From Sedimentisphaerales bacterium (GTDB lineage: Bacteria > Planctomycetota > Phycisphaerae > Sedimentisphaerales > SM23-30), in the NCBI GenBank assembly GCA_963667715.1, contig OY763926.1, forward strand, positions 909,249-973,248: 64,000 nucleotides of DNA. Direction: 5' to 3'. A model generated the notes under the pieces. The model did no database searches and was not told the origin of the DNA. It was given only the letters and a program-made list of their open reading frames with translations. This document shows positions 1-64,000 of the stretch, one piece after another. Every line of letters starts with the position of its first letter. The first letter of the stretch is position 1. A program made the translations under genes and the position numbers.

Positions 1-1
1 C

Positions 2-784
2 ACTCAAGGTACAGCTGCAAATCCGATAGAAACAGGTAATCCATTTGCATATTATCAAGATGACACTCTGGATTTGACTGGAATCGAAAGTGTAAGAACT
101 TCGTTTACAGCTTATGACTCACTGGGTACTCCGATGGATGTTGATCTTATTCTGGTAATGATGAGTAAGACCAATGCGGGAACAACCTGGCGTTATTATG
201 CAGAGAGTCCTGATGACACTGATTTGTCGAGAGTTGTTGGTACTGGTTTGATAGAGTTTGACTCTAATGGTCAGTTTCTTGACTCTTCAAGTGGAACGAT
301 CACTATCGACAGAAATAATACAGGTGCCTCTACCCCACAGACAATAAGTCTGGAATTTAGTGATATGGACGGTTATGCGATAACTAACAGTGCTATCTCG
401 CTGCTTAGTCAGGATGGTTTCCAGTCTGGTACCTTGCAGGATTATTCGATCGGTTCAGATGGAGTTATTACCGGTTCATTTACTAATGGTCTGACTCGTC
501 AGCTTGGTCAGGTGGTGCTGGCAACATTCCGTAATTATGAAGGTCTGCTGGCTGAAAGTGATAACTTGTATTCGCTGGGACCGAACTCAGGTAATCCTAT
601 CATTAAATCGCCGGGCGAGTTGGGTTCAGGTACAATTACTTCGACTGCTTTGGAGTTGAGTAATGTTGATTTGAGTAAAGAGTTTATTAACCTGATCGTG
701 AGTAGTACTGGTTTTTCGGCATCATCAAAGGTGATCCAGACCAGTAATGATCTGCTGACACAGCTGATCAATCTTACACGGTAA
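2..784 (+). CDS. flgE: Flagellar hook protein FlgE, C-terminal part (5' end outside window)
   Basis: Frame is open from nt 2. It shows the FlaE-like middle region and the C-terminal hook/rod motif ALELSNVDLSKEFINLIVSSTGFSASSKVIQTSNDLL. It precedes flbD-motAB. Confidence 0.93.
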   Translation, partial: TQGTAANPIETGNPFAYYQDDTLDLTGIESVRTSFTAYDSLGTPMDVDLILVMMSKTNAGTTWRYYAESPDDTDLSRVVGTGLIEFDSNGQFLDSSSGTITIDRNNTGASTPQTISLEFSDMDGYAITNSAISLLSQDGFQSGTLQDYSIGSDGVITGSFTNGLTRQLGQVVLATFRNYEGLLAESDNLYSLGPNSGNPIIKSPGELGSGTITSTALELSNVDLSKEFINLIVSSTGFSASSKVIQTSNDLLTQLINLTR

Positions 785-810
785 TTGATATATTTATTTT
801 GCTTACCCCG

Positions 811-857
811 GGCCTCGTGACAGGGGTGTTTATTCTGCTGTCGCGAGGCCACTTTTT
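811..857 (+). terminator. Intrinsic terminator-like hairpin after flgE
   Basis: GGCCTCGTGACAG...CTGTCGCGAGGCC stem followed by ACTTTTT. Confidence 0.65.
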
Positions 858-927
858 GATTTCAAACTGGCAGTATGTCAGTATGTACTACTGGCAATAT
901 TGAAATGTCAGTTTGAGATATATAATT

Positions 928-1119
928 ATGATTTCTGTAACCAGACTCAATGGAAAACGGTTCGTAGTGAACGCCGAACAAATCAGGTATATTGAGAATA
1001 CACCTGATACCATGATAACGCTGCAGAGCGGTGATAAGGTTATGGTTAAGGAAACGCTAGAGGAAGTAGTGAAAAAGACAATCGAATATAAGAGACAGAT
1101 ATATTCACTGGTTCACTGA
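928..1119 (+). CDS. flbD: Flagellar FlbD (SwrD) family protein
   Basis: MISVTRLNGKRFVVNAEQIRYIENTPDTMITL is the FlbD signature. Canonical position between flgE and motA; ATG at 928 chosen. Confidence 0.9.
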   Translation: MISVTRLNGKRFVVNAEQIRYIENTPDTMITLQSGDKVMVKETLEEVVKKTIEYKRQIYSLVH

Positions 1120-1207
1120 TCCTCCCGTACAGGATGAAAAAGTTACTATTGTCTTTTAAGTTCGTGCTGTAAGCAGGCGAAACAGAAGGCAGACAGGAAA
1201 AACAAAC

Positions 1208-1981
1208 ATGGATTTAGCAACTCTGTTAGGTATGCTTATTTGCTGGGGCCTTGTGCTTTACTCGATCTTTTCAAGTGCCAAGCAGTACGCCCCGGTATTT
1301 ATTGATATACCATCAGCGATGATCGTAATTGGTGGAGCGTTTGGTGTTGTAATGGTAACCGGTCCGCTTGCCCGATTTTTAAAGATGGGTAAGTACGGTA
1401 TGAAAGCGATGATGCATAAGGAGCGTTCGGTCCAGAAGCTAATCGAGGATCTGGTTGGTTTTGCAGAGATAGCCCGCCGAGATGGTATTTTATCACTCGA
1501 AAATGCAGTAAAAGATGCAGATGATCCATTTATTGTCAAAGGTATTCAGATGGCAGTTGACGGGACAGACCCAGAGCTGATCGAGGCTATTATGGAAGCT
1601 GAACTAGAGGCATTGATGGAGCGTCATGAAAGTGGTAAAGCGGTATTTGAAGCATTTGGAAAGTATGCGCCGGCTATGGGTATGATCGGTACCCTGATTG
1701 GTCTGGTGGTGATGCTTATGAATATGGATGATCCAAGTGCTATTGGTCCAGCGATGGCGGTTGCTCTAATAACAACGCTGTATGGTTCGATGGTTGCTAA
1801 TATGTTTGCTTTGCCAATGGCGGATAAGCTTAGTTGTCGCAGTGGTGAAGAAGTTATGTTTAAAATGATTATTATCAAGGGTGTTATGAGTATTCAGTCT
1901 GGCGATAACCCGCGTATCGTAGAGCAGAAGCTTATGACATATCTGCCGCCGGCAGAGCGTAAGGTTGAAGAGAAAGAATAA
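1208..1981 (+). CDS. motA: Flagellar stator protein MotA/PomA
   Basis: ARRDGILSLE, APAMGMIGTLIGLV and AVALITTLYG motifs; several TM segments. Confidence 0.95.
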   Translation: MDLATLLGMLICWGLVLYSIFSSAKQYAPVFIDIPSAMIVIGGAFGVVMVTGPLARFLKMGKYGMKAMMHKERSVQKLIEDLVGFAEIARRDGILSLENAVKDADDPFIVKGIQMAVDGTDPELIEAIMEAELEALMERHESGKAVFEAFGKYAPAMGMIGTLIGLVVMLMNMDDPSAIGPAMAVALITTLYGSMVANMFALPMADKLSCRSGEEVMFKMIIIKGVMSIQSGDNPRIVEQKLMTYLPPAERKVEEKE

Positions 1982-2096
1982 TGACTCAAATATTGCCTGC
2001 AGGTGAGTTTGAGTATAGTTATTTCCGATGTATATTGGATATAAAATAGAAGTCAGTCCTTGTCCTATTGTTATAAAACAGATCGAGATATTATAA

Positions 2097-2843
2097 GTGG
2101 CAAAAAAGAAAGAAAAAGCACCTGAAGGCGCCCCAGATTGGATGGTAACCTATGGCGATATGATGACATTGCTATTTTGCTTTTTCGTTATTATTGTGTC
2201 TATGTCAGAGATCAAAAAGGATATTGTCTACCAGAAAGTCATGGAGTCTATAAAGAAGGCTTTTGGTTATCAGGGCGGAGCGGGTAAAGTTCCGGGCCAT
2301 ATTAATCCTAAGAATACGACCGTAACCCAGATGACGCATCTGGTATTGAGGAAATTTCAGTTACAGATCGGTAAAAGCTCAGATGAGGGTATCGAGGGAG
2401 AAAATCCCAGTGTAACTAATATTCGTGAAGGGTACGAGTATTCAGTTGGCGGCATAGTGATGTTTGAGCCTGGTAAGGCCAAATTGCTAACATCGGCCGA
2501 GAAGGAGCTAGCGAGTTTTTGTGATGTGATCAAGGGTTTGAATACCAAGATCCGGGTAAAAGGGCATGCCAATAAGAAAAGTCCAGAGTTATATGCCCCA
2601 TTTAGAGATCTGGATGATCTGGCCTATGCCCGTGCAAAATCGGTAAAAATGTTTATGATCGGGCAGGGTATTCGTGAAGGTCGCATTACCTTGGAGAGTT
2701 GTGGGGCGAGTGAGCCGTTAGAAGCTCAGCCTTATGATGATAAAACGAGGGCAAAAAATCGTCGAGTTTCTATAATTGTAACAGAAAATATAGTCGATGA
2801 TTATAAAGGTGAGCCGTACTCGAGCGGCGATAAACAGATATAA
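2097..2843 (+). CDS. motB: Flagellar stator protein MotB/PomB
   Basis: WMVTYGDMMTLLFCFF TM helix with the conserved Asp; OmpA-like C-terminus ending in NRRVSI. Confidence 0.93.
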   Translation: MAKKKEKAPEGAPDWMVTYGDMMTLLFCFFVIIVSMSEIKKDIVYQKVMESIKKAFGYQGGAGKVPGHINPKNTTVTQMTHLVLRKFQLQIGKSSDEGIEGENPSVTNIREGYEYSVGGIVMFEPGKAKLLTSAEKELASFCDVIKGLNTKIRVKGHANKKSPELYAPFRDLDDLAYARAKSVKMFMIGQGIREGRITLESCGASEPLEAQPYDDKTRAKNRRVSIIVTENIVDDYKGEPYSSGDKQI

Positions 2844-2899
2844 AGCTGTAAGATGTTATTTTACAGTGCTTTGCAGTTGAATAAGTAGAGAAATAAAAA

Positions 2900-3436
2900 A
2901 TGGCTAAGGAAAAAGCAGAAGCAAAAGATCAGGCAAATGCAGATGAGCTGCAAAATGCAAAGAAGAAATTGCCAATAAAAGTTATAATAATAGTCTTACT
3001 TGTAGTTGTTATGGAAGTTGGAACGATCATGTTTATGAAGATGTCCAATAAGCCAGAGACTGTTGAGGGAGATACAACAGCGATCGATCAGACGGCAGTA
3101 ATCCCAGAGGTAGCTGAGAGTGAAGTTATGCTGGTAGAGGATATGAGCGTCGACAACTGGACAACTGGTAAGACCAAATATATAGTTAATTTTAGTGCTG
3201 CGGTCAAGGTAGAAGATGCAATGAAGGAGAAGCTGGCCGCCAAGATAGCACAGCATAATAGTGAGATTAGGCAGAATTTTAATGAGATCATCGGTCAGGC
3301 AGAGCCGGCATTGCTAAAAGACCCAAAGCGAGAAGTATTAATAGGCCAGATGAAGGCTCAGTTAGAAGCGATAGTTGGCGAGGGTATAATTAAGGAGCTG
3401 CTGATTCCAAGTTGGAGCTCTATGCCGGTTGAATAG
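2900..3436 (+). CDS. fliL: Flagellar basal body-associated protein FliL
   Basis: Charged N-terminus, single TM helix, ~180 aa, position after motB. Confidence 0.8.
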   Translation: MAKEKAEAKDQANADELQNAKKKLPIKVIIIVLLVVVMEVGTIMFMKMSNKPETVEGDTTAIDQTAVIPEVAESEVMLVEDMSVDNWTTGKTKYIVNFSAAVKVEDAMKEKLAAKIAQHNSEIRQNFNEIIGQAEPALLKDPKREVLIGQMKAQLEAIVGEGIIKELLIPSWSSMPVE

Positions 3437-3535
3437 TGATAGTCATGGCTGATAATTGACAAATTTAGTTGCATATTTGTCAAACTAATATAGAATAAAG
3501 CTTTAGTTTAGAAAAAATAGAAGTTAAGAAACATT

Positions 3536-3988
3536 ATGGCAGAACAGACCGCAGAAAATCAGGAACAGCAAGGCGAACCGGACGTCATCAGTGATGAAGA
3601 TGCAGAGGCATTAGCATTGCAGGCAATGGCTGAGGCTGGTCTGGCGGACAGGCCGGAAGCACCACCATTACCGGATTTTTCAGGTATGTTGTCAGAGGCA
3701 GCAGAAAGCAGTATCGATCTGCTAAATGATGTTGAGCTAGACGTAAAAGTTGAGCTGGGCCGAAGTGAGATGGAAGTTGATCAGGTGCTAAAATTGGCAG
3801 CTGGGTCAGTAGTCGAGCTGAATAAGCTGGCGGGTGACCCAGTAGATATTCTGGTAAATGATCAGCTGGTAGCACGTGGTGAAGTATTGGTCATTAATGA
3901 CAATTTTTGTGTACGTGTAAATGAGATAGTACCAGGTATAAGTGAAATTCAGACTTATATGGGTGATGCATCAGATCTTAAACAGTAG
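3536..3988 (+). CDS. fliN: Flagellar motor switch protein FliN
   Basis: SpoA domain: DVELDVKVELGR...GSVVELNKLAGDPVDILVNDQLVARGEVLVINDNFCVRV. Confidence 0.93.
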   Translation: MAEQTAENQEQQGEPDVISDEDAEALALQAMAEAGLADRPEAPPLPDFSGMLSEAAESSIDLLNDVELDVKVELGRSEMEVDQVLKLAAGSVVELNKLAGDPVDILVNDQLVARGEVLVINDNFCVRVNEIVPGISEIQTYMGDASDLKQ

Positions 3989-4096
3989 TCAAAAGTACTT
4001 GATAGGGCATCTATTTTTCTTTAACTAAACAGTAATTAATTTACGGCGTGGATGAGCCGTATTATTGTTTAATGCTTTATTTTTGGCGGAGCCATT

Positions 4097-5017
4097 ATGA
4101 AATTTGACAGATCAGCCGGACAGAATATATTCATTTTTATATTTACTGCTGTTATCCTTATATTTCATAGTGGTTTATATGCCCAGTTCTCAACCAATTC
4201 CTCAATGAATGTTTCCGATAAGTCTGACAAAGAACAGGTATTATCAGAAGAGGAACAGGAAACACTCCTTGGTTTCAGGGGGGATACCTCATCAGGTAAG
4301 CTTCAAGATTTTCCGGCGGCATCTGAGGCCGGTCCAGATGTTGCGAGCAGCACATCTGAAACCAAGCCAACGAAGCCGATTTATGTACCGCCACTAGGGA
4401 GCAGTTCGCTGGGCGAGGCGGCGGCTAAGGAAAACACTTCAATAGGTAAGAGAAGCGGCGTGCCGGGGACGGCTCCAGACGGCAGTTTTTTACCATCGGG
4501 TTCTGATGGTAAGTCAAAAGCGGATACACCAAGTCAGCCAAGTCTATGGCGATCATTTTTTTCATTATTAGCAGTAGTTGCGGTAATAATTGTTTTGGCA
4601 TATTTTGCTAAGAAGTTATTTCCCGGTCAGGTTAATCTGTCGATGGGTAAGGTTGTTCAGGTGATAGGTCGTACCCCGATAGATTCCAAGCGATCTCTCA
4701 CATTGGTTAAGTTTGGTAATGACCTATTGTTACTGGCAACGGGGGGAGAGAATGTCAGCCTGGTAGATAAGGTGTCAGATCCTGAACGAGTGGCAACCCT
4801 TATGGGCAGCATAGAAGCTGAGCGGGTAAATTCTATCTCAAAATCTTTCTCCAGTGTTTTCACTAAGGAGCGAGGCGATTATGGTATTGAGGGAGATCTT
4901 GAAGATGAAGAGATCATTGAAGAGTATCAGGACGATGCCATGTCTGAAGCAGATAAGGAACTAAGCGGGTTATTGAATAAGGTAAAAGGCTTGAGCCGGA
5001 TTAATCCAAAACGCTGA
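4097..5017 (+). CDS. fliO: Flagellar biosynthesis protein FliO with long N-terminal low-complexity extension
   Basis: TM helix followed by a FliO-like beta region (VQVIGRTPIDSKRSLTLVKFGNDLLLL); lies between fliN and fliP. Confidence 0.8.
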   Translation: MKFDRSAGQNIFIFIFTAVILIFHSGLYAQFSTNSSMNVSDKSDKEQVLSEEEQETLLGFRGDTSSGKLQDFPAASEAGPDVASSTSETKPTKPIYVPPLGSSSLGEAAAKENTSIGKRSGVPGTAPDGSFLPSGSDGKSKADTPSQPSLWRSFFSLLAVVAVIIVLAYFAKKLFPGQVNLSMGKVVQVIGRTPIDSKRSLTLVKFGNDLLLLATGGENVSLVDKVSDPERVATLMGSIEAERVNSISKSFSSVFTKERGDYGIEGDLEDEEIIEEYQDDAMSEADKELSGLLNKVKGLSRINPKR

Positions 5018-5020
5018 TTA

Positions 5021-5944
5021 GTGCGAAAGTTTACTGATATAAGGTTTTTGCTAAAACAAATGCTGAAAACGATAATAACATTTATTCTCTGTATAGTATT
5101 GCTGACTTTTGTTGGGCCGGTGTGTGCCCAGTCTGCAAGCAGTGGCGAGACAAGTATTGTTTCTCCAGATCAGGCAGTCAACAGCAGTACAACAGTTAAT
5201 ACTATCGATCCGGTCGAGATATATCAAAATGCGGTCAAGCCAGAGCGGCTGACAACATCGCTAGAGATACTGGTACTGATGACGGTCTTGGCACTTGTGC
5301 CGTCGATACTGGTGATGATGACCAGTTTTACCCGCATAGTTATTGTGCTAGGTTTATTGCGTCAGGCGATGGGTACACAGCAGCTGCCGCCAAGTCAGGT
5401 TATAACAGCGTTGGCATTGTTTATGACGTTTTTCATTATGGGGCCGACATGGAAGAATATCAATGCAGATGCATTGCAGCCATATGTTAATCCGGGAGAG
5501 GGGCAGGTAGCGATAAGTCAGGAAGAGATGTGGTCGCGTACAATAGCACATATGCGAAACTTTATGATCAGGCAGGTTGAATCGACAGGTAATACAGACG
5601 ATGTTTATCTGTTTGTTTCATTTGATGAGACATCTCCAGAGCTTGGCGAGAAACTGCGTGACGGCACATTGCAATGGAAAGATGTATCTACGGCAGCTTT
5701 GATCCCGGCATTTATGACAAGTGAGCTAAAGCAGGCATTTTTAATGGGCTTTTATATATATCTGCCGTTTTTGGTAATAGATATGGTAATAGCCTCGGTG
5801 CTAATGTCGATGGGTATGATGATGCTGCCTCCGGTAATGATATCGCTGCCGTTCAAGCTGCTATTGTTTGTGATGGTTGACGGCTGGCACTTGATAGTAG
5901 GTAATCTTATCCACAGTTTTACCAGTAACCCGCCGGTTATATGA
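5021..5944 (+). CDS. fliP: Flagellar export apparatus protein FliP
   Basis: MMTSFTRIVIVLGLLRQAMGTQQLPP; MSMGMMMLPPVMISLPFKLLLFVMVDGW. Confidence 0.96.
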   Translation: MRKFTDIRFLLKQMLKTIITFILCIVLLTFVGPVCAQSASSGETSIVSPDQAVNSSTTVNTIDPVEIYQNAVKPERLTTSLEILVLMTVLALVPSILVMMTSFTRIVIVLGLLRQAMGTQQLPPSQVITALALFMTFFIMGPTWKNINADALQPYVNPGEGQVAISQEEMWSRTIAHMRNFMIRQVESTGNTDDVYLFVSFDETSPELGEKLRDGTLQWKDVSTAALIPAFMTSELKQAFLMGFYIYLPFLVIDMVIASVLMSMGMMMLPPVMISLPFKLLLFVMVDGWHLIVGNLIHSFTSNPPVI

Positions 5945-5990
5945 CGGCTGGAGCATAACTAAAGGTTAATGAAATAAGGAAGTTGTAACT

Positions 5991-6254
5991 ATGGACGAAG
6001 GTACAATTTTAGATCTGGGCAAAAGGGTATTGGTTCTCACTCTTACAATATCATTTCCGATGCTTATTGTTGGACTGGTAGTTGGTGTTTTGATCTCAAT
6101 AGTTCAGGCGGTCACGCAGATCCAGGAAATGACACTAACGTTTATACCGAAGGTATTTGCTATGGCAGCAGCGTTGATATTTTTTATGCCGTGGATACTG
6201 GCCCAGTTAATAAGCTTTACTCGTGAGATGTTTGGCCCTATGCCTATGCCTTAG
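5991..6254 (+). CDS. fliQ: Flagellar export apparatus protein FliQ
   Basis: GVLISIVQAVTQIQEMTLTFIPK motif; 87 aa. Confidence 0.96.
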   Translation: MDEGTILDLGKRVLVLTLTISFPMLIVGLVVGVLISIVQAVTQIQEMTLTFIPKVFAMAAALIFFMPWILAQLISFTREMFGPMPMP

Positions 6255-6266
6255 GGTAACCTTGAA

Positions 6267-8309
6267 TTATGCATGGCAGGCCATCTCGCAGGCAGGTACA
6301 GCTGCGAGAGGTAGTTTAATAATGAAAGTTGTACCTTTTCCCGGCTCGCTTTTAAGGATGATCTCACCATTATGTTCTTTAATGATATTTTTGCAGATGT
6401 CGAGTCCCAGGCCGGTTCCTTCACCTTGTGGTTTTGTGGTATATAGCGGTTCGAAAACTTTCCCCTGGATTTCCACAGGTATTCCACAACCGCTATCGGA
6501 TACTTTAACAACAGCAAAATCATCTTCCTGATATGTGCTTATGGTAAGTGTGCCCTGATCGCCCATGGCATACAGTGCGTTATTTATTAGATTTGTCCAT
6601 ACCTGATTGAGTTTTCCAGGCAGGCACATGATCTGAAGTTCAGTGTCATAGTCTAAGTTGAGCTTGAGCTCAGGCTTATGTTTTAGCTTGTTTTGATATA
6701 GAGTAAGTACAGAGTCTATGTTGCTGGCAAGATTAGCAGTGGTTTTTTCGTCGTTATTTTTTTGGTATATGTAATTTCTGAGAGCTTCAATTATTTTAGA
6801 TGTTTTTCCTACTGCGGTATCAATGATTTCTATACTTTTATTTATATCGGAGTAATATCTTAGCGTTTGCAGGATTTCCATGCAGTCTTCAGAGGTGATG
6901 ATATCTAAATGATCTTTATAATTTTCAGCGAGTCCGGTTTCAATGATTAAGGAAGCAACTTCTCTGCTTTCAGGTATATTATAGGTGTCGAGTTCTTTTA
7001 TAATATTATTTCGTTGTATACGTTTATCTCTGCTGCTAACATGCGTATTACTGCATGTACAAGCATTTATCAAATTAGAGTCGAAGAAATCCTGATATTG
7101 TGATACCAGTCTGGTAATTTTTCTAATACTATTTATGATATAATTATAACTGTTACTGATGACAGTAGCAGATGATTGGATAGCTGCCAGCGGTGTATTT
7201 ATTTCGTGTGCAATACCGGAGATAAGAGAGCCGAGCATGACCATTTTTTCAGATTTTATCAGTTTTTCCTGAGAGTTTGCCAGGTTGATAGCCATAGAGT
7301 TCAGGGAGTCTGCGAGAGAGTCTTTTTCGCTTTTTTTCTCGGTGGTAATGGAGAGGTTACCTTTTGATACTTCATCTGCAAAGTTAGCAATATTATTCAG
7401 TTCATGTATCATTGTATTTAATGAGTCAACAAGTTTATCGTCCTGAGATCTTTGTGCAATGTTGACATCCAGGTTGCCGAGAGAGATTTCATGGGCTACC
7501 TGATCGATACCTTCAAGAACTTTTCTAAGTGACTCGGTAGTGTTTTGCAGTTCGCCGAGTTCGTCTTTTCTATCAGTACTGAATGAAAAGTTCATATTGC
7601 CGTTAGCGAGCTTTTTCAGTGCGTTAACTGTATTTTTCAGCGGTCTGGTGATAGATATAGAAATAAGGAAGGCGATTATAGAAGAAAAAAGTATGGATAT
7701 GAAAAATACTATTACGAGATTTCGTAGTTGTATTTCCTTGTAGGTGACGGACTTATTATAAAATTCGGAACCTTTTTGTGTTGCAAAGTCGACAACATAA
7801 TCAATTTTTTCTTCCAGTAATACAATGTAATTTACAGCTTGGCCTCTAGCAAGAAAAGCAACTTCATCGTATCTGCCTTCGGCGGCCAGTACGAATTCTC
7901 TGTCTCGTAGTTTTCTCCATTGAATAAAGCTTTTTTTGGTGTCTTCAATTGATTTCATATCGCCAAGGAATCGATCTTCCAATACAGCGAAAGCATTTAA
8001 AGCCTTCTCTTCGGATTCGTCGACTACTTTTCTTATTTTGTTAAGATCTGCCTGGTTATCAATTATAGCGATTTCTTTCATATTGCTATGTATGATTTGT
8101 ATTTGCAGCTGGATATCTTTTACCGCTTTGCTAACGGCCAAAGGGTGGTTATATAGCTTTTTGGTGACGGCAGCCATGTCATTACTGCTTTTTATGGAAA
8201 TAAAGCAAGTAACGAGCATACTGCACACGAATAACCCGAATGCTATAAGCAGCTTATTGGCTATTTTGGTGTTTTTTAGTGATAGCATATTATTGCCCGA
8301 TAAATACAT
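6267..8309 (-). CDS. Membrane sensor histidine kinase with MCP-like four-helix sensory domain and tandem HAMP domains
   Basis: Two TM helices flank a helical periplasmic domain. HAMP repeats (ITRPL...DELGEL, DDKLV, KDSLA). H-box GIAHEINTPL, N-box LNQVWTNLINNA, G-boxes DSGCGI and GTGLGL. Confidence 0.9.
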   Translation of the reverse strand: MYLSGNNMLSLKNTKIANKLLIAFGLFVCSMLVTCFISIKSSNDMAAVTKKLYNHPLAVSKAVKDIQLQIQIIHSNMKEIAIIDNQADLNKIRKVVDESEEKALNAFAVLEDRFLGDMKSIEDTKKSFIQWRKLRDREFVLAAEGRYDEVAFLARGQAVNYIVLLEEKIDYVVDFATQKGSEFYNKSVTYKEIQLRNLVIVFFISILFSSIIAFLISISITRPLKNTVNALKKLANGNMNFSFSTDRKDELGELQNTTESLRKVLEGIDQVAHEISLGNLDVNIAQRSQDDKLVDSLNTMIHELNNIANFADEVSKGNLSITTEKKSEKDSLADSLNSMAINLANSQEKLIKSEKMVMLGSLISGIAHEINTPLAAIQSSATVISNSYNYIINSIRKITRLVSQYQDFFDSNLINACTCSNTHVSSRDKRIQRNNIIKELDTYNIPESREVASLIIETGLAENYKDHLDIITSEDCMEILQTLRYYSDINKSIEIIDTAVGKTSKIIEALRNYIYQKNNDEKTTANLASNIDSVLTLYQNKLKHKPELKLNLDYDTELQIMCLPGKLNQVWTNLINNALYAMGDQGTLTISTYQEDDFAVVKVSDSGCGIPVEIQGKVFEPLYTTKPQGEGTGLGLDICKNIIKEHNGEIILKSEPGKGTTFIIKLPLAAVPACEMACHA

Positions 8310-8533
8310 ACCATATTACCATTATTTGACTCAGTTTTTATATCGGCATATGTTTTGGAAGTTGTTGTAAAAAAACAATGTTTTTTTGGTGTTTATACGA
8401 AGAAATAAAAGACCTATAAGAAAAGGCTTTTCGTGTATATTCAGGCGATTTATTGAATATATGCAGGTAGAGTAAAAATGGCAGCAGATATTGCAAGAAT
8501 AAGGATGAGATTATAGGACTATTAGGAGTTTGT

Positions 8534-8565
8534 AAAAAAAAGACAGGTCAAAAAGACCTGTCTTT
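8534..8565 (-). terminator. Intrinsic terminator after leuB
   Basis: AGACAGGTC/GACCTGTCT stem with an A-tract on the left, which is the U-tract on the minus strand. Confidence 0.8.
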
Positions 8566-8589
8566 GAAATTGCGTGTGAGTGAGGTGGA

Positions 8590-9672
8590 TTATAGCAGAG
8601 ATGCTACCAGGTCACCTACTTCGCTTGTGCTATAGCCCATACGGCCAGCAGCGAGAGATTCGAGCTTGCTAGAAGTTACAACCTTAACAGCGTCTTCGAT
8701 GCAGTCGGCAGCTTTATCTTCGCCGAGGTCTCTAAGAAGCATAGCTGCAGCGTTAATAGCAGCCAGCGGGTTGATGATGTTCTGGCCGGTGTATTTTGGA
8801 GCAGAACCACCGATCGGCTCAAACATACTTACACCTTCAGGATTGATGTTACCACCAGCAGCGATACCCATACCACCCTGAGTAATAGCACCCAGGTCAG
8901 TGATGATATCACCGAACATATTGCCGGTAACCAGTACGTCGAACCATTCAGGGCTTTTAACCATCCACATACAAGCGGCGTCAACGTGATAGTAATCACG
9001 TTTGATATCAGAATATTCAGCATCGCCCATTTCGTGGAAAGCTCTTTCCCACAGGTCATAAACGTAGGTTAGTACGTTAGTTTTACCTACCAGGCCTAGA
9101 GTGTTCTGGTCAGCGAGGCCGCGAGCCTTTTTACCATACTTCTGAGCGTATTCGAAGGCATATTTCAGAGCACGATCAACCTGGAAACGGTTGTAAACAG
9201 CAGTCTGAACAGCAACTTCGTTTGGTGTGCCTTTGAGAGTAAAACCGCCAGCACCGGTGTACTGATCACCAGTATTTTCACGAATAACTACATAGTCGAT
9301 ATGCTCAGGGCCTTTATCCTTAAGAGGACATTCAACACCTGGGAATAGCTTGATCGGACGCAGGTTGATATACTGATCCAGTTCAAAACGAGCCTTTAGG
9401 AGGATACCTTTTTCGAGGATACCAGGCTTAACATCCGGATGACCAATAGCACCGAGCAGGATGTTGTCGAACTTACGCAGTTCTTCAATAGCTGAATCCG
9501 GGAGAGTTTCGCCGGTTTTCATGTAGCGTTCGCCACCAAAGTCAAAATTGGTAAGTTCACACTTGAACCCGAACTTTGTCGCGGCAGCATTCATAACTTT
9601 AACAGCTTCTGCTGTTACTTCAGGACCGGTACCATCACCGGGAATTACAGCTAAATTATAGCTTTTAGTCAT
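8590..9672 (-). CDS. leuB: 3-isopropylmalate dehydrogenase
   Basis: [36 protein letters not shown] motifs of the ICDH/IPMDH family. Confidence 0.85.
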
Positions 9673-10067
9673 CTTGGTTTTACCTCCAGTATAAAACTGT
9701 TATGCATTATATTGAGTGTTGTTTCTGGTGCTCTTATGTGCAGTATATGGTCGGACAAAGAGCCCAATGACCGGTCAGTATAGCATTTTTTGGCGCTATT
9801 TTCATTTAAATATTTCTTTGTCAGCGGGTGGTGAGCGACGTGTGGTTTGTAAGTTGTGGATTTGCAATTGTTTATGTGTGTTGTGTTGCGGCTAAATTTT
9901 TGTAATGGCATTTGGTGGTGTGTCGTTGTTGGAAGTTGATAAGATGGGCAATGTCATAGATTTAGCTTTATTTTAGCTTGTTGTTATTATATACTCAAAA
10001 GTAAGAAAAAGCGTAAATCATGAGTTTAAGATGATAGAAATCCCGCAATATTGAAAGGTCAGGCTAA

Positions 10068-11915
10068 ATGGCTTTATTAAGAGAAAAACGGATATTTATA
10101 GTACTATTAATGATATGTATGTTTGGTTGTGTGTCAGTTTGGGCTGAGAGTGCAGGTTCGAAAGGATCAGATTCAGAGCCGGAGGTAGTTGATACATATA
10201 ATATTGCTGTGGTAGATATAGCTGGTTATGGTCTGCTGAGGCCTGATGTTGAAGTTGTGTCGTTGTTTGGCCAGGAGAGCAGTTTTAATATTCTGACAGT
10301 TGCAGGTCGGCTAAGGCAGGCATCAGAAGATGAAGGTGTTGACGCGATCTTACTGACGCTGAATGGTCCGATGTTGAGTCTGGAGAATATTCAGTATTTT
10401 CGTAAGGTTATCTCAGAGGTTCAGGCGGCCGGGAAAAAAGTATATGTATATGCAGAGAGCTATAGTCAGAGTGAGTATCTGATGGTCTGCGGCTGTGACA
10501 AGGTTATAATGAGTTATAGCGGTGGTGTAGAGCTTATTGGTTTGATGGGAGAGGCTCTGTATTTCAAAGGAGTTATGGATAAGGTTGGTTTGAGTGCTGA
10601 TATGATCAGTATTGGCAGATATAAATCGGCAGGGGAGCAGCTAACCCGCAGTGGCCCAAGTCAGGCGGAAATGGATCAGACTGATGCTTTGCTGGACGAT
10701 ATATATGCGGTAATAGTAAAATCAATAGCAGATTCTCGGGATATGTCAGAGAAGGCTGTTTGTGAGCTGATAGATAATGGCCCTTATTCTTCCAGAGAGG
10801 CGATATCAAATGAGCTGGTTGACGGCGTAATGTATCGCGACGAGCTGATAGACTCTATTGGTAAAGAAAACGGTCAGGTAATGTTATTGATGAATTATGG
10901 CTATGTTAGTCATGGTGCTGACTATAGCGGCCAGAGTTTATTTTCGATAATGCAGGAGCTATTTACGCCGGCAGTGAAGGAAGCAGAGCCGGTAAATGAT
11001 CTTATCGCAGTTGTAACTATTGACGGTTCGATCGTATCGGGTGGTGGTGCTACTTATAACAGTTCAGCTGCTGGCTCAGAAACGATCAGGAATGTGTTGA
11101 AGGACTGTAGAAATAGTGAAAGTATAAAAGGTGTTGTAGTTAGGATCGATTCGCCGGGCGGTAGTGCTCTGGCAAGTGATGTAATCTATCATGCGATTCG
11201 CAGGACAGCTGAGGTTAAGCCGCTGGCGGTTAGTATGGGCTCAGTAGCGGCGTCGGGTGGTTATTATACAGCCTGTGGTAGTGAGATGATCTTTGCAGAT
11301 GATATTACGATAACAGGTTCTATTGGTGTTGTAGGTGGAAAAGTATATTACGGTGAGCTGTTAGATAAACTTGGCGTTGGCTATCATAGTTATTCACGTG
11401 GTCGCAATGCAGGGATGCAGAGTAGTACAGTTGGTTTTAGTCCGCTGGAAAAGCAGAAGATAACTAATAGTATGCTGGAGACATATAGTCTGTTCAAAGA
11501 ACGTATTATGGCAACTCGTGCCGCCAAGATCCAGGGCGATCTAGAAAATTATGCACAGGGTCGTGTTTATTCTGGTACACGGGCCAAAGAGCTGGGGCTG
11601 ATCGATGAGCTCGGTGATATCGAGGATGCGATAAGCTATGTTGCTCAGAAGTGCAATTTGGGACAGGAGCGTGCTTTGGTGTGGCTGCCACGTCCGCAGA
11701 CATTTATGGAGATGTTCGAATCGCTGGTAGCGTCTGCCCCGACAGAAAATAATGACAATAATGCAAGTGTGATCAATAATAAGATATCAGATTATCTGAA
11801 AGCTGGCTTAGGTGATTATGGTAAATGTACCGCCCGTATTTTTGACATGCTTTCAGTTATGAAAGAAGAGCAGGTATTGACGGCGATGCCTTACCAGCTG
11901 ATGTTAAAATATTAA
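10068..11915 (+). CDS. sppA: Signal peptide peptidase SppA, 67K type (peptidase S49)
   Basis: Two S49 domains; GRYKSAGE (Lys), RIDSPGGSA, AASGGYY (Ser), TGSIGV. Confidence 0.92.
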   Translation: MALLREKRIFIVLLMICMFGCVSVWAESAGSKGSDSEPEVVDTYNIAVVDIAGYGLLRPDVEVVSLFGQESSFNILTVAGRLRQASEDEGVDAILLTLNGPMLSLENIQYFRKVISEVQAAGKKVYVYAESYSQSEYLMVCGCDKVIMSYSGGVELIGLMGEALYFKGVMDKVGLSADMISIGRYKSAGEQLTRSGPSQAEMDQTDALLDDIYAVIVKSIADSRDMSEKAVCELIDNGPYSSREAISNELVDGVMYRDELIDSIGKENGQVMLLMNYGYVSHGADYSGQSLFSIMQELFTPAVKEAEPVNDLIAVVTIDGSIVSGGGATYNSSAAGSETIRNVLKDCRNSESIKGVVVRIDSPGGSALASDVIYHAIRRTAEVKPLAVSMGSVAASGGYYTACGSEMIFADDITITGSIGVVGGKVYYGELLDKLGVGYHSYSRGRNAGMQSSTVGFSPLEKQKITNSMLETYSLFKERIMATRAAKIQGDLENYAQGRVYSGTRAKELGLIDELGDIEDAISYVAQKCNLGQERALVWLPRPQTFMEMFESLVASAPTENNDNNASVINNKISDYLKAGLGDYGKCTARIFDMLSVMKEEQVLTAMPYQLMLKY

Positions 11916-11961
11916 CAGTGAAATAAAAGGGCACTAGATTCATTAAGGTTTAATAATATAT

Positions 11962-12333
11962 ATGATAGAGAAGAGTTTAAGTACGATATTAAAAGAAGAT
12001 GGTCGGTATAGTCTGCCGGCAGTGAATTTTCTGCGTGAGGGTTTGGATTATACAATAAAGAAGTATTATCCAGATGCTGAGAGTCTGACGCCGACCCATG
12101 TTTCGGGGTATCAGCTTTGTATTGGTATTCGTGAAGTTGCTTTGGCACGCTGGGGTTATATGGCGAAGTATGTGCTTGGCTATTGGAATATAACAACAAC
12201 TCGCGATTTTGGTGAGATAGTTTATCTGCTTATAGAACATGAGTTCATGAGGCGCAATGACGATGATTCGATAGATGATTTTGACGATATCTATGATTTT
12301 GACGTGGCCTTTACTGAAGATACTTTTAAGTAG
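11962..12333 (+). CDS. Minf_1886-family (Planctomycetes/Verrucomicrobia conserved) protein
   Basis: DGRY..AV.FLREGL, HVSGYQL, WGYMA..VL.YW.I.TT.DFGEIVY.LI, DSIDDF pattern recognised from this family. Confidence 0.8.
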   Translation: MIEKSLSTILKEDGRYSLPAVNFLREGLDYTIKKYYPDAESLTPTHVSGYQLCIGIREVALARWGYMAKYVLGYWNITTTRDFGEIVYLLIEHEFMRRNDDDSIDDFDDIYDFDVAFTEDTFK

Positions 12334-12358
12334 TTCAAACAGGCCACAGGTAGTATAA

Positions 12359-12402
12359 TAAAAAAAGAACTGTCATCATGAGATCGACAGTTCTTTTTTT
12401 TT
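12359..12402. terminator. Bidirectional intrinsic terminator
   Basis: A-tract-GAACTGTC...GACAGTTC-T-tract between convergent genes. Confidence 0.85.
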
Positions 12403-12415
12403 GTATTATTTTTTA

Positions 12416-13729
12416 TTACTGCATAGTGTAAGGTTGGCCGGTGGTGAGTATGACATCTCTCCATAGCGGGCCGTCGAGGTCAACAACATTTCTCTTTTCA
12501 ACACTGAGCTTGATCGGCACATGTACCAGGCGGTTATGGATACTGCTAATGAGCAGGCCGGTTTTGCCAGCCATGGCAGCGTGGGCGGCGTTTGCACCTA
12601 ACTGGGCACAGTATATTGAGTCGCTTGGTGTTGTGGCAGTACTTCTGATAATATAGCTTGGGTCGATATATTTCATTGAATGGTCAATGTTTTTGCTCTT
12701 GAGATGAGCTACGATCTTTTCTTTTAGGTATATGCCGATGTCGCCGAGCTTTTTATTGCCGGAAGCGTCAGTGCCTTCAGCTTCGATAAGGTCCTGGCCA
12801 GCACCTTCTGCGACAACGATAACAGCGTGTCCGCGAGCTTTGAGTCTGGCTTCCAGGGCGACGAATAGTCCGGTATCACCTTCGAGTTTGAATGGCATTT
12901 CCGGGATAAGTACGAAGTTAACATCGGCCATGGCTAAGGCTGTCGCAGCAGCGATAAAGCCGGACTCGCGTCCCATGAGTTTGACGAGCCCTATGCCGTT
13001 GGGGGCATCTTCCGCTTCGGTGTGGGCGCTGGAGACAGCATCAACGGCCCGGGCGACAGCGGTTGCAAAGCCGAATGTTCTTTCTACATAGCTCAGGTCA
13101 TTGTCGATGGTTTTTGGGATACCGATAACAGAGCATCTACTGCCGCGTTTTTTGAGTTCTTCGGCAATAGCGAGAGAGCCTTTTTGGGTGCCATCACCGC
13201 CAATGGTGAATAGCATATTGACACCGAGCGATTCCAAAGTGTCGGCCATTTCAGCAGTTTGACTGCCATTACCACGTGAGCTGCCAAGTATTGTGCCGCC
13301 GGAATGGTGTACGTCTTTTACAATTTCCGGAGTGAGTTTGATCGGGGCCAGTTCATATTCTTTGAGCAGGCCACGGTATCCGAAGCGAATACCAAGGATA
13401 TCTCTAACTCCGTAATTGTGCCAGAGCGACATGAAAACAGCACGTATGACATTATTCAGGCCAGGGCACAGTCCGCCGCAGGTTACGATAGCCGCTTTAA
13501 CTTCTTCCGGTTTGAAAAATATCTTTGCTCTCGGGCCGGCAAGTTCGATATCGGCAAAGCCGTCACTGTCTGGAGTGCTGCGGTCAGCACCAACCTCATG
13601 ATGGTAGTATATTTTGTCATTGTCACTGACAAAGTCTGCGATCATGTCATTTTTGGTGAGGGATAGTTTCAGGGGTGAATCCAGCTGAGCTGGTCCCAGT
13701 GTATCGATAGTGAAGTTCAATTTTGGCAT
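12416..13729 (-). CDS. pfkA: ATP-dependent 6-phosphofructokinase (group X type)
   Basis: TCGGLCPGLN, GGTILGSSRG, GGDGTQKG (Gly at the ATP/PPi-discriminating position), PKTIDND, KLMGR. Confidence 0.9.
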   Translation of the reverse strand: MPKLNFTIDTLGPAQLDSPLKLSLTKNDMIADFVSDNDKIYYHHEVGADRSTPDSDGFADIELAGPRAKIFFKPEEVKAAIVTCGGLCPGLNNVIRAVFMSLWHNYGVRDILGIRFGYRGLLKEYELAPIKLTPEIVKDVHHSGGTILGSSRGNGSQTAEMADTLESLGVNMLFTIGGDGTQKGSLAIAEELKKRGSRCSVIGIPKTIDNDLSYVERTFGFATAVARAVDAVSSAHTEAEDAPNGIGLVKLMGRESGFIAAATALAMADVNFVLIPEMPFKLEGDTGLFVALEARLKARGHAVIVVAEGAGQDLIEAEGTDASGNKKLGDIGIYLKEKIVAHLKSKNIDHSMKYIDPSYIIRSTATTPSDSIYCAQLGANAAHAAMAGKTGLLISSIHNRLVHVPIKLSVEKRNVVDLDGPLWRDVILTTGQPYTMQ

Positions 13730-13747
13730 ATCATCGGCTCTTTCTGT

Positions 13748-13809
13748 AAAAAAAGGAAGATAGATCTGATCTGGCAGATCATGTGTGCCTGTTCAGTTCC
13801 ATCTTCCTT
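13748..13809 (-). terminator. Terminator-like hairpin between dapL and pfkA
   Basis: AAGGAAGAT...ATCTTCCTT stem with an A-tract on the left. Confidence 0.55.
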
Positions 13810-13825
13810 GTTATTGTTTTTGAAA

Positions 13826-15052
13826 TTAGATCTTTTCGATCCGTTTCATGGCTTCGCAGACATTTTCATAGCTGCCGAAAGCACTCAGACGGAAGAAACC
13901 TTCGCCAGCGGCACCGAAACCAGCACCTGGTGTACCAACTACGTGAGCTTCGTTAAGGAGCTTATCGAAGAATTCCCAGCTGCCCATATTGTTTGGAGTG
14001 GCCAGCCAGATATAAGGAGCATTTTCGCCGCCATAGACTTTGTAGCCGAAGCTGCTCAGGCTTTCGCGGATAGTCTTGGCATTGTTCATGTAATAATCGA
14101 TCAGGCTGCGAACTTCCTTCTTGCCAGCTTCTGAATATACAGCAGCAGCGGCAGCCTGTACCGGGTAAGATACGCCGTTAAACTTGGTGCAATGACGACG
14201 ATTCCAGATCGGCTTAACGTCAACCGCTTCGCCAGTTTCGGTATAAGCTTTCAGTTCATTTGGCACAACGGTGAACGCACAGCGAGTACCAGTGAAACCA
14301 GCGTTCTTTGAGAAGCTGCGGAACTCAATAGCAACTTCTTTAGCACCAGGAATCTCGTAAATAGAGTGCGGGATATTTTCGTCTGAGATGAACGCTTCAT
14401 AAGCGGCATCGAAGAAGATGATCGCCTTGTTTTCGCGAGCATAGTCAACCCACATCTGTAGAGCTTCTTTGCTGGCAACTGCGCCGGTCGGATTGTTTGG
14501 ATAGCAGAGGTAGATAATATCAACTTTTTCCTTAGGCAGGTCAGGAGTGAAGTTGTTATCTGCGGTACAAGGCATATATACGAGGCCATTGTACTGACCA
14601 CTGTCGCTGGCAGAGCCGGTACGGCCAGCCATGACATTGGTATCTACGTAAACTGGATATACAGGGTCGGTGATCGCGATCTTGTTATTCAGGCCGAATA
14701 TCTCCTGGATATTACCAGTGTCGCATTTTGAACCGTCCGAGATGAATATTTCATCGGCAGAGACATCAGCGCCACGACTCTGATAGTCGTTAGCTGCGAT
14801 AGCTTCTCTGAGGAAAGCGTAACCCTGTTCCGGGCCGTAACCGCGGAAACCAGAATCAGTTGCCATTTCATCGACAGCCTTGTGGAAGGCTTCTGTGATC
14901 GCTGGTGTCAGTGGCTTGGTAACATCGCCGATACCGAGGCGTATGACAGGTGCAGAAGGATTTGCCTGAGTGAAAGCAGTAACTCTGCGAGAGATTTCCG
15001 GGAATAGGTAGCCAGCCTTTAACTTCAAATAATTTTCGTTTATCTTGATCAT
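13826..15052 (-). CDS. dapL: LL-diaminopimelate aminotransferase
   Basis: [41 protein letters not shown] (PLP lysine). Confidence 0.96.
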
Positions 15053-15254
15053 TTATACTCCTGTATCTATTTATCTCTATGTTTTCGGTTTATAATTACC
15101 CGGCAGCGTCTGTCGCCAGAGTAATAAATAACCATTATTATAAACGAAATAGCGATTAAATCAACTGTTGAGAGCAAATCTGTCAAGCGGTTTGGCAGAT
15201 TTCGGCAGTGATTTTAGAGTATAAAGTAAAGATAGGCAGTTTTTTCGTAGTTTG

Positions 15255-18200
15255 TCACTGGTCAAAGCAGGTTGGGTACTGGCCACAGGCGAGCCAGTTG
15301 CCGACAAGCAATGACAGGTCCAGAACATCTACGGTGCAGTCATTGTTTAGGTCGAATCGGCTTTCAGGCTTTAGCGACTGGATACAGACTGTCTTGCTGG
15401 TGATGGTTGAGTATTCATTAGCGATCTCAAACTCGTTCAGTGGGTAATTGAATATTTTTAGTTCGTCGATCTGGCCGGTGAAGTAGTTAGCGGCATTGTT
15501 GATCTTGCCAATTGATAGAGTTTGGGTGCTGTCTCTTTTGCCGGTAGGGCCAGATGTTTCGTTTTCCAGCTGGCCGTCAATATAAATTGACATCTTTCCG
15601 CTGGTATTGTCACGAGCGGCGGCACAATGGTGCCATTTACCATCATTTATATCGCTTATAGATGAAATAGTAGTGTCAGGGTTGCCGATACCGAATCCGA
15701 ACTTATTGCCTCTGATGACAGTGCCAAAATCATTAACACTATTAGGCATTTCGCCGTCGATTAGTCCTGTGCCTTCCCACCAGCCGCCAGTGCCGCCGAT
15801 GTCAGTGGTTTTGACCCAGAACGAGATAGTGAAGCTGTTTTGAGTAGGATTTGATATTTCGATATATTGGTTTGTGCCGTTGAATGCTACTCCGTAATTG
15901 ACCATACCAGCAGAAAAAGAAGGTTGGTCATTTGGGGCATAACCATCATTCGATCCAATACTGTCAGAGAGGGTGTTGTCAAATTTGAACCAGTTGACAA
16001 GTGATCTTACTTCTAGCTGGGCGAAGTTTGAATATATAGTGTCATTATTATTGTTTGTTATTTTGCAGAAGAAGTATCCCTGGTATTCGGTAGAAATGTT
16101 TGTCAGTAAAAGGTTGGGGCCGTTGGCGATAAAGCTATCATTTCCAATTTCGGTATTATCGGAATAGTACCAGGCGTAGGTAAGTGGTGATGTGCTGCTG
16201 GCGGTAGTAGAGAAAGTGACAGTGTCACCCTGGTCTGCTAGTATGTCGTGGGGTTGAGTGGTTATTACCGGCAGGGCAGCGATAGAGGTAAAAGACCATA
16301 CTGTGCCGAATATGCTGTTGCCATTAACATTTGATATAGTGCTGCTATTTGTGGATAGTGAACTTTCGGCACCAATTCTGGCATCGACTATCTGCCAGTT
16401 GTATTGTGTGTCGTTAGCCAGGTTCTGGACAGTAAAAGAAGATGCGGCATTTGTGCCAGGGTCACCGGTCGAGCCGATGAATTTCATAGTTCCGTTTGCC
16501 GGGCCAAAAAATATGTACTGGTCAGCAATATAATCCAGTGCAGAGTTGCTGTTTGGGGCGGTTGCCGAGCTCCAGTTTAATGTTGCACTTACCCCGTTTT
16601 GGTCGTGGTTTTGAGATACTGCTGGTGCGTGTATGGCTCTGCTATGCAGCAGGTTTAACGTGTCTAGTGCACCATTGGTGAGTCTGACTTCATCTATATA
16701 GCCAAGTCCGCGGTCGGTATGGTTGCTGCCGTATAAGCCGCGTCCAACGGTAAAAGTTCCTGCCTGCCAATTTGTTCCGCTGCCAGAGCCGGTGGTTAAG
16801 GAAGGGTTACTGCTTGAGCTGATATCGTTTTGGGCGATGAGCTGATAGCCGTTGTTGTTGCTGTGGTTTAGCAGGTAGAGAGCCATCATACTGCCGTCGC
16901 TTACTGCGGCGATAGAGTACCAGGGGACACCGTTTCCGTTAGGGTTACTGTTATTATCAAAACTTTGAATAATATTGTTAGCGGAAACAGCCTCATGCCA
17001 GTTTCCGGCAACATCGCAGAATTTGAAGGCCAGGCCATTGTTTGGTATTGCCTGTAGGTATAATGCAGCGAGATCATTATTTGAGTTGGTTCCAAAGCTA
17101 TCACGGCCGATATAAGTTCTGTATCCGCCATTCTGGAACTTTACGGTGCACTCTAAGGTGAAACTACGAGGACTCCAGCTGAGCATTGAAGAGCTTCGGC
17201 AGAACATAGTAGGTGCATCGCCACTGTTTTTAACGCTGAGCTGATTGGTTGCGATTGTGTTTGCAATTGTATTGTACGGTATTTTTGAGCTGTAGGTATA
17301 GCCGCCGTTAGGGCCTGTTTCCCATACTGCCAGCGAGTTGTTATTGCCAGATACATCGTATATATCATGGCTGTATGTGCCGTTTGAAGCCAGATGCTGA
17401 ACGTATTGGCCGGCGGAGCCATCTTCAAACCGCCAGTACGCTTTTGTTGTGGCGGTGTCACTGTTAAAGGTGTTGGATTGATATATCAGATTTGCCCGGT
17501 TAGCATTGGCGAAATCCATTACGATGATACCGAATCTGCCATTGCTGTTTTGTGAGAAGAATGTTTCGAGTCTGGGATTAACGTAGTTGGAGACAGAAGT
17601 TATACTTGGTATACCTATGAAGGAAGTGTAGCCACTACTGAAATTTACATAGAGAGTGCCTGCATTGCCATTATTAGCTTCATTGAGCATATTTGATACG
17701 TCAGTCCACTTTTCAGAGCCGCTACCGTTGCTATAGTTGTCCTGAACACGCATTTTTGCGTCATTGTTTATGTTGAATGTAGTATCGTCGGCCCAGTTAG
17801 AGGCGTTTAGGCCACCTGTGTTGCTTGCAGGAAAACGTCTAAAAAGTACGATCTTGCCTCTTACGGTTCCCAGGTTAGGTATTTTAGTGCCTGTGTACCA
17901 GCGGTCAGGATTTTTATTTACGTAAAAATTGAATGATTCTTCGAAGCTACGGCTATTATTGTAAGCATCATACTCTTCTTTGACGGACATTATGATCGTT
18001 TCGGAAGGGTTGGCGGTAAGAAAACTAATACAGGCATCTAGCACACCATCGAAATTTTGATTTTGGTATACCTGGCCATGATGAATAACGAAGGCGTTTT
18101 CGTAATGACGACACCTTATGTCGAGAAAGCGTATACCAGCATCTAACTGTTGAGTGATGGTAAGGTTCTGGCATTTGGCAGTACCGGATAATGGTTCGTA

Positions 18201-18344
18201 TAGTGCTCCAGAGTCGTGAGTGCCGGGGATGGAGAGCTGTGACAGGAAGGTATTGTCCCGGGCAGCAGCGAGCCAGTTATTACCGGCAGCAAAACATTCA
18301 TTGCAAACAAAAATAACAAACAGGATGGCCAACACTTTTCTCAT
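15255..18344 (-). CDS. Secreted modular phosphatidylinositol-specific phospholipase C (PI-PLC X) with LamG, Ig-like and dockerin-like domains
   Basis: Signal peptide; LSIPGTHDSGA, QLDAGIRFLDIR and HHG motifs. Two LamG-like domains (GYIDEVRL; WHH...GQIDELKIFN), Ig PVITTQP, C-terminal DLNNDCTVDVLDL..LVGNWL. ATG at 18344 follows AAGGA. Confidence 0.85.
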   Translation of the reverse strand: MRKVLAILFVIFVCNECFAAGNNWLAAARDNTFLSQLSIPGTHDSGALYEPLSGTAKCQNLTITQQLDAGIRFLDIRCRHYENAFVIHHGQVYQNQNFDGVLDACISFLTANPSETIIMSVKEEYDAYNNSRSFEESFNFYVNKNPDRWYTGTKIPNLGTVRGKIVLFRRFPASNTGGLNASNWADDTTFNINNDAKMRVQDNYSNGSGSEKWTDVSNMLNEANNGNAGTLYVNFSSGYTSFIGIPSITSVSNYVNPRLETFFSQNSNGRFGIIVMDFANANRANLIYQSNTFNSDTATTKAYWRFEDGSAGQYVQHLASNGTYSHDIYDVSGNNNSLAVWETGPNGGYTYSSKIPYNTIANTIATNQLSVKNSGDAPTMFCRSSSMLSWSPRSFTLECTVKFQNGGYRTYIGRDSFGTNSNNDLAALYLQAIPNNGLAFKFCDVAGNWHEAVSANNIIQSFDNNSNPNGNGVPWYSIAAVSDGSMMALYLLNHSNNNGYQLIAQNDISSSSNPSLTTGSGSGTNWQAGTFTVGRGLYGSNHTDRGLGYIDEVRLTNGALDTLNLLHSRAIHAPAVSQNHDQNGVSATLNWSSATAPNSNSALDYIADQYIFFGPANGTMKFIGSTGDPGTNAASSFTVQNLANDTQYNWQIVDARIGAESSLSTNSSTISNVNGNSIFGTVWSFTSIAALPVITTQPHDILADQGDTVTFSTTASSTSPLTYAWYYSDNTEIGNDSFIANGPNLLLTNISTEYQGYFFCKITNNNNDTIYSNFAQLEVRSLVNWFKFDNTLSDSIGSNDGYAPNDQPSFSAGMVNYGVAFNGTNQYIEISNPTQNSFTISFWVKTTDIGGTGGWWEGTGLIDGEMPNSVNDFGTVIRGNKFGFGIGNPDTTISSISDINDGKWHHCAAARDNTSGKMSIYIDGQLENETSGPTGKRDSTQTLSIGKINNAANYFTGQIDELKIFNYPLNEFEIANEYSTITSKTVCIQSLKPESRFDLNNDCTVDVLDLSLLVGNWLACGQYPTCFDQ

Positions 18345-18535
18345 TTGGGCTATTTCCTTCAACTTTCAATGTTCATATGATCTAACAAGCGATAAACGCC
18401 TGATTTATGTATCGGAATATCATATTATACAATTAAAGTTGATATAATTTTAAGATAAAAATAATATTGGGAAAATTGTGGCTGGTGATTGTTGTTTTGC
18501 TGTAAAGTGTTATATTGCAGGTGGATATGTTTTTT

Positions 18536-19069
18536 TTAGTCTGGCGTGGTTGTAATTAGAGCCAGGATCTTTTCAAACTCATTTTTTATGTTTTTGTAAG
18601 GCCAGTTTTCACTGATAGCTGGAACATGGAGGAAAAAGGCGGTTTTCAGGTGATTATTAAGGTTGGCGTGGTTGAGTAAGGTCCAGAGAGTAGCCTCGCA
18701 TACATACTGGCCGCAGTCTTTTGAAATGATGAAATGCTGGTTTTGGCAAGAGAAAAAGTTTGATATATGCTCAGGAATCAGAGAATAGTAGGTCTCTTTG
18801 CCGGGGAGGTTATGATATTGTTCCGGTTTTCTGGCCAAAGTTTCCAGACGGAACGTGTCGCCTTTAGCTAAGCCCATACAAATACAGGTTTTGGGAGTGG
18901 TAGTATTTAGCAGCGAGTTGAGTTCCAGGTTTGCCTGTAGGTAATCTACAGGTAGAACTTTGCCGACTATATTTTTTGATGGGCGGCTATACTCGCTGGC
19001 GAGCATGCCGCTGGGGTTCTCGGTAAAGTCTTTGAATGGTGTAAAACCAGTTATGATTATATTCTTCAT
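18536..19069 (-). CDS. pcp: Pyroglutamyl-peptidase I (peptidase C15)
   Basis: IITGFTPF...NPS; catalytic Glu (RLET), Cys (GQYVCE) and His (FLHVP). Confidence 0.85.
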   Translation of the reverse strand: MKNIIITGFTPFKDFTENPSGMLASEYSRPSKNIVGKVLPVDYLQANLELNSLLNTTTPKTCICMGLAKGDTFRLETLARKPEQYHNLPGKETYYSLIPEHISNFFSCQNQHFIISKDCGQYVCEATLWTLLNHANLNNHLKTAFFLHVPAISENWPYKNIKNEFEKILALITTTPD

Positions 19070-19232
19070 AATCTAATTATATTATTTAAGCTCTTAAAAT
19101 CACGTACTTTATTGGTAGTGGAGAGCTGGGGGAGCTAGTATTCAGTGGCAAAAGTTTGTTACTTCTTGTATCATAACTGTGTATTATTGATGGATATAGC
19201 TAAGTTTATGAAATGTCAGGAGGTTTGGGTAA

Positions 19233-20189
19233 ATGAAAAGCAAGTCAGACTTACATGATTTTTATCAGAATGAGCTACTAGCTGACCTGAAAAGGTTTGA
19301 AGAGAGCAGATTGGAAATAGTCGCAAAATTGCGAAATGCTGCGATAGTATTGTTTGTAATAGCATTAGTTGTTTGCATGTTCATACTTAGGAGCGGGGTA
19401 GTCATTTTTGGCATTATCCCGATCGTATTATCGCTAGCGGCCTGGGTGGGGTTGCGTCAATGGTATACCCGGTCATATCGTATGTTTTTCAAGACTGATG
19501 TGCTAGGTAAGCTGGTAAAGTTTATAGATGAGTCGTTGGAGTTTAAGCCCAAAGAATATATTACCCGGGAGGTTTATGATGCAAGTATGTTGTTTTCAAC
19601 TAAGCCGGATAAGTATAAAGGGGAAGATCTGGTAAAAGGTCAGCTGGGAAAGACTAAGATAGCATTTTCCGAACTTCATACCCAATATACAACTCGAGAC
19701 AGTAAGGGGCGGACACAAACACATACAATTTTCAAGGGTCTGTTCTTTTTGGCAGACTTTAACAAGGATTTTCAAGGTTATACTCTGGTCTTGCCGGATT
19801 ATTCCCAGCGATTATTTGGCAGTTTTGGCCAGAAATTGCAGGGTCTGTTTGCCTTTAAAGGGCAGCTGGTGAAACTTGAAGATCTGGATTTTGAAAAGCG
19901 ATTTGTAGTTTATGCCAGCGATCAGGTAGAGGCGCGTTATATACTTACGCCGTCGCTTATGCAGAGGCTGACAGAATTTGCAGAAAAGACCAAAAAAGAA
20001 GTACGTATAAGTTTTGTTCATTCCAGTGTTTTTGTCGCTATTTCACTGAAAGAGAACCTGTTTGAGCCAAGAATCTACAAAACCCTGCTGGACTTTAGCG
20101 CTATTGAAAAGTATTATGATGACCTGTTAATGGCAATAGGTATTGTCGAAGAGTTAAATTTGAATTGTCGGATCTGGACGAAGCAGTAA
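19233..20189 (+). CDS. DUF3137-family membrane-anchored protein
   Basis: Two N-terminal TM helices; TIFKGLF, VKLEDLDFEKRFVVYASDQVEARYILTPSLMQRL, LNLNCRIWTK pattern. Confidence 0.8.
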   Translation: MKSKSDLHDFYQNELLADLKRFEESRLEIVAKLRNAAIVLFVIALVVCMFILRSGVVIFGIIPIVLSLAAWVGLRQWYTRSYRMFFKTDVLGKLVKFIDESLEFKPKEYITREVYDASMLFSTKPDKYKGEDLVKGQLGKTKIAFSELHTQYTTRDSKGRTQTHTIFKGLFFLADFNKDFQGYTLVLPDYSQRLFGSFGQKLQGLFAFKGQLVKLEDLDFEKRFVVYASDQVEARYILTPSLMQRLTEFAEKTKKEVRISFVHSSVFVAISLKENLFEPRIYKTLLDFSAIEKYYDDLLMAIGIVEELNLNCRIWTKQ

Positions 20190-20210
20190 GAGAGAGTAAA
20201 AGGCTACAAG

Positions 20211-21617
20211 TTGATATTTAATTTATCAGATACAATTGCAGCGATAAGCAGTGCCCCCGGCTACGGCAGAAGGGGAATAGTTCGTTTATCCGGTCCGCTT
20301 GCTATTGATGTGACTGCAAAGTGCTGGCATGACGATGTTTGCGGTCTTAGTGGCGAAGAGTTTGGCCAGCAGCCGACGTGGCAGGCAATAAAGGGGCGTT
20401 TTGAGATATCAGAGACGGTTATTGTTCCGGCAGAGGCCGTCATATTTCGTCCGCCGGCAAGCTATACATCAGAGATGATGGTCGAGCTGCATCTGCCGGG
20501 ATCGCAGAAATTACTGAATATGGTTCTGGAGAAGCTGGTAAGCTTTGAATCGGTACGTTTGGCAGAGGCAGGCGAGTTTACAGGTCGCGCTTTTTTAAAT
20601 GGTCGAATAGATCTGACGGAAGCGGAGTCGGTGGCGGAGGTTATTCACGCTTGTGGCGATGCCCAGCTTAGAGCTGCTGAGAATCTTATGGCGGGTATGC
20701 TGCATAAAAAGTGCAGCGGCTATAGCCAGGGTTTGGCCGATCTTTTGGCATTGGTTGAGGCGGGAATTGATTTCTGTGATCAGGAGGGTATCGAATTTAT
20801 TGATAATGAAAGACTTATCGAAGGAGTTGAGCAAGTATCGGGTGATATAGATACTCTGTTGAAAGATTCTGAGAGTTGGCAGGATCTGCATAGTCTGGCG
20901 AGGGTAGTGCTTATTGGGCCGCCTAATGCTGGTAAAAGCTCGCTGGTGAATCTTCTTACCGGTCTGGATAGGAGTATAGTATGTTCCATAGCGGGTACAA
21001 CGCGAGATGTGCTTTCTGCTCCGGTAAAGCTAGGTTTGGGAGAGTGTTTACTGATTGACACTCCCGGCTTAGGCGATGTTGATGATCCGCTTGGTGCTGT
21101 TAGTCAGCAGCGGGTTTATGAAATTATCCGGGAAGCAGAGCTGGTTCTGCTCTTGTGGGACCCATCTGAGGTAAGTGAGCTGGGTGAGATTTTACATGCC
21201 TTAAGAGAAGCGGGCAATGTCAGGGTATTATCAGTAGCGAATAAAAAAGACCTGTACTCAGGCAGTCAGTCCCCAGATAGTGGGCTTGACGGATTGAATA
21301 CAGATCTGTTTATAAGTGCTTCAACAGGTGAGAATGTTGATGTTTTGTTGGAGAAGATGGCTGATCTTCTACATTTTGGCGATAATTATGGTCGGGCCGA
21401 AGCTGTAGCCCTTACCGCCAGGCAGGCATCAGCCCTTAGCAGTAGCAATGAATCGTTGAAAAGGCTGCTAACAGAACTCAGGTCAGGTCTGGACGAAGCA
21501 GAGCTTATCGCTCTCGAGCTTCGGGAAGCACTAGACCATATCGGCTCAGTGAGCGGCGAAATCGCCAGTGACGATGTATTGGGCCGGATATTTTCTAAGT
21601 TTTGTATAGGTAAATAG
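20211..21617 (+). CDS. mnmE: tRNA modification GTPase MnmE (TrmE)
   Basis: DTIAAISS, GEFTGRAFLNGRIDL, GPPNAGKSS, GTTRD, NKKD, C-terminal FSKFCIGK. Confidence 0.96.
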   Translation: MIFNLSDTIAAISSAPGYGRRGIVRLSGPLAIDVTAKCWHDDVCGLSGEEFGQQPTWQAIKGRFEISETVIVPAEAVIFRPPASYTSEMMVELHLPGSQKLLNMVLEKLVSFESVRLAEAGEFTGRAFLNGRIDLTEAESVAEVIHACGDAQLRAAENLMAGMLHKKCSGYSQGLADLLALVEAGIDFCDQEGIEFIDNERLIEGVEQVSGDIDTLLKDSESWQDLHSLARVVLIGPPNAGKSSLVNLLTGLDRSIVCSIAGTTRDVLSAPVKLGLGECLLIDTPGLGDVDDPLGAVSQQRVYEIIREAELVLLLWDPSEVSELGEILHALREAGNVRVLSVANKKDLYSGSQSPDSGLDGLNTDLFISASTGENVDVLLEKMADLLHFGDNYGRAEAVALTARQASALSSSNESLKRLLTELRSGLDEAELIALELREALDHIGSVSGEIASDDVLGRIFSKFCIGK

Positions 21618-21657
21618 CTATGATAAAGGTAATCAAACAGGCCGATGGTCAGTTTGA

Positions 21658-21727
21658 TAGGATTTAGAATTTAGTAATTAGTTGAATAGAATGCCTTTAA
21701 AAACTAAACACTAACTACCAACCACTA
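21658..21727. repeat. Facing 7-bp-periodic repeats (TAG x4 / CTA-like x4)
   Basis: TAG at 21658, 21665, 21672, 21679; CTA/CCA at 21704, 21711, 21718, 21725; between convergent mnmE and phoU. Confidence 0.5.
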
Positions 21728-21815
21728 GCCCCTTTATTAACAGTGGATTACAACACACAAACAGAGGCATTTGGTCAGTTTGTGTAAAGGTAATGGCTGA
21801 AAAACAGTAGTTACC

Positions 21816-22481
21816 TTAAGTATTTTGTGATTCAGTATGCCTTACGATATTGCCGGTGATCATATAGATAACATCTTCGGCGATATTGGTTGTGTGGTCA
21901 GCAATTCTCTCCAAGCTGCGAGCAACGGATAGGATGCTAAGTGAGAATTTCAACTTGTCGATATTTTGCGAATAAAAAGCTCTTACTTTTTCATGTAAAA
22001 CTCTGTTAATCTCATCTACCTGCTCGTCAGAATCCAGTACTTCCTGAGCCCTTGACTCACTGCTGTTGATCAGGGAGTCGAGCGAAGTTTTCAGCATCTG
22101 CTTGACCATATTGGTCATTTCAATTAGCTCCTGATCGATATTAACTTCATTACGATTATCGATAGGAATCCTTTTCATAGCGATTTTGGTGGTAAGGTCG
22201 CCAATTCTTTCCAGGTCATTGTTAAGTTTCAGGATAGTAATAATATACCTTAGATCAGCGGCTACCGGCTTGTGCAGGGCCAGTAGCTTCAGGCATTCTT
22301 CTTCGATCTCAACTTCCAGATCGTCGATCTGCTGATCGGCGTTTATGGCCTGGTTGGCAAGGTCGGAGTTATTGTTCATAAATGACTGAACGGCACTTTG
22401 CAGAGAAGTTTCCACCAGGTCGCCAAGTCTGGAGACCTTTGCCTGTAGTTTTTCAATGTCTCTGTGTAGATGTAAAGGCAT
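21816..22481 (-). CDS. phoU: Phosphate signalling complex protein PhoU
   Basis: PVAADLR, DLERIGD, SLERIADHTTNIAEDVIY. Confidence 0.95.
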   Translation of the reverse strand: MPLHLHRDIEKLQAKVSRLGDLVETSLQSAVQSFMNNNSDLANQAINADQQIDDLEVEIEEECLKLLALHKPVAADLRYIITILKLNNDLERIGDLTTKIAMKRIPIDNRNEVNIDQELIEMTNMVKQMLKTSLDSLINSSESRAQEVLDSDEQVDEINRVLHEKVRAFYSQNIDKLKFSLSILSVARSLERIADHTTNIAEDVIYMITGNIVRHTESQNT

Positions 22482-22513
22482 ATTATAAGTTCCTGTCGAA
22501 TAAAAGCTTTTGA

Positions 22514-22876
22514 TTAATAATTTTTTTCGTGCAGCGAGAGCAGCGGGTAATTAAAGTTATCGTCAGAAAGCTCAACCTTGACATCGCTAGCCGAGATAAG
22601 TTTGGCTTTGGCGTAGTCGAACATAGAGTTAAGCTCGTTTATTATCTCAATCCTGCTCCAAGGTATGATACGATTCATAACCTCACCAACCTTAATATCG
22701 TTAGGGGTGTGAGCATTTTTTCTAAAATGGTATGTAGTGCAATGCAATCTTACAAAAGCGGTATTGCACGATAATACCTTGCCGACAATAATGTGATTGC
22801 TAGCTTCCGCGTAATTTTTAACAGTTCTTATTTTCCAAATATTGCTTTTTTCTTTTTCTGATATTAAGTTTTCCAA
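22514..22876 (-). CDS. Hypothetical protein (possible Sm/LSm-like beta fold) inside the pst operon
   Basis: ORF fills the pstB-phoU gap. Probable TTG start 2 nt after the pstB stop, preceded by AGGAAGG. Confidence 0.65.
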   Translation of the reverse strand: MENLISEKEKSNIWKIRTVKNYAEASNHIIVGKVLSCNTAFVRLHCTTYHFRKNAHTPNDIKVGEVMNRIIPWSRIEIINELNSMFDYAKAKLISASDVKVELSDDNFNYPLLSLHEKNY

Positions 22877-22878
22877 CT

Positions 22879-23640
22879 TTATCCGAACCTTCCTGTAATA
22901 TAGTCTTCGGTTTGCTTTTCGCATGGGTTGGTGAATATTATGTCAGTGTCATTATATTCTATCAGTTCACCCAGGCAGAAAAACGCTGTGTGGTCGCTTA
23001 CACGTGCGGCCTGCTGCATACTATGCGTTACTATAACAATAGTGTAGCTGGTTTTCAACTCTTCAATTAAATCTTCGATCTTTGAGGTAGCGATCGGGTC
23101 AAGAGCTGAGCACGGTTCGTCCATAAGGAGCACTTCCGGGCGGGTTGCCAGGGCACGAGCGATACATAACCTCTGTTGTTGTCCGCCGGAGAGGGCCAGG
23201 GCAGATTTTTTCAGGTTATCCTTCACTTCATCCCAGAGAGCGGCCTTATTAAGGCATTCTTCCACGATTTCCTGTAGTTGGGTCTTGTTTTTTATGCCTT
23301 TGAGCCTTGGCCCGTAGGCTATATTGTCAAAAATTGATTTTGGAAATGGGTTCGGACGTTGGAAAACCATACCAATTTGTTGACGAAGTTCTATCTGGTC
23401 AATTTTTTTATCATAGATATTCAGGCCTTTATAGACGATCTCACCGGAAGTATGGGTATTTGGGATAAGATCATTTATCCTGTTAATACTTCTGAGGAAA
23501 GTACTTTTACCACAGCCGCTGGGGCCGATGATAGCGGTAACGCCTTGCTTGTAAATTTCCATATTGATGTCTTTTACGCCGGCTTTACTGCCGTAAAAGA
23601 AGCTGAAGTTATTGGCACTGATTATCGTGTTTTTATTCAT
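22879..23640 (-). CDS. pstB: Phosphate ABC transporter ATP-binding protein PstB
   Basis: [46 protein letters not shown]. Confidence 0.97.
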
Positions 23641-23645
23641 ATTTC

Positions 23646-25271
23646 TTAATGTCCCTTGAGTCTCTTGAATATCCTGGCTCTGAGGATAATAGCAACGGTA
23701 TTGAGCAATAATATCAGCAGGATAAGGGTAGCAACCATGCCGAACTGATTGTGTGGAACCATCATTGCGATCCTGTCGCCAACAGCCATGTCATAGCTAC
23801 CGAAAGACAGGGTTCTGGTTGTATCAAACATAGATTTAGGTATCGGTCCCAGAGCAACAGTAGCTGTAAAAATTATCGGTGCAGTTTCACCAGCAACTCT
23901 GCTTAGACTGAGAATAATACCAGTTAGTATACCGGGTAATGCAGCGGGCAGGGTGATAAAGATAAAAGTTCTGGTCCGTCCGGCCCCAAGTCCAAGCGAA
24001 GCTTCTTTGTATGTGCCAGGTACGGATCGTATTGCTTCCTCACTTGCACGTATCATAACGGGCAGGGTTAGGAGTGCCAGGGTAAGTGAACCTGCGAGAA
24101 TACATCTTACCGGCTCCTGATCGAACATTGGCAGAATGATGAGAACGAAGAATGACATGCCAAATATACCGAAAACTACACTTGGTACGCCGGCAAGGCT
24201 GTTAATACTCATTCTTATGATCGTGGTAACCAGGTTGTCTTTGGCACACTCGACCAGCCAGGCGGCAGTGATAATGCCAAATGGGATAACAAAGGCCATA
24301 CTCAGGAAGGTGAGCAGCAGGGTACCAAGTATTTCCGGGCCAATACCACCGAAGAAATGGCTGGAATGGCTATCATCGATATAATATTGCCAGTAGAAGG
24401 TCCAGTGTGGGTGGAACATTGATTCTATTTCATTTTCCAATCTGGTGAAAAATGTCTCCATTGGAGTGCCGGCGAATGTTTCTTTTCTGGGTACCGCTAT
24501 CTGCACTAAAGCTCCGCTGCTGCTGTTTGAGTCTTCAACCCAGCGGTATTCGTTTATGATTTGATCCAACTGTTTTTGAACCATGTCCCAGCGAGTCATG
24601 CCGTAGCGGTCTTTTGCCATAGCCGGGGTAGGTTCGTCCGGGGTAGGGCCAAAGAGGACATTGACTTTTTCTTCTACTACAGATAATGAGGCATTGATCT
24701 CTGCCTGCTTATCGAGGTCAAGGGTTTTAATAGCGTTCTTGTATTGCTGGGCAGTTTCGAAATAGTTTGATATATCAGTATTTTTGAAGATGGCCATATC
24801 TTTAGCGACCAGTACTTCCTCGAGCTTGCTATTGACAAGGTCTTTATCATTACTTTCGAGAGCATCGCAAAGCAGGTTCCTTAGGCCTTTAGCGATTTTG
24901 CGATTTTGTGTGTATACATCTCTTTCGACACCTTGTAGTTTAAGGCTGTCGCCGTAATCGCGATATTGGGAACGGATATCCTGTACCATTTTATCACGGT
25001 CAAGGCCGTTACGGAATTCATGGATAATATCTCTGAGTTCATTACGAACAGCTTCAACCTGCTTGACCTCTTCGGCAACGGCAAACTCATCGCCACGTCC
25101 GAACAGCTCAAACTGCATCTCGCGAAACTCAGAGGTTCCCTTGAAGAATACTGCTCCGCTACCGTGATAGAATATTGGTAATATTACAATTGCCAGTACC
25201 GCTATCAAGAGCAGGGCACAGCCCCAGGCAGTAACAGAAAATAATCGGTTGTATAAGTATCTCAGGTTCAT
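23646..25271 (-). CDS. pstA: Phosphate ABC transporter permease PstA with a large extracytoplasmic insertion
   Basis: [35 protein letters not shown]; 541 aa, with a long hydrophilic stretch after TM1. Confidence 0.92.
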
Positions 25272-26239
25272 TTTATCTTTTTAGCCTTACGGAGGAAGAA
25301 TTCACTTATCAGGTTAAGGATAAAGGTAGTTATCAACAATAATACCGCGAGGGCAAAGAGCGAGTGATAGTGCGTTGTGCCGTGAGCCGCTTCGAGCAAT
25401 TCACCTGCGATTGTCGCTGTAATAGTTCTGACAGATTCGGTGAGATCCCACCAGGGGGTTGGGATGTTGTTTGCGTTACCAGCAGCCATCCATACAACCA
25501 TAGTCTCACCCATGGCTCTCATCATTCCCAGGATAACCGCAGCGATAATACCACTATGAGCGGCAGGAAGTACGACTTTGAACATGGTTTCAAATCGTGT
25601 GCTGCCGAGTCCATAAGAAGCTTCACGCATTTCACGAGAAACATTTGAGATAGCATCTTCGGCAACAGAAATGATAGTTGGTAATGCCATGATCGCCAGC
25701 ATGATAGAGGCGTTTAGGGCAATAGTACCGGTTGGCAGATTGAAAGTGTTTTGCAGCCATGGAGCCAGGATCTTTACCGCAAAGAAACCGTAAGCTACCG
25801 TTGGTATTGCGGCCAGCATTTCAATAATAGGTTTAATAATATTACGGATCTTATGGTGAACCATATCGCTCAGGAATATGGCTGTAAATATACCGATCGG
25901 AACAGCGATCAGGAGCGAGGCTATGGTGATATGTATAGTGCCGACGATCGAGGCCAGGGCACCGAACTCCGGATTATCTGCAGTTGGATGCCAGTCGTTT
26001 ACTGTGATAAAATCTTTCAGATTGTGTTCCTGGAAGAATGGTATAGCGTTTTTGCCTACAAATATAAAGATAAGAATAATAGCGATAATTGACAAAGCAG
26101 CTATAGCAAAGAGAGTCCATTTGCCGGTAAAAGCTACTACGGTATCTCGCATGCTCCGGCTGGCGGATAGTACCAGCGACTGGTTTTCATCATTTATTTC
26201 AAATGTTGAAGATGGTATTGTATTTGCAGTATCAGTCAT
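25268..26239 (-). CDS. pstC: Phosphate ABC transporter permease PstC
   Basis: LAAIPTVAYG, EASYGLGST, RAMGETMVV; 4-nt overlap with pstA. Confidence 0.95.
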   Translation of the reverse strand: MTDTANTIPSSTFEINDENQSLVLSASRSMRDTVVAFTGKWTLFAIAALSIIAIILIFIFVGKNAIPFFQEHNLKDFITVNDWHPTADNPEFGALASIVGTIHITIASLLIAVPIGIFTAIFLSDMVHHKIRNIIKPIIEMLAAIPTVAYGFFAVKILAPWLQNTFNLPTGTIALNASIMLAIMALPTIISVAEDAISNVSREMREASYGLGSTRFETMFKVVLPAAHSGIIAAVILGMMRAMGETMVVWMAAGNANNIPTPWWDLTESVRTITATIAGELLEAAHGTTHYHSLFALAVLLLITTFILNLISEFFLRKAKKIK

Positions 26240-26327
26240 GTTGTTTTTTACTATCAGTTAAGGATTATAGATATGGAATAAGAAATAATTTCAGGATTCA
26301 GACAAAGTGTAAAAGGTGTCTTATATT

Positions 26328-26504
26328 AAGGGAACCTCTAAAAAGTCATTTTGGGCTGCAAACGGTCTTGGTTTTTCCTGAGCTGCGTCACGAAAAACCG
26401 TGAACCCCGATGTACATCGGGGCTAATATGCCCGGTTCATCGTTCCTTGTCAGTAAAAAACAATCCTCGTTTTCGCCTCAAAAGCAATTTTCAGAGGTAC
26501 TCTT
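26328..26504. mobile_element. Non-autonomous MITE-like element (~175 bp) with long terminal inverted repeats
   Basis: Left end AAGGGAACCTCTAAAAAGTCATTTTG versus reverse complement of right end AAGAGTACCTCTGAAAATTGCTTTTG. Complementarity extends ~55 bp. No transposase. Internal 18-bp perfect palindrome. Confidence 0.6.
26405..26422. repeat. 18-bp perfect palindrome CCCCGATGTACATCGGGG (REP-like)
   Basis: The sequence equals its own reverse complement and sits at the centre of the MITE-like element. Confidence 0.85.
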
Positions 26505-26581
26505 TAGCCGGTTACGGCTGTTTTGCCTGAATGCCTGGCTTATTCCTTATTCCATTTTTTGTCAATGAGCGGGGTATTGTA

Positions 26582-27403
26582 TTAGTAGTTAGTTAGTGGA
26601 ACAAAACCCTTAGATTCGATAATTTCCTGACCTTCTTCAGTTAGGTAGAAGCTGATGAACTTATGAACCGCAGAACCCAGTTTTGGATAGCCGTTAGTGA
26701 ACATGTATAGTGGACGGGTAACAGGGTAAGTACCGCTGGCGATAGTAGAACGGCTAGGAGCTACACCGTTAACAGTGATAGCCTTTACCTTATGGTCAAC
26801 AAAGCCAAGACCGACATAACCGATAGCACCCTTAGTTGTGCTAATACGGGAGTGCATCTGTGGGTTAGTTGCTACTTCTTCAGTTTTCTTCGCCATTTTC
26901 TGCTTGTTCATTACCAGGCTTTCAAAAGTTTCGAAAGTACCAGAAGCAGAGTCACGGGTAATACTTACGATATCCATGTCTGGTCCGCCAACAGCTTTCC
27001 AGTTAGTGATCTTGCCAGTGTAGATGTCGCGGATCTGATCCGTTGTGAGCTCTTTGACAGGGTTAGCAGGGTTGACAACTACGCATACGCCGTCCATAGC
27101 AACTACGTGAGCTACCGGGTAAACATCTTTGTCAACACAGGCCTTGAATTCTTTAGACTTCATGAAACGGCTCATCATGCCGACATCACAGCGACCGTCT
27201 TCCAGAGCAGCAGCACCATTACCGCTACCATTTTTAGTAACAGTAATATCAGTTATTCCCAGATTGCTCTTGAAGTATTCAGCAAAAGCGTCAGCGATAG
27301 GACCAACAGTAGTAGAACCTTCGAGTTTAAGGGATTCAGCATTTGCAACACTGCCGGCAAATGCAACAGCTGCGAGAACGATCAGAGTTAACAGTTTTTT
27401 CAT
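26582..27403 (-). CDS. pstS: Phosphate ABC transporter substrate-binding protein PstS
   Basis: Signal peptide; EGSTTVGP, GSGNG, MMSR, RDSASGT, YPVTRPLY; ATG at 27403 after GGAG. Confidence 0.95.
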   Translation of the reverse strand: MKKLLTLIVLAAVAFAGSVANAESLKLEGSTTVGPIADAFAEYFKSNLGITDITVTKNGSGNGAAALEDGRCDVGMMSRFMKSKEFKACVDKDVYPVAHVVAMDGVCVVVNPANPVKELTTDQIRDIYTGKITNWKAVGGPDMDIVSITRDSASGTFETFESLVMNKQKMAKKTEEVATNPQMHSRISTTKGAIGYVGLGFVDHKVKAITVNGVAPSRSTIASGTYPVTRPLYMFTNGYPKLGSAVHKFISFYLTEEGQEIIESKGFVPLTNY

Positions 27404-27467
27404 AATTTTAGTCTCCAATAAGTTAGGATTCAGTTTGGTGAAGTTAAGATTTCTTTAACCTCACGTT

Positions 27468-27515
27468 AGTATAGTAACAAGATATTGTTAATGTATTGTT
27501 AATTGTTTGTTAATT
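27468..27515 (-). promoter_or_regulatory. Pho-box-like array (3 x TTAACA, 11-bp period) plus -10 TATACT of pstS
   Basis: GTTAA on + strand at 27487, 27498 and 27509; AGTATA (TATACT on minus) at 27468-27473. Confidence 0.75.
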
Positions 27516-27583
27516 TTCTGTAGGAAATATATAAGTGCACAACTCAAACAGCGAGCGTACACTTTACGTTGTGTTAAGTTGTT

Positions 27584-28756
27584 TTAGAACTTGAATTTAA
27601 AGTCTGCCATAAGACGGCTGAAGCCATCGTCTTCACCGTAGCCAAGCTGGCTGTCGTATGTGCCAAGCAGGTATGTTACGGCGAAAGAAGTGTTTTTCAG
27701 CAGTGCATAAGACATGCTGAACTTGTGTCCGGTACCATAAGAAGCGTCGAGGAAATCGGAATCATTGAAGCTGTCGTATACAGCGTTGGCGGCAACGTCC
27801 ATATATTCATAGCCAACCGCCCAGGTTCCAGGAGCTTTGGCTTTGCCGTATTTAACACCAACGAGGTAGCCAGTATCATCGCTGTCGGCCTCTGTGTTGG
27901 TAACATAGTCACCGTATACGGTTACAGGATTATCTGAGAGTTTGAAAGAGTAATCAGCAAACACATCGATCATTTTGCACTGTTCATCAATGCCGTCAGC
28001 GTCGATATCGGCCTGGCTATAGTTGTATGAGCTGGCACCTATAGTTGCCTTGTTGCCGGCAATGTCAAGTTTCAGGCCAGCCTGAGCACCGTATAGACCA
28101 GCGTCGGCGGTGTCTCTTTCATCAGAAAGCATAAAGCCACCGACATTAACAAATAAAGGCCCACTTTCATAGGCAATTGCAGCACCTTCCAGATTTAGGT
28201 CGCCGTCCCAGATAAGCTGGTTGCCGCCTGGAGCGTAGAAAGGAACACCGAATTTACCACCTTTAACTTTAAGACCATCAATCGATTCGGGCTTATAGGT
28301 TATATACGCACGGTCGATCATAATAGCTTTTTTCTCATTATAATCGCCGAGTGTCTGATTGCCGGAGTCGGCACTTGTGCCACCGGTAGCGAGTCGCAGA
28401 TCGAAGCTAACTTCTTCATTAACTTCAGCGGTTAACCCCAGTCTGGCTCTAATACGAGCACGTTCGCGGACATAGCTGTCTTTTTCTTTGTCCATGGAAT
28501 CATAGCGAAGGCGGAAGTCGCCATAGAACTTGATCTTTTCAGCCCATTTGAGAGCGTCAGGAGTAGTTCCTTCCTGTACCGCATCTTTGACGGCAGCTTC
28601 AATAGTTCCCTGCTGATTGTTCTGGATAGACTCAATGTTAGCAATCTTTTTCTGTAGTTCGCTAACTTCTTTTTTGAGGTCACTAATTTCGTCTGCACCT
28701 GCAAAAGATGTTGCACATAAGCAAATCATCCCTGCCAATAAGCCCTTTTTATTCAT
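27584..28756 (-). CDS. Putative outer-membrane porin (Porin_5-like) with N-terminal coiled coil, likely phosphate-regulated
   Basis: Signal peptide, coiled coil, KFYGDFRLRYD...RERARIRARLG, IDRAY, LIWDGDLNLEG, amphipathic beta strands ending in FKFKF; upstream of pstS. Confidence 0.8.
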   Translation of the reverse strand: MNKKGLLAGMICLCATSFAGADEISDLKKEVSELQKKIANIESIQNNQQGTIEAAVKDAVQEGTTPDALKWAEKIKFYGDFRLRYDSMDKEKDSYVRERARIRARLGLTAEVNEEVSFDLRLATGGTSADSGNQTLGDYNEKKAIMIDRAYITYKPESIDGLKVKGGKFGVPFYAPGGNQLIWDGDLNLEGAAIAYESGPLFVNVGGFMLSDERDTADAGLYGAQAGLKLDIAGNKATIGASSYNYSQADIDADGIDEQCKMIDVFADYSFKLSDNPVTVYGDYVTNTEADSDDTGYLVGVKYGKAKAPGTWAVGYEYMDVAANAVYDSFNDSDFLDASYGTGHKFSMSYALLKNTSFAVTYLLGTYDSQLGYGEDDGFSRLMADFKFKF

Positions 28757-28843
28757 TACACCAAATCTCCATAAAAGAGGCATTCATATTTTTAAGCAGG
28801 CCATTCCTGCTGTTAATCATGAGGCAAATAATAATTGCATTGG

Positions 28844-28881
28844 GTTAGGTTAGAGTTAACGGTTTGTTAATTTGGCGTGAA
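28844..28881 (-). promoter_or_regulatory. Pho-box-like array upstream of the porin gene
   Basis: GTTAG 28844, GTTAA 28855, GTTAA 28866, GTGAA 28877: exact 11-bp period, same core and orientation as the pstS array. Confidence 0.65.
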
Positions 28882-29199
28882 AATAATATAAATTGTAACC
28901 TTTCACGGTTACAGTAGGAAAGGATGTAAGGTTGAAAGGGGGGTTTAGTGGTCAGGCTAATACAATAATTCCTTGCTACCTTTTGTAACCGTGTGAATAT
29001 AGAATGGTTATTGGTGTATTTGTTCTGTAATTGCTACAATGCTCCTATTTTTTTGATGTATCGGATATGTTATATTTAAGTTAATAAGGTGTCATAAAAG
29101 CGATATGCATTTTTATGGTACAAGCAAAGGGGAGATGATAAATAGTATGTAAGTCCATTTCCCATAGAGAGTAACCCCACAAATATTCCAGGAAAATTG

Positions 29200-31599
29200 A
29201 TGAGATCATTAACATTATTGAAGGCTGGTATTTTACCAGTTCTGCATATACTTTGTGTATGCGCGTCGGCAGCTACAGTACAGAATTTTCAGGGTGGTAC
29301 AGGCCAAAGTCCATATAACCTATCGCAATATGGAAATTCACCAGCGGCATCGGTCTCAAGTGGAGCGTTAACTATGCTTAGTGGTGCTGGCGGTCAGGAT
29401 AATGTTATCGCATTTTCACGGACAGATGCCGGGAAGTATGGTCGAATTACAGCTCAGTGGGATATGAAAATGGGCAGTGGTGCAGATGGTTATAATTTTA
29501 CACTGCTAAACACAGCAAATTATGGCAATTCTGGAGCACGTGGTACTATCTCTGGTGCTGAAGAGGAGCCAGTTGTTAATAATTCATTTTCAGTTGCATT
29601 TGATATTTACTGTAAGGATTATGATGGTAACCTGGGTGAACACGAGATATCACTTCACCTTGACGGCGTAGAAAGAGCGAATAAATGGAGTGGTTTTGAC
29701 TATAGGAATAATAGTTTTGACCATGTGATAGTAGATATTGATTTTGTTGCTGGTGGAGCTGAGATAACACTTTCTGTTGGCGGGACAAAGGTCTATGACA
29801 AGTATTTTCTGGCTGGATTGTTCCCTTATGAAAGTCGTGTATCATTTGGTGCCCGTACCGGTGGAGTTAGTACAAACCTGAGCCTGGATAATATAAATGT
29901 GGTATATGATGAGCCGGTGACAAGTGTGGAAGAACCTATAGTTGTCAGGGCTTTTGATCAGCAGCTTATGAATGGGCCGGCACGTGATGTTGAGGGCTAT
30001 TTTGATTTTCCAGCGGCACCAGAGCCGTATGAGCGAGTGGTAATGAAGTTTACCGTGGAAGAGCCGCCAGCAGGGTGGGACCCATGGGATAGATTAATGA
30101 ATATTAGTGTATGGGACGGCGAAACCAGATATGAGATAGCCAGATTTATGACACCATATTCCAGGGCTGGAGTCTGGTATTTTGATGTGACAGATTATCA
30201 GTATATATTAAAGGGTAATAAGAAGCTGAGTATGTTCTGTGATACCTGGTGGTATACAGAGAATGCTGGTTATTTGTTTACAACTGATTTTGAATTTTAT
30301 AAAGGTAATCCTATCCGTAAGGTTGTTGGTATCCAGAATCTGTGGGTTGGTACTCCTATGTATGGTGACCAGAACGACCAGACAATGTCGAATTTCTTTA
30401 CTGATAAGAATATCCTTATTCCAGGTAATGCCGATCAGACGAAGTTGAGGTTTATGGTAACTGGCCACGGTCAGGCTCCGAATGCAGATAATGCGGCAGA
30501 GTTTCTGGTACGTGGTCGTACGGTTACCGTGAATAATAACAGCTTTTATAATGTACTATGGAAGAATGATTGTTATTTGAATGTGTGCAGGCCACAGAGT
30601 GGTACCTGGGTGTATAGTCGTGCAGGCTGGGCGCCAGGTGACGCAGTTACACCATGGGAGCTGGACGTATCTGATCTGGTGACACCAGGTAGTTATTCTG
30701 CGATAGATTATACAGCTGATCCTTATTATAACTCATCTCCGAACTGGGAAAATGTTTCGAGACATTGGGTTGAATCTCAGATAGTGTTTTATGAAGACTA
30801 TAGTCCTGATGCGGCGGCCAGTTGGGCGATGGAAGAAGGCGAGGGAGCATATGTATACGATGGTTCTGGAAATGAGAAAACCGGTACCTTACGCAATATG
30901 TCACAGGATAATTGGGTGCTGGCTCGCGGTTGCGGCGGGCTGGGGTTTGATGGTGTGAATGATTATGTTGAGATAAGCGGTTATAAAGGTGTAACTGGCG
31001 GGTTAAGCCGTAGCTGTTGTGCCTGGATTAAAACTGAATATGCAAATGGTCAGATAATGAGCTGGGGAACTCTTGGCACGGGTACTAAGTGGGTGGTAAG
31101 GACTAACGGTGACGGCAGTTTGCGAGCAGAAGTGCAGGGCGGTGCCATTTACGGTTCGACTTATGTTGCAGACGGCAGATGGCACTATGTAGCTGTTGTG
31201 CTGGCTGATGACGGCAGTACAGATATCTCAGAAGCGAAACTTTATGTTGACGGTTATGAAGATGTTATCGGTGCTGCTTCAGCTTCGCCAGTAAATACTG
31301 GTATGGATAATGTTAAGATCGGTGTGTTTACCGGGTTATCTAATTATTACTCTGGTCAGATCGATAATGTAGAGATATATGGGCGTGCTCTTAGCTCTGA
31401 TGAGATATATCAGAAGTATGTTTCCAGTGCTCTTACTGTTGATGTGGTTAAGGATAATGTGATAGATATGCAGGATTTTGCTATGTTGGCGGAGAGCTGG
31501 CTGGATGTGTCGTCTGGTTATGATGTAACCTGTGATGGTGTTGTAGGGCTGGATGATATTGCGGTGTTTGCTGATCAGTGGCTTGACAGTCTTGAGTGA
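29200..31599 (+). CDS. Secreted modular peptide-N-glycosidase F-like protein (lectin-like N-terminus, PNGase F domains, LamG, dockerin-like tail)
   Basis: Signal peptide; GADG..F / FGARTGG lectin-like domain; DPWDR, YEIARFMTPY, WYFDVTDY, TGHG..AEF, RAGWAPG. LamG (DGRWHYV...GQIDNVEIY); DVVKDNVIDMQDF...DVTCDGVVGLDDI..F..QWL. Confidence 0.82.
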   Translation: MRSLTLLKAGILPVLHILCVCASAATVQNFQGGTGQSPYNLSQYGNSPAASVSSGALTMLSGAGGQDNVIAFSRTDAGKYGRITAQWDMKMGSGADGYNFTLLNTANYGNSGARGTISGAEEEPVVNNSFSVAFDIYCKDYDGNLGEHEISLHLDGVERANKWSGFDYRNNSFDHVIVDIDFVAGGAEITLSVGGTKVYDKYFLAGLFPYESRVSFGARTGGVSTNLSLDNINVVYDEPVTSVEEPIVVRAFDQQLMNGPARDVEGYFDFPAAPEPYERVVMKFTVEEPPAGWDPWDRLMNISVWDGETRYEIARFMTPYSRAGVWYFDVTDYQYILKGNKKLSMFCDTWWYTENAGYLFTTDFEFYKGNPIRKVVGIQNLWVGTPMYGDQNDQTMSNFFTDKNILIPGNADQTKLRFMVTGHGQAPNADNAAEFLVRGRTVTVNNNSFYNVLWKNDCYLNVCRPQSGTWVYSRAGWAPGDAVTPWELDVSDLVTPGSYSAIDYTADPYYNSSPNWENVSRHWVESQIVFYEDYSPDAAASWAMEEGEGAYVYDGSGNEKTGTLRNMSQDNWVLARGCGGLGFDGVNDYVEISGYKGVTGGLSRSCCAWIKTEYANGQIMSWGTLGTGTKWVVRTNGDGSLRAEVQGGAIYGSTYVADGRWHYVAVVLADDGSTDISEAKLYVDGYEDVIGAASASPVNTGMDNVKIGVFTGLSNYYSGQIDNVEIYGRALSSDEIYQKYVSSALTVDVVKDNVIDMQDFAMLAESWLDVSSGYDVTCDGVVGLDDIAVFADQWLDSLE

Positions 31600-31646
31600 T
31601 AAAGAAGTTCCAACAGTGTGTTGGTGTATTGGATAATATGATAAAT

Positions 31647-31683
31647 AAAAAAGGTACAGCATTGATCGCTGTACCTTTTTTTT
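31647..31683. terminator. Bidirectional intrinsic terminator
   Basis: AAAAAAGGTACAGC...GCTGTACCTTTTTTTT between convergent genes. Confidence 0.88.
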
Positions 31684-31706
31684 ATGTTGTAGTGAATAGC
31701 TTGGGA

Positions 31707-33557
31707 TTATATCTGCTGGTTGTTATTGCCAGTTTCAGATTTTGATATCTGGTTATCGGCTTCGGCAGCGGCTTGTGGATTAAATTCATGCCACAGGCCT
31801 TTTTCATCGATTCCCAGTAATCCCATGTCACGCTGGAGTTGCAGCTCAGCCATTCGGTATGCGATAACGCTTGAAGTGATATTGTTTTTCGCATTCAGGA
31901 GAGAGTTTTCTGCTTCGAGCAGGTCACGCATCTGTGCACGGCCGGCGTCCATGAACATGCTTGCACTACGAACGCGGTCTCCGGCAAGTCTTACTGATTC
32001 AGCCTGGATCTGCAAACTGTTGCGTTTGTCTTTTAGATCTCTAAGTTCGCTACGGATATTGAGCTTGATATCGTCTTCCAGACTTTGGCATGACCGTACA
32101 GCACGGCGAAGAGATAGTAGGCTGTTTCTGTAGTTGTTTCGTTCCTGTACTCTGTCTAACGGTAGATCAAGAGTGAGGAAAGCGGAATAATTACCATCTC
32201 TTATGTCAAGGTCATTGTCTGGGCTTAGTCCGTACTGAGCGGAGCCACCCAGTGATAATTCAGCTCTGAGCTGATCAGCAAGAATTATCACTGATCGCTG
32301 ACTGTCATATATTTCAGCTTTTGAGTTCTTAAGGTCTAGACGATTTTCGAGGGCGTATTTAACTGCACGGTTTTCGTCGATTTCGAATGGGCCTGGTATA
32401 TCGTTAAATATAACCTTGTCTTCCCGGGCAGGAGTAAGATCGAGGTTCAGGGCTTTTTCGGTATATGCTACAACCTTATCAAGTTCACTGGTATCGAGTT
32501 CGATCTGAGCGTCAGTTGGCAGTCCAAGTAATATTTTAAATGTGTCAACCGCTGTTTTATATGTTTCCTGACTACTGAGCCAGCTATTGCGTGCACTAAG
32601 CTCACCTTGTATCGCCTGGTCACGCTGTATATTTGTCATTCTACCGGCATCTGCAAGGTCGCGAGAACGATCGGCAGATGTTTTCAGACTTTTATAATTT
32701 GCTTCAGCATTCAATATCTGGTTATGTATTCTGAGTACATTGTAGTAGCTGTTTGCTATGGAAATTGCGAAAGACTTTTTATATCTTTCAAAATTGTATA
32801 TAGCGTATACGAGGTTTCGCTGGGCCTGGGTTAGGCCTTCGGTGGTGATGAACTCGCCTGAACCTCTTAACAGAGGTACTGTGACAGAAGCGTCGGCTGC
32901 GGTACTATGGCTGGAGTCATGTCCAAAGGTAAGCATTTTTGCTATGGCGTAGCCGATGCTGGCTGAAATTCGTGTTCCATTTTTAAAACGACGAGATACT
33001 CCGCCGTCGACAGAGTCTGAAAGTACGGCAGAGTCTGAGCCGGTATAGCTGGTAGAAGCAGAAACAGAGTTACTTACGTTACCAGAGTATATGTTTTCAA
33101 AATAATGTTCCTGCAGGTCAAGTTGCAGGGCAGTCGAAAAGACAGACTCTTTATTCTGCTGATAACTGAAGTTATGGGCGGCGGCCATCTGTAATGCGTC
33201 CAGCAGCGATATTTTAATTGGCTGTGCATATTTACTGTTATCAGAAATATCTACTTTAGCTGGATAATCCTTTTCAGGCCAGAGTTCCGGTTTTGACAGA
33301 TTTTCAATGCCAAGAGAGAATTCGCCGGAGGTTTGCAGGCCTTGAGCTTCGAATACCCTGCGTCTGAGCTGGTCTTCCGGGCTTTCGATAGAGAAAACAG
33401 ATTCGCGGTCGAAGAGTTCCTTTTCAGTCTGATGGATAAGGTCGTAAGCTGCCTTGTCAGCATCTTTTCGATATGTTTCGGGAGATTTGCAGCCGGAGAC
33501 AGCCATGGCTGCGATAAGGCTCAGGGAAATTGCTTTGCCAACATTCTTTTTCCGCAT
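31707..33557 (-). CDS. TolC-family outer-membrane lipoprotein
   Basis: Lipobox AVSGC; two OEP-like repeats (VTVPLLRG, LDLPLDR, DLLEAENSLL). Confidence 0.85.
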   Translation of the reverse strand: MRKKNVGKAISLSLIAAMAVSGCKSPETYRKDADKAAYDLIHQTEKELFDRESVFSIESPEDQLRRRVFEAQGLQTSGEFSLGIENLSKPELWPEKDYPAKVDISDNSKYAQPIKISLLDALQMAAAHNFSYQQNKESVFSTALQLDLQEHYFENIYSGNVSNSVSASTSYTGSDSAVLSDSVDGGVSRRFKNGTRISASIGYAIAKMLTFGHDSSHSTAADASVTVPLLRGSGEFITTEGLTQAQRNLVYAIYNFERYKKSFAISIANSYYNVLRIHNQILNAEANYKSLKTSADRSRDLADAGRMTNIQRDQAIQGELSARNSWLSSQETYKTAVDTFKILLGLPTDAQIELDTSELDKVVAYTEKALNLDLTPAREDKVIFNDIPGPFEIDENRAVKYALENRLDLKNSKAEIYDSQRSVIILADQLRAELSLGGSAQYGLSPDNDLDIRDGNYSAFLTLDLPLDRVQERNNYRNSLLSLRRAVRSCQSLEDDIKLNIRSELRDLKDKRNSLQIQAESVRLAGDRVRSASMFMDAGRAQMRDLLEAENSLLNAKNNITSSVIAYRMAELQLQRDMGLLGIDEKGLWHEFNPQAAAEADNQISKSETGNNNQQI

Positions 33558-33584
33558 ATTATCTACTCCTGGGGGGGGATTAAT

Positions 33585-33661
33585 GGTAAAAGGTAAAAAG
33601 TAAAAATACTGTTTTTTCTTCGTGTATTTACCTTTTACTTTCCTACTTTTAACCTTTTACT
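33585..33661. repeat. Facing heptamer repeats GGTAAAA / TTTTACY forming a hairpin
   Basis: GGTAAAA GGTAAAA AGTAAAA ATAC...GTAT TTACC TTTTACT ... TTTAACC TTTTACT. Confidence 0.6.
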
Positions 33662-33663
33662 TA

Positions 33664-33993
33664 TTATTTTTGTATCTGGGCGTCGATCTCGCTTTTAACT
33701 TTATTCATAAGTTCGACGAAATCAACCTGTTTGGCGGTGATGTTTTTCAATGTTTGATTTAGTGCCATTTGCTGTTCCAGGTCACGCATCTTGTGCTTAT
33801 CTGAAACTTCTATCGGGCTGCCGCTCATTTCAAGCTTTTCTATGTGCTCGGCCTGTTTCTGATATTCCTGAAGCAGTTCTTGTGCCTGCTGGTCAGAATC
33901 CAGAGCCTTTTCCATTTCTTTTAGGGCTTTAGTCCGTTCGTTAGCGGCGATCATTTGACCGAGCTTACGAGCCTGTTCGATTATTTCCTGCAT
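33664..33993 (-). CDS. YlbF/YmcA (Com_YlbF) family regulator
   Basis: ~110-aa helical protein: IIEQARKLGQMIA...AQELLQEYQ...QVDFVELMNKV; ATG at 33993. Confidence 0.78.
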   Translation of the reverse strand: MQEIIEQARKLGQMIAANERTKALKEMEKALDSDQQAQELLQEYQKQAEHIEKLEMSGSPIEVSDKHKMRDLEQQMALNQTLKNITAKQVDFVELMNKVKSEIDAQIQK

Positions 33994-34066
33994 AACTTTA
34001 TCCTTCTGTTTAGCGACCTGAAATCTGGTCGTCTTTGGCATAACGAAAAAAACAAATAGATATTGC

Positions 34067-34164
34067 AAAAAAAAAGACAGTTATCAGTAATAATCACTAG
34101 TTAAAAATTCGTCATAACTGGTTAAAGTACAAAGCTTAACTGGCGATTATTGACTGATAACTGT
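34067..34164 (-). terminator. Long (~28-bp) hairpin with U-tract downstream of frr
   Basis: ACAGTTATCAGTAATAATCACTAGTTAA...TTAACTGGCGATTATTGACTGATAACTGT, preceded by A9. Confidence 0.65.
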
Positions 34165-34172
34165 TAGTATGC

Positions 34173-34748
34173 TTAAACTTCCATGATCTCAGCGGTTTTA
34201 ACCTTTACGATCTCGTCGATATTATCACAGTATTTTTTGGTAATATCGTCCATTTCGATTTTGCCCTTATCACGTTCGTCTTCGGTGATAGCTTTGTCTT
34301 TTTCGGCCTGTTCGATAGACTTGATATTGTCACGGCGAGCATTTCTGACTGTGACCTTTGCCTGTTCGCCGAGCTGTTTAACCTGGTTACCCAGCTGCTG
34401 ACGACGTTCACCACTTAGTGGTGGTATAGCCAGACGGATGATCCTGCCATCGTTTTGAGGGTTGAGTCCCAGGTTAGCAGCAACGATAGCTTTTTCGATC
34501 TCTTTGATGCTTGATGCATCGAAAGGTTTGATAACGATCAGGTTGGCTTCAGGAGCAGAGATATTGGCCAGCTGGTTGAGCGGGGTAGGAGCTCCGTAGT
34601 ATGAGGCTGACAGGTGGTCAACAAGAGAAGTTGATGCACGGCCAGTTCTCAGACCCTTGAGTTCGTTTTTAAGATGATCAACAGTTTTAGTCATCTTTTC
34701 ATCTGCTTCCAGAATAATTTCTTCAATTGAAATTGGTTCATCTGCCAT
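34173..34748 (-). CDS. frr: Ribosome recycling factor
   Basis: LRTGRAS, YYGAPTPLNQLA, LNPQNDG, PPLSGERR, VRNARRD. Confidence 0.97.
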   Translation of the reverse strand: MADEPISIEEIILEADEKMTKTVDHLKNELKGLRTGRASTSLVDHLSASYYGAPTPLNQLANISAPEANLIVIKPFDASSIKEIEKAIVAANLGLNPQNDGRIIRLAIPPLSGERRQQLGNQVKQLGEQAKVTVRNARRDNIKSIEQAEKDKAITEDERDKGKIEMDDITKKYCDNIDEIVKVKTAEIMEV

Positions 34749-34793
34749 AATAATAAATTCCTTATAATTTGAGTAACAGGGATTTTGATCTGT

Positions 34794-35519
34794 TTAAACT
34801 TTGTTTTTAACTCTGGTTCCGGCGTTTTCGCCTTTTACTACTCTTTCGACTGTACCTGCTTTGGTAAGGTTACAGACGATAATATCGATATTGTTTTCTT
34901 TGCACAGGGTAATTGCACTGTGATCCATAACTCTCAGGTCGTCTTTGATAACCTGGTCGAAGGTTAGTTCGTCATAGAGTTTTGCACTAGGGTCTTTGAC
35001 CGGGTCAGCGGTATATACGCCATCAACTTTAGTGGCCTTAATAACTACGTCCGCGTCAATTTCGACGGCACGCAGCGCGGCACAAGTATCAGTTGTGAAG
35101 AAAGGGTTTCCGGTTCCGCCAGCGAGCACAACTATCTTACCCTCATCAAGCAGGCTTTTGGCTCTGCGGCTGGTAAAGCGGTCGCAAACGGCATGCATTT
35201 CAACAGCTGATAGGCAAACAGCAGGGGTGCCCATGCCGGAGAGGACGTCAGTAAGTGCCAGAGAGTTTATTACAGTTGCAAGCATACCCATCTGGTCCGC
35301 AGTTACGCGTCCGATAGTTGCCTGGCTGCTCAATGTTGCACCACGAACAATATTGCCGGCCCCGCAAACAAGAGCCACCTGTAACCCAGCTTTGCTTAAT
35401 GCTGATATTTGGCTGCAAACGGCATTTATTTCTTCGGGCTCCAGGCCGATGCCGCCGCCGCTGAGTCCTTCGCCGCTAATTTTGAGCAGAACCCTTTTGT
35501 ATTTTAGATTTTCACTCAT
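34794..35519 (-). CDS. pyrH: UMP kinase
   Basis: RVLLKISGEGL, GAGNIVRG, DQMGMLATVIN, GTGNPFFTTD, VDGVYTADP. Confidence 0.97.
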   Translation of the reverse strand: MSENLKYKRVLLKISGEGLSGGGIGLEPEEINAVCSQISALSKAGLQVALVCGAGNIVRGATLSSQATIGRVTADQMGMLATVINSLALTDVLSGMGTPAVCLSAVEMHAVCDRFTSRRAKSLLDEGKIVVLAGGTGNPFFTTDTCAALRAVEIDADVVIKATKVDGVYTADPVKDPSAKLYDELTFDQVIKDDLRVMDHSAITLCKENNIDIIVCNLTKAGTVERVVKGENAGTRVKNKV

Positions 35520-35769
35520 AATTTCATGTAATCCTTTACTTAAGCTATACTTGTAGAATTAGTAATAAAGGTACGCCCAGTAGGCGACGTTTATAAACTT
35601 ATATTTTAATGACCATAATGGTAACTGGCAATAATAAAATGGTAGATGAAATGGAGGGTATGGGTAGAAGAAGTAAAAAATATTATAGGACTTTTGCTTG
35701 ACCAATTAGCAAATATAGTTAAGCTGGTTCTGGCGTCTATCTAATTTACCTAATTTAATTTGAAAGGGT

Positions 35770-36603
35770 ATGGGTATGGTTTCTGGAATAATTAGCAGGG
35801 ATATTATAGCCAGAAGATGTCCACAGTGTAATGCCAGCTCGGAATATGCAGTCGAGTTGAGCTATTCAGATCAGCAGTGGCATGTTAAACAGTGTTCGTG
35901 TTGTAAGTTCGTGTATCTTGACAGTTTTCCCGCTTTTGAGGAATTGGCAGAAGAATATTCCTGGGAAAGGACTTCTTCGCTTCATACTGAGAAGAAGAAG
36001 CAGAAAAACCCCGTTTTGAGCTGGCTGAGCAGGGCTACCCGCTGGCGATTAAAGATATTTAAACGAAAGATCGCATCCTATTTTAAGTATATTTCGCCGG
36101 GTAATATTGTTGATATTGGTTGCGGCAGGGGAGGTTACCTGGCTGGATTATCAAAGGATTATACACCGTTTGGAATAGAGATAGCCTCAGCCGAAGCTCA
36201 TATTGCCAATGACAGGGTGGCTGGCAGAGGTGGTAAGGTGATTAATATGCCGGCACTTGAAGGAGCGAGGGAGTTTTCTGATAATTTTGCCAGTGGTATC
36301 GTTATGCACGCATTTCTGGAGCATGAACCGTTTCCTTTACAAGTTTTGGAAGAGGCGTATCGTATCTTACTGCCAGATGGAGCACTAATAATTAAAGTGC
36401 CAAACTACAATAGTATCAATCGTTTAGTTCTTGGCGGGAAATGGTCTGGTTTTCGGCTGCCTGAACATCTGAACTATTTTACGCCCAATTCTCTTGTGAA
36501 GATGTGTGATAAGGCTGGTTTTGATGTTAGAAAGTTCAGCTTAATGAACAGGTTGCCTTTTAGCGATAATATGTGGCTGATCCTGAAAAAGAAACGATCT
36601 TGA
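35770..36603 (+). CDS. Class I SAM-dependent methyltransferase with N-terminal Cys pairs
   Basis: CPQC...CSCC; VDIGCGRG SAM motif; FLEH, KVPN, PEHLNYF. Confidence 0.85.
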   Translation: MGMVSGIISRDIIARRCPQCNASSEYAVELSYSDQQWHVKQCSCCKFVYLDSFPAFEELAEEYSWERTSSLHTEKKKQKNPVLSWLSRATRWRLKIFKRKIASYFKYISPGNIVDIGCGRGGYLAGLSKDYTPFGIEIASAEAHIANDRVAGRGGKVINMPALEGAREFSDNFASGIVMHAFLEHEPFPLQVLEEAYRILLPDGALIIKVPNYNSINRLVLGGKWSGFRLPEHLNYFTPNSLVKMCDKAGFDVRKFSLMNRLPFSDNMWLILKKKRS

Positions 36604-36610
36604 TGTAAGT

Positions 36611-37069
36611 TTACTCAGTCAGATTATATTTGCGACTGATAATATCCAAAGCTTCAGCATTTTTGGGCCATTTGAACATCGGTATGGCATCGCAGGCTTT
36701 TTTCCAGCAGTATTCTGTATGTTCTTCTGATAGGATTGGTGTGGCGTTATCTGCTAATTGTGCTACAAAAACATATTCGATAAGCTGTTTTACTGCAGGG
36801 TCATAGTTATATTTTGATGCCCATTCTGGTCTGACGGTTATAGTGTATTTGAGTTCTGTTTGGAGAATGTTAAGTGGCTTAAGTGCGGTTTCTTCCATCA
36901 TTTCTCGCAGAGCTGCCTGTAGTAGCTTTTCGCCTGGTTCAATAGCACCGGTTATTCCCTGCCAGAAACTACCGCGAGAGGGACTGCGTTTAAGGAGCAG
37001 CCACATCTGCTGGTCATTAATGATCTTATAACAGTAGATAAGTATTTGTGTTGGTTCTCTATACGTCAT
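36611..37069 (-). CDS. NUDIX hydrolase (NudB/dATP pyrophosphohydrolase-like)
   Basis: LLLKR, FWQGITGAIEPGE..LQAALREMMEET Nudix box, LSEEH. Confidence 0.88.
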   Translation of the reverse strand: MTYREPTQILIYCYKIINDQQMWLLLKRSPSRGSFWQGITGAIEPGEKLLQAALREMMEETALKPLNILQTELKYTITVRPEWASKYNYDPAVKQLIEYVFVAQLADNATPILSEEHTEYCWKKACDAIPMFKWPKNAEALDIISRKYNLTE

Positions 37070-37099
37070 CGTAGTAGCGATGTTTTGTAAGGTTATAGG

Positions 37100-38602
37100 C
37101 TACTTTTTCCAGAAGCTTGGCACCATCAGGCAGAAAATAGCCATTATTTCCAGACGGCCAAGGATCATCAGCAGACTAAGCAGTAATTTGGATGTTGGCG
37201 TCATGAAAGCGAAGTTTTGAGTGGCACCTACAAGGTTAAGGCCCGGGCCAATATTATTCAAGGTAGCGGCAACAGATGAGAACGCTGTTTCTATGTCGAT
37301 ATTACTTTCGAGTCCAAGTAGTAAAATAGTGGAGATGAAGGCGATTAGTATGACCATGCCAACGTAAACGCCGATAGTGCGACAGTGTGCGTCTTCGATA
37401 GGTTGCGATCCGATACGGACAGGCTTGATAAGTGATGGGCGGAATGTTTTTTGGGTCTCAGCAACAATGAGTTTGAAAAATAGCATAAGGCGAAAGACTT
37501 TTATTCCACCTCCAGTTGAACCGGCGGAACCACCGACAAACATAAGGGCAACCAAGAGCCAGCGAGAAAAGTTTGGCCATTTGTCAAAGTCATCAGAGCC
37601 GTAGCCAGTGGTTGTCATTACTGATACAACCTGGAAGCTCGCTGATCTTAACGCTTTACCGAACTTATATACCAGAGCGTCATGAGTGATGAGGTCAAGA
37701 GTTATAAGTATGGTAGCGGTAAGCAGGATAAGCAGATAAATTCTCAGCTCAGAATTTTTAATGACATTTCGCCACTTACCCTGAATGAGCTCTGCGTAGA
37801 GGTTAAAGTTCATACCGGCAAGCACCATAAAAACAATGATTACGATTTCGATGCAGAGATGGTTGTAGAAGCCTATACTAGCGTTTCTGGTACTGAACCC
37901 GCCAGTTGCCATAGTGCCGAAAGTATGACATAGCGACTCAAACAGGTCCATGCCAAGAGCCATAAGGCATATGGTAAGAGCCAGAGAGATGGCCATGTAT
38001 ATCTTCCAGAGCAGCATAGCAGTTTGTTTGATGCGTGGTCTGACACTTTCTGCGATCGGGCCGGGCACCTCGCTGTTGAACATAAACTTTGCTGCAGGGC
38101 CAATTTGGGTAAGGATAGCAACAAAGAGAACTACAATACCCATACCGCCGAGCCAGTGGGTAAGACTACGCCAGAATAGTATCGCTCTGGGCAGATCCTC
38201 AGGAGAAGGGAAAATACTGGCTCCGGTAGTAGTAAAGCCGCTTATTGATTCAAAAACAGCGGCAGCGATGCGTCCGTATAGAGTGGGGTAGAGCTCTGTC
38301 ATAACACCGCTGAACAGATAAGGCAGTGAGCCTAGCGTGCCACAGATAAGCCAGCCAAGTCCAACGACGGCGATAGCTTCCTTTCTGAACATTTCTTTTT
38401 TCTTATCAGGTTCACGTCCGCCGAGTACAAAAAGCACTCCAATGAGCAGGCAAACCAGCACTGAGTATATGATAGAGTAAATAATATTAGTATTATTATC
38501 TTTTTGGTAATCTATTAGAGCCCATATGAGAGAGCTGCTTATACAGCATCCTACGAGAATAACGAGAATACCGAGTTGTCTTAGAATCAGCTTGAGGTTC
38601 AT
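37100..38602 (-). CDS. trkH: Trk potassium uptake membrane protein TrkH
   Basis: Pore loops SGFTTTGAS, TMATGGFS, TTTGY and NNIGPG; GSTGGGIK; GRLE. Confidence 0.95.
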   Translation of the reverse strand: MNLKLILRQLGILVILVGCCISSSLIWALIDYQKDNNTNIIYSIIYSVLVCLLIGVLFVLGGREPDKKKEMFRKEAIAVVGLGWLICGTLGSLPYLFSGVMTELYPTLYGRIAAAVFESISGFTTTGASIFPSPEDLPRAILFWRSLTHWLGGMGIVVLFVAILTQIGPAAKFMFNSEVPGPIAESVRPRIKQTAMLLWKIYMAISLALTICLMALGMDLFESLCHTFGTMATGGFSTRNASIGFYNHLCIEIVIIVFMVLAGMNFNLYAELIQGKWRNVIKNSELRIYLLILLTATILITLDLITHDALVYKFGKALRSASFQVVSVMTTTGYGSDDFDKWPNFSRWLLVALMFVGGSAGSTGGGIKVFRLMLFFKLIVAETQKTFRPSLIKPVRIGSQPIEDAHCRTIGVYVGMVILIAFISTILLLGLESNIDIETAFSSVAATLNNIGPGLNLVGATQNFAFMTPTSKLLLSLLMILGRLEIMAIFCLMVPSFWKK

Positions 38603-38648
38603 TTAGTGTTCCAGAATTATTATATTTACAAAGCTGTTTGGGGAAATA

Positions 38649-39983
38649 TTATCCCACGAACATTTTGTCCAGATCTTTATGGCTGGCAGTTCGGCTAATA
38701 AAGATAACTTCGTCCTGAAGTTCCAATATGGTGTCAGCTTGCGGCATTATGATCTCTTTGCCGCGTTGGATTGCCAGTACCAGGGTTTCGCCGGGCAGCG
38801 ATATTTCTCGCAGCGGCTTATTGGTTACTTTGCTGTTACATATTCTGATCTGCAGAATTTCTGCTTTACCATCATCGAAGATAGAAAGGCTTCTTACCGG
38901 GCTCTTATCCAGCAGGGTAAGTATTTCTTTGGCCATCTGAACTCGCGGACTAACGGCACGATGAATCCCCATTCTTTCGATAAGGTCACCGTAGTCTGGT
39001 CTGTGCATTACTACCAGCACCTGTGGTACTCCCAACTGTTTGGCCTGCATAACGCTCATAATATTTGTTTCGTCTGAATCTGTGGTGCTAACAAAGATAT
39101 CAGCACTCTCAACTCTTTCTTCTTTGAGGAAGGCGAGGTTGGTACCATCACCATGCAGGATCGTAGCATTTGGCAAAAGAGCGGCAAGTTGACGACAGCG
39201 TTCTTCGTCCTTTTCCATGATAGTAAGTTTGTAAAGACTGCTTCTAAGTCTTCGAACAAGAGAAAGAGTGGTATGTCCGCCACCGACGATAATAACTTTG
39301 ATAGATTTGGCTTTTTTAGATTCGAGCCCGCTGCGTGCAGCAACGATCTGTTCCGTTTTTCCTATTAGGGTTACATTATCGTGAGCAGAAATTGTGTCAT
39401 TAGCAGAAGGTATAGAAATTAATCCGCTGCGTCTAATACATGCGATCTTCACACCTTCGGGCAGCCCCAGGTCTTTTAAGGGCATATCAATATGCCTGGC
39501 ACCTTTACCGACTAACACACGCTGCATTTCAATTTTACCATGAGCGAGATGTTCAACCGCCAGAGCACCAGGGCTGCGGATAGCAGAGGCCAGTTCCAGA
39601 GCAGCCAAAGTTTCCGGGCTGACAAACTCATCAATACCGAAGTGGTCAGAGTATGAGAGGTTTGGGCTTTTTCTGTATATAACTTCGTCCACGCGAGCTA
39701 GTGATCTACCGGCGCCGAGCTTGCGTGCTAGTGAAGCACATACAATATTAACTTCATCGGAACCGCTAACAGCAAGGAATATATCGACATTACCCACAGA
39801 AAGCTGTTCGAGAGTAGCTGCTGATGCCGCTGAGCCAACAACTGCATGTACATCAAGAGCACTGTTAACCTTGCGGATACGCTCTTTGTCCGTATCAATA
39901 ATTGTGACATCATGGCCGGTTTTAGCAACTTCCTCTGCTATGTACCAGCCAATCTCTCCGGCACCTGCAATCATTACTCGCAT
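38649..39983 (-). CDS. trkA: Trk potassium uptake regulatory protein TrkA
   Basis: Two RCK N/C pairs (GAGEIG; VGGG); adjacent to trkH. Confidence 0.93.
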   Translation of the reverse strand: MRVMIAGAGEIGWYIAEEVAKTGHDVTIIDTDKERIRKVNSALDVHAVVGSAASAATLEQLSVGNVDIFLAVSGSDEVNIVCASLARKLGAGRSLARVDEVIYRKSPNLSYSDHFGIDEFVSPETLAALELASAIRSPGALAVEHLAHGKIEMQRVLVGKGARHIDMPLKDLGLPEGVKIACIRRSGLISIPSANDTISAHDNVTLIGKTEQIVAARSGLESKKAKSIKVIIVGGGHTTLSLVRRLRSSLYKLTIMEKDEERCRQLAALLPNATILHGDGTNLAFLKEERVESADIFVSTTDSDETNIMSVMQAKQLGVPQVLVVMHRPDYGDLIERMGIHRAVSPRVQMAKEILTLLDKSPVRSLSIFDDGKAEILQIRICNSKVTNKPLREISLPGETLVLAIQRGKEIIMPQADTILELQDEVIFISRTASHKDLDKMFVG

Positions 39984-40184
39984 TGAGCATAGCCCCTGTA
40001 ATAATTAGTATATTAAAGTTACAGCCAATCACATATAGACTGTATTTATAATCATGAGCGATTATTATACACGTATAACCACGCTGATAAAATAAAAAAT
40101 CATCAATCTGTATGTAAAGTTTGTTCTAGAATTAGGTTAACGATATTGTTATTGCTGTTGAAATAGTAGTATAATGCAATATTC

Positions 40185-40221
40185 AAAAAAAAAGACAGCT
40201 ACTTGGAAGTAAGCTGTCTTT
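40185..40221 (-). terminator. Intrinsic terminator after the PEP-CTERM gene
   Basis: A-tract-AAAGACAGCT...AGCTGTCTTT. Confidence 0.8.
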
Positions 40222-40243
40222 GTGGTAGATATATTGTAAATGA

Positions 40244-40903
40244 TTATTTTCTGCGTCTTAGAGCTGCTAAGCCGGCAGCAGCAAAGAGTGAAATGCTTGC
40301 AGGTTCTGGTACATAGCCAGGTGAACCGATAAGCGTGGCATTTTCACCATCATTGATTTCAAATTCAGCAGAAGCATAGCCGCCAAGAACGCCAATTTGG
40401 GCGAAAATAATGTTATTATTATCCCAGTTGCCGTCTGCATCTGAAACCATTGTGGTTAAAAATTCGTCAGGTAGGGCGGGGTATGTAACAGAAAGGAAAG
40501 ACGGGACATCTTCATCATTGGTAGTATAAAGGTATACACCTTCGCCACCCTGACTTAGTCCGGCACCATTTTTAGCGTAGCCTGCGCTAACTTCCCTTCC
40601 CCAAATGCTTTGGAATTCATCAAGTTCGTCAGTGCCAAAGACAAATACTACAGATTCGCCAGCGGATATAGAAGAGATACCTTTGAGCTTTTTGGCATCT
40701 AAAGAAGCATTTTCGCTGTCATCGTAGTAGATAGGGTTAGTTTCCAGATCCCAGGCAGTGTCACCGAAGTTGGTGATTTCGATCCAGTCGTCAGTCGCGT
40801 TGTTATCGCCTGAATTTCCCGGGAAGACTTCAGTTATTTTGAGACTTGCGTTAGCGTAGCTTGCAAATAGGCACAATAACAATAATGACAATAATTTGTT
40901 CAT
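40244..40903 (-). CDS. PEP-CTERM sorting-domain protein with lamin-tail-like domain
   Basis: Signal peptide; LKITEV...DWIEITN lamin-tail-like motif; GSPG; C-terminal VPEPASISLFAAAGLAALRRRK. Confidence 0.88.
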   Translation of the reverse strand: MNKLLSLLLLCLFASYANASLKITEVFPGNSGDNNATDDWIEITNFGDTAWDLETNPIYYDDSENASLDAKKLKGISSISAGESVVFVFGTDELDEFQSIWGREVSAGYAKNGAGLSQGGEGVYLYTTNDEDVPSFLSVTYPALPDEFLTTMVSDADGNWDNNNIIFAQIGVLGGYASAEFEINDGENATLIGSPGYVPEPASISLFAAAGLAALRRRK

Positions 40904-41161
40904 AGTATAAATCCTCTGCGGTTAGTGTTTGTTTTGTTCAGGGTGGTGTACATTGTAGTTTTTCATACACCAGAACCCTTATTTGCACTATGAGAATATT
41001 ATACCATAATTTGGGGCTTGAGATTAAGAAAAGTCGTTTTTTTTACGTAAATACTGACTTTTTTCGTTTATAAAAACGAATTTATATGTGTGTTTTGTTA
41101 AGCTGGTTAAGATTGTAGTGTTAGGTAAACTGCTATTGTTAGGGCTGTCTCTATAAGATGC

Positions 41162-41728
41162 TTAGTATTCAACACCTTTTCTAGCCTGAATACCTATATT
41201 GAAGGGGTGCTTTATCTCTTTCATTTCTGTGACAAGGTCGGCAAGTTCTATAATTTCGCTATCAGCTCCACGTCCAGTAAGAACCAGTTCGGTAGAGGAG
41301 GGGCGTAGGGCAATAATCTCTTTAATGGTTTCAAGGCTAACTAGTTTCATGCTGTAGCAAACAATGAGTTCGTCGAGAATGACCAGGTCATAGTTGTCTT
41401 CAGTGAGTATTTGTTTGGCGTTTATAATGGCGTTGGTAATGCCGGCAGCAGCATTTTCTCTTTGTTCTGTATCGTGGCTTTTTGACATATTCCAATCGTA
41501 ATCAGCTCTAACCATGGTTAGTTTACCGGGCAGGTTTTCGGCAAGTGTTTGTGCCATAGCAGCTTCGCCGGTCTCGATATCGGCTGGTTTTAGGAACTGG
41601 CAAATATATACATTTGCACCATATCCAAGCATTCGCCATGCCAGTCCGAATGATGCGGTGGTCTTTCCTTTGCCACAGCCGGTATATATTTGTACCTGCC
41701 CTTTGCTGATTTTGAAATCTGTCTTCAT
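41162..41728 (-). CDS. cobO: Cob(I)alamin adenosyltransferase CobO/BtuR
   Basis: YTGCGKGKTTA, QFLK, LVILDE, ELVLTGR, ADLVTEM, KHPF..GIQARKGVEY. Confidence 0.92.
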   Translation of the reverse strand: MKTDFKISKGQVQIYTGCGKGKTTASFGLAWRMLGYGANVYICQFLKPADIETGEAAMAQTLAENLPGKLTMVRADYDWNMSKSHDTEQRENAAAGITNAIINAKQILTEDNYDLVILDELIVCYSMKLVSLETIKEIIALRPSSTELVLTGRGADSEIIELADLVTEMKEIKHPFNIGIQARKGVEY

Positions 41729-42080
41729 ATTCTTTCTCTTTCTGTAATTTCTATAGGTGAAAGATTTTAACCGAAACATCTGTTTTCTTCAAGTTGAGTC
41801 TACAGGTAATTATAGGACCAGATTTTGCAACTGTTTGTAACGATTGTAATCTCTGGCGGTTTTGGGTGATTTTTAAGATATGTTGATTTAAATAAAAACC
41901 TTGTAAAAAGTTGCAAAAAGGCAGTTGTGAATTTTATGGTTTGTTAGAGGTTAATGTGATTAAGCATTAAAAGAGATTATTTCAAAATTGTTCCAGCTAA
42001 AGGAATTAGCTGGTTAAACTATGATTCAGGATCGGCCCGGAGAGGCCTTACTGGCAGAAGAGTGTTTTATCGGAGTTGTA

Positions 42081-42884
42081 ATGGTTAAGAAAGCTGTAAA
42101 CAGGGGGGGCTTTACACTAGTAGAATTAATAGTCACTTTGGGTATATTAGCATTGATAGCTAGTATCATAACCCCGGCACTTTCGATGGCGCGTGATGGT
42201 GCAAATAATGTAATATGCAAATCAAGGTTGAATACCCTGGAGAAAGCTTATTCTCAATATCTTTCCGAGCACAATGAGCGATTCCAAAAAGGCGACACGG
42301 TTTCGTCAACAAGCTGTAATGATGTATGGATGATGGCGATATCACCGTATCTGAGTGATAAAAAGGCGATGTTCTGCCCAGAATCTTCTGGCACTGTGGA
42401 AGAAGGCGGAGTATACCCGACGATGGCGTGGAAGCTTAATAGTGACAAATATTATGATCCTGTTCGCAAAGCCGGGATGGATAAGGGCAGCTATTGTTTG
42501 AACTGGTGGGTTAATGATGCTGATTCTGCTGGCTATTGTTCCAGTTACTATTGGCGTAATAATCAGGCGGCTGGTGCGGATATGATACCAATACTGGCTG
42601 ACGGCGGGGATTATACGGCTAGTGTTTATAATGATGGCAAGGACTATATGCCTTCAATTGACCCTATCGATAGTGAAATGTCGGTTCGTTCCTTTAACTG
42701 TCATACCAATATCAATCGCTATCTGCTGAAAAGGCATGGTGATGAAACAAATGTGATGTTTATGGATGGTTCAGTAAGATCTATAAGGTTGGTCGATCTG
42801 TGGAGCTTGAACTGGCATAAAGGATATAAGCCGGTTTCCGCTGACAGGGTTACCTGGCAATGGCCTCAGTGGTTGGTTGAGTGA
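42081..42884 (+). CDS. Prepilin-type N-terminal cleavage protein with H-X9-DG motif (DUF1559-like)
   Basis: G|FTLVELIVTLGILALIASII; FCP; RHGDETNVMFMDGSV; ATG at 42081 after GGAG. Confidence 0.88.
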   Translation: MVKKAVNRGGFTLVELIVTLGILALIASIITPALSMARDGANNVICKSRLNTLEKAYSQYLSEHNERFQKGDTVSSTSCNDVWMMAISPYLSDKKAMFCPESSGTVEEGGVYPTMAWKLNSDKYYDPVRKAGMDKGSYCLNWWVNDADSAGYCSSYYWRNNQAAGADMIPILADGGDYTASVYNDGKDYMPSIDPIDSEMSVRSFNCHTNINRYLLKRHGDETNVMFMDGSVRSIRLVDLWSLNWHKGYKPVSADRVTWQWPQWLVE

Positions 42885-42924
42885 TCGGTATAAGTCGGCG
42901 ATAAAACTATTTTTTTGATATTCT

Positions 42925-42966
42925 AAATGGATTTAAGGTGACGTTTTCACTTTAAATCCATTTTTT
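42925..42966 (+). terminator. Intrinsic terminator
   Basis: AAATGGATTTAAGGTGA...TCACTTTAAATCCATTTTTT. Confidence 0.8.
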
Positions 42967-43253
42967 ATTAGTTGTTTCGGTCAGTACTTTATCAATAAAA
43001 GATGATTTGGAGCTATCTTCTTTGCTGTAAATGTCTTACACCGTTTTTTTACGTGTAATAAAGGGGGAGTAGCAGGAGTAATACGGGGCAATTGCAGGTG
43101 TTGGCTAGTTTTGTTGTTTTTTTCTGGAAAATGACGGCAAAATAAGAGAAAATACTAGGCTGTTTATAGTTGTATGATGGCAAATTGTGCGTTTGCATTG
43201 ATCTAACCTGTTTAACAACAGGTTTTTATATATAGCATAGAAGGAATAGTTTG

Positions 43254-44111
43254 ATGAGTTTGAAGATTTGGCTAGATGACAAGCTGGTTGATCAGGAAAA
43301 AGCTGTTGTTTCGGTTTTTGACCATGGTCTGCTTTATGGTGACGGCGTTTTTGAAGGCACCCGAGTTTACAATGGTAAGGTGTTTGAGCTGGATGCGCAT
43401 GTTGATCGTCTTTTTGTCTCTGCCGATGCTATTCGTTTGAAGATTGCACAGACGAAGGAAGAGGTTAAAGCTCGTACCATTGAAACTGTTAAGGCTAATA
43501 ATATAACTGACGGCTATATTCGTACAATTGTTACTCGTGGCGTAGGTACTCTTGGTCTCAACCCGCTAACATGTCATAAGCCGGTTCTGATCATTATTGC
43601 ATCTAATATTCAGTTATATCCGCAGGAGCTGTATGAAAATGGCCTGAAGGTTATCAGTGCCAATACGGTGAGGAATCATCCGCTTAGTATTCCGCCGCAG
43701 ATAAAGAGCTTGAATTACCTGAATAATATCTTCGCTAAGCTGGAAGCTCTTGATAATGGTGTTTTCGAAGCTGTGATGTATAATCATATGGGTTATGTGG
43801 CCGAAGCAACTGGTGACAATATTTTCATCGTTAAAGACGGCGTAATATATACACCTCCTGTATCTTCTGGTTCGCTTGATGGTATTACTCGCAGAGTGGT
43901 AATGAAACTGGCCCAGGAAAATGGATATCAGGTAGTAGAAAGAGATATGGTTAAGTTTGACTTGTATACTGCTGATGAGTTCTTCCTTTCTGGTACTGCA
44001 GCAGAAGTAATACCGGTAGTTGAGATCGATGGCAGAGTAATAAAAAATGGCAAGCCTGGGTCTGTAACCAGAGAGCTGATGGAAGTGTTTGATAAGTATG
44101 TCCGCAGTTAA
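43254..44111 (+). CDS. ilvE: Branched-chain amino acid aminotransferase
   Basis: DHGLLYGDGVFEG, IKSLNYLNN, EATGDNIF, LDGITR, GTAAEVIPV. Confidence 0.95.
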   Translation: MSLKIWLDDKLVDQEKAVVSVFDHGLLYGDGVFEGTRVYNGKVFELDAHVDRLFVSADAIRLKIAQTKEEVKARTIETVKANNITDGYIRTIVTRGVGTLGLNPLTCHKPVLIIIASNIQLYPQELYENGLKVISANTVRNHPLSIPPQIKSLNYLNNIFAKLEALDNGVFEAVMYNHMGYVAEATGDNIFIVKDGVIYTPPVSSGSLDGITRRVVMKLAQENGYQVVERDMVKFDLYTADEFFLSGTAAEVIPVVEIDGRVIKNGKPGSVTRELMEVFDKYVRS

Positions 44112-44143
44112 GGGTTTTGAGCTAGGGTTATGTTGATTATAAT

Positions 44144-44179
44144 AACGGGTGAGCTGTCTTAGGCTTACCCGTTTCTTTT
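44144..44179 (+). terminator. Intrinsic terminator after ilvE
   Basis: AACGGGTGAGC...GCTTACCCGTT followed by TCTTTT. Confidence 0.7.
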
Positions 44180-44195
44180 ATGTGGTGGTTTTTAT

Positions 44196-45158
44196 ATGGG
44201 TGGGATCTTAAAAGGCTATTTACAAGAGCATCTGGAAGTTGTCAGGGGCAGGTTGGAGCAGTTTTGCAGTTGTGAGCTGACAGAAGCTGATGAACTGACC
44301 AGGCTGGCGACATCAAGGGAAGGTAAGCTTATCAGGCCGTCGCTGGTGATTTTGAGTGGATTGTGTCTGGAAGGTCTCAACGATGATCATTATACAATAG
44401 CTGCTGTAATAGAGATGTTTCATATCGCCTCTTTGCTGCATGATGATGTTCTCGACAAGGCGGATACCCGTCGCCATGAGCCATCGGTTAATTATCTCTT
44501 TGGTAATAAGGCGGCTGTATTGTTAGGCGATCTATTAGTGGCTTGTGCGGTTAAGGCTGCGGCTACGGTAGAAAGGCCTGGCGAACCAGAAGGTATTGTA
44601 GATATCGTAAGTAGTACCTGTGAGGGTGAGCTGGTACAGCAGCGAAATTGCGGCAATTTTGATTTGAGTGAGCAGAAGTATTTTGAAATTATAAGCCGCA
44701 AAACCGGGGCGCTGCTGGCGGGTAGTATTGTTCATGGTGTACGGCTGGCGGGAGCAGATGAAGCTATCTGTGTAAAAGCCAGAGAAGTTGGAATAGATTT
44801 TGGTTTAGCGTTTCAGATAATGGATGATGTTCGCGATATAATCAGTCCGGTAGATGAATCAGGAAAAACCGGAGGTACTGATTTTCTGCAAGGTAAGCTT
44901 ACTTTGCCACTAATCCATCATATTTCATGTGTTGGTGGAGAGGCGGTCGAGTTTATCAGCAGTAATGCATCTGTCAGCTATAGTAAAGATGTTCAACAGG
45001 AACTGGTAAAAAGATTAAACTCGACTGGTAGTCTGGAATATGCCTGTGAGCAGGCAGTTTCTTATATGCAATCTGTTCGGCAATTTGTAGATAGATTACC
45101 AGGTAAAAAAGCGGTTCAGGCATTTACAGAGCTAGCCGATATGGTGCTTGCCAGATAG
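44196..45158 (+). CDS. Long-chain polyprenyl diphosphate synthase (IspB/HepT-like)
   Basis: GKLIRP, FARM LLHDDVLD..DTRR, KT, SARM FQIMDDVRD; Ala five residues before the FARM is consistent with a long-chain product. Confidence 0.9.
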   Translation: MGGILKGYLQEHLEVVRGRLEQFCSCELTEADELTRLATSREGKLIRPSLVILSGLCLEGLNDDHYTIAAVIEMFHIASLLHDDVLDKADTRRHEPSVNYLFGNKAAVLLGDLLVACAVKAAATVERPGEPEGIVDIVSSTCEGELVQQRNCGNFDLSEQKYFEIISRKTGALLAGSIVHGVRLAGADEAICVKAREVGIDFGLAFQIMDDVRDIISPVDESGKTGGTDFLQGKLTLPLIHHISCVGGEAVEFISSNASVSYSKDVQQELVKRLNSTGSLEYACEQAVSYMQSVRQFVDRLPGKKAVQAFTELADMVLAR

Positions 45159-45410
45159 ATTGACTGTTATATGTAGAGTGAAACAATAATGAATATTATG
45201 AGAGCATGTGAGAATTGGTCTGGTTTCTTTTGTATTTTACATAACTTTTGTTAAATGGCAGGAAAATAATATTTATGATGGTTTCTCCTGTTATTTAGCT
45301 GATTATTTGGGATTGGGTGAATGTTTAAAATATGTGTAAATGTGCGTGGGAGCAAGCCAAAAAGCTAATGTCCAATAATAACATTTGTGGGGATCAAAAA
45401 AGGGGAGAAA

Positions 45411-45494
45411 TGCGGATGAGAGGATTCGAACCTCCACGAGCTAATGCCCACTAGCACCTGAAGCTAGCGCGTCTGCCAGTTCCGCCACATCCGC
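45411..45494 (-). tRNA. tRNA-Leu(CAG)
   Basis: Minus strand reads GCGGATGTGGCGGAACTGGCAGACGCGCTAGCTTCAGGTGCTAGTGGGCATTAGCTCGTGGAGGTTCGAATCCTCTCATCCGCA. Anticodon arm CTAGC-TTCAGGT-GCTAG, long variable arm, T-arm GTTCGAATC. CCA is not encoded. Confidence 0.96.
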
Positions 45495-45507
45495 AGCGAG
45501 ATTCATA

Positions 45508-45536
45508 ATATTATCCAGCAAAGGCTTATCTGTCAA
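45508..45536 (-). promoter_or_regulatory. Sigma70-type promoter of tRNA-Leu
   Basis: TTGACA (45536-45531), 17-bp spacer, TAATAT (45513-45508). Confidence 0.7.
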
Positions 45537-45732
45537 GATTTGTTTTATGTTTTTTTAGGTTGGATTAAAATATATGTAAAAATGTATATTTTAGTTAAGC
45601 TGTGTTTGCAATTGACGATAATAGTGATAATATAGGTAATATGTGAGGAAGGAACCGATCGTATTGATCATTCTGAATTAGAGGATTGGATTGGCCAGGT
45701 AATCATATATAACAAAGCGATTACTTTGAGCC

Positions 45733-46647
45733 ATGTTCGGAAGGATTTGGAAAATGGCAGGTTATGTAGAAAATATAGAGACTTCATGTGGATCGCCAAG
45801 GCTGCCGTCATTGCCGGGGCGTTTGGCAATAGTTGAAAAGATCATGTCAGACTCGATCTGCGATGAGGTTGTAAAGAAATATCGCCCTCGGGCCCAGTTT
45901 ACATTCTTTTGCGGTGAAGAGCCTGAGAGCCTGGCTGGAAGAGAAGGGCAGCTGGAGCTGGTAGGACGCTGTCTGGAATGGTTTGTATTTGACTATGTTA
46001 TTCCAGATCTATGTCAGACTCCTGCTCAATACTGGTTCAGCAGAAACAGTATGCGTCTGAGCAAAGAGGCTCGCCATGATGCGGCAGATTGTCTTAACTA
46101 TCAGACCAGTGTTTTCGAGATAGTAGAGGTTCATCCGATCTCAGGTTTTGTAGCTATTGATCTATTAAGAAACGGTAAGACTTACTTTGTTGATGAGCAT
46201 GTTATTAATGATCAGATCGAGCCAGGGCAGATGCTGCTGGGTCGTCTATTCCCACATCATGATAACTATTCATTGTCTGGTATGGCTACGATAATGGACA
46301 ATAGTGCCTGTCGTCAGGTTAGGCATATGATCAAATCTGGCAGGCTGAAAACTGATACCCTGCTTGAGGATCTTGACGGGCTGGAGCTGGAAAACCTTTA
46401 CGGTCGCAGCTTAATGAGGATTGATAAGTTATCAACCGATTCGCTTGCAGATAGGGTTTGTAATTATTTGGATATAACCGGCTCGGAGATGGATATTGAA
46501 GGATTGAAAGATTTTGTTTGCGAAGCTGATGACCCGGTTGTGGCAGCGGTGAATTTCTGTCGGGAAACCAAGATAGAATGTCGTCATGAGATAGAGCTTA
46601 TGATCGCTTATATAATGAACTTCTGGTTCAAGGCTCAGAGCTTCTAA
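45733..46647 (+). CDS. Hypothetical protein resembling the core of SEC-C-associated proteins
   Basis: 304-aa ORF; WFVFDY...TPAQYW, SVFEIVEV, IDLLRNGKTYFV, GQMLLGRL pattern; no SEC-C zinc motif. Confidence 0.7.
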   Translation: MFGRIWKMAGYVENIETSCGSPRLPSLPGRLAIVEKIMSDSICDEVVKKYRPRAQFTFFCGEEPESLAGREGQLELVGRCLEWFVFDYVIPDLCQTPAQYWFSRNSMRLSKEARHDAADCLNYQTSVFEIVEVHPISGFVAIDLLRNGKTYFVDEHVINDQIEPGQMLLGRLFPHHDNYSLSGMATIMDNSACRQVRHMIKSGRLKTDTLLEDLDGLELENLYGRSLMRIDKLSTDSLADRVCNYLDITGSEMDIEGLKDFVCEADDPVVAAVNFCRETKIECRHEIELMIAYIMNFWFKAQSF

Positions 46648-46672
46648 GACGGCTAAATGAAATAGAAAAATT

Positions 46673-46709
46673 AAAAAAGGTTCCATCTGTTACAGTGGAA
46701 CCTTTTTTT
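46673..46709. terminator. Bidirectional intrinsic terminator
   Basis: AAAAAAGGTTCCA...TGGAACCTTTTTTT between convergent genes. Confidence 0.88.
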
Positions 46710-46723
46710 ATTACTTACGATTA

Positions 46724-47185
46724 TTAGACAGTTGGGTCATTGCCGTATAGGTATAGATTATTCGCCATCTGGTAGTCGATGATCTCTTCTGGTTTGAAGA
46801 AGATAGCGATCTCTCTTGCAGCAGATTCGAGGCTGTCTGAGCCGTGAACGAGGTTGAATCCACCATTGGACAAGTCACCTCTTATTGTACCTGGCTGAGC
46901 TTTGTCGCCAAAGGTTGATCCCATAACAGCTCTGACAATATTAACCGCCTTAGGACCTTGTATTACCAGAACCACAGAAGGGCCGTCAGTCATATATTCT
47001 CTAATTCTTGGGTAAAAAGGTTTTTCTACGTGTTCGGCGTAGTGTTGAGCAGATATTTCATTAGTTATCTGCATAAGCTTGCAGCCAACAACCTGCATAC
47101 CCTTATTTTCAAAACGTGAAATAATTGTACCGATAAGCCCTCTTTGTATTGCGTCGGGCTTGACTATTACTAATGTGCGTTCCAT
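46724..47185 (-). CDS. ndk: Nucleoside diphosphate kinase
   Basis: ERTLVIVKPDA, HYAEH..KPF, PGTIRGD, NLVHGSDS. Confidence 0.97.
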   Translation of the reverse strand: MERTLVIVKPDAIQRGLIGTIISRFENKGMQVVGCKLMQITNEISAQHYAEHVEKPFYPRIREYMTDGPSVVLVIQGPKAVNIVRAVMGSTFGDKAQPGTIRGDLSNGGFNLVHGSDSLESAAREIAIFFKPEEIIDYQMANNLYLYGNDPTV

Positions 47186-47225
47186 AGCAGCTTCTCCTGT
47201 AAGGTGCTTGTATTACTATATGAAT

Positions 47226-47263
47226 AAAAAACGGCAAGGCCGAAATGCCCTTCAACCTTGCCG
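47226..47263 (-). terminator. Intrinsic terminator after pckG
   Basis: AAAAAA-CGGCAAGG...CCTTGCCG. Confidence 0.7.
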
Positions 47264-47305
47264 ATTATTTAACGCTCATAATATAAGCCACGATAGGGCT
47301 GTTGT

Positions 47306-49108
47306 CTAGACTTTTTCGCCGCCAAGCTCGTCAAGTCTTCTTTCGAGAGCTTCATGCTGAGCTAACAGGTTAACCGGCATTCTATCGCCGAACTGCTTGA
47401 AGTATTCAGCAACACCGACCATTTCAGCTTTCCAGTCTTCAGGATTGATCTCGAACAGTTTTGTCATTGTTTCCTGGTCGATATCGATACCGGACATATC
47501 AATGTCGTTTAGTTTCGGAATGAAACCGATAGCAGTCTTGTCAGCGTCAACATCATGACGACATCTGGCCAGAATCCATTCAAGAACTCTGAGGTTTTCG
47601 CCGAAGCCAGGCCACATGAACTTACCGTTTTCATCCTGACGGAACCAGTTAACGTGGAAAATTTTCGGCTGCCATCTCATACGAACACCCATTCTCAGCC
47701 AATGTTCAAAGTAATCGGCCATATTGTAACCACAGAACGGCAGCATTGCCATTGGGTCGCGTCTTACTTCGCCGAGTTTACCAACCTGGGCTGCAGTACG
47801 TTCAGATGCCATAGTCGCACCCATATATACACCATGCTGCCAGTCAAATGCTTCGTAAACCAATGGAGCCAGTTTCGCACGACGGCCACCGAATATAATA
47901 GCAGAGATAGGTACACCATGATGGTGTTCAGTACGGAAAGAGTGGCTAGGACACTGTTCCAGTGGGGCAGTAAAGCGGCTGTTAGGATGTGCACCAGGGA
48001 TTTTCTTACCGTCGGCATCGGTCATGCCAGGCTTCCATGGGTTGCCTCTCCAGTCGATAGCACCTTCAGAGGCAGGTTCGCCGTCGCCGTCTTCCCACCA
48101 TACAGTGCCGTCTGGATTAAGTACGACGTTAGTGAAGATAGTATTTTTCTGAACAGTTTTAACAGCACTTGGGTTTGATTTGCTGTTGGTACCAGGAGCA
48201 ACGCCAAAGAATCCGTTTTCCGGGTTGATCGCCCAGAGTCTGCCGTCGGTATCAATTCTCATCCACGAGATATCATCACCCACGGTCCAGATCCTGTAGC
48301 CTTTAGACTTTAGACCTTCCGGCGGGATAAGCATAGCCAGGTTAGTCTTACCACAGGCACTTGGGAAAGCTGCGGCAACGTATTCGATCTTGCCGTTTGG
48401 TTCTTCAATACCCAGGATGAGCATATGTTCAGCCATCCACATTTCTTTGCGAGCCAGATGACTGGCGATACGCAGAGCGAGGCATTTTTTACCGAGCAGC
48501 ACGTTTCCGCCGTAACCACTGTTAACTGACCAGATAGTGTTATCTTCTGGGAAGTGTAGGATAAGGCGTTTTTCGATATCCAGGTCGGCTTTACTGTGCA
48601 GGCACTTGGTGAATTCGCCATTTGTGCCAAGGGCTTCCAGTACAGCATTGCCAACTCTTGTCATGATGATCATGTTAAGAACAACGTAAATACTGTCGGT
48701 GAGCTCGACACCAATTTTACTAAATGGAGAGCCGACAGGTCCCATGCTGAAAGGAACGACGTACATGGTACGCCCTTTCATAGAGCCGTTAAAGTATTCG
48801 CCAGCCTTGCGATATCCTTCGTCCGGGCTCATCCAGTTATTATTTGGTCCGGCATCATCTTTAAGCGGAGTACAGATAAAGGTCAGATGTTCAACGCGGG
48901 CAACATCGTTTTCTGCGGTCTTATGATATAGACAGCCAGGCAGAATTTCCTGATTAAGTTTGATAACCTCGCCAGATTCGCAAGCTTCTTCGGTAAGAGC
49001 ATCTTTTTGTGCAGTGCTGCCGTCAACAAGGACAATGTTGTCCGGCTGGCACATTTGAGCCATTTTGTCAATCCATTCATTTAATGCTGTATGCGCAGTT
49101 AAACCCAT
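47306..49108 (-). CDS. pckG: Phosphoenolpyruvate carboxykinase (GTP)
   Basis: DVARVE, SGYGGNVLLGKKC, AEHM, FPSACGKTNLAM, VGDDI, AHPNSRF, DPMAMLPFCGY. Confidence 0.97.
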   Translation of the reverse strand: MGLTAHTALNEWIDKMAQMCQPDNIVLVDGSTAQKDALTEEACESGEVIKLNQEILPGCLYHKTAENDVARVEHLTFICTPLKDDAGPNNNWMSPDEGYRKAGEYFNGSMKGRTMYVVPFSMGPVGSPFSKIGVELTDSIYVVLNMIIMTRVGNAVLEALGTNGEFTKCLHSKADLDIEKRLILHFPEDNTIWSVNSGYGGNVLLGKKCLALRIASHLARKEMWMAEHMLILGIEEPNGKIEYVAAAFPSACGKTNLAMLIPPEGLKSKGYRIWTVGDDISWMRIDTDGRLWAINPENGFFGVAPGTNSKSNPSAVKTVQKNTIFTNVVLNPDGTVWWEDGDGEPASEGAIDWRGNPWKPGMTDADGKKIPGAHPNSRFTAPLEQCPSHSFRTEHHHGVPISAIIFGGRRAKLAPLVYEAFDWQHGVYMGATMASERTAAQVGKLGEVRRDPMAMLPFCGYNMADYFEHWLRMGVRMRWQPKIFHVNWFRQDENGKFMWPGFGENLRVLEWILARCRHDVDADKTAIGFIPKLNDIDMSGIDIDQETMTKLFEINPEDWKAEMVGVAEYFKQFGDRMPVNLLAQHEALERRLDELGGEKV

Positions 49109-49222
49109 TTTTCTTACTCCTGAAAATAGAATTACTAGTTACGTTTATATTTTATTATTTGCGTTAATTTTATATAGAAAATGTATTTTATCTCTCGCGG
49201 CATAATAGATCATAGCCAAATG

Positions 49223-49251
49223 ATAGTAGTTTGTTAATTATGTTTTGTCAA
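49223..49251 (-). promoter_or_regulatory. Sigma70-type promoter of pckG
   Basis: TTGACA (49251-49246), 17-bp spacer, TACTAT (49228-49223). Confidence 0.65.
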
Positions 49252-49443
49252 GCTTTTGTTGGCTAATAAATAAGTTATCTGACCTTGTATTTTGTCATAA
49301 ATCTATCTGATACTGATGTTTATAGTGTTTTCTAATTAAGTCACCACATTTATGCGTCGATATTTATTCAGAATACATTTAATTGTGTATGAATATTTTA
49401 TGTGCAAATACTTAAGGTGCTAATGTACAAGGAGTTATATTTT

Positions 49444-51459
49444 ATGGAAAAACGGAGTTACAGCCATATTTTCCTGAATTCTGTATGTTACAATACAATG
49501 ATAGCATTACTTACATGTATTAGCATGGTTTTTGCGTCTGATAATAGCGTTGATATCACTATTGGTAATGATATTGACGGTTTGGGCAGTGATATAGTAG
49601 AAAATGAATTGCTATTATTTGAAGATATGCCGCTGGTGTATTCGGTGTCCAGATCAGCCCAGGAGATAGATGATCTTTCGATCCCTGTGAACGTTATAAC
49701 GGCAGATGATATTCATTATTCGGGTTTTACCAGTATCCCAGAGGCTTTAAGTTATAGTCTGGGTGTTGATATACTTCCGTCGAGCAGAAATGAATATCGT
49801 ATGTGTATGGAAGGTATCAGGTTCTCGTTCTTTGACAGGACGGTTACGCTGATCAATGGTCGCAATGTAAATAGTGTCGTTACCGGCGGTACAAATTACA
49901 TGGCAATCCCTGTATTTATGGAAGATATTGACAGGATAGAGGTTGTAAGGGGTGCAGGCGGAGCGGCCTGGGGTACAAATGCCTTTAATGGTGTAGTGAA
50001 TATAGTTACCAAGCGTCCAGAAGATATGCTTGGCTTTATGTATACAGGAACATTTAATGAATATGGTGATAGTTATAATCACTTCAGATGGGCAGAAATG
50101 AAAGATAGCTGGCAATGGCGAATTTCATCTGGCTATAGTGCCTGGACAACAACAGAAGATGCAGTTCATAATGACGATTTCACTTCAAACGATTTTGCTG
50201 CGATACGTAATCTTGATAGTGAGCTGATAATTGGCCTGAGTGATCTTACGGAATTGTCTTTTGGTGCTGCCTGGCTAAGGTCAAGGATGGGCGGGCGGTT
50301 CCAGCCAACACTGGCGACCTACTTTGACCCTACTGCACCATTTGTAGACAGGGTGAATAAGTCTGAATATCAGAGGTATTATGCCAAGCTGGAACGTAAG
50401 AAATATGATGACTACAGTTTCTATTTGCAGGTGTATAGTAATACAACACATTTAGATGAGCTGGTAGGTTTTCGTACCCGGACGATGGAAAATGACTTTG
50501 AAGGTCAGTTAGATCTGGATCTTGATAATCATAATTTATTGGTAGGTATTAACGCTCGTCAGTATAAGCTTGAATCATTGAGTAATCAGTATTCGTTCCA
50601 GTTTAATGAAAAAGACTATGATGATTATCAGGCTGGTATGTTTTTGATCGATCGCTGGTCAGTAAGTGATAACCTTGACATTGAGGGTCAGATACGTAAT
50701 GACTATTTCTCAAATCGAGATGCTTGTGACTGGTCGGGCAGATTGTCAGTTATTGATCATTTAGATGAAGAGTATAATCAGAAGCTTCGTTTAAGTGTAG
50801 CTCGTTCATTTAGGGCTGGAAGTTTTGGTTGGAAAGACACATATTTTCTTGACGTAAGAACAGACCCGGAAGCAAAGAATGAAGAGCTTGTCTCTTATGA
50901 AGCAGGTTATAGTATTGAGCCTACAGGCAATATTCATCTTGATCTAAATTCATATTATAGGAAATATAAAGACCTGCTAGGCACCTCAATTGCGTTTGAT
51001 CCTCTGGGCGGTATGTCGCTGTATATGAGTAATAACTGCGATATGGATGTTCTGGGAGTAGAGGCCAAACTGGGTTTGAATTATACGAAGTATTCAGCTG
51101 ATTTTTGGATGTCGTATGATGATCAGAAGTTTTATGAGTTGGCTACAAGTACATCATCTGCTTATCCTGCTAACCTTAAGGCAGGAGTTAATTGTCGTTA
51201 TGAATTATCTTCACTTTGGACGGCAAGTGCAAACTTTAAATACAGTGGTCGTACATTAGATACACGTGATGAGGATTATCTTGATAAGTATAGTCTGTGT
51301 ACAGTGGCATTTACCCGGAAGCTAAATGGCGGCAGGGGCGACTTAACCTTTGGTGTTAGTAATCTGTTTGATGATACTTGTGCTCTCTGGCAGAATTCAG
51401 ATGAGCTGGATAATTCAATAGGAAGAACGTTTTTTGGGAGAATACAGGTCAAGTTCTGA
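49444..51459 (+). CDS. TonB-dependent outer-membrane receptor
   Basis: Plug VYSVSR...VNVITADDI...IPEAL, LINGR, DIDRIEVVRGAGGAAWGTNAFNGVVNIVTK; C-terminal NLFD...GRTFFGRIQVKF; AAGGAG before the ATG at 49444. Confidence 0.92.
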   Translation: MEKRSYSHIFLNSVCYNTMIALLTCISMVFASDNSVDITIGNDIDGLGSDIVENELLLFEDMPLVYSVSRSAQEIDDLSIPVNVITADDIHYSGFTSIPEALSYSLGVDILPSSRNEYRMCMEGIRFSFFDRTVTLINGRNVNSVVTGGTNYMAIPVFMEDIDRIEVVRGAGGAAWGTNAFNGVVNIVTKRPEDMLGFMYTGTFNEYGDSYNHFRWAEMKDSWQWRISSGYSAWTTTEDAVHNDDFTSNDFAAIRNLDSELIIGLSDLTELSFGAAWLRSRMGGRFQPTLATYFDPTAPFVDRVNKSEYQRYYAKLERKKYDDYSFYLQVYSNTTHLDELVGFRTRTMENDFEGQLDLDLDNHNLLVGINARQYKLESLSNQYSFQFNEKDYDDYQAGMFLIDRWSVSDNLDIEGQIRNDYFSNRDACDWSGRLSVIDHLDEEYNQKLRLSVARSFRAGSFGWKDTYFLDVRTDPEAKNEELVSYEAGYSIEPTGNIHLDLNSYYRKYKDLLGTSIAFDPLGGMSLYMSNNCDMDVLGVEAKLGLNYTKYSADFWMSYDDQKFYELATSTSSAYPANLKAGVNCRYELSSLWTASANFKYSGRTLDTRDEDYLDKYSLCTVAFTRKLNGGRGDLTFGVSNLFDDTCALWQNSDELDNSIGRTFFGRIQVKF

Positions 51460-51480
51460 TCTTAGGATATAGTATAAATA

Positions 51481-52398
51481 ATGTTTACCAGATTTTTGAC
51501 AACTATAATGACAGTTTTAGTTCTATGCGGTTGCGTGCTCGCAGCTGATAGTGCTAATTTAGCTGTTATTCTTCAAGAAGGCAACGAGGAATATGAAGTT
51601 GCACTTGAGGAGTTTGTCCATCAGGTGGATAATACTGAGATAAAGTGCAGTGTTATGACATGCAGTGATGTTGAGAAAGCTGGTGAATTGAATTATGCCG
51701 TTTACGACATGTTTGTTGTGATCGGTTCGAAAGCAGCTCTTGCAGTACAGGATAATGTGCCTCGTGGTATTCCTGTAGCGTACTGTATGGTCTATTCGCC
51801 TGAAAAGGTAGGTCTTACCTCTGAGCCGGTTAATTTTGGTATATCACTGCGAGTTAGTGTTAGTGACCAGATCGGGCTTGTTCGTCAGGTGCTGCCATAT
51901 AGCAAGACAATGGTCACATTTATTAATCAGACCCAGTTTAGCAGGCAGGATTGGCCGCTTACGGAGTGGCCGGAGTCTCCAGATTATATGACAGTAATTG
52001 TACCGGACGAAATACGCAATTCTGAAAGAGCTGGTCATGTTAAAAGACTGATCAATACATCACCAGATGTTATCTGGACATATCCAGATTCAAATGTCTT
52101 TCATATGATAACAATGAAGATGGTTTTACTAGAGTCTATAAGACGTAAGATTCCGGTTTTTGGCTACTCTGAGAATGTTGTTAAAGCAGGTGCACTAATG
52201 GGAGTGACTGTAGAGTCACGGGATCAGGGTAGGCAATTGGCAGAGATGGTCAGAGCTGTTATTGCAGGTGAAGAGCTGGTAGAGAGGCATAGAAATGCAA
52301 GTTTTAAGCCGGTATTTAACCTGGCGGTAGCTGATATTATTGGGGTAGAGATCCCTGAGAATATTTTGTCGCAGGCGAAATATGTTTATGGCAGATAA
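51481..52398 (+). CDS. Periplasmic ABC-substrate-binding-like protein (ABC_sub_bind type) without cognate permease
   Basis: Signal peptide; VIGSKAA, IPVAYCMV, IPVFGYSENVVKAGALM, DQGRQLAEM, FNLAVADIIGVEIP..IL..A. Confidence 0.78.
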   Translation: MFTRFLTTIMTVLVLCGCVLAADSANLAVILQEGNEEYEVALEEFVHQVDNTEIKCSVMTCSDVEKAGELNYAVYDMFVVIGSKAALAVQDNVPRGIPVAYCMVYSPEKVGLTSEPVNFGISLRVSVSDQIGLVRQVLPYSKTMVTFINQTQFSRQDWPLTEWPESPDYMTVIVPDEIRNSERAGHVKRLINTSPDVIWTYPDSNVFHMITMKMVLLESIRRKIPVFGYSENVVKAGALMGVTVESRDQGRQLAEMVRAVIAGEELVERHRNASFKPVFNLAVADIIGVEIPENILSQAKYVYGR

Positions 52399-52449
52399 CT
52401 GTATAACATAAATATTGAGAAGATAATAGATTGTTAAAAAGGACACCAG

Positions 52450-55400
52450 ATGTTTAGGTTTCTGAGAAAAAAAGGACTGCTGGTAAAGGCCACAGCTGCG
52501 GTGGTTGCAATTGTGAGTTTGGCTCTTATTGCAGTTACTGTAGTTGGTTCAGTGCGTATTTACAGTTTTGTATTGGAAGACTGTAAGCGTGAAGCATCCA
52601 ATTATGCCGCGCAGATGGGCAAGATGGTCGAGTTGCCGCTGGTTGTTGAAAATACTGAAGAGCTTGATCAGCAGGTATTTTCATTTGGTCAGATACCGCA
52701 TATGCTCTTTGTTCTTATATACAATTCAAAAGATGAGCTTGTTTCCAGTTATATCAAAAATGAATACGCTTACAACCGATACCAATCAGGCGTTGAAGAA
52801 AATAGTGCGTTTTGGGTACAGGAAATGCCGGTTGTTCTTGCTAATGTGGTAGGTGGTTATAGTCCAGATGCAGAGACTCCAGAAAGTCTGGCATCTGAAC
52901 ATTCTCTGGTCGGAGACAATGTTGAAGCGGTAGGCAAAGTGGTTTTGGGCTTATCCAAAAATGTGGTAGATAAGGCTTTTCGTGGTTATTGCTACAGTAT
53001 GGTTTCGATAAGTCTGGTAGTACTGTTGGTAAGTTCGCTGGTGACCATGTTTATTGTCAAATACATGGTTAATAAGCTGGAATTGCTTATAGCTGCCAGT
53101 CGCAGGATAGCCCGCGGCGACCTTGATTTTGATATGGGACATCTCGAAGGAGATGATGAGCTTGGTTCTTTGGCAACCTCGTTTAAGAAGATGAGAGATG
53201 CTATTTGTGACCGTGACAGGGAGCTCAGGGAGCTTAACAGCTCGCTGCAAAGGCAGGTTGAAACACGTACCGTGGAGCTTGTTGAAGCGAATGAGAAGTT
53301 AAGAGATGAAATGGTAAGCAGGGTGAAATACCAGTGCCGTTTACAGGAAAGTGAACAGCTTTTCCGTTCTCTATATGAATCTTCTCAGGATGCAGTATTG
53401 TTGATTAATGAAAGTTTCAGAATATTTGATTGTAATGACAGGGCTTTGGAACTGTTTGGCTGCAAGAGTCGCTCAGATGTTCTTAATATGAGTCCGGTGG
53501 ACTTTTCGCCGGAAAGACAACCTTGTGGTATCGAGTCTGCGATCCTTTTCCAGAAAACTTTAAGTTCTGCGGTGTTTAAGGGCAGTCACAGGTTCGAATG
53601 GGAATTCCGTGATGAAGAAAAGCGTTCTGTTGAATGTGAAGTATGCTTCTCTGCTATGACAGTAAATGATCGCAGGGTTATTCAGGCGGTTATTCGCGAT
53701 ATTACCAAGCAGAAACGTCACGAGCAGGTTCTGAAAATGGCTAAGGAACAGGCGGAGGCAGCGAATAAATCCAAGAGTGAATTTCTTGCCTGTATGACCC
53801 ACGAGATCAGAACCCCGATGAATGGTATTATCGGTATGTCTGAGCTTTTGGAGAAAACCGGGCTTAGTGATAAGCAGGTTAATTATGTCGACGTATTGAA
53901 GTCTTCAGCTACTCTTATGTTAGATCTGATCAATTCTATATTAGATTTCTCTAAGATAGAAGCTGGTAAGATGGAGCTTGATGAGTATTCATTTAATTTG
54001 AAGAGTTCTATCGAAAATAATATGAGGGTATTAAGCTCTGTGGCCTCTAAGAAAGGTGTGACCTTAAAGTATAACTATGATGGTGAGGGAATAGAGCATG
54101 TATATGGTGACGAAGGTAAGCTTAGGCAGGTACTTCTTAACCTTATTGGAAATGCTATTAAGTTCTCAAATGATCAGGGTGATCCACAGATTACCGTCTC
54201 TTGTGAGCTGATTGACCATGAAGATGATATTGCCTTGTTTACCTTTACTGTTACCGATAATGGTATTGGTATTCCTCATGAGCAGCAGGAGAAGCTGTTC
54301 TCAGCGTTTACCCAGGCAGATTCAACTACTACTCGTAAGTACGGTGGGACTGGTCTTGGCCTTGCGATCAGTAAAGGTCTGGTTAAACTTCTGGGTGGTA
54401 ATATTGGTGTGGTAAGTAACTATGGTGAAGGTTCTTCGTTCTGGTTTACCGCTTGCTTCAGGGTGATCGATAAAGCAGAAGTGGAGACGGTTGAATCCAG
54501 TGTTGTAAATGAAGTAATTGGTCAGGAAGTTGTTGACGGTACAGGTATGAAAGTGCTTGTAGTTGAGGATAATGAAGTAAATCAGATGGTGGTTGTAGAA
54601 ATGCTCAAGCAGTTGCACTGTGAGGTTCGGGTTGCTGAGCATGGTCTGGAAGCACTTGAGATCGTTCGTGATTTCGATTGTGATATTATTCTTATGGACT
54701 GTCTCATGCCGGAAATGGATGGCTATGAGGCAACTCGTCAGATTAAAACTCTTATTGCCAATGGCGGCTTGAAGTGGTGTGATCCATCACATAATCTACC
54801 TATAATTGCCCTGACCGCGAATATGAGAGGCAGTGACAGGGAAAAGTGCGTTGAAGCAGGTATGGATGACTTTATGGGTAAGCCATTCTTGTTTGAGGAG
54901 CTTGTTGGTATGCTTCTGGAGTATGTTCCGCATAAAACTACCAGTGTTCCAGCGTCAGCTGTAAGCAGTTCATCTGAAGTGCAGTCAGATGCCGGAAATG
55001 ATGGTTCTGAGGTTGTTTCTAACGGTTCTGGTGATAATGTTATAAATAACGTTGGTGCTGATAATCAGGCGGAACAATCTGCCGCAGAGTATGGTTCTGG
55101 TGGAGTTGATGAAAAACAGAAATCACCAGAACATTATGCAGGGGAAGAAGATATGATACCGATAAAAGTTGATGAGTTCCTTGATAGATGTATGGGGAAT
55201 ATCGATTTGTTTGATAGAATGCTTGATAAATTTGAAGAGCAGGTTGAGATTAATTTTACTAATCTGATTGAATACCTTGAAAGCGAAGATGTAGAATCTG
55301 TTAGAAGAGTAGCTCATACCGTTAAGGGTATGGCGGCTAATACTTCGGCAGTAGATCTTATGGTTGTAGCTGCTCGCGTAGAGGAACTGGCCAAAATAGG

Positions 55401-55506
55401 TGAGCTCGATACTGTTAAAAATTATATGAATGAGCTGCAATCTGAGATAAAGAAATGTTTGGAATACATACCGGAGGCTAAAGATGTCGGAAGAAAACAA
55501 AGTTAA
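52450..55506 (+). CDS. Unorthodox hybrid sensor histidine kinase (periplasmic sensor-HAMP-PAS-HisKA-HATPase-REC-Hpt)
   Basis: MTHEIRTPMNG, LLNLIGNAIKF, DNGIGI, GGTGLGL; REC VEDN...LMDCLMPEMDG...ALTA...KP; Hpt AHTVKGMAAN. Confidence 0.94.
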   Translation: MFRFLRKKGLLVKATAAVVAIVSLALIAVTVVGSVRIYSFVLEDCKREASNYAAQMGKMVELPLVVENTEELDQQVFSFGQIPHMLFVLIYNSKDELVSSYIKNEYAYNRYQSGVEENSAFWVQEMPVVLANVVGGYSPDAETPESLASEHSLVGDNVEAVGKVVLGLSKNVVDKAFRGYCYSMVSISLVVLLVSSLVTMFIVKYMVNKLELLIAASRRIARGDLDFDMGHLEGDDELGSLATSFKKMRDAICDRDRELRELNSSLQRQVETRTVELVEANEKLRDEMVSRVKYQCRLQESEQLFRSLYESSQDAVLLINESFRIFDCNDRALELFGCKSRSDVLNMSPVDFSPERQPCGIESAILFQKTLSSAVFKGSHRFEWEFRDEEKRSVECEVCFSAMTVNDRRVIQAVIRDITKQKRHEQVLKMAKEQAEAANKSKSEFLACMTHEIRTPMNGIIGMSELLEKTGLSDKQVNYVDVLKSSATLMLDLINSILDFSKIEAGKMELDEYSFNLKSSIENNMRVLSSVASKKGVTLKYNYDGEGIEHVYGDEGKLRQVLLNLIGNAIKFSNDQGDPQITVSCELIDHEDDIALFTFTVTDNGIGIPHEQQEKLFSAFTQADSTTTRKYGGTGLGLAISKGLVKLLGGNIGVVSNYGEGSSFWFTACFRVIDKAEVETVESSVVNEVIGQEVVDGTGMKVLVVEDNEVNQMVVVEMLKQLHCEVRVAEHGLEALEIVRDFDCDIILMDCLMPEMDGYEATRQIKTLIANGGLKWCDPSHNLPIIALTANMRGSDREKCVEAGMDDFMGKPFLFEELVGMLLEYVPHKTTSVPASAVSSSSEVQSDAGNDGSEVVSNGSGDNVINNVGADNQAEQSAAEYGSGGVDEKQKSPEHYAGEEDMIPIKVDEFLDRCMGNIDLFDRMLDKFEEQVEINFTNLIEYLESEDVESVRRVAHTVKGMAANTSAVDLMVVAARVEELAKIGELDTVKNYMNELQSEIKKCLEYIPEAKDVGRKQS

Positions 55507-56515
55507 GATATTGATCGCCGACGATAATGAGATGGACTTGTGTCTGCTGGAGAATATGCTTCTGCAGCACAATTATATTCCATTAAAAGCGACCAATGGG
55601 CAAGAGGCTTTGGATGTCCTCAATGGCGACGATGAATGCCAGATGGTCATTACAGACTGGGACATGCCACTTATGAACGGACCAGAGCTGTGTCGGAAGA
55701 TCAGAAAGAATATATCGAATTATGTGTATATTATTATCCTTACTGCAAGTAGTTCTCGTGGTTCGGTGGTGGAAGGTCTGGCCGCAGGTGCAGATGATTA
55801 TATTGTCAAGCCATTTAACCCGGCAGAGCTTGCGGTACGTTTGCTTGCTGGTCGTAGAGTTGTGAATCTTGAGAGTCATGAACTTCTGATTTATGCAATG
55901 GCTAAACTTGCTGAATCTCGTGACCCGGAAACAGGTTTCCATCTTGAGAGAGTGAGAAACTATTGCAGGGTTCTGTCGCTTAATTTATATGAAAATGGCA
56001 AGTATCCAGAGGTGATTGACCCGGACTTTATCCGTCTTATGTACAATACCAGTCCAATGCATGATATTGGCAAGGTTGGAATTCCAGATAGGATATTGCA
56101 GAAACCGGGAAGGCTCACTCCAGAGGAATTTGAGCTTATGAAACAGCATACGGTTATTGGCGGAGAGACCCTTGAAGCGGCTCTGAATGAGTTTCCGCAT
56201 GCCAGATATCTCAGGGTAGCGTATGATATTGCTATTTCACATCATGAAAAGTGGAACGGTGCAGGTTATCCTTCCGGGCTTGCCGGTCAGGACATACCGA
56301 TCAGTGCCAGAGTTATGGCGGTAGCGGATGTTTATGATGCATTAACATCAAAGAGAGTGTATAAAGACGCATTTTCCCATGAAAAGGCGTGTGGCATAAT
56401 TGTAGGTGATAGCGGTACTCATTTTGATCCAACCATTATAGAATCGTTTTCACTGGTTGCAGAGCTCTTTAACGAGATTCGCGGCAGCTATGAAGATGTG
56501 TTATGTGAGGTGTAG
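55484..56515 (+). CDS. Response regulator with HD-GYP cyclic-di-GMP phosphodiesterase domain (RpfG-like)
   Basis: REC IADDN...TDWDMP...KPF; RDPETGFH, MHDIGKVG, HHEKWNGAGYP, ADVYDAL..KRVYK; overlaps the kinase 3' end by 23 nt. Confidence 0.94.
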   Translation: MSEENKVKILIADDNEMDLCLLENMLLQHNYIPLKATNGQEALDVLNGDDECQMVITDWDMPLMNGPELCRKIRKNISNYVYIIILTASSSRGSVVEGLAAGADDYIVKPFNPAELAVRLLAGRRVVNLESHELLIYAMAKLAESRDPETGFHLERVRNYCRVLSLNLYENGKYPEVIDPDFIRLMYNTSPMHDIGKVGIPDRILQKPGRLTPEEFELMKQHTVIGGETLEAALNEFPHARYLRVAYDIAISHHEKWNGAGYPSGLAGQDIPISARVMAVADVYDALTSKRVYKDAFSHEKACGIIVGDSGTHFDPTIIESFSLVAELFNEIRGSYEDVLCEV

Positions 56516-56724
56516 GCAGCTGTTTTTCCTTACGGTATAACGATGGTCGCGTTAGCCGTAAGGGTATTACATTGAGTGCGAGTGTTTTAACTCTTTTTGA
56601 TAGTATTACTTGCTTGATAATTCCACTTAAAGCCATTAAAATCCTGTTTCCTGTTGTTTCAGGACTTTGAGATAGCTGTTAGAATACAGTGTCAGTTAGA
56701 TGAATATTGTAGAAAGGATTACAA

Positions 56725-57612
56725 ATGGCTTTTAATCAACCAAGAATTGGTATTATCGGAGGCTCTGGCCTGGGACAGGCTATGACAGAGCAGACTCAGG
56801 GTCAGGAACATTATTTTGAAACTCCGTTTGGAAAGCCTTCCGCTCCGATCATTACTTCAGAGATCAATGGTGTGCCAATTGCCTATTTGTCTCGTCATGG
56901 TAGGGGGCATGTTTTTAATCCTTCTGTAATTCCTTATAAAGCCAATATTTATGCGTTAAAGATGCTGGGCGTGACAAGCATTATTGCCAGTGGAGCTGTC
57001 GGTTCTCTGGTAGAAGAGGTTGAGCCGAAGCATTTGGTAATACCAGACCAGGTTATAGATAAGACATTTAAGCGTGAAAATACCTTCTTTGACGATGGTA
57101 TTGTTGCTCATGTTGATTTTGCCTGGCCGTTTTGTGATAAGCTCCGTCAGTTACTGATGAGTGTTGCAGATAAGGTTGAAACCAAGGTTCACAGGTCAGG
57201 TACGTATGTATGTATGGAAGGGCCTCAGTTCTCTACTCGTGCAGAATCATTGATGCACCGTAGTTGGGGGGCGGAACTAATTGGTATGACTTGTATGCCT
57301 GAGGCTCGTCTGGCACGTGAGGCAGAAATGTGCTATGCTTTGGTTGCTTTGCCGACAGATTATGATTGCTGGAAAGAGCCAAAAGGCGATGTAGATAAGC
57401 ATAAGCTAATAGCAGAGATCATTGGCAACCTGAATGAGGCTACTAATAATGCTATCGAGCTGATCAAAGCTGCCGTTTCGTCGGCAGGAGACTTATTAGA
57501 GCAGTCATGCGAGCATCATAGTGCTTTAGAACTGGCTATCTGGTCAGATAAGAGCAAAATGCCAGCAGAAACAGCCGAAAAACTCGAGCTTTTGATCAAA
57601 AAATATATTTGA
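56725..57612 (+). CDS. mtnP: S-methyl-5'-thioadenosine phosphorylase
   Basis: IGIIGGSG, TPFGKPS, RHGRGH, MEGPQFSTRAES, GMT..PEA.LAREAE, TDYDCW. Confidence 0.92.
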   Translation: MAFNQPRIGIIGGSGLGQAMTEQTQGQEHYFETPFGKPSAPIITSEINGVPIAYLSRHGRGHVFNPSVIPYKANIYALKMLGVTSIIASGAVGSLVEEVEPKHLVIPDQVIDKTFKRENTFFDDGIVAHVDFAWPFCDKLRQLLMSVADKVETKVHRSGTYVCMEGPQFSTRAESLMHRSWGAELIGMTCMPEARLAREAEMCYALVALPTDYDCWKEPKGDVDKHKLIAEIIGNLNEATNNAIELIKAAVSSAGDLLEQSCEHHSALELAIWSDKSKMPAETAEKLELLIKKYI

Positions 57613-57836
57613 GCATAAGTGTTTTATAATGTATAATTTATCTAGGTAGTTGGTGTTCCCAACGTTCATCAAAAATCAGCATATTTAGGGTATGTTTTGG
57701 GGTGATGACGGTATCGTTTTACTCTCTGGGGAGAGTTCAGGTGTCGTTTTGTTATCACGCCGTATAAATTTATTCGTTCTGTTTTGCTGGCCAGGCTGGC
57801 ATTATACAATCAGAATACTATTGGAAATGGAATAAA

Positions 57837-59486
57837 TTGCCAACTTTATATATATCACAAGGCTCTGACAAGGGTAGAACATATCCGGTAAATGAATCAC
57901 CAGCTATTATTGGTCGTAATAGCCCTGATGTACCTCTTACCGATAATACCGTTTCCAGGCGACATGCAGAACTCATCAGCAAGACAGATGATTGCTGGGT
58001 TATCAGGGATCTGGGAAGTGCTAACGGCACTTATGTAAACGGTGTAAAGCTATCAGGCTTTATGGATCTCAAGCAGGGTGACCAGGTTCGTTGCGGTGCT
58101 ACTTTGATCGTTTTCGGTCAGAAAAAAACCGGCAGCGGTGTTACGGTCGATCCGGTAGGTTTGCAGATCGATTCAAACGGTAACCTGATCGAGTCATCCA
58201 TTATGGCTACGACCCCAGGGCTAGATGATTCAGTTATTATTGCTGGTCCTGAGACATCCTCTGCTGTTGGCAACCTCAGACTGCTTTATGAGCTTTCTAC
58301 TACTATTAACTCAATCTTTGATGAAGAGCAGCTGCTCGAGAAGGTAATGGATATTGTTTTTGATAATCTTCCAGCCGATCGTGGTTTTATTCTGCTTAGA
58401 GAAGATGAGAGTAAGCCAATAGTTCCTGTTGCAATTCGCTATCGGGACGAATCTCAGAAGGATTCTGGTAAAATAGCAGTTAGTCATACAATTGTAGAAC
58501 ATGCAATCGAAAAGCGTGAGGGTGTTATATGTACCAATGCTATGCGTGACCCTCGTTTTGCCAAAGGTGAGAGCGTGCATAATTTTGCTATTCGCTCAGC
58601 CTTATGTGTACCTATTGCAGTAAGAAATAATGTTATGGGTGTTATTTACGTTGATACTACCATGGCTACTAATACATATGCAGGTGAGCAGTTAGAACTT
58701 CTGACTGCGATTGGTTATCAAACCGGTCTGGCTATTGAAAATGCCCGTTTGTATCATAGTGGAGTAAAGGCTGAAAGGCTGGCGGCTACGGGTGAAACAG
58801 TAGCATATATTTCACATGGTATAAAAAATATTCTCCAGGGTATGCAGAGTGCTGCCGATCTGGTAGATATGGGTTTTCATAAGAAAAAGCCGGAAATGGC
58901 TGAAAAAGGCTGGAAAGTCGTAAAAAGGAACCAGACCCGCGTACAGAACCTTATGCTTAATATGCTTGCTTTTAGTAAGGTGCGCAAGCCAAATAAGGAA
59001 ATGGCACAGCTTAACCATCTGGTTTCTGAAACGGTGGATATGCTCAGTGAAAATGCCCATCAGAAGGGCGTTGGTCTGTTTTCTGACCTGGACAATCATC
59101 TGCCGCCGATACCTATCGATTCTGACGGTATACAGCAGGTATTGCTTAACCTTATCCTGAATGCATTTGATATTCTTGAATCAGGTGAGGGGGTTATTAC
59201 TGTTAAGACCTCATTTAATGTTGTCAAAGGCAATGCTTTGCTTATTGTCAGTGATAATGGTCCTGGTATTGAGCAATCGCAATTGGCTGATATCTTTACC
59301 GCGTTCCATTCGAGTAAAGGCCACGGCGGAACAGGTTTGGGATTGGCGGTTGTGAAAAAGATCGTAGAAGAGCACGGCGGTACTGTTAGTGTGGACAGTA
59401 AGAGTGATGAAGGAACAACTTTCACTATCACTCTACCGACAGCTACAACTATAAGCAGTGGCGAGACTGCGAGCGATACCGTTTAA
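57837..59486 (+). CDS. Cytoplasmic FHA-GAF-histidine kinase
   Basis: FHA IIGR..VSRRHA..DLGSANGT; GAF IRSALCVPI..GVIYVD; H-box ISHGIKNIL; NLILNA, DNGPGI, GTGLGL. Confidence 0.92.
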   Translation: MPTLYISQGSDKGRTYPVNESPAIIGRNSPDVPLTDNTVSRRHAELISKTDDCWVIRDLGSANGTYVNGVKLSGFMDLKQGDQVRCGATLIVFGQKKTGSGVTVDPVGLQIDSNGNLIESSIMATTPGLDDSVIIAGPETSSAVGNLRLLYELSTTINSIFDEEQLLEKVMDIVFDNLPADRGFILLREDESKPIVPVAIRYRDESQKDSGKIAVSHTIVEHAIEKREGVICTNAMRDPRFAKGESVHNFAIRSALCVPIAVRNNVMGVIYVDTTMATNTYAGEQLELLTAIGYQTGLAIENARLYHSGVKAERLAATGETVAYISHGIKNILQGMQSAADLVDMGFHKKKPEMAEKGWKVVKRNQTRVQNLMLNMLAFSKVRKPNKEMAQLNHLVSETVDMLSENAHQKGVGLFSDLDNHLPPIPIDSDGIQQVLLNLILNAFDILESGEGVITVKTSFNVVKGNALLIVSDNGPGIEQSQLADIFTAFHSSKGHGGTGLGLAVVKKIVEEHGGTVSVDSKSDEGTTFTITLPTATTISSGETASDTV

Positions 59487-59524
59487 AAATAAGAATATAA
59501 TTTACTTAATAGTAATTATTTAAG

Positions 59525-59575
59525 ACTGTCTGGTGAATTGATTTTCAAAAATTGATTTGCCAGACAGTTTTTTTT
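59525..59575 (+). terminator. Intrinsic terminator
   Basis: ACTGTCTGG...CCAGACAGT followed by a T-tract. Confidence 0.8.
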
Positions 59576-59581
59576 CGCTAT

Positions 59582-59629
59582 AGTTTAATTGGCTAGTTTA
59601 ATTAGAAAGTTGAACTAGCCAGTTAAACT
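59582..59629. promoter_or_regulatory. Putative TetR operator pair (20-bp inverted repeat)
   Basis: AGTTTAATTGGCTAGTTTAA-N8-TTGAACTAGCCAGTTAAACT, 2 mismatches, ~40 bp upstream of the TetR gene. Confidence 0.7.
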
Positions 59630-59667
59630 GCTGACAATGACAATTAAATATGGAGTAATTAACGCTT

Positions 59668-60315
59668 ATGAAAAGGCGAAGGACCGATGGATTGGAGACC
59701 CGGCAGGATATTCTTGCTGCGGCATGTAAAGTCTTTGCTGAAAAGGGTTTTAGAGATGCCAGAAATCAGGATATCAGTAAGGCGGCAGGAGCAAACAGTG
59801 CTTCAATAAACTATCATTTTGGTAGTAAGGAGAATCTGTATATAGAGGCTTGGAAGTATTGCTTTACAAAAGCCACTGAAAAATATCCTTTTGATGGTGA
59901 TGTACCACAGGATTCAACAGCCGAAGAGAAACTTTACGGTGTGGTTTTATCACTAATACACCGTATGTCAGATCCTGAGACCTACGATCTGGACTATTTG
60001 CATCGAGAAATGGCAAGCCCTACTGGTTTATTAGAAGAGCCATTTTTTGAATGTTTACTGCCTTTTGAAGAGTATATGCTGAATTTGCTTACCGAGCTTT
60101 TAGGTTCGAAGGCAGGGTTGAAAGAGCTATGTTTCTGCCGAATGATGGTTGTAGCCCAGTGTATGGGGCCATTGATGCATATCAGGCGGCAGAGGCGTGG
60201 TCAGTCTTCACCACCGCATGTTGAGGTTATTCTAAAAGAGTATAGTCTGGAAGAGCTGGCAAAAACTCTGGCCAAGTTTACACTCGACGGCATAAATGGT
60301 ATCAATGAGCGATAA
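59668..60315 (+). CDS. TetR/AcrR-family regulator with DUF1956/CerR-like C-terminus
   Basis: TRQDILAAACKVFAEKGF...INYHFGSKENLY HTH; REMASPT. Confidence 0.9.
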   Translation: MKRRRTDGLETRQDILAAACKVFAEKGFRDARNQDISKAAGANSASINYHFGSKENLYIEAWKYCFTKATEKYPFDGDVPQDSTAEEKLYGVVLSLIHRMSDPETYDLDYLHREMASPTGLLEEPFFECLLPFEEYMLNLLTELLGSKAGLKELCFCRMMVVAQCMGPLMHIRRQRRGQSSPPHVEVILKEYSLEELAKTLAKFTLDGINGINER

Positions 60316-60353
60316 TAACTCCAAAATGAATGTTTCTATTGTCAGGAATAGTT

Positions 60354-61871
60354 ATGAACAAGAAAAGAATAGTTAGCAGGTTAAAGTGTATATCCGCTTT
60401 AATTCTGTTGTTGGTCATAGCTGGTTGTAAGCCAGTGGGGCCAGATTACCAATCTCCAGATCCAAATACTTCACTTCAGTGGCAAGCTACAATGCAAAAT
60501 GGCTTGCAGGATCAGGCCCCTGATCCCAATGCTCTTGCTGGATGGTGGCGCGGTTTTAATGATCCTATACTTACACAGCTTATTGACAGGGCAGTTGCTG
60601 GTAATCAAAATCTTAAGTCGGCATATTCAAGAGTATTGCAGGCCAGAGCGGTATTGTCACTTGATAGTAGTGAGTTGTACCCCCGATTTGACCTTGGCGG
60701 TTCAGGGCAGTGGATGCGAACCAATGAGTTAAATACCCTTACACGTCGGGTTGAAAGGGTAAACAGGGAAACATATTCTACCGGGATCGACAGTCGCTGG
60801 GAGATAGATGTTTTTGGTGGCGTACGTCGTACTCTGGAAGCAGCCCGGGCAGATCTTGATATGAGCCGTGCTCAACTTTACGATGTGCTTGTCTCTCTTT
60901 CTGCTGAGGTGGCAGTGAACTATATTCAGGCCCGTCAGTATCAGGCACAGATAGATGCAGTAAAGCAAAGCCTTGAGCTTCAGCAGGAATCATATGAGAT
61001 GACCAGTTGGCGAAGTGAGGCTGGTTTGGGTGATGAACTTTCCGTCAATCAGGCATTGTATAATCTGGAAAACTCCAGGTCGCAGCTTCCCGCCTTAAAT
61101 AGTGCATTTGTACTTACTTGTAACCGTATTGCGGTATTGCTTGGAGAGAAGCCAGGAAGCATTCAGGAGGAGATGAGTGAGCATAAGCCTGTGCCGGGGT
61201 TGCCAGGTACGGTCGCTGTTGGAGTGCCGGCGGATATTATCCGACGTCGTCCAGATATTCGTCGGGCGGAAGCGGCTTTTGCTGTGCAAACCGCTAGAAT
61301 TGGTGTAGCAACCGCCGATCTTTATCCTAAGTTTTTTCTAACCGGTTCGATAACCGCTAGTGCATCAACATTTCATCAGATGGGTGAGAATGTCGGTGAT
61401 CATTCCCAATGGTATATACAGGGCGGCCCGCAGGTTAGCTGGAATATATTTGATGCAGGTGCTGTAAGGCAAAATATAAAGATACAGAGCCTACAGCAGG
61501 AACAGGCATTGCTGAATTATGAAAAGGCTGTATTGCTGGCACAGGAGGAGGTGGAGAATCTGCTAACTGCCTATGCCGATGAGCAGGAAAGGCATATCAA
61601 TCTGGCTAATGCGGTTGAAGCAGCTAGAGAAGCTGCTGATATTGCCAGTAAAGAATATGAATCCGGCCTGGCCGAGTTTGGCAGTGTGCTGGAATCTCAG
61701 CGGGTACTGCTTTCATTTGAAAATCAACTTGTGCAAAGTGATGGGACAATGGCAGTGAATCTTGTGCGGCTGTATAAAGCTTTAGGTGGTGGTTGGGACA
61801 GCCAGATGTATACAGCCAATGAATCTGTAATTAACTCACTAAATGTAGAGGTGAATAATAATGGGAAATAA
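60354..61871 (+). CDS. Efflux outer-membrane lipoprotein, NodT/OprM family
   Basis: Lipobox IAGC-KPVGPDY; WWRGFNDP, WEIDVFG, RRPDIRRAE, LYKALGGGW. Confidence 0.94.
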   Translation: MNKKRIVSRLKCISALILLLVIAGCKPVGPDYQSPDPNTSLQWQATMQNGLQDQAPDPNALAGWWRGFNDPILTQLIDRAVAGNQNLKSAYSRVLQARAVLSLDSSELYPRFDLGGSGQWMRTNELNTLTRRVERVNRETYSTGIDSRWEIDVFGGVRRTLEAARADLDMSRAQLYDVLVSLSAEVAVNYIQARQYQAQIDAVKQSLELQQESYEMTSWRSEAGLGDELSVNQALYNLENSRSQLPALNSAFVLTCNRIAVLLGEKPGSIQEEMSEHKPVPGLPGTVAVGVPADIIRRRPDIRRAEAAFAVQTARIGVATADLYPKFFLTGSITASASTFHQMGENVGDHSQWYIQGGPQVSWNIFDAGAVRQNIKIQSLQQEQALLNYEKAVLLAQEEVENLLTAYADEQERHINLANAVEAAREAADIASKEYESGLAEFGSVLESQRVLLSFENQLVQSDGTMAVNLVRLYKALGGGWDSQMYTANESVINSLNVEVNNNGK

Positions 61872-63126
61872 TGATTTAAATAAACAAGTATCAGAGACGC
61901 TTTCAGATAAAAAACGAGGAAAAGGCAGATTGTTTCGCTGGGTTATTATTATTCTGGCGATAGCTTATGGCTGGCATTTATATTTTGGTAAACAGGCTGA
62001 TAACTCTAAGGTTGTGTATGATGTTGTAGATGCGATCCTTGGCGATCTAACAGTTGAAGTTACGGCAACGGGTACATTAGAGCCCTGTAATCAAGTTGTA
62101 GTTGGTAGTGAGTTGTCAGGTATTATCAGTGATATATATGTAGACTATAATGACAGGGTAAAGAAGGGGCAGCTTCTGGCTCGTTTGGATGTGTCTCGTC
62201 TGGAAGCCCAGGTCAAGCAAACCAAGGCATCTCTTGTTTCAGCTGAGGCCAGGATCGCTCAGGTTGAGGCTACTGTTAATGAGGCAGCTAGCAAGCTGGA
62301 GCAGGTTGAAAATCTCTATAAGATCAGCAAGGGCAAAGCTCCTTCGCAGGCATCGCTTGATGAGGTTAGGGCTGCTTTCGCTCGTGCCAAGGCTGAACAT
62401 GAAAGTGCAGTTGCTGCAAGAGATCAGGTACAGGCGGCCCTTGATATTAGCGAGAATGAACTACGTAAAGCTGATATTATTTCACCTATAGATGGTATTG
62501 TACTTTCGCGTCGGGTTGAGGTTGGCCAGACAGTTGCGGCGGCTTTGCAGTCTCCGGTACTCTTTGAGCTTGCTGATGATCTAGCTGCCCTGGAGCTGCA
62601 TGTAGATGTTGATGAGGCGGATATTGGTATGGTGAGAGATGGCCAGACGGCGGATTTTACAGTACCGGCATACACGAATCAGCACTTTCCGGCTAAGATT
62701 ACCCAGGTACGGTTTGCTCCTGATATTATCGCTGGAGTAGTGACTTATGAAACTTTGCTGGATGTTAATAATGATGAGTTGCTGCTTAGGCCGGGGATGA
62801 CCGCTACGGCTCAGATCATAGTTAAAGAGATTGACGATGCTTTGCTGGTGCCGGGTTCAGCTTTGCGGTATACACCTCCGGCATTTGAGAAGGATCGCCC
62901 TAAAAAGTTAACTGATTTTCTCCCTAAGCCCCCGCAAATGGATAAGCCAAAGGAAGTTCATACCACCGGTGGTGACCAGCAAAGACTGTGGGTGCTCAGA
63001 GATGATGTCCCTGTAGCTGTTGATGTTTCAGTTGGTGTGACAAATGGCGAAAAAACTGAGATCGTAGAGGGTGACCTTAAACCTGGCGACAAAATCATTA
63101 TTGATACTCTTACTGTGGAGAAATGA
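61861..63126 (+). CDS. Efflux periplasmic adaptor (MacA/HlyD family)
   Basis: ATGTLEP..VVVGSELSG, VKKGQLLA, ISPIDGIV, VDEADIG, LRPGMTA. Confidence 0.92.
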   Translation: MGNNDLNKQVSETLSDKKRGKGRLFRWVIIILAIAYGWHLYFGKQADNSKVVYDVVDAILGDLTVEVTATGTLEPCNQVVVGSELSGIISDIYVDYNDRVKKGQLLARLDVSRLEAQVKQTKASLVSAEARIAQVEATVNEAASKLEQVENLYKISKGKAPSQASLDEVRAAFARAKAEHESAVAARDQVQAALDISENELRKADIISPIDGIVLSRRVEVGQTVAAALQSPVLFELADDLAALELHVDVDEADIGMVRDGQTADFTVPAYTNQHFPAKITQVRFAPDIIAGVVTYETLLDVNNDELLLRPGMTATAQIIVKEIDDALLVPGSALRYTPPAFEKDRPKKLTDFLPKPPQMDKPKEVHTTGGDQQRLWVLRDDVPVAVDVSVGVTNGEKTEIVEGDLKPGDKIIIDTLTVEK

Positions 63127-63848
63127 TAATGAGTGAAGAAATCAACAAGCAGGCAATGGTTAGTCTTCGCGGTATTACCCGTGAATATGGTACTGGTCAG
63201 GCGAAAATATTTGCACTGGCGGGAATAGATCTTGATATTCATAGTGGTGACTTTGTAGCGATAATGGGCCCCAGCGGTTCAGGTAAATCTACCTGTATGA
63301 ACATTCTTGGCTGTCTTGACGCTCCGACTAATGGCAATTACTTTTTTGGCGGTGTTGATGTAAGCGGTTTATCTCGTAATAAACTTGCTATGCTCAGGAG
63401 GTACTATCTGGGATTTGTATTTCAGGGTTTTAATCTTCTGAATCGTACATCGGCTTTGGAGAATGTTGAACTGCCTCTGATTTACAGGGGAGTACCTTAT
63501 CGTCAGCGGAGAAAAATGGCTATCGAGGCTCTCGCAATTGTCGGACTTACCGGCTGGGAATCTCATACGCCCGGCGAGCTCTCCGGTGGTCAGCAGCAGC
63601 GAGTTGCAATTGCCCGTGCGATCGTGACAAATCCATCTGTATTATTTGCTGATGAGCCAACAGGTAATCTCGACTCATCTCGCAGTCATGAGATAATGGA
63701 GCTGCTGGTCGGCCTTAATCGGGAAAAGGATATAACTATTGTTATGGTGACTCATGAATATGATATGGCTCATTATGCACGGCGGATCGTACATTTTCAT
63801 GATGGTCTGATCTCTTCAGATGAAATAATTAAAAGTGAAGGTAACTAG
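63123..63848 (+). CDS. ABC transporter ATP-binding protein (MacB/LolD type)
   Basis: [46 protein letters not shown]. Confidence 0.95.
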   Translation: MIMSEEINKQAMVSLRGITREYGTGQAKIFALAGIDLDIHSGDFVAIMGPSGSGKSTCMNILGCLDAPTNGNYFFGGVDVSGLSRNKLAMLRRYYLGFVFQGFNLLNRTSALENVELPLIYRGVPYRQRRKMAIEALAIVGLTGWESHTPGELSGGQQQRVAIARAIVTNPSVLFADEPTGNLDSSRSHEIMELLVGLNREKDITIVMVTHEYDMAHYARRIVHFHDGLISSDEIIKSEGN

Positions 63849-63851
63849 ATT

Positions 63852-64000
63852 ATGTTTTTTAATACTCTAATGCTGGCGGTTCGTGATATTAAGAGAAATG
63901 TCATGCGATCAGTTTTAACTATTCTTGGCATCATTATTGGTGTTGGTTCTGTAATTACCATGGTTACAATTGGAAGTGGTACGACAATACAGGTGACTGG
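63852..64000 (+). CDS. ABC transporter permease (MacB/FtsX type), N-terminal fragment
   Basis: MFFNTLMLAVRDIKRNVMRSVLTILGIIIGVGSVITMVTIGSG; runs off the end of the window. Confidence 0.9.
   Translation, partial: MFFNTLMLAVRDIKRNVMRSVLTILGIIIGVGSVITMVTIGSGTTIQVT

Follow-up and report, generated by a model that had tools for sequence, protein, structure and literature searches.

A putative PahS/PahP/PahK-type sensory cassette spanning the cell envelope, with a candidate c-di-GMP output, in a Sedimentisphaerales bacterium

TorT/TorS and LuxP/LuxQ are established binding-protein-dependent sensor kinases, in which an orphan type-I periplasmic binding protein controls the kinase via its periplasmic domain and the signal is passed on to transcription factors or the LuxU relay. 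To our knowledge, neither system includes an outer-membrane receptor gene. On the output side, RpfC/RpfG of Xanthomonas is an established pair of a hybrid kinase and a REC-HD-GYP protein. RpfC senses DSF through membrane helices, while the periplasmic domains of VieS and RocS1 are of the binding-protein type and VieA and RocR are EAL enzymes. We know of no linked TonB-dependent receptor (TBDR) and no separate PF04392 binder in RpfC/RpfG, VieS/VieA or RocS1/RocR. For the input side, a cell-surface sensing system, PahS/PahP/PahK (/PahR), was described from Cycloclasticus sp. P1 (Wang et al., iScience 2023, PMC10570129). The genes pahS (TBDR, 687 aa), pahP (periplasmic substrate-binding protein, SBP, 318 aa) and pahK (kinase, 771 aa) lie side by side, PahP binds PahS and loaded PahP binds PahK as seen by CoIP, SPR, two-hybrid and FRET, and the ligand serves as signal only (PMC10570129). 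The precedent comes from one laboratory and one study, whose available text gives no family identifiers for the Pah proteins.

The window analyzed here, a stretch of 64,000 nucleotides from a Sedimentisphaerales bacterium, contains four genes in the order TBDR, PF04392 SBP, hybrid kinase and REC-HD-GYP regulator, with the following features:

49109..49443, no strand: AT-rich spacer separating the divergently oriented PEPCK (- strand) and TBDR genes (sequence read)
49444..51459, + strand: TonB-dependent receptor, 671 aa from ATG (Pfam Plug and barrel)
49603..49653, + strand: conserved N-terminal TBDR motif NELLLFEDMPLVYSVSR, residues 54-70 (13 cassette TBDR N-termini aligned)
51481..52398, + strand: orphan periplasmic binding protein, PF04392 (ABC_sub_bind), 305 aa, with signal peptide (Pfam)
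52450..55506, + strand: unorthodox hybrid histidine kinase, 1018 aa (Pfam)
52561..52995, + strand: periplasmic sensor domain of the kinase, residues about 38-182 (model and Foldseek)
55216..55449, + strand: Hpt domain of the kinase, residues 923-1000 (Pfam, 39.5 bits, cut-off 24.6)
55484..56515, + strand: response regulator with HD-GYP phosphodiesterase domain, 343 aa (Pfam)
56528..56563, + strand: inverted repeat, arms of 8 bp (CCTTACGG / CCGTAAGG) around a loop of 20 nt (read directly)

The ORF coordinates reproduce the layout given in the original prediction, with all four genes on the + strand, gaps of 21 and 51 nt and then one 23-nt overlap, and the Pfam matches of all four proteins exceed the curated cut-offs and back the identities it assigned (TBDR, ABC_sub_bind-like protein, unorthodox kinase, REC-HD-GYP protein). 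It had also seen no terminator between the genes, and none of the three junctions held a terminator-like site in our scan, which over 9 kb called 5 sites vs 5.4 expected; those on the + strand (51165, 52340 and 54178) all lie within coding sequence, the second of them 40 nt ahead of the SBP stop. The intergenic region at 49109..49443, covered by a bin of GC 0.36 (49000-49999), probably holds the cassette promoter; promoter-like hexamers were not enriched (27 vs 23.5 in shuffles) and no promoter was assigned. The TBDR reading frame is open from a GTG at 49402, and the ATG at 49444 has an AAGGAG ribosome-binding site 7 nt upstream. The inverted repeat begins 13 nt past the HD-GYP stop and was not called by the terminator scan, having a loop longer than 8 nt and no T-run; it may mark the end of the transcript, for which it is weak evidence.

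The likeness to PahS/PahP/PahK, as far as the available text of that study goes, is one of gene order and protein sizes: TBDR, periplasmic SBP and membrane kinase follow each other in both, the first two proteins having 671 and 305 aa here while the simpler cassette kinases range over 801-836 aa, and both lack an ECF sigma/anti-sigma pair (PMC10570129). The binder was proposed there to carry the ligand from receptor to kinase, the same role as proposed here. The phyla differ (Planctomycetota here, Proteobacteria for Pah), and the window's kinase has an additional PAS and Hpt as well as a Cache-like periplasmic domain of ~145 aa, likewise uncalled by Pfam, whereas PahK reportedly has no periplasmic sensor domain. 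The Pah output is a GacA-type DNA-binding regulator (PahR) encoded elsewhere; here the arrangement points to an Hpt relay to the adjacent REC-HD-GYP protein. The original prediction knew of no characterized example of this architecture, which does not hold for the three-part input, a match to a design published in 2023 (PMC10570129), and does hold for its combination with an adjacent HD-GYP output, for which we found no published example. The apparent novelty is thus the Hpt relay to an adjacent HD-GYP phosphodiesterase.

We hold it somewhat more probable than all other readings together that the four genes form a single PahS/PahP/PahK-type cassette that senses across the envelope and has c-di-GMP as its output. 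The passage of the ligand, the contacts between the proteins, the phosphotransfer steps and the direction of the response are what we infer. A TonB-energized receptor would capture an external molecule, probably too large or too scarce for porins, and free it into the periplasm, where the transporter-less PF04392 protein would bind it. The loaded binder would then dock onto the single-Cache-like periplasmic domain of the kinase and shift its autophosphorylation state, and phosphate would pass from His to Asp of the kinase's own REC, to His of Hpt and to Asp of the translationally coupled REC-HD-GYP protein, whose phosphodiesterase activity would alter how much c-di-GMP the cell contains and thereby the choice between surface-attached and free-living behavior.

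The TBDR matches Plug (52.6 bits, E 7.6e-14) and TonB_dep_Rec_b-barrel (62.1 bits, E 1.2e-16) in Pfam, and its best NCBIfam match is the TOL_0244 family (158.9 bits, under the cut-off of 645). TonB, two ExbB and ExbD are encoded in the genome. As in systems of the FecA/FecR/FecI and PfeA-PfeS/R types, a TBDR would stand first in a pathway reporting an external molecule to the cytoplasm; it differs from these in that the Pfam scan found no N-terminal signaling domain in the TBDR and in the separate binding protein inserted between receptor and kinase. Neither an ECF sigma factor nor an anti-sigma factor, nor any ABC permease or ATPase, was present among the 13 ORFs scanned between 44 and 63 kb, as the original prediction had claimed for both pairs. 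The conserved motif NELLLFEDMPLVYSVSR consists of an acidic/hydrophobic ELLLFED element and a TonB-box-like strand immediately ahead of the plug, and may be a TonB box or a docking site.

The linkage of the cassette genes is not due to chance. Using the TBDR as query (E <= 1e-40), homologues were found in 15 of 400 other Planctomycetota genomes, and in 11 of these 15 a PF04392 gene follows directly; the third gene encodes a kinase in 11/11, with a TM-periplasmic-TM-HAMP part homologous to that of the window's kinase. The trio was found in two further phyla. In the phylum of genome G453 the TBDR lies directly upstream of the SBP in six of the 30 loci examined, with the kinase as well in three of the six, and plasmid pSD of Geobacter anodireducens carries TBDR-PF04392-HAMP kinase-REC, all annotated as hypothetical. 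Such recurrence across genera, families and phyla sets the arrangement apart from a coincidence. Two genus mates (G001 and G003) carry the four-gene set, which is weak evidence because flanking synteny is shared. A chance juxtaposition kept by genus-level synteny only would fit the same PEPCK/NDK/MTAP context of the cluster in three genus mates, but it is highly improbable and contradicted by the neighborhood data, in which the trio stands in different contexts in eight further families and genera, plus the other phyla, and the four-gene set appears again in family f94. There, two genomes (G403 and G259) of 59-63% GC and with different neighbors encode the Hpt kinase and a REC-HD-GYP protein, the latter 51% identical to that of the window. 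The gene order, on whose conservation the original prediction was to be checked, is therefore kept well beyond the genus for the trio and in a distant family for the four-gene set.

The SBP belongs to PF04392 (65.3 bits, cut-off 25.9), and searching the PDB with its AlphaFold model (pLDDT 92) gave 3lft, 3lkv and 6hni/6hnj as top matches, with TorT at rank 15. The earlier analogy of the binder to YfiR finds no support, as the protein has a PF04392 type-I binding-protein fold. By name and solved examples, PF04392 is an ABC substrate-binding family with L-Trp, L-Tyr and L-Phe as ligands (PMC10443332, available text), and PF04392 genes do adjoin ABC permeases on Salinivibrio and P. aeruginosa plasmids and at locus L121, L125 being a further true ABC context. 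These cases favor nutrient uptake, in which TBDR and SBP would feed a transporter of the inner membrane whose gene lies elsewhere, with kinase and HD-GYP protein as mere neighbors or regulators of uptake. Against it, a profile search (whose control was positive in 12 of 14 genomes) found no PF02653 ABC permease in the closed 4.59 Mb genome (98% complete), which makes a permease encoded elsewhere, one of the cases named earlier as refuting, unlikely. Moreover, all six PF04392 domains of the genome are linked to signaling (the cassette SBP, one whose gene immediately precedes that of a chemoreceptor, and four as N-terminal fusions to histidine kinases), none of the six adjoins a transporter gene, and in the cassette loci with scanned flanks the trio has no transporter gene beside it except an opposite-strand MFS gene at L095. 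Uptake is thus an improbable explanation.

The kinase has the architecture TM-periplasmic-TM-HAMP-PAS-HisKA-HATPase-REC-Hpt, with Pfam matches to HAMP, PAS, HisKA, HATPase_c, Response_reg and Hpt, readable H-box, receiver Asp and HxxKG motifs, and an AAGGA ribosome-binding site ahead of its start. Its nearest NCBIfam models are TorS, BarA and ArcB, all under their cut-offs. TorS, the best of them with 412 bits, is likewise an unorthodox HisKA-REC-Hpt kinase; the window's kinase also falls under the LuxQ cut-off, and the binder family differs, being PF04392 here and other families in TorT/TorS and LuxP/LuxQ. The predicted model of the periplasmic domain (pLDDT 81; loop 133-157 disordered) has a single-Cache/PDC-like fold. 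Foldseek matched it best to an integrative model of WalK-YycH (E 2e-9), followed by solved WalK, LapD-like and LuxQ sensor domains (E 3e-3 to 0.2), the LuxQ matches being weak. The domain is homologous across all cassette kinases; sCache_4 matches it in 7 of 17 orthologues (E <= 0.01), while Pfam, including sCache_4, does not recognize that of the window's own kinase.

SBP and kinase could instead form a periplasmic co-sensor resembling LuxP/LuxQ or TorT/TorS, reached by the solute via any route, with the TBDR as co-transcribed importer or regulated target. Loci without a TBDR speak for this: L056 has a sigma-54 regulator, SBP and kinase, and L020/L021 have a REC-HD-GYP protein, SBP and a kinase whose periplasmic domain is homologous (hhalign probability 98%), and in the genome studied here the PF04392 kinase fusions and the chemoreceptor neighbor have no TBDR nearby. 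Furthermore, TBDR homologues also stand alone. The family is not confined to the cassette: the homologue has no adjoining SBP in 4 of the 15 genomes and a 46% identical paralogue at 4.30 Mb in the same genome adjoins neither SBP nor kinase. However, the TBDR is placed directly upstream, at tight spacing, in the 11 of 15 genomes and in three phyla, and the PahS-PahP binding data, in the available text, point the opposite way (PMC10570129). SBP divergence also follows TBDR divergence: in 45 related, non-independent pairs from 10 loci, to which no significance test is attached, SBP identity correlated with TBDR identity (Spearman 0.69) and with kinase periplasmic-domain identity (0.70) and did not track the cytoplasmic part of the kinase (0.19). 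In the genus mates, the extracytoplasmic parts are 41-56% identical vs 71-78% for the whole kinase and 86-89% for the HD-GYP protein. We regard a co-sensor independent of the TBDR as rather unlikely, though less so than uptake.

For the output of the proposed sensory cassette, RpfC/RpfG, VieS/VieA and RocS1/RocR offer a comparison, in that each pairs a hybrid kinase bearing REC and Hpt with a c-di-GMP phosphodiesterase that carries a receiver domain and is phosphorylated by that kinase. The regulator matches Response_reg (83.3 bits) and HD_5 (104.9 bits), and its HDIGK, HHEKWNGAGYP and receiver Asp motifs are readable; that it acts on c-di-GMP, as opposed to some other cyclic dinucleotide, is an assumption based on its family. 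Sensing might proceed as proposed while the HD-GYP protein lacks c-di-GMP phosphodiesterase activity or does not pair with the kinase; it might then act on another cyclic dinucleotide or as a phosphate sink, and the true regulator would be encoded elsewhere like PahR. The probability of this is low, similar to that of uptake. Consistent with it, the best NCBIfam match of the regulator, a NosR-family REC-PDE, scores 144.7 bits vs a cut-off of 400, the Pah system, in its available text, uses a distant GacA-type regulator (PMC10570129), and most cassette kinases have no adjacent HD-GYP gene, including one Hpt lineage (G279 and G339). The REC-HD-GYP protein is nonetheless the next gene in two of the three lineages whose cassette kinase has Hpt, the kinase/HD-GYP pair being kept in family f94, and in none of the Hpt-less cassette loci with both kinase and downstream gene scanned (L018, L032, L033, L088, L095, L096 and L098). 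The HD-GYP start overlaps the kinase stop by 23 nt and is preceded by a GGAGG ribosome-binding site internal to the kinase gene, which suggests coupled translation, and none of the HD, HHE..G.GYP and receiver motifs is disrupted. With 6 GGDEF and 12 HD_5 proteins in its genome, this bacterium does have c-di-GMP signaling.

The host genome is closed (4.59 Mb, 98% complete), and those relatives of its proteins and loci that bear names belong to the Sedimentisphaerales (Planctomycetota). The four genes of the cassette were located in the window (G000:C1:909249-973248) as follows:

49402-51459, + strand: open reading frame of the TonB-dependent receptor (TBDR), with a likely ATG start at 49444 and AAGGAG 7 nt upstream
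51481-52398, + strand: open reading frame of the orphan periplasmic binder (SBP), assigned to PF04392 by Pfam
52450-55506, + strand: open reading frame of the kinase, assigned by Pfam, the start preceded by AAGGA
55484-56515, + strand: open reading frame of the REC-HD-GYP regulator, assigned by Pfam, the start preceded by GGAGG

These coordinates agree with the co-oriented arrangement of the original prediction, with 21 and 51 nt between the first three genes and an overlap of 23 nt between the last two, and a site scan of the three junctions returned no terminator-like sites, as had been claimed. Across the cassette region, five such sites were observed against 5.4 expected, those on the + strand all being intragenic, and an 8-bp inverted repeat lies downstream of the HD-GYP stop codon. 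The flanks are unrelated to the cassette, with PEPCK and NDK genes upstream on the opposite strand and, downstream, genes for MTAP, an FHA-GAF kinase, a TetR regulator and efflux. The cytoplasmic FHA-GAF-HisKA-HATPase kinase (549 aa, 57837-59486, + strand) is encoded two genes past the cassette, after MTAP, and nothing was found that ties it to the cassette. A 304-aa open reading frame (45733-46647, + strand), flanked by the genes for polyprenyl synthase and NDK, gave no Pfam or NCBIfam matches.

The receptor matches the Pfam families Plug and TonB_dep_Rec_b-barrel, the plug and 22-strand barrel domains of a TBDR. A single cluster in the host genome encodes one TonB (TonB_C), two MotA_ExbB/ExbB-type proteins and one ExbD. 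Unlike FecA-type transducers, which carry an STN domain and work with an anti-sigma/ECF sigma pair, the receptor has no STN domain by Pfam, and the absence of such a sigma pair, already noted, was borne out among the 13 neighbouring open reading frames. The receptor scored 158.9 bits against the TOL_0244 family (NF053590), below the curated cut-off of 645, and other Planctomycetota cassette TBDRs scored 180-198 bits. Only ~40 residues separate the signal peptide from the plug. An N-terminal alignment showed a motif, (D/E)ELLLFED.P.V.SASR, just ahead of the plug and common to 13 cassette TBDRs. By sequence, the end of this motif resembles a TonB box, and we speculate that its first part is a docking site for the binder on the receptor.

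Five TBDR genes were identified in the host genome, and the four outside the cassette do not adjoin a PF04392 gene. One of these paralogues (contig positions 4299919-4301913, G000:C1; L051 6917-8929, - strand) shares 46% identity with the cassette receptor and adjoins genes for an ArsP-type permease and an 880-aa open reading frame without a Pfam match. A quick IQ-TREE analysis grouped it as sister to the second of the tandem TBDR copies in the genus mate G003 (SH-aLRT 99), so that it represents a duplicate of the cassette receptor that has moved elsewhere.

The binder matches PF04392 (ABC_sub_bind) with 65.3 bits against a gathering threshold of 25.9, and the ESM Atlas likewise assigned it to PF04392. 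Its AlphaFold model (pLDDT 92) has a type-I binding-protein fold, with the PF04392 structures 3lft (with L-Trp), 3lkv and 6hni/6hnj as best PDB matches (TM 0.74 to the open form); lower-ranked matches include ribose-binding-type proteins and, at rank 15, TorT of the TorS-TorT complex. In agreement with the original prediction, Pfam and NCBIfam searches identified no ABC permease or ATPase among the open reading frames around the cassette. An uptake role, in which the binder would serve a transporter encoded elsewhere, had been named as a case that would count against signalling. In true ABC systems, such as that at locus L121, the permease partner of PF04392 proteins comes from the family PF02653 (BPD_transp_2), and a search for this family was positive in 12 of 14 control genomes and gave no matches in the host genome. 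This weakens the uptake role, which we consider improbable.

PF04392 matches were found at six places in the host genome, namely the cassette SBP, one other stand-alone gene and the N-termini of four kinases. The second stand-alone gene (320 aa) precedes a gene for a 493-aa methyl-accepting chemotaxis protein by 60 nt, outside the window (G000:C1:1530633-1533135; L049 8633-11136), and the two likely constitute a binder-chemoreceptor pair. Homology between the N-terminus of this chemoreceptor and the periplasmic domain of the cassette kinase was rejected (hhalign probability 0.7%). The four long histidine kinases with an N-terminal PF04392-like domain (1251, 1283, 1015 and 1551 aa) represent naturally occurring binder-kinase fusions; they are located at ~4.074-4.082 Mb (L050 4088-11691), 3.540 Mb (L024 9749-12796) and 1.388-1.393 Mb (L025 6177-10832), and three of the four additionally contain SBP_bac_3.

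The kinase contains HAMP, PAS, HisKA, HATPase_c, Response_reg and Hpt domains, all above the Pfam cut-off, and is of the unorthodox HisKA-HATPase-REC-Hpt type, its translation showing an intact H-box, receiver aspartate and HxxKG Hpt motif. It falls below the NCBIfam equivalog cut-offs for TorS, BarA and ArcB. The model of its N-terminus (pLDDT 81) consists of a long helix, a short helix and four strands with one helix between, followed by TM2 and HAMP, with a disordered loop (residues 133-157) before TM2. The best structural match was the integrative WalK-YycH model (E 2e-9), followed by solved WalK extracellular domains, a Clostridium sensor domain, a LapD-like periplasmic domain and LuxQ (E 3e-3 to 0.2). 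On this model, the periplasmic domain is predicted to have a PDC-like fold. Domains of this fold class are known to dock periplasmic partner proteins. Pfam gave no matches to the periplasmic domain of the window kinase, sCache_4 (PF09984) included; among 17 orthologues, sCache_4 was matched in seven (E <= 0.01), sCache_3_2 in seven and CHASE8 in four. The regulator scored 83.3 bits for Response_reg and 104.9 bits for HD_5, matched HD as well, and is thus a REC-HD-GYP protein of the RpfG type. The motifs HDIGK and HHEKWNGAGYP and the receiver aspartate are intact, and the enzyme class is predicted from sequence. In total, six GGDEF proteins and 12 HD_5 proteins were identified in the host genome.

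The proposed check of gene neighbourhoods across genomes was carried out, and it showed that the TBDR-SBP-kinase trio recurs beyond the genus and the four-gene set in a distant family. The SBP was matched in eight of 61 related genomes, the host counted. In each of the three genus mates the cluster lies amid the PEPCK, NDK and MTAP genes as in the host, one copy (G002) being cut by the contig end, and because this context is unchanged the genus mates say little about linkage. Identity to the genus mates was 86-89% for the HD-GYP protein, 71-78% for the whole kinase and 52-56% for its periplasmic domain, 46-54% for the TBDR and 41-50% for the SBP. With the TBDR as query, homologues at E <= 1e-40 were found in 15 of 400 other Planctomycetota genomes. 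A PF04392-type gene directly follows the TBDR homologue in 11 of these 15, and all 11 SBP-bearing loci continue with a kinase gene in third place, the product of which aligns with the window kinase over its TM-periplasmic-TM-HAMP part (alignment A3, kinase N-terminus). Two genomes of family f94 (G403 and G259, 59-63% GC, with other neighbouring genes) contain the full set of TBDR, SBP, HAMP-HisKA-HATPase-REC-Hpt kinase and REC-HD-GYP protein, the latter 51% identical to the window protein. Chance juxtaposition of the four genes is excluded for practical purposes. Hpt-bearing cassette kinases were identified in three lineages (the window genus, f94 and g230), in two of which REC-HD-GYP is the next gene; where the kinase lacks Hpt, REC-HD-GYP was not the next gene at any of the scanned loci (L018, L032, L033, L088, L095, L096 and L098). 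An apparent SBP-kinase fusion in L098 (69% GC) proved to be an ORF-calling artefact.

The main rival explanation retains the binder-kinase pair and places the receptor outside the signal path. The four of the 15 genomes whose TBDR homologue has no SBP beside it come from a single family (f6) of the same order, and a metagenome scan of 12 loci yielded a single TBDR-SBP pair and a single SBP-kinase pair. Across ten cassette loci (45 pairs), SBP identity correlated with that of the TBDR (Spearman 0.69) and of the kinase periplasmic domain (0.70) and only weakly with that of the kinase cytoplasmic part (0.19), a co-variation of SBP, TBDR and periplasmic domain that is suggestive only, because the locus pairs are interrelated. 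We consider a receptor outside the signal path unlikely, and regard it as probable that TBDR, SBP and kinase work together.

In the related-loci search, the narrower alignment A2 was used as query, A1 being too diverse. A variant of the cluster without an adjoining TBDR was seen in two genomes of the same family, G019 and G024 (L020 7800-15616 and L021). It encodes a REC-HD-GYP protein, a PF04392 protein, a HAMP-PAS kinase, two REC-HDOD proteins and two receiver proteins, and the periplasmic domain of its kinase is homologous to that of the window kinase. A 692-aa open reading frame upstream of the L020 cluster was considered as a TBDR and rejected.

The closest published counterpart of the trio is described in Cycloclasticus sp. 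P1, where the genes pahS (TBDR, 687 aa), pahP (periplasmic substrate-binding protein, 318 aa) and pahK (histidine kinase, 771 aa) adjoin, and where growth on polycyclic aromatic hydrocarbons needs these three and a distant GacA-type pahR (Wang et al., iScience 2023; PMC10570129). By the account of that report, a single study from one laboratory (the 2021 paper of the same group is PMC8547461), ligand-modulated binding of PahS to PahP and of PahP to PahK was observed by CoIP, SPR, two-hybrid and FRET, the ligand serves as a signal only, and the four-gene set occurs in 74 proteobacterial genomes (PMC10570129). Its description of PahP as the first SBP in signalling conflicts with a review on SBP-stimulated receptors (PMC10443332). 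Likened by published description, the window trio has the same layout (TBDR, binder and membrane kinase on one strand) and close sizes, whereas the output differs, being a GacA-type DNA-binding regulator in Cycloclasticus and the adjoining REC-HD-GYP protein in the window. When the six published pocket residues of PahP were screened in 168 proteins, at most five of the six were matched, at an arbitrary offset, an uninformative result.

The original prediction knew of no characterised example of the four-part architecture. For the input half this no longer stands, as PahS/PahP/PahK has been published (PMC10570129). For the combination with HD-GYP it does, since a full-text literature search found no papers on the trio combined with an HD-GYP output or on the cassette in Planctomycetota. 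Searches for TBDR with PF04392, COG2984 with TonB, or TBDR, binder and kinase in one operon gave nothing on the architecture, and no second paper on TonB-dependent sensing of external polycyclic aromatic hydrocarbons was found besides PMC10570129. The input design thus has precedent, and the joining of an HD-GYP output to this input module is new here. In the mechanism we propose, a PahSPK-like input would run from the receptor via the orphan binder to the Cache-like kinase domain, and would feed a His-Asp-His-Asp relay controlling the predicted HD-GYP c-di-GMP phosphodiesterase. For this whole chain, from receptor through binder and kinase relay to c-di-GMP hydrolysis, we judge the balance to be slightly favourable.

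A still wider reading can be put forward, tentatively and with the odds somewhat against it. The TBDR-PF04392-Cache kinase trio would represent a phylum-spanning, sensing-only form of TonB import, and a third mode of surface signalling beside ECF/anti-sigma transducers and the hybrid two-component systems of Bacteroidetes. Its outputs would be interchangeable, the one at this locus being c-di-GMP hydrolysis via an Hpt relay and the others transcription, chemotaxis and Ser/Thr kinases; all PF04392 proteins of the host genome would have been taken over for signalling (six of six domains, no permease), and ELLLFED would be the docking site of the binder. Should the proposed chain itself hold, bacteria remote from the hydrocarbon degraders in which the design was described would employ an energised outer-membrane channel and a transporter-less binder as a dedicated sensor for external molecules, connected at this locus straight to the choice between attached and free-living life that c-di-GMP governs. 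Genome annotations and inventories of transporters would then be wrong in many cases, because the SBP subfamily is large and its members are usually annotated as 'ABC transporter substrate-binding protein' or 'hypothetical'. By sequence matches alone, it comprises 28,297 representative clusters at E <= 1e-3, 12,863 at 1e-10 and 2,860 at 1e-30. The best 150 SBP-profile matches are close relatives; a look-up of 10 of them gave two names, a Phycisphaerales MAG and the IMG label 'tryptophan/tyrosine transport', and none of the 17 proteins retrieved by a word-index search with profile A5 bore a name from Proteobacteria. The host is a clean test case, because no ABC permease confounds the result.

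Related loci were also identified in other phyla. In the phylum of G453, a 'Deltaproteobacteria' MAG, 37 of 301 genomes matched the SBP profile at E <= 1e-20, G453 counted. Among 30 loci inspected, a TBDR gene lies directly upstream on the same strand in six, three of which have a HAMP kinase downstream (one with sCache_4, E 1e-8), and two loci encode genuine ABC systems. A Ser/Thr kinase with a PEGA domain is encoded upstream of, or fused to, PF04392 at 13 of the 30 loci (L114-L120, L122-L124, L127, L129 and L131; Pkinase match in 12, PEGA alone in one), some sharing one open frame, which suggests that eukaryote-like kinases, too, use the PF04392 binder family as their extracytoplasmic sensor. 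When plasmids were searched by tblastn, the PF04392 genes of Salinivibrio and Pseudomonas aeruginosa plasmids, in contrast to the cassette, preceded genes for an ABC permease and an ATPase. Plasmid pSD (110 kb) of the cultured bacterium Geobacter anodireducens carries a cassette (CP014964.1 5475-10221; L134 3097-7843) of a TBDR (619 aa), a PF04392 protein (290 aa), a HAMP kinase (494 aa) and a receiver protein (128 aa), all four annotated as 'hypothetical protein'.
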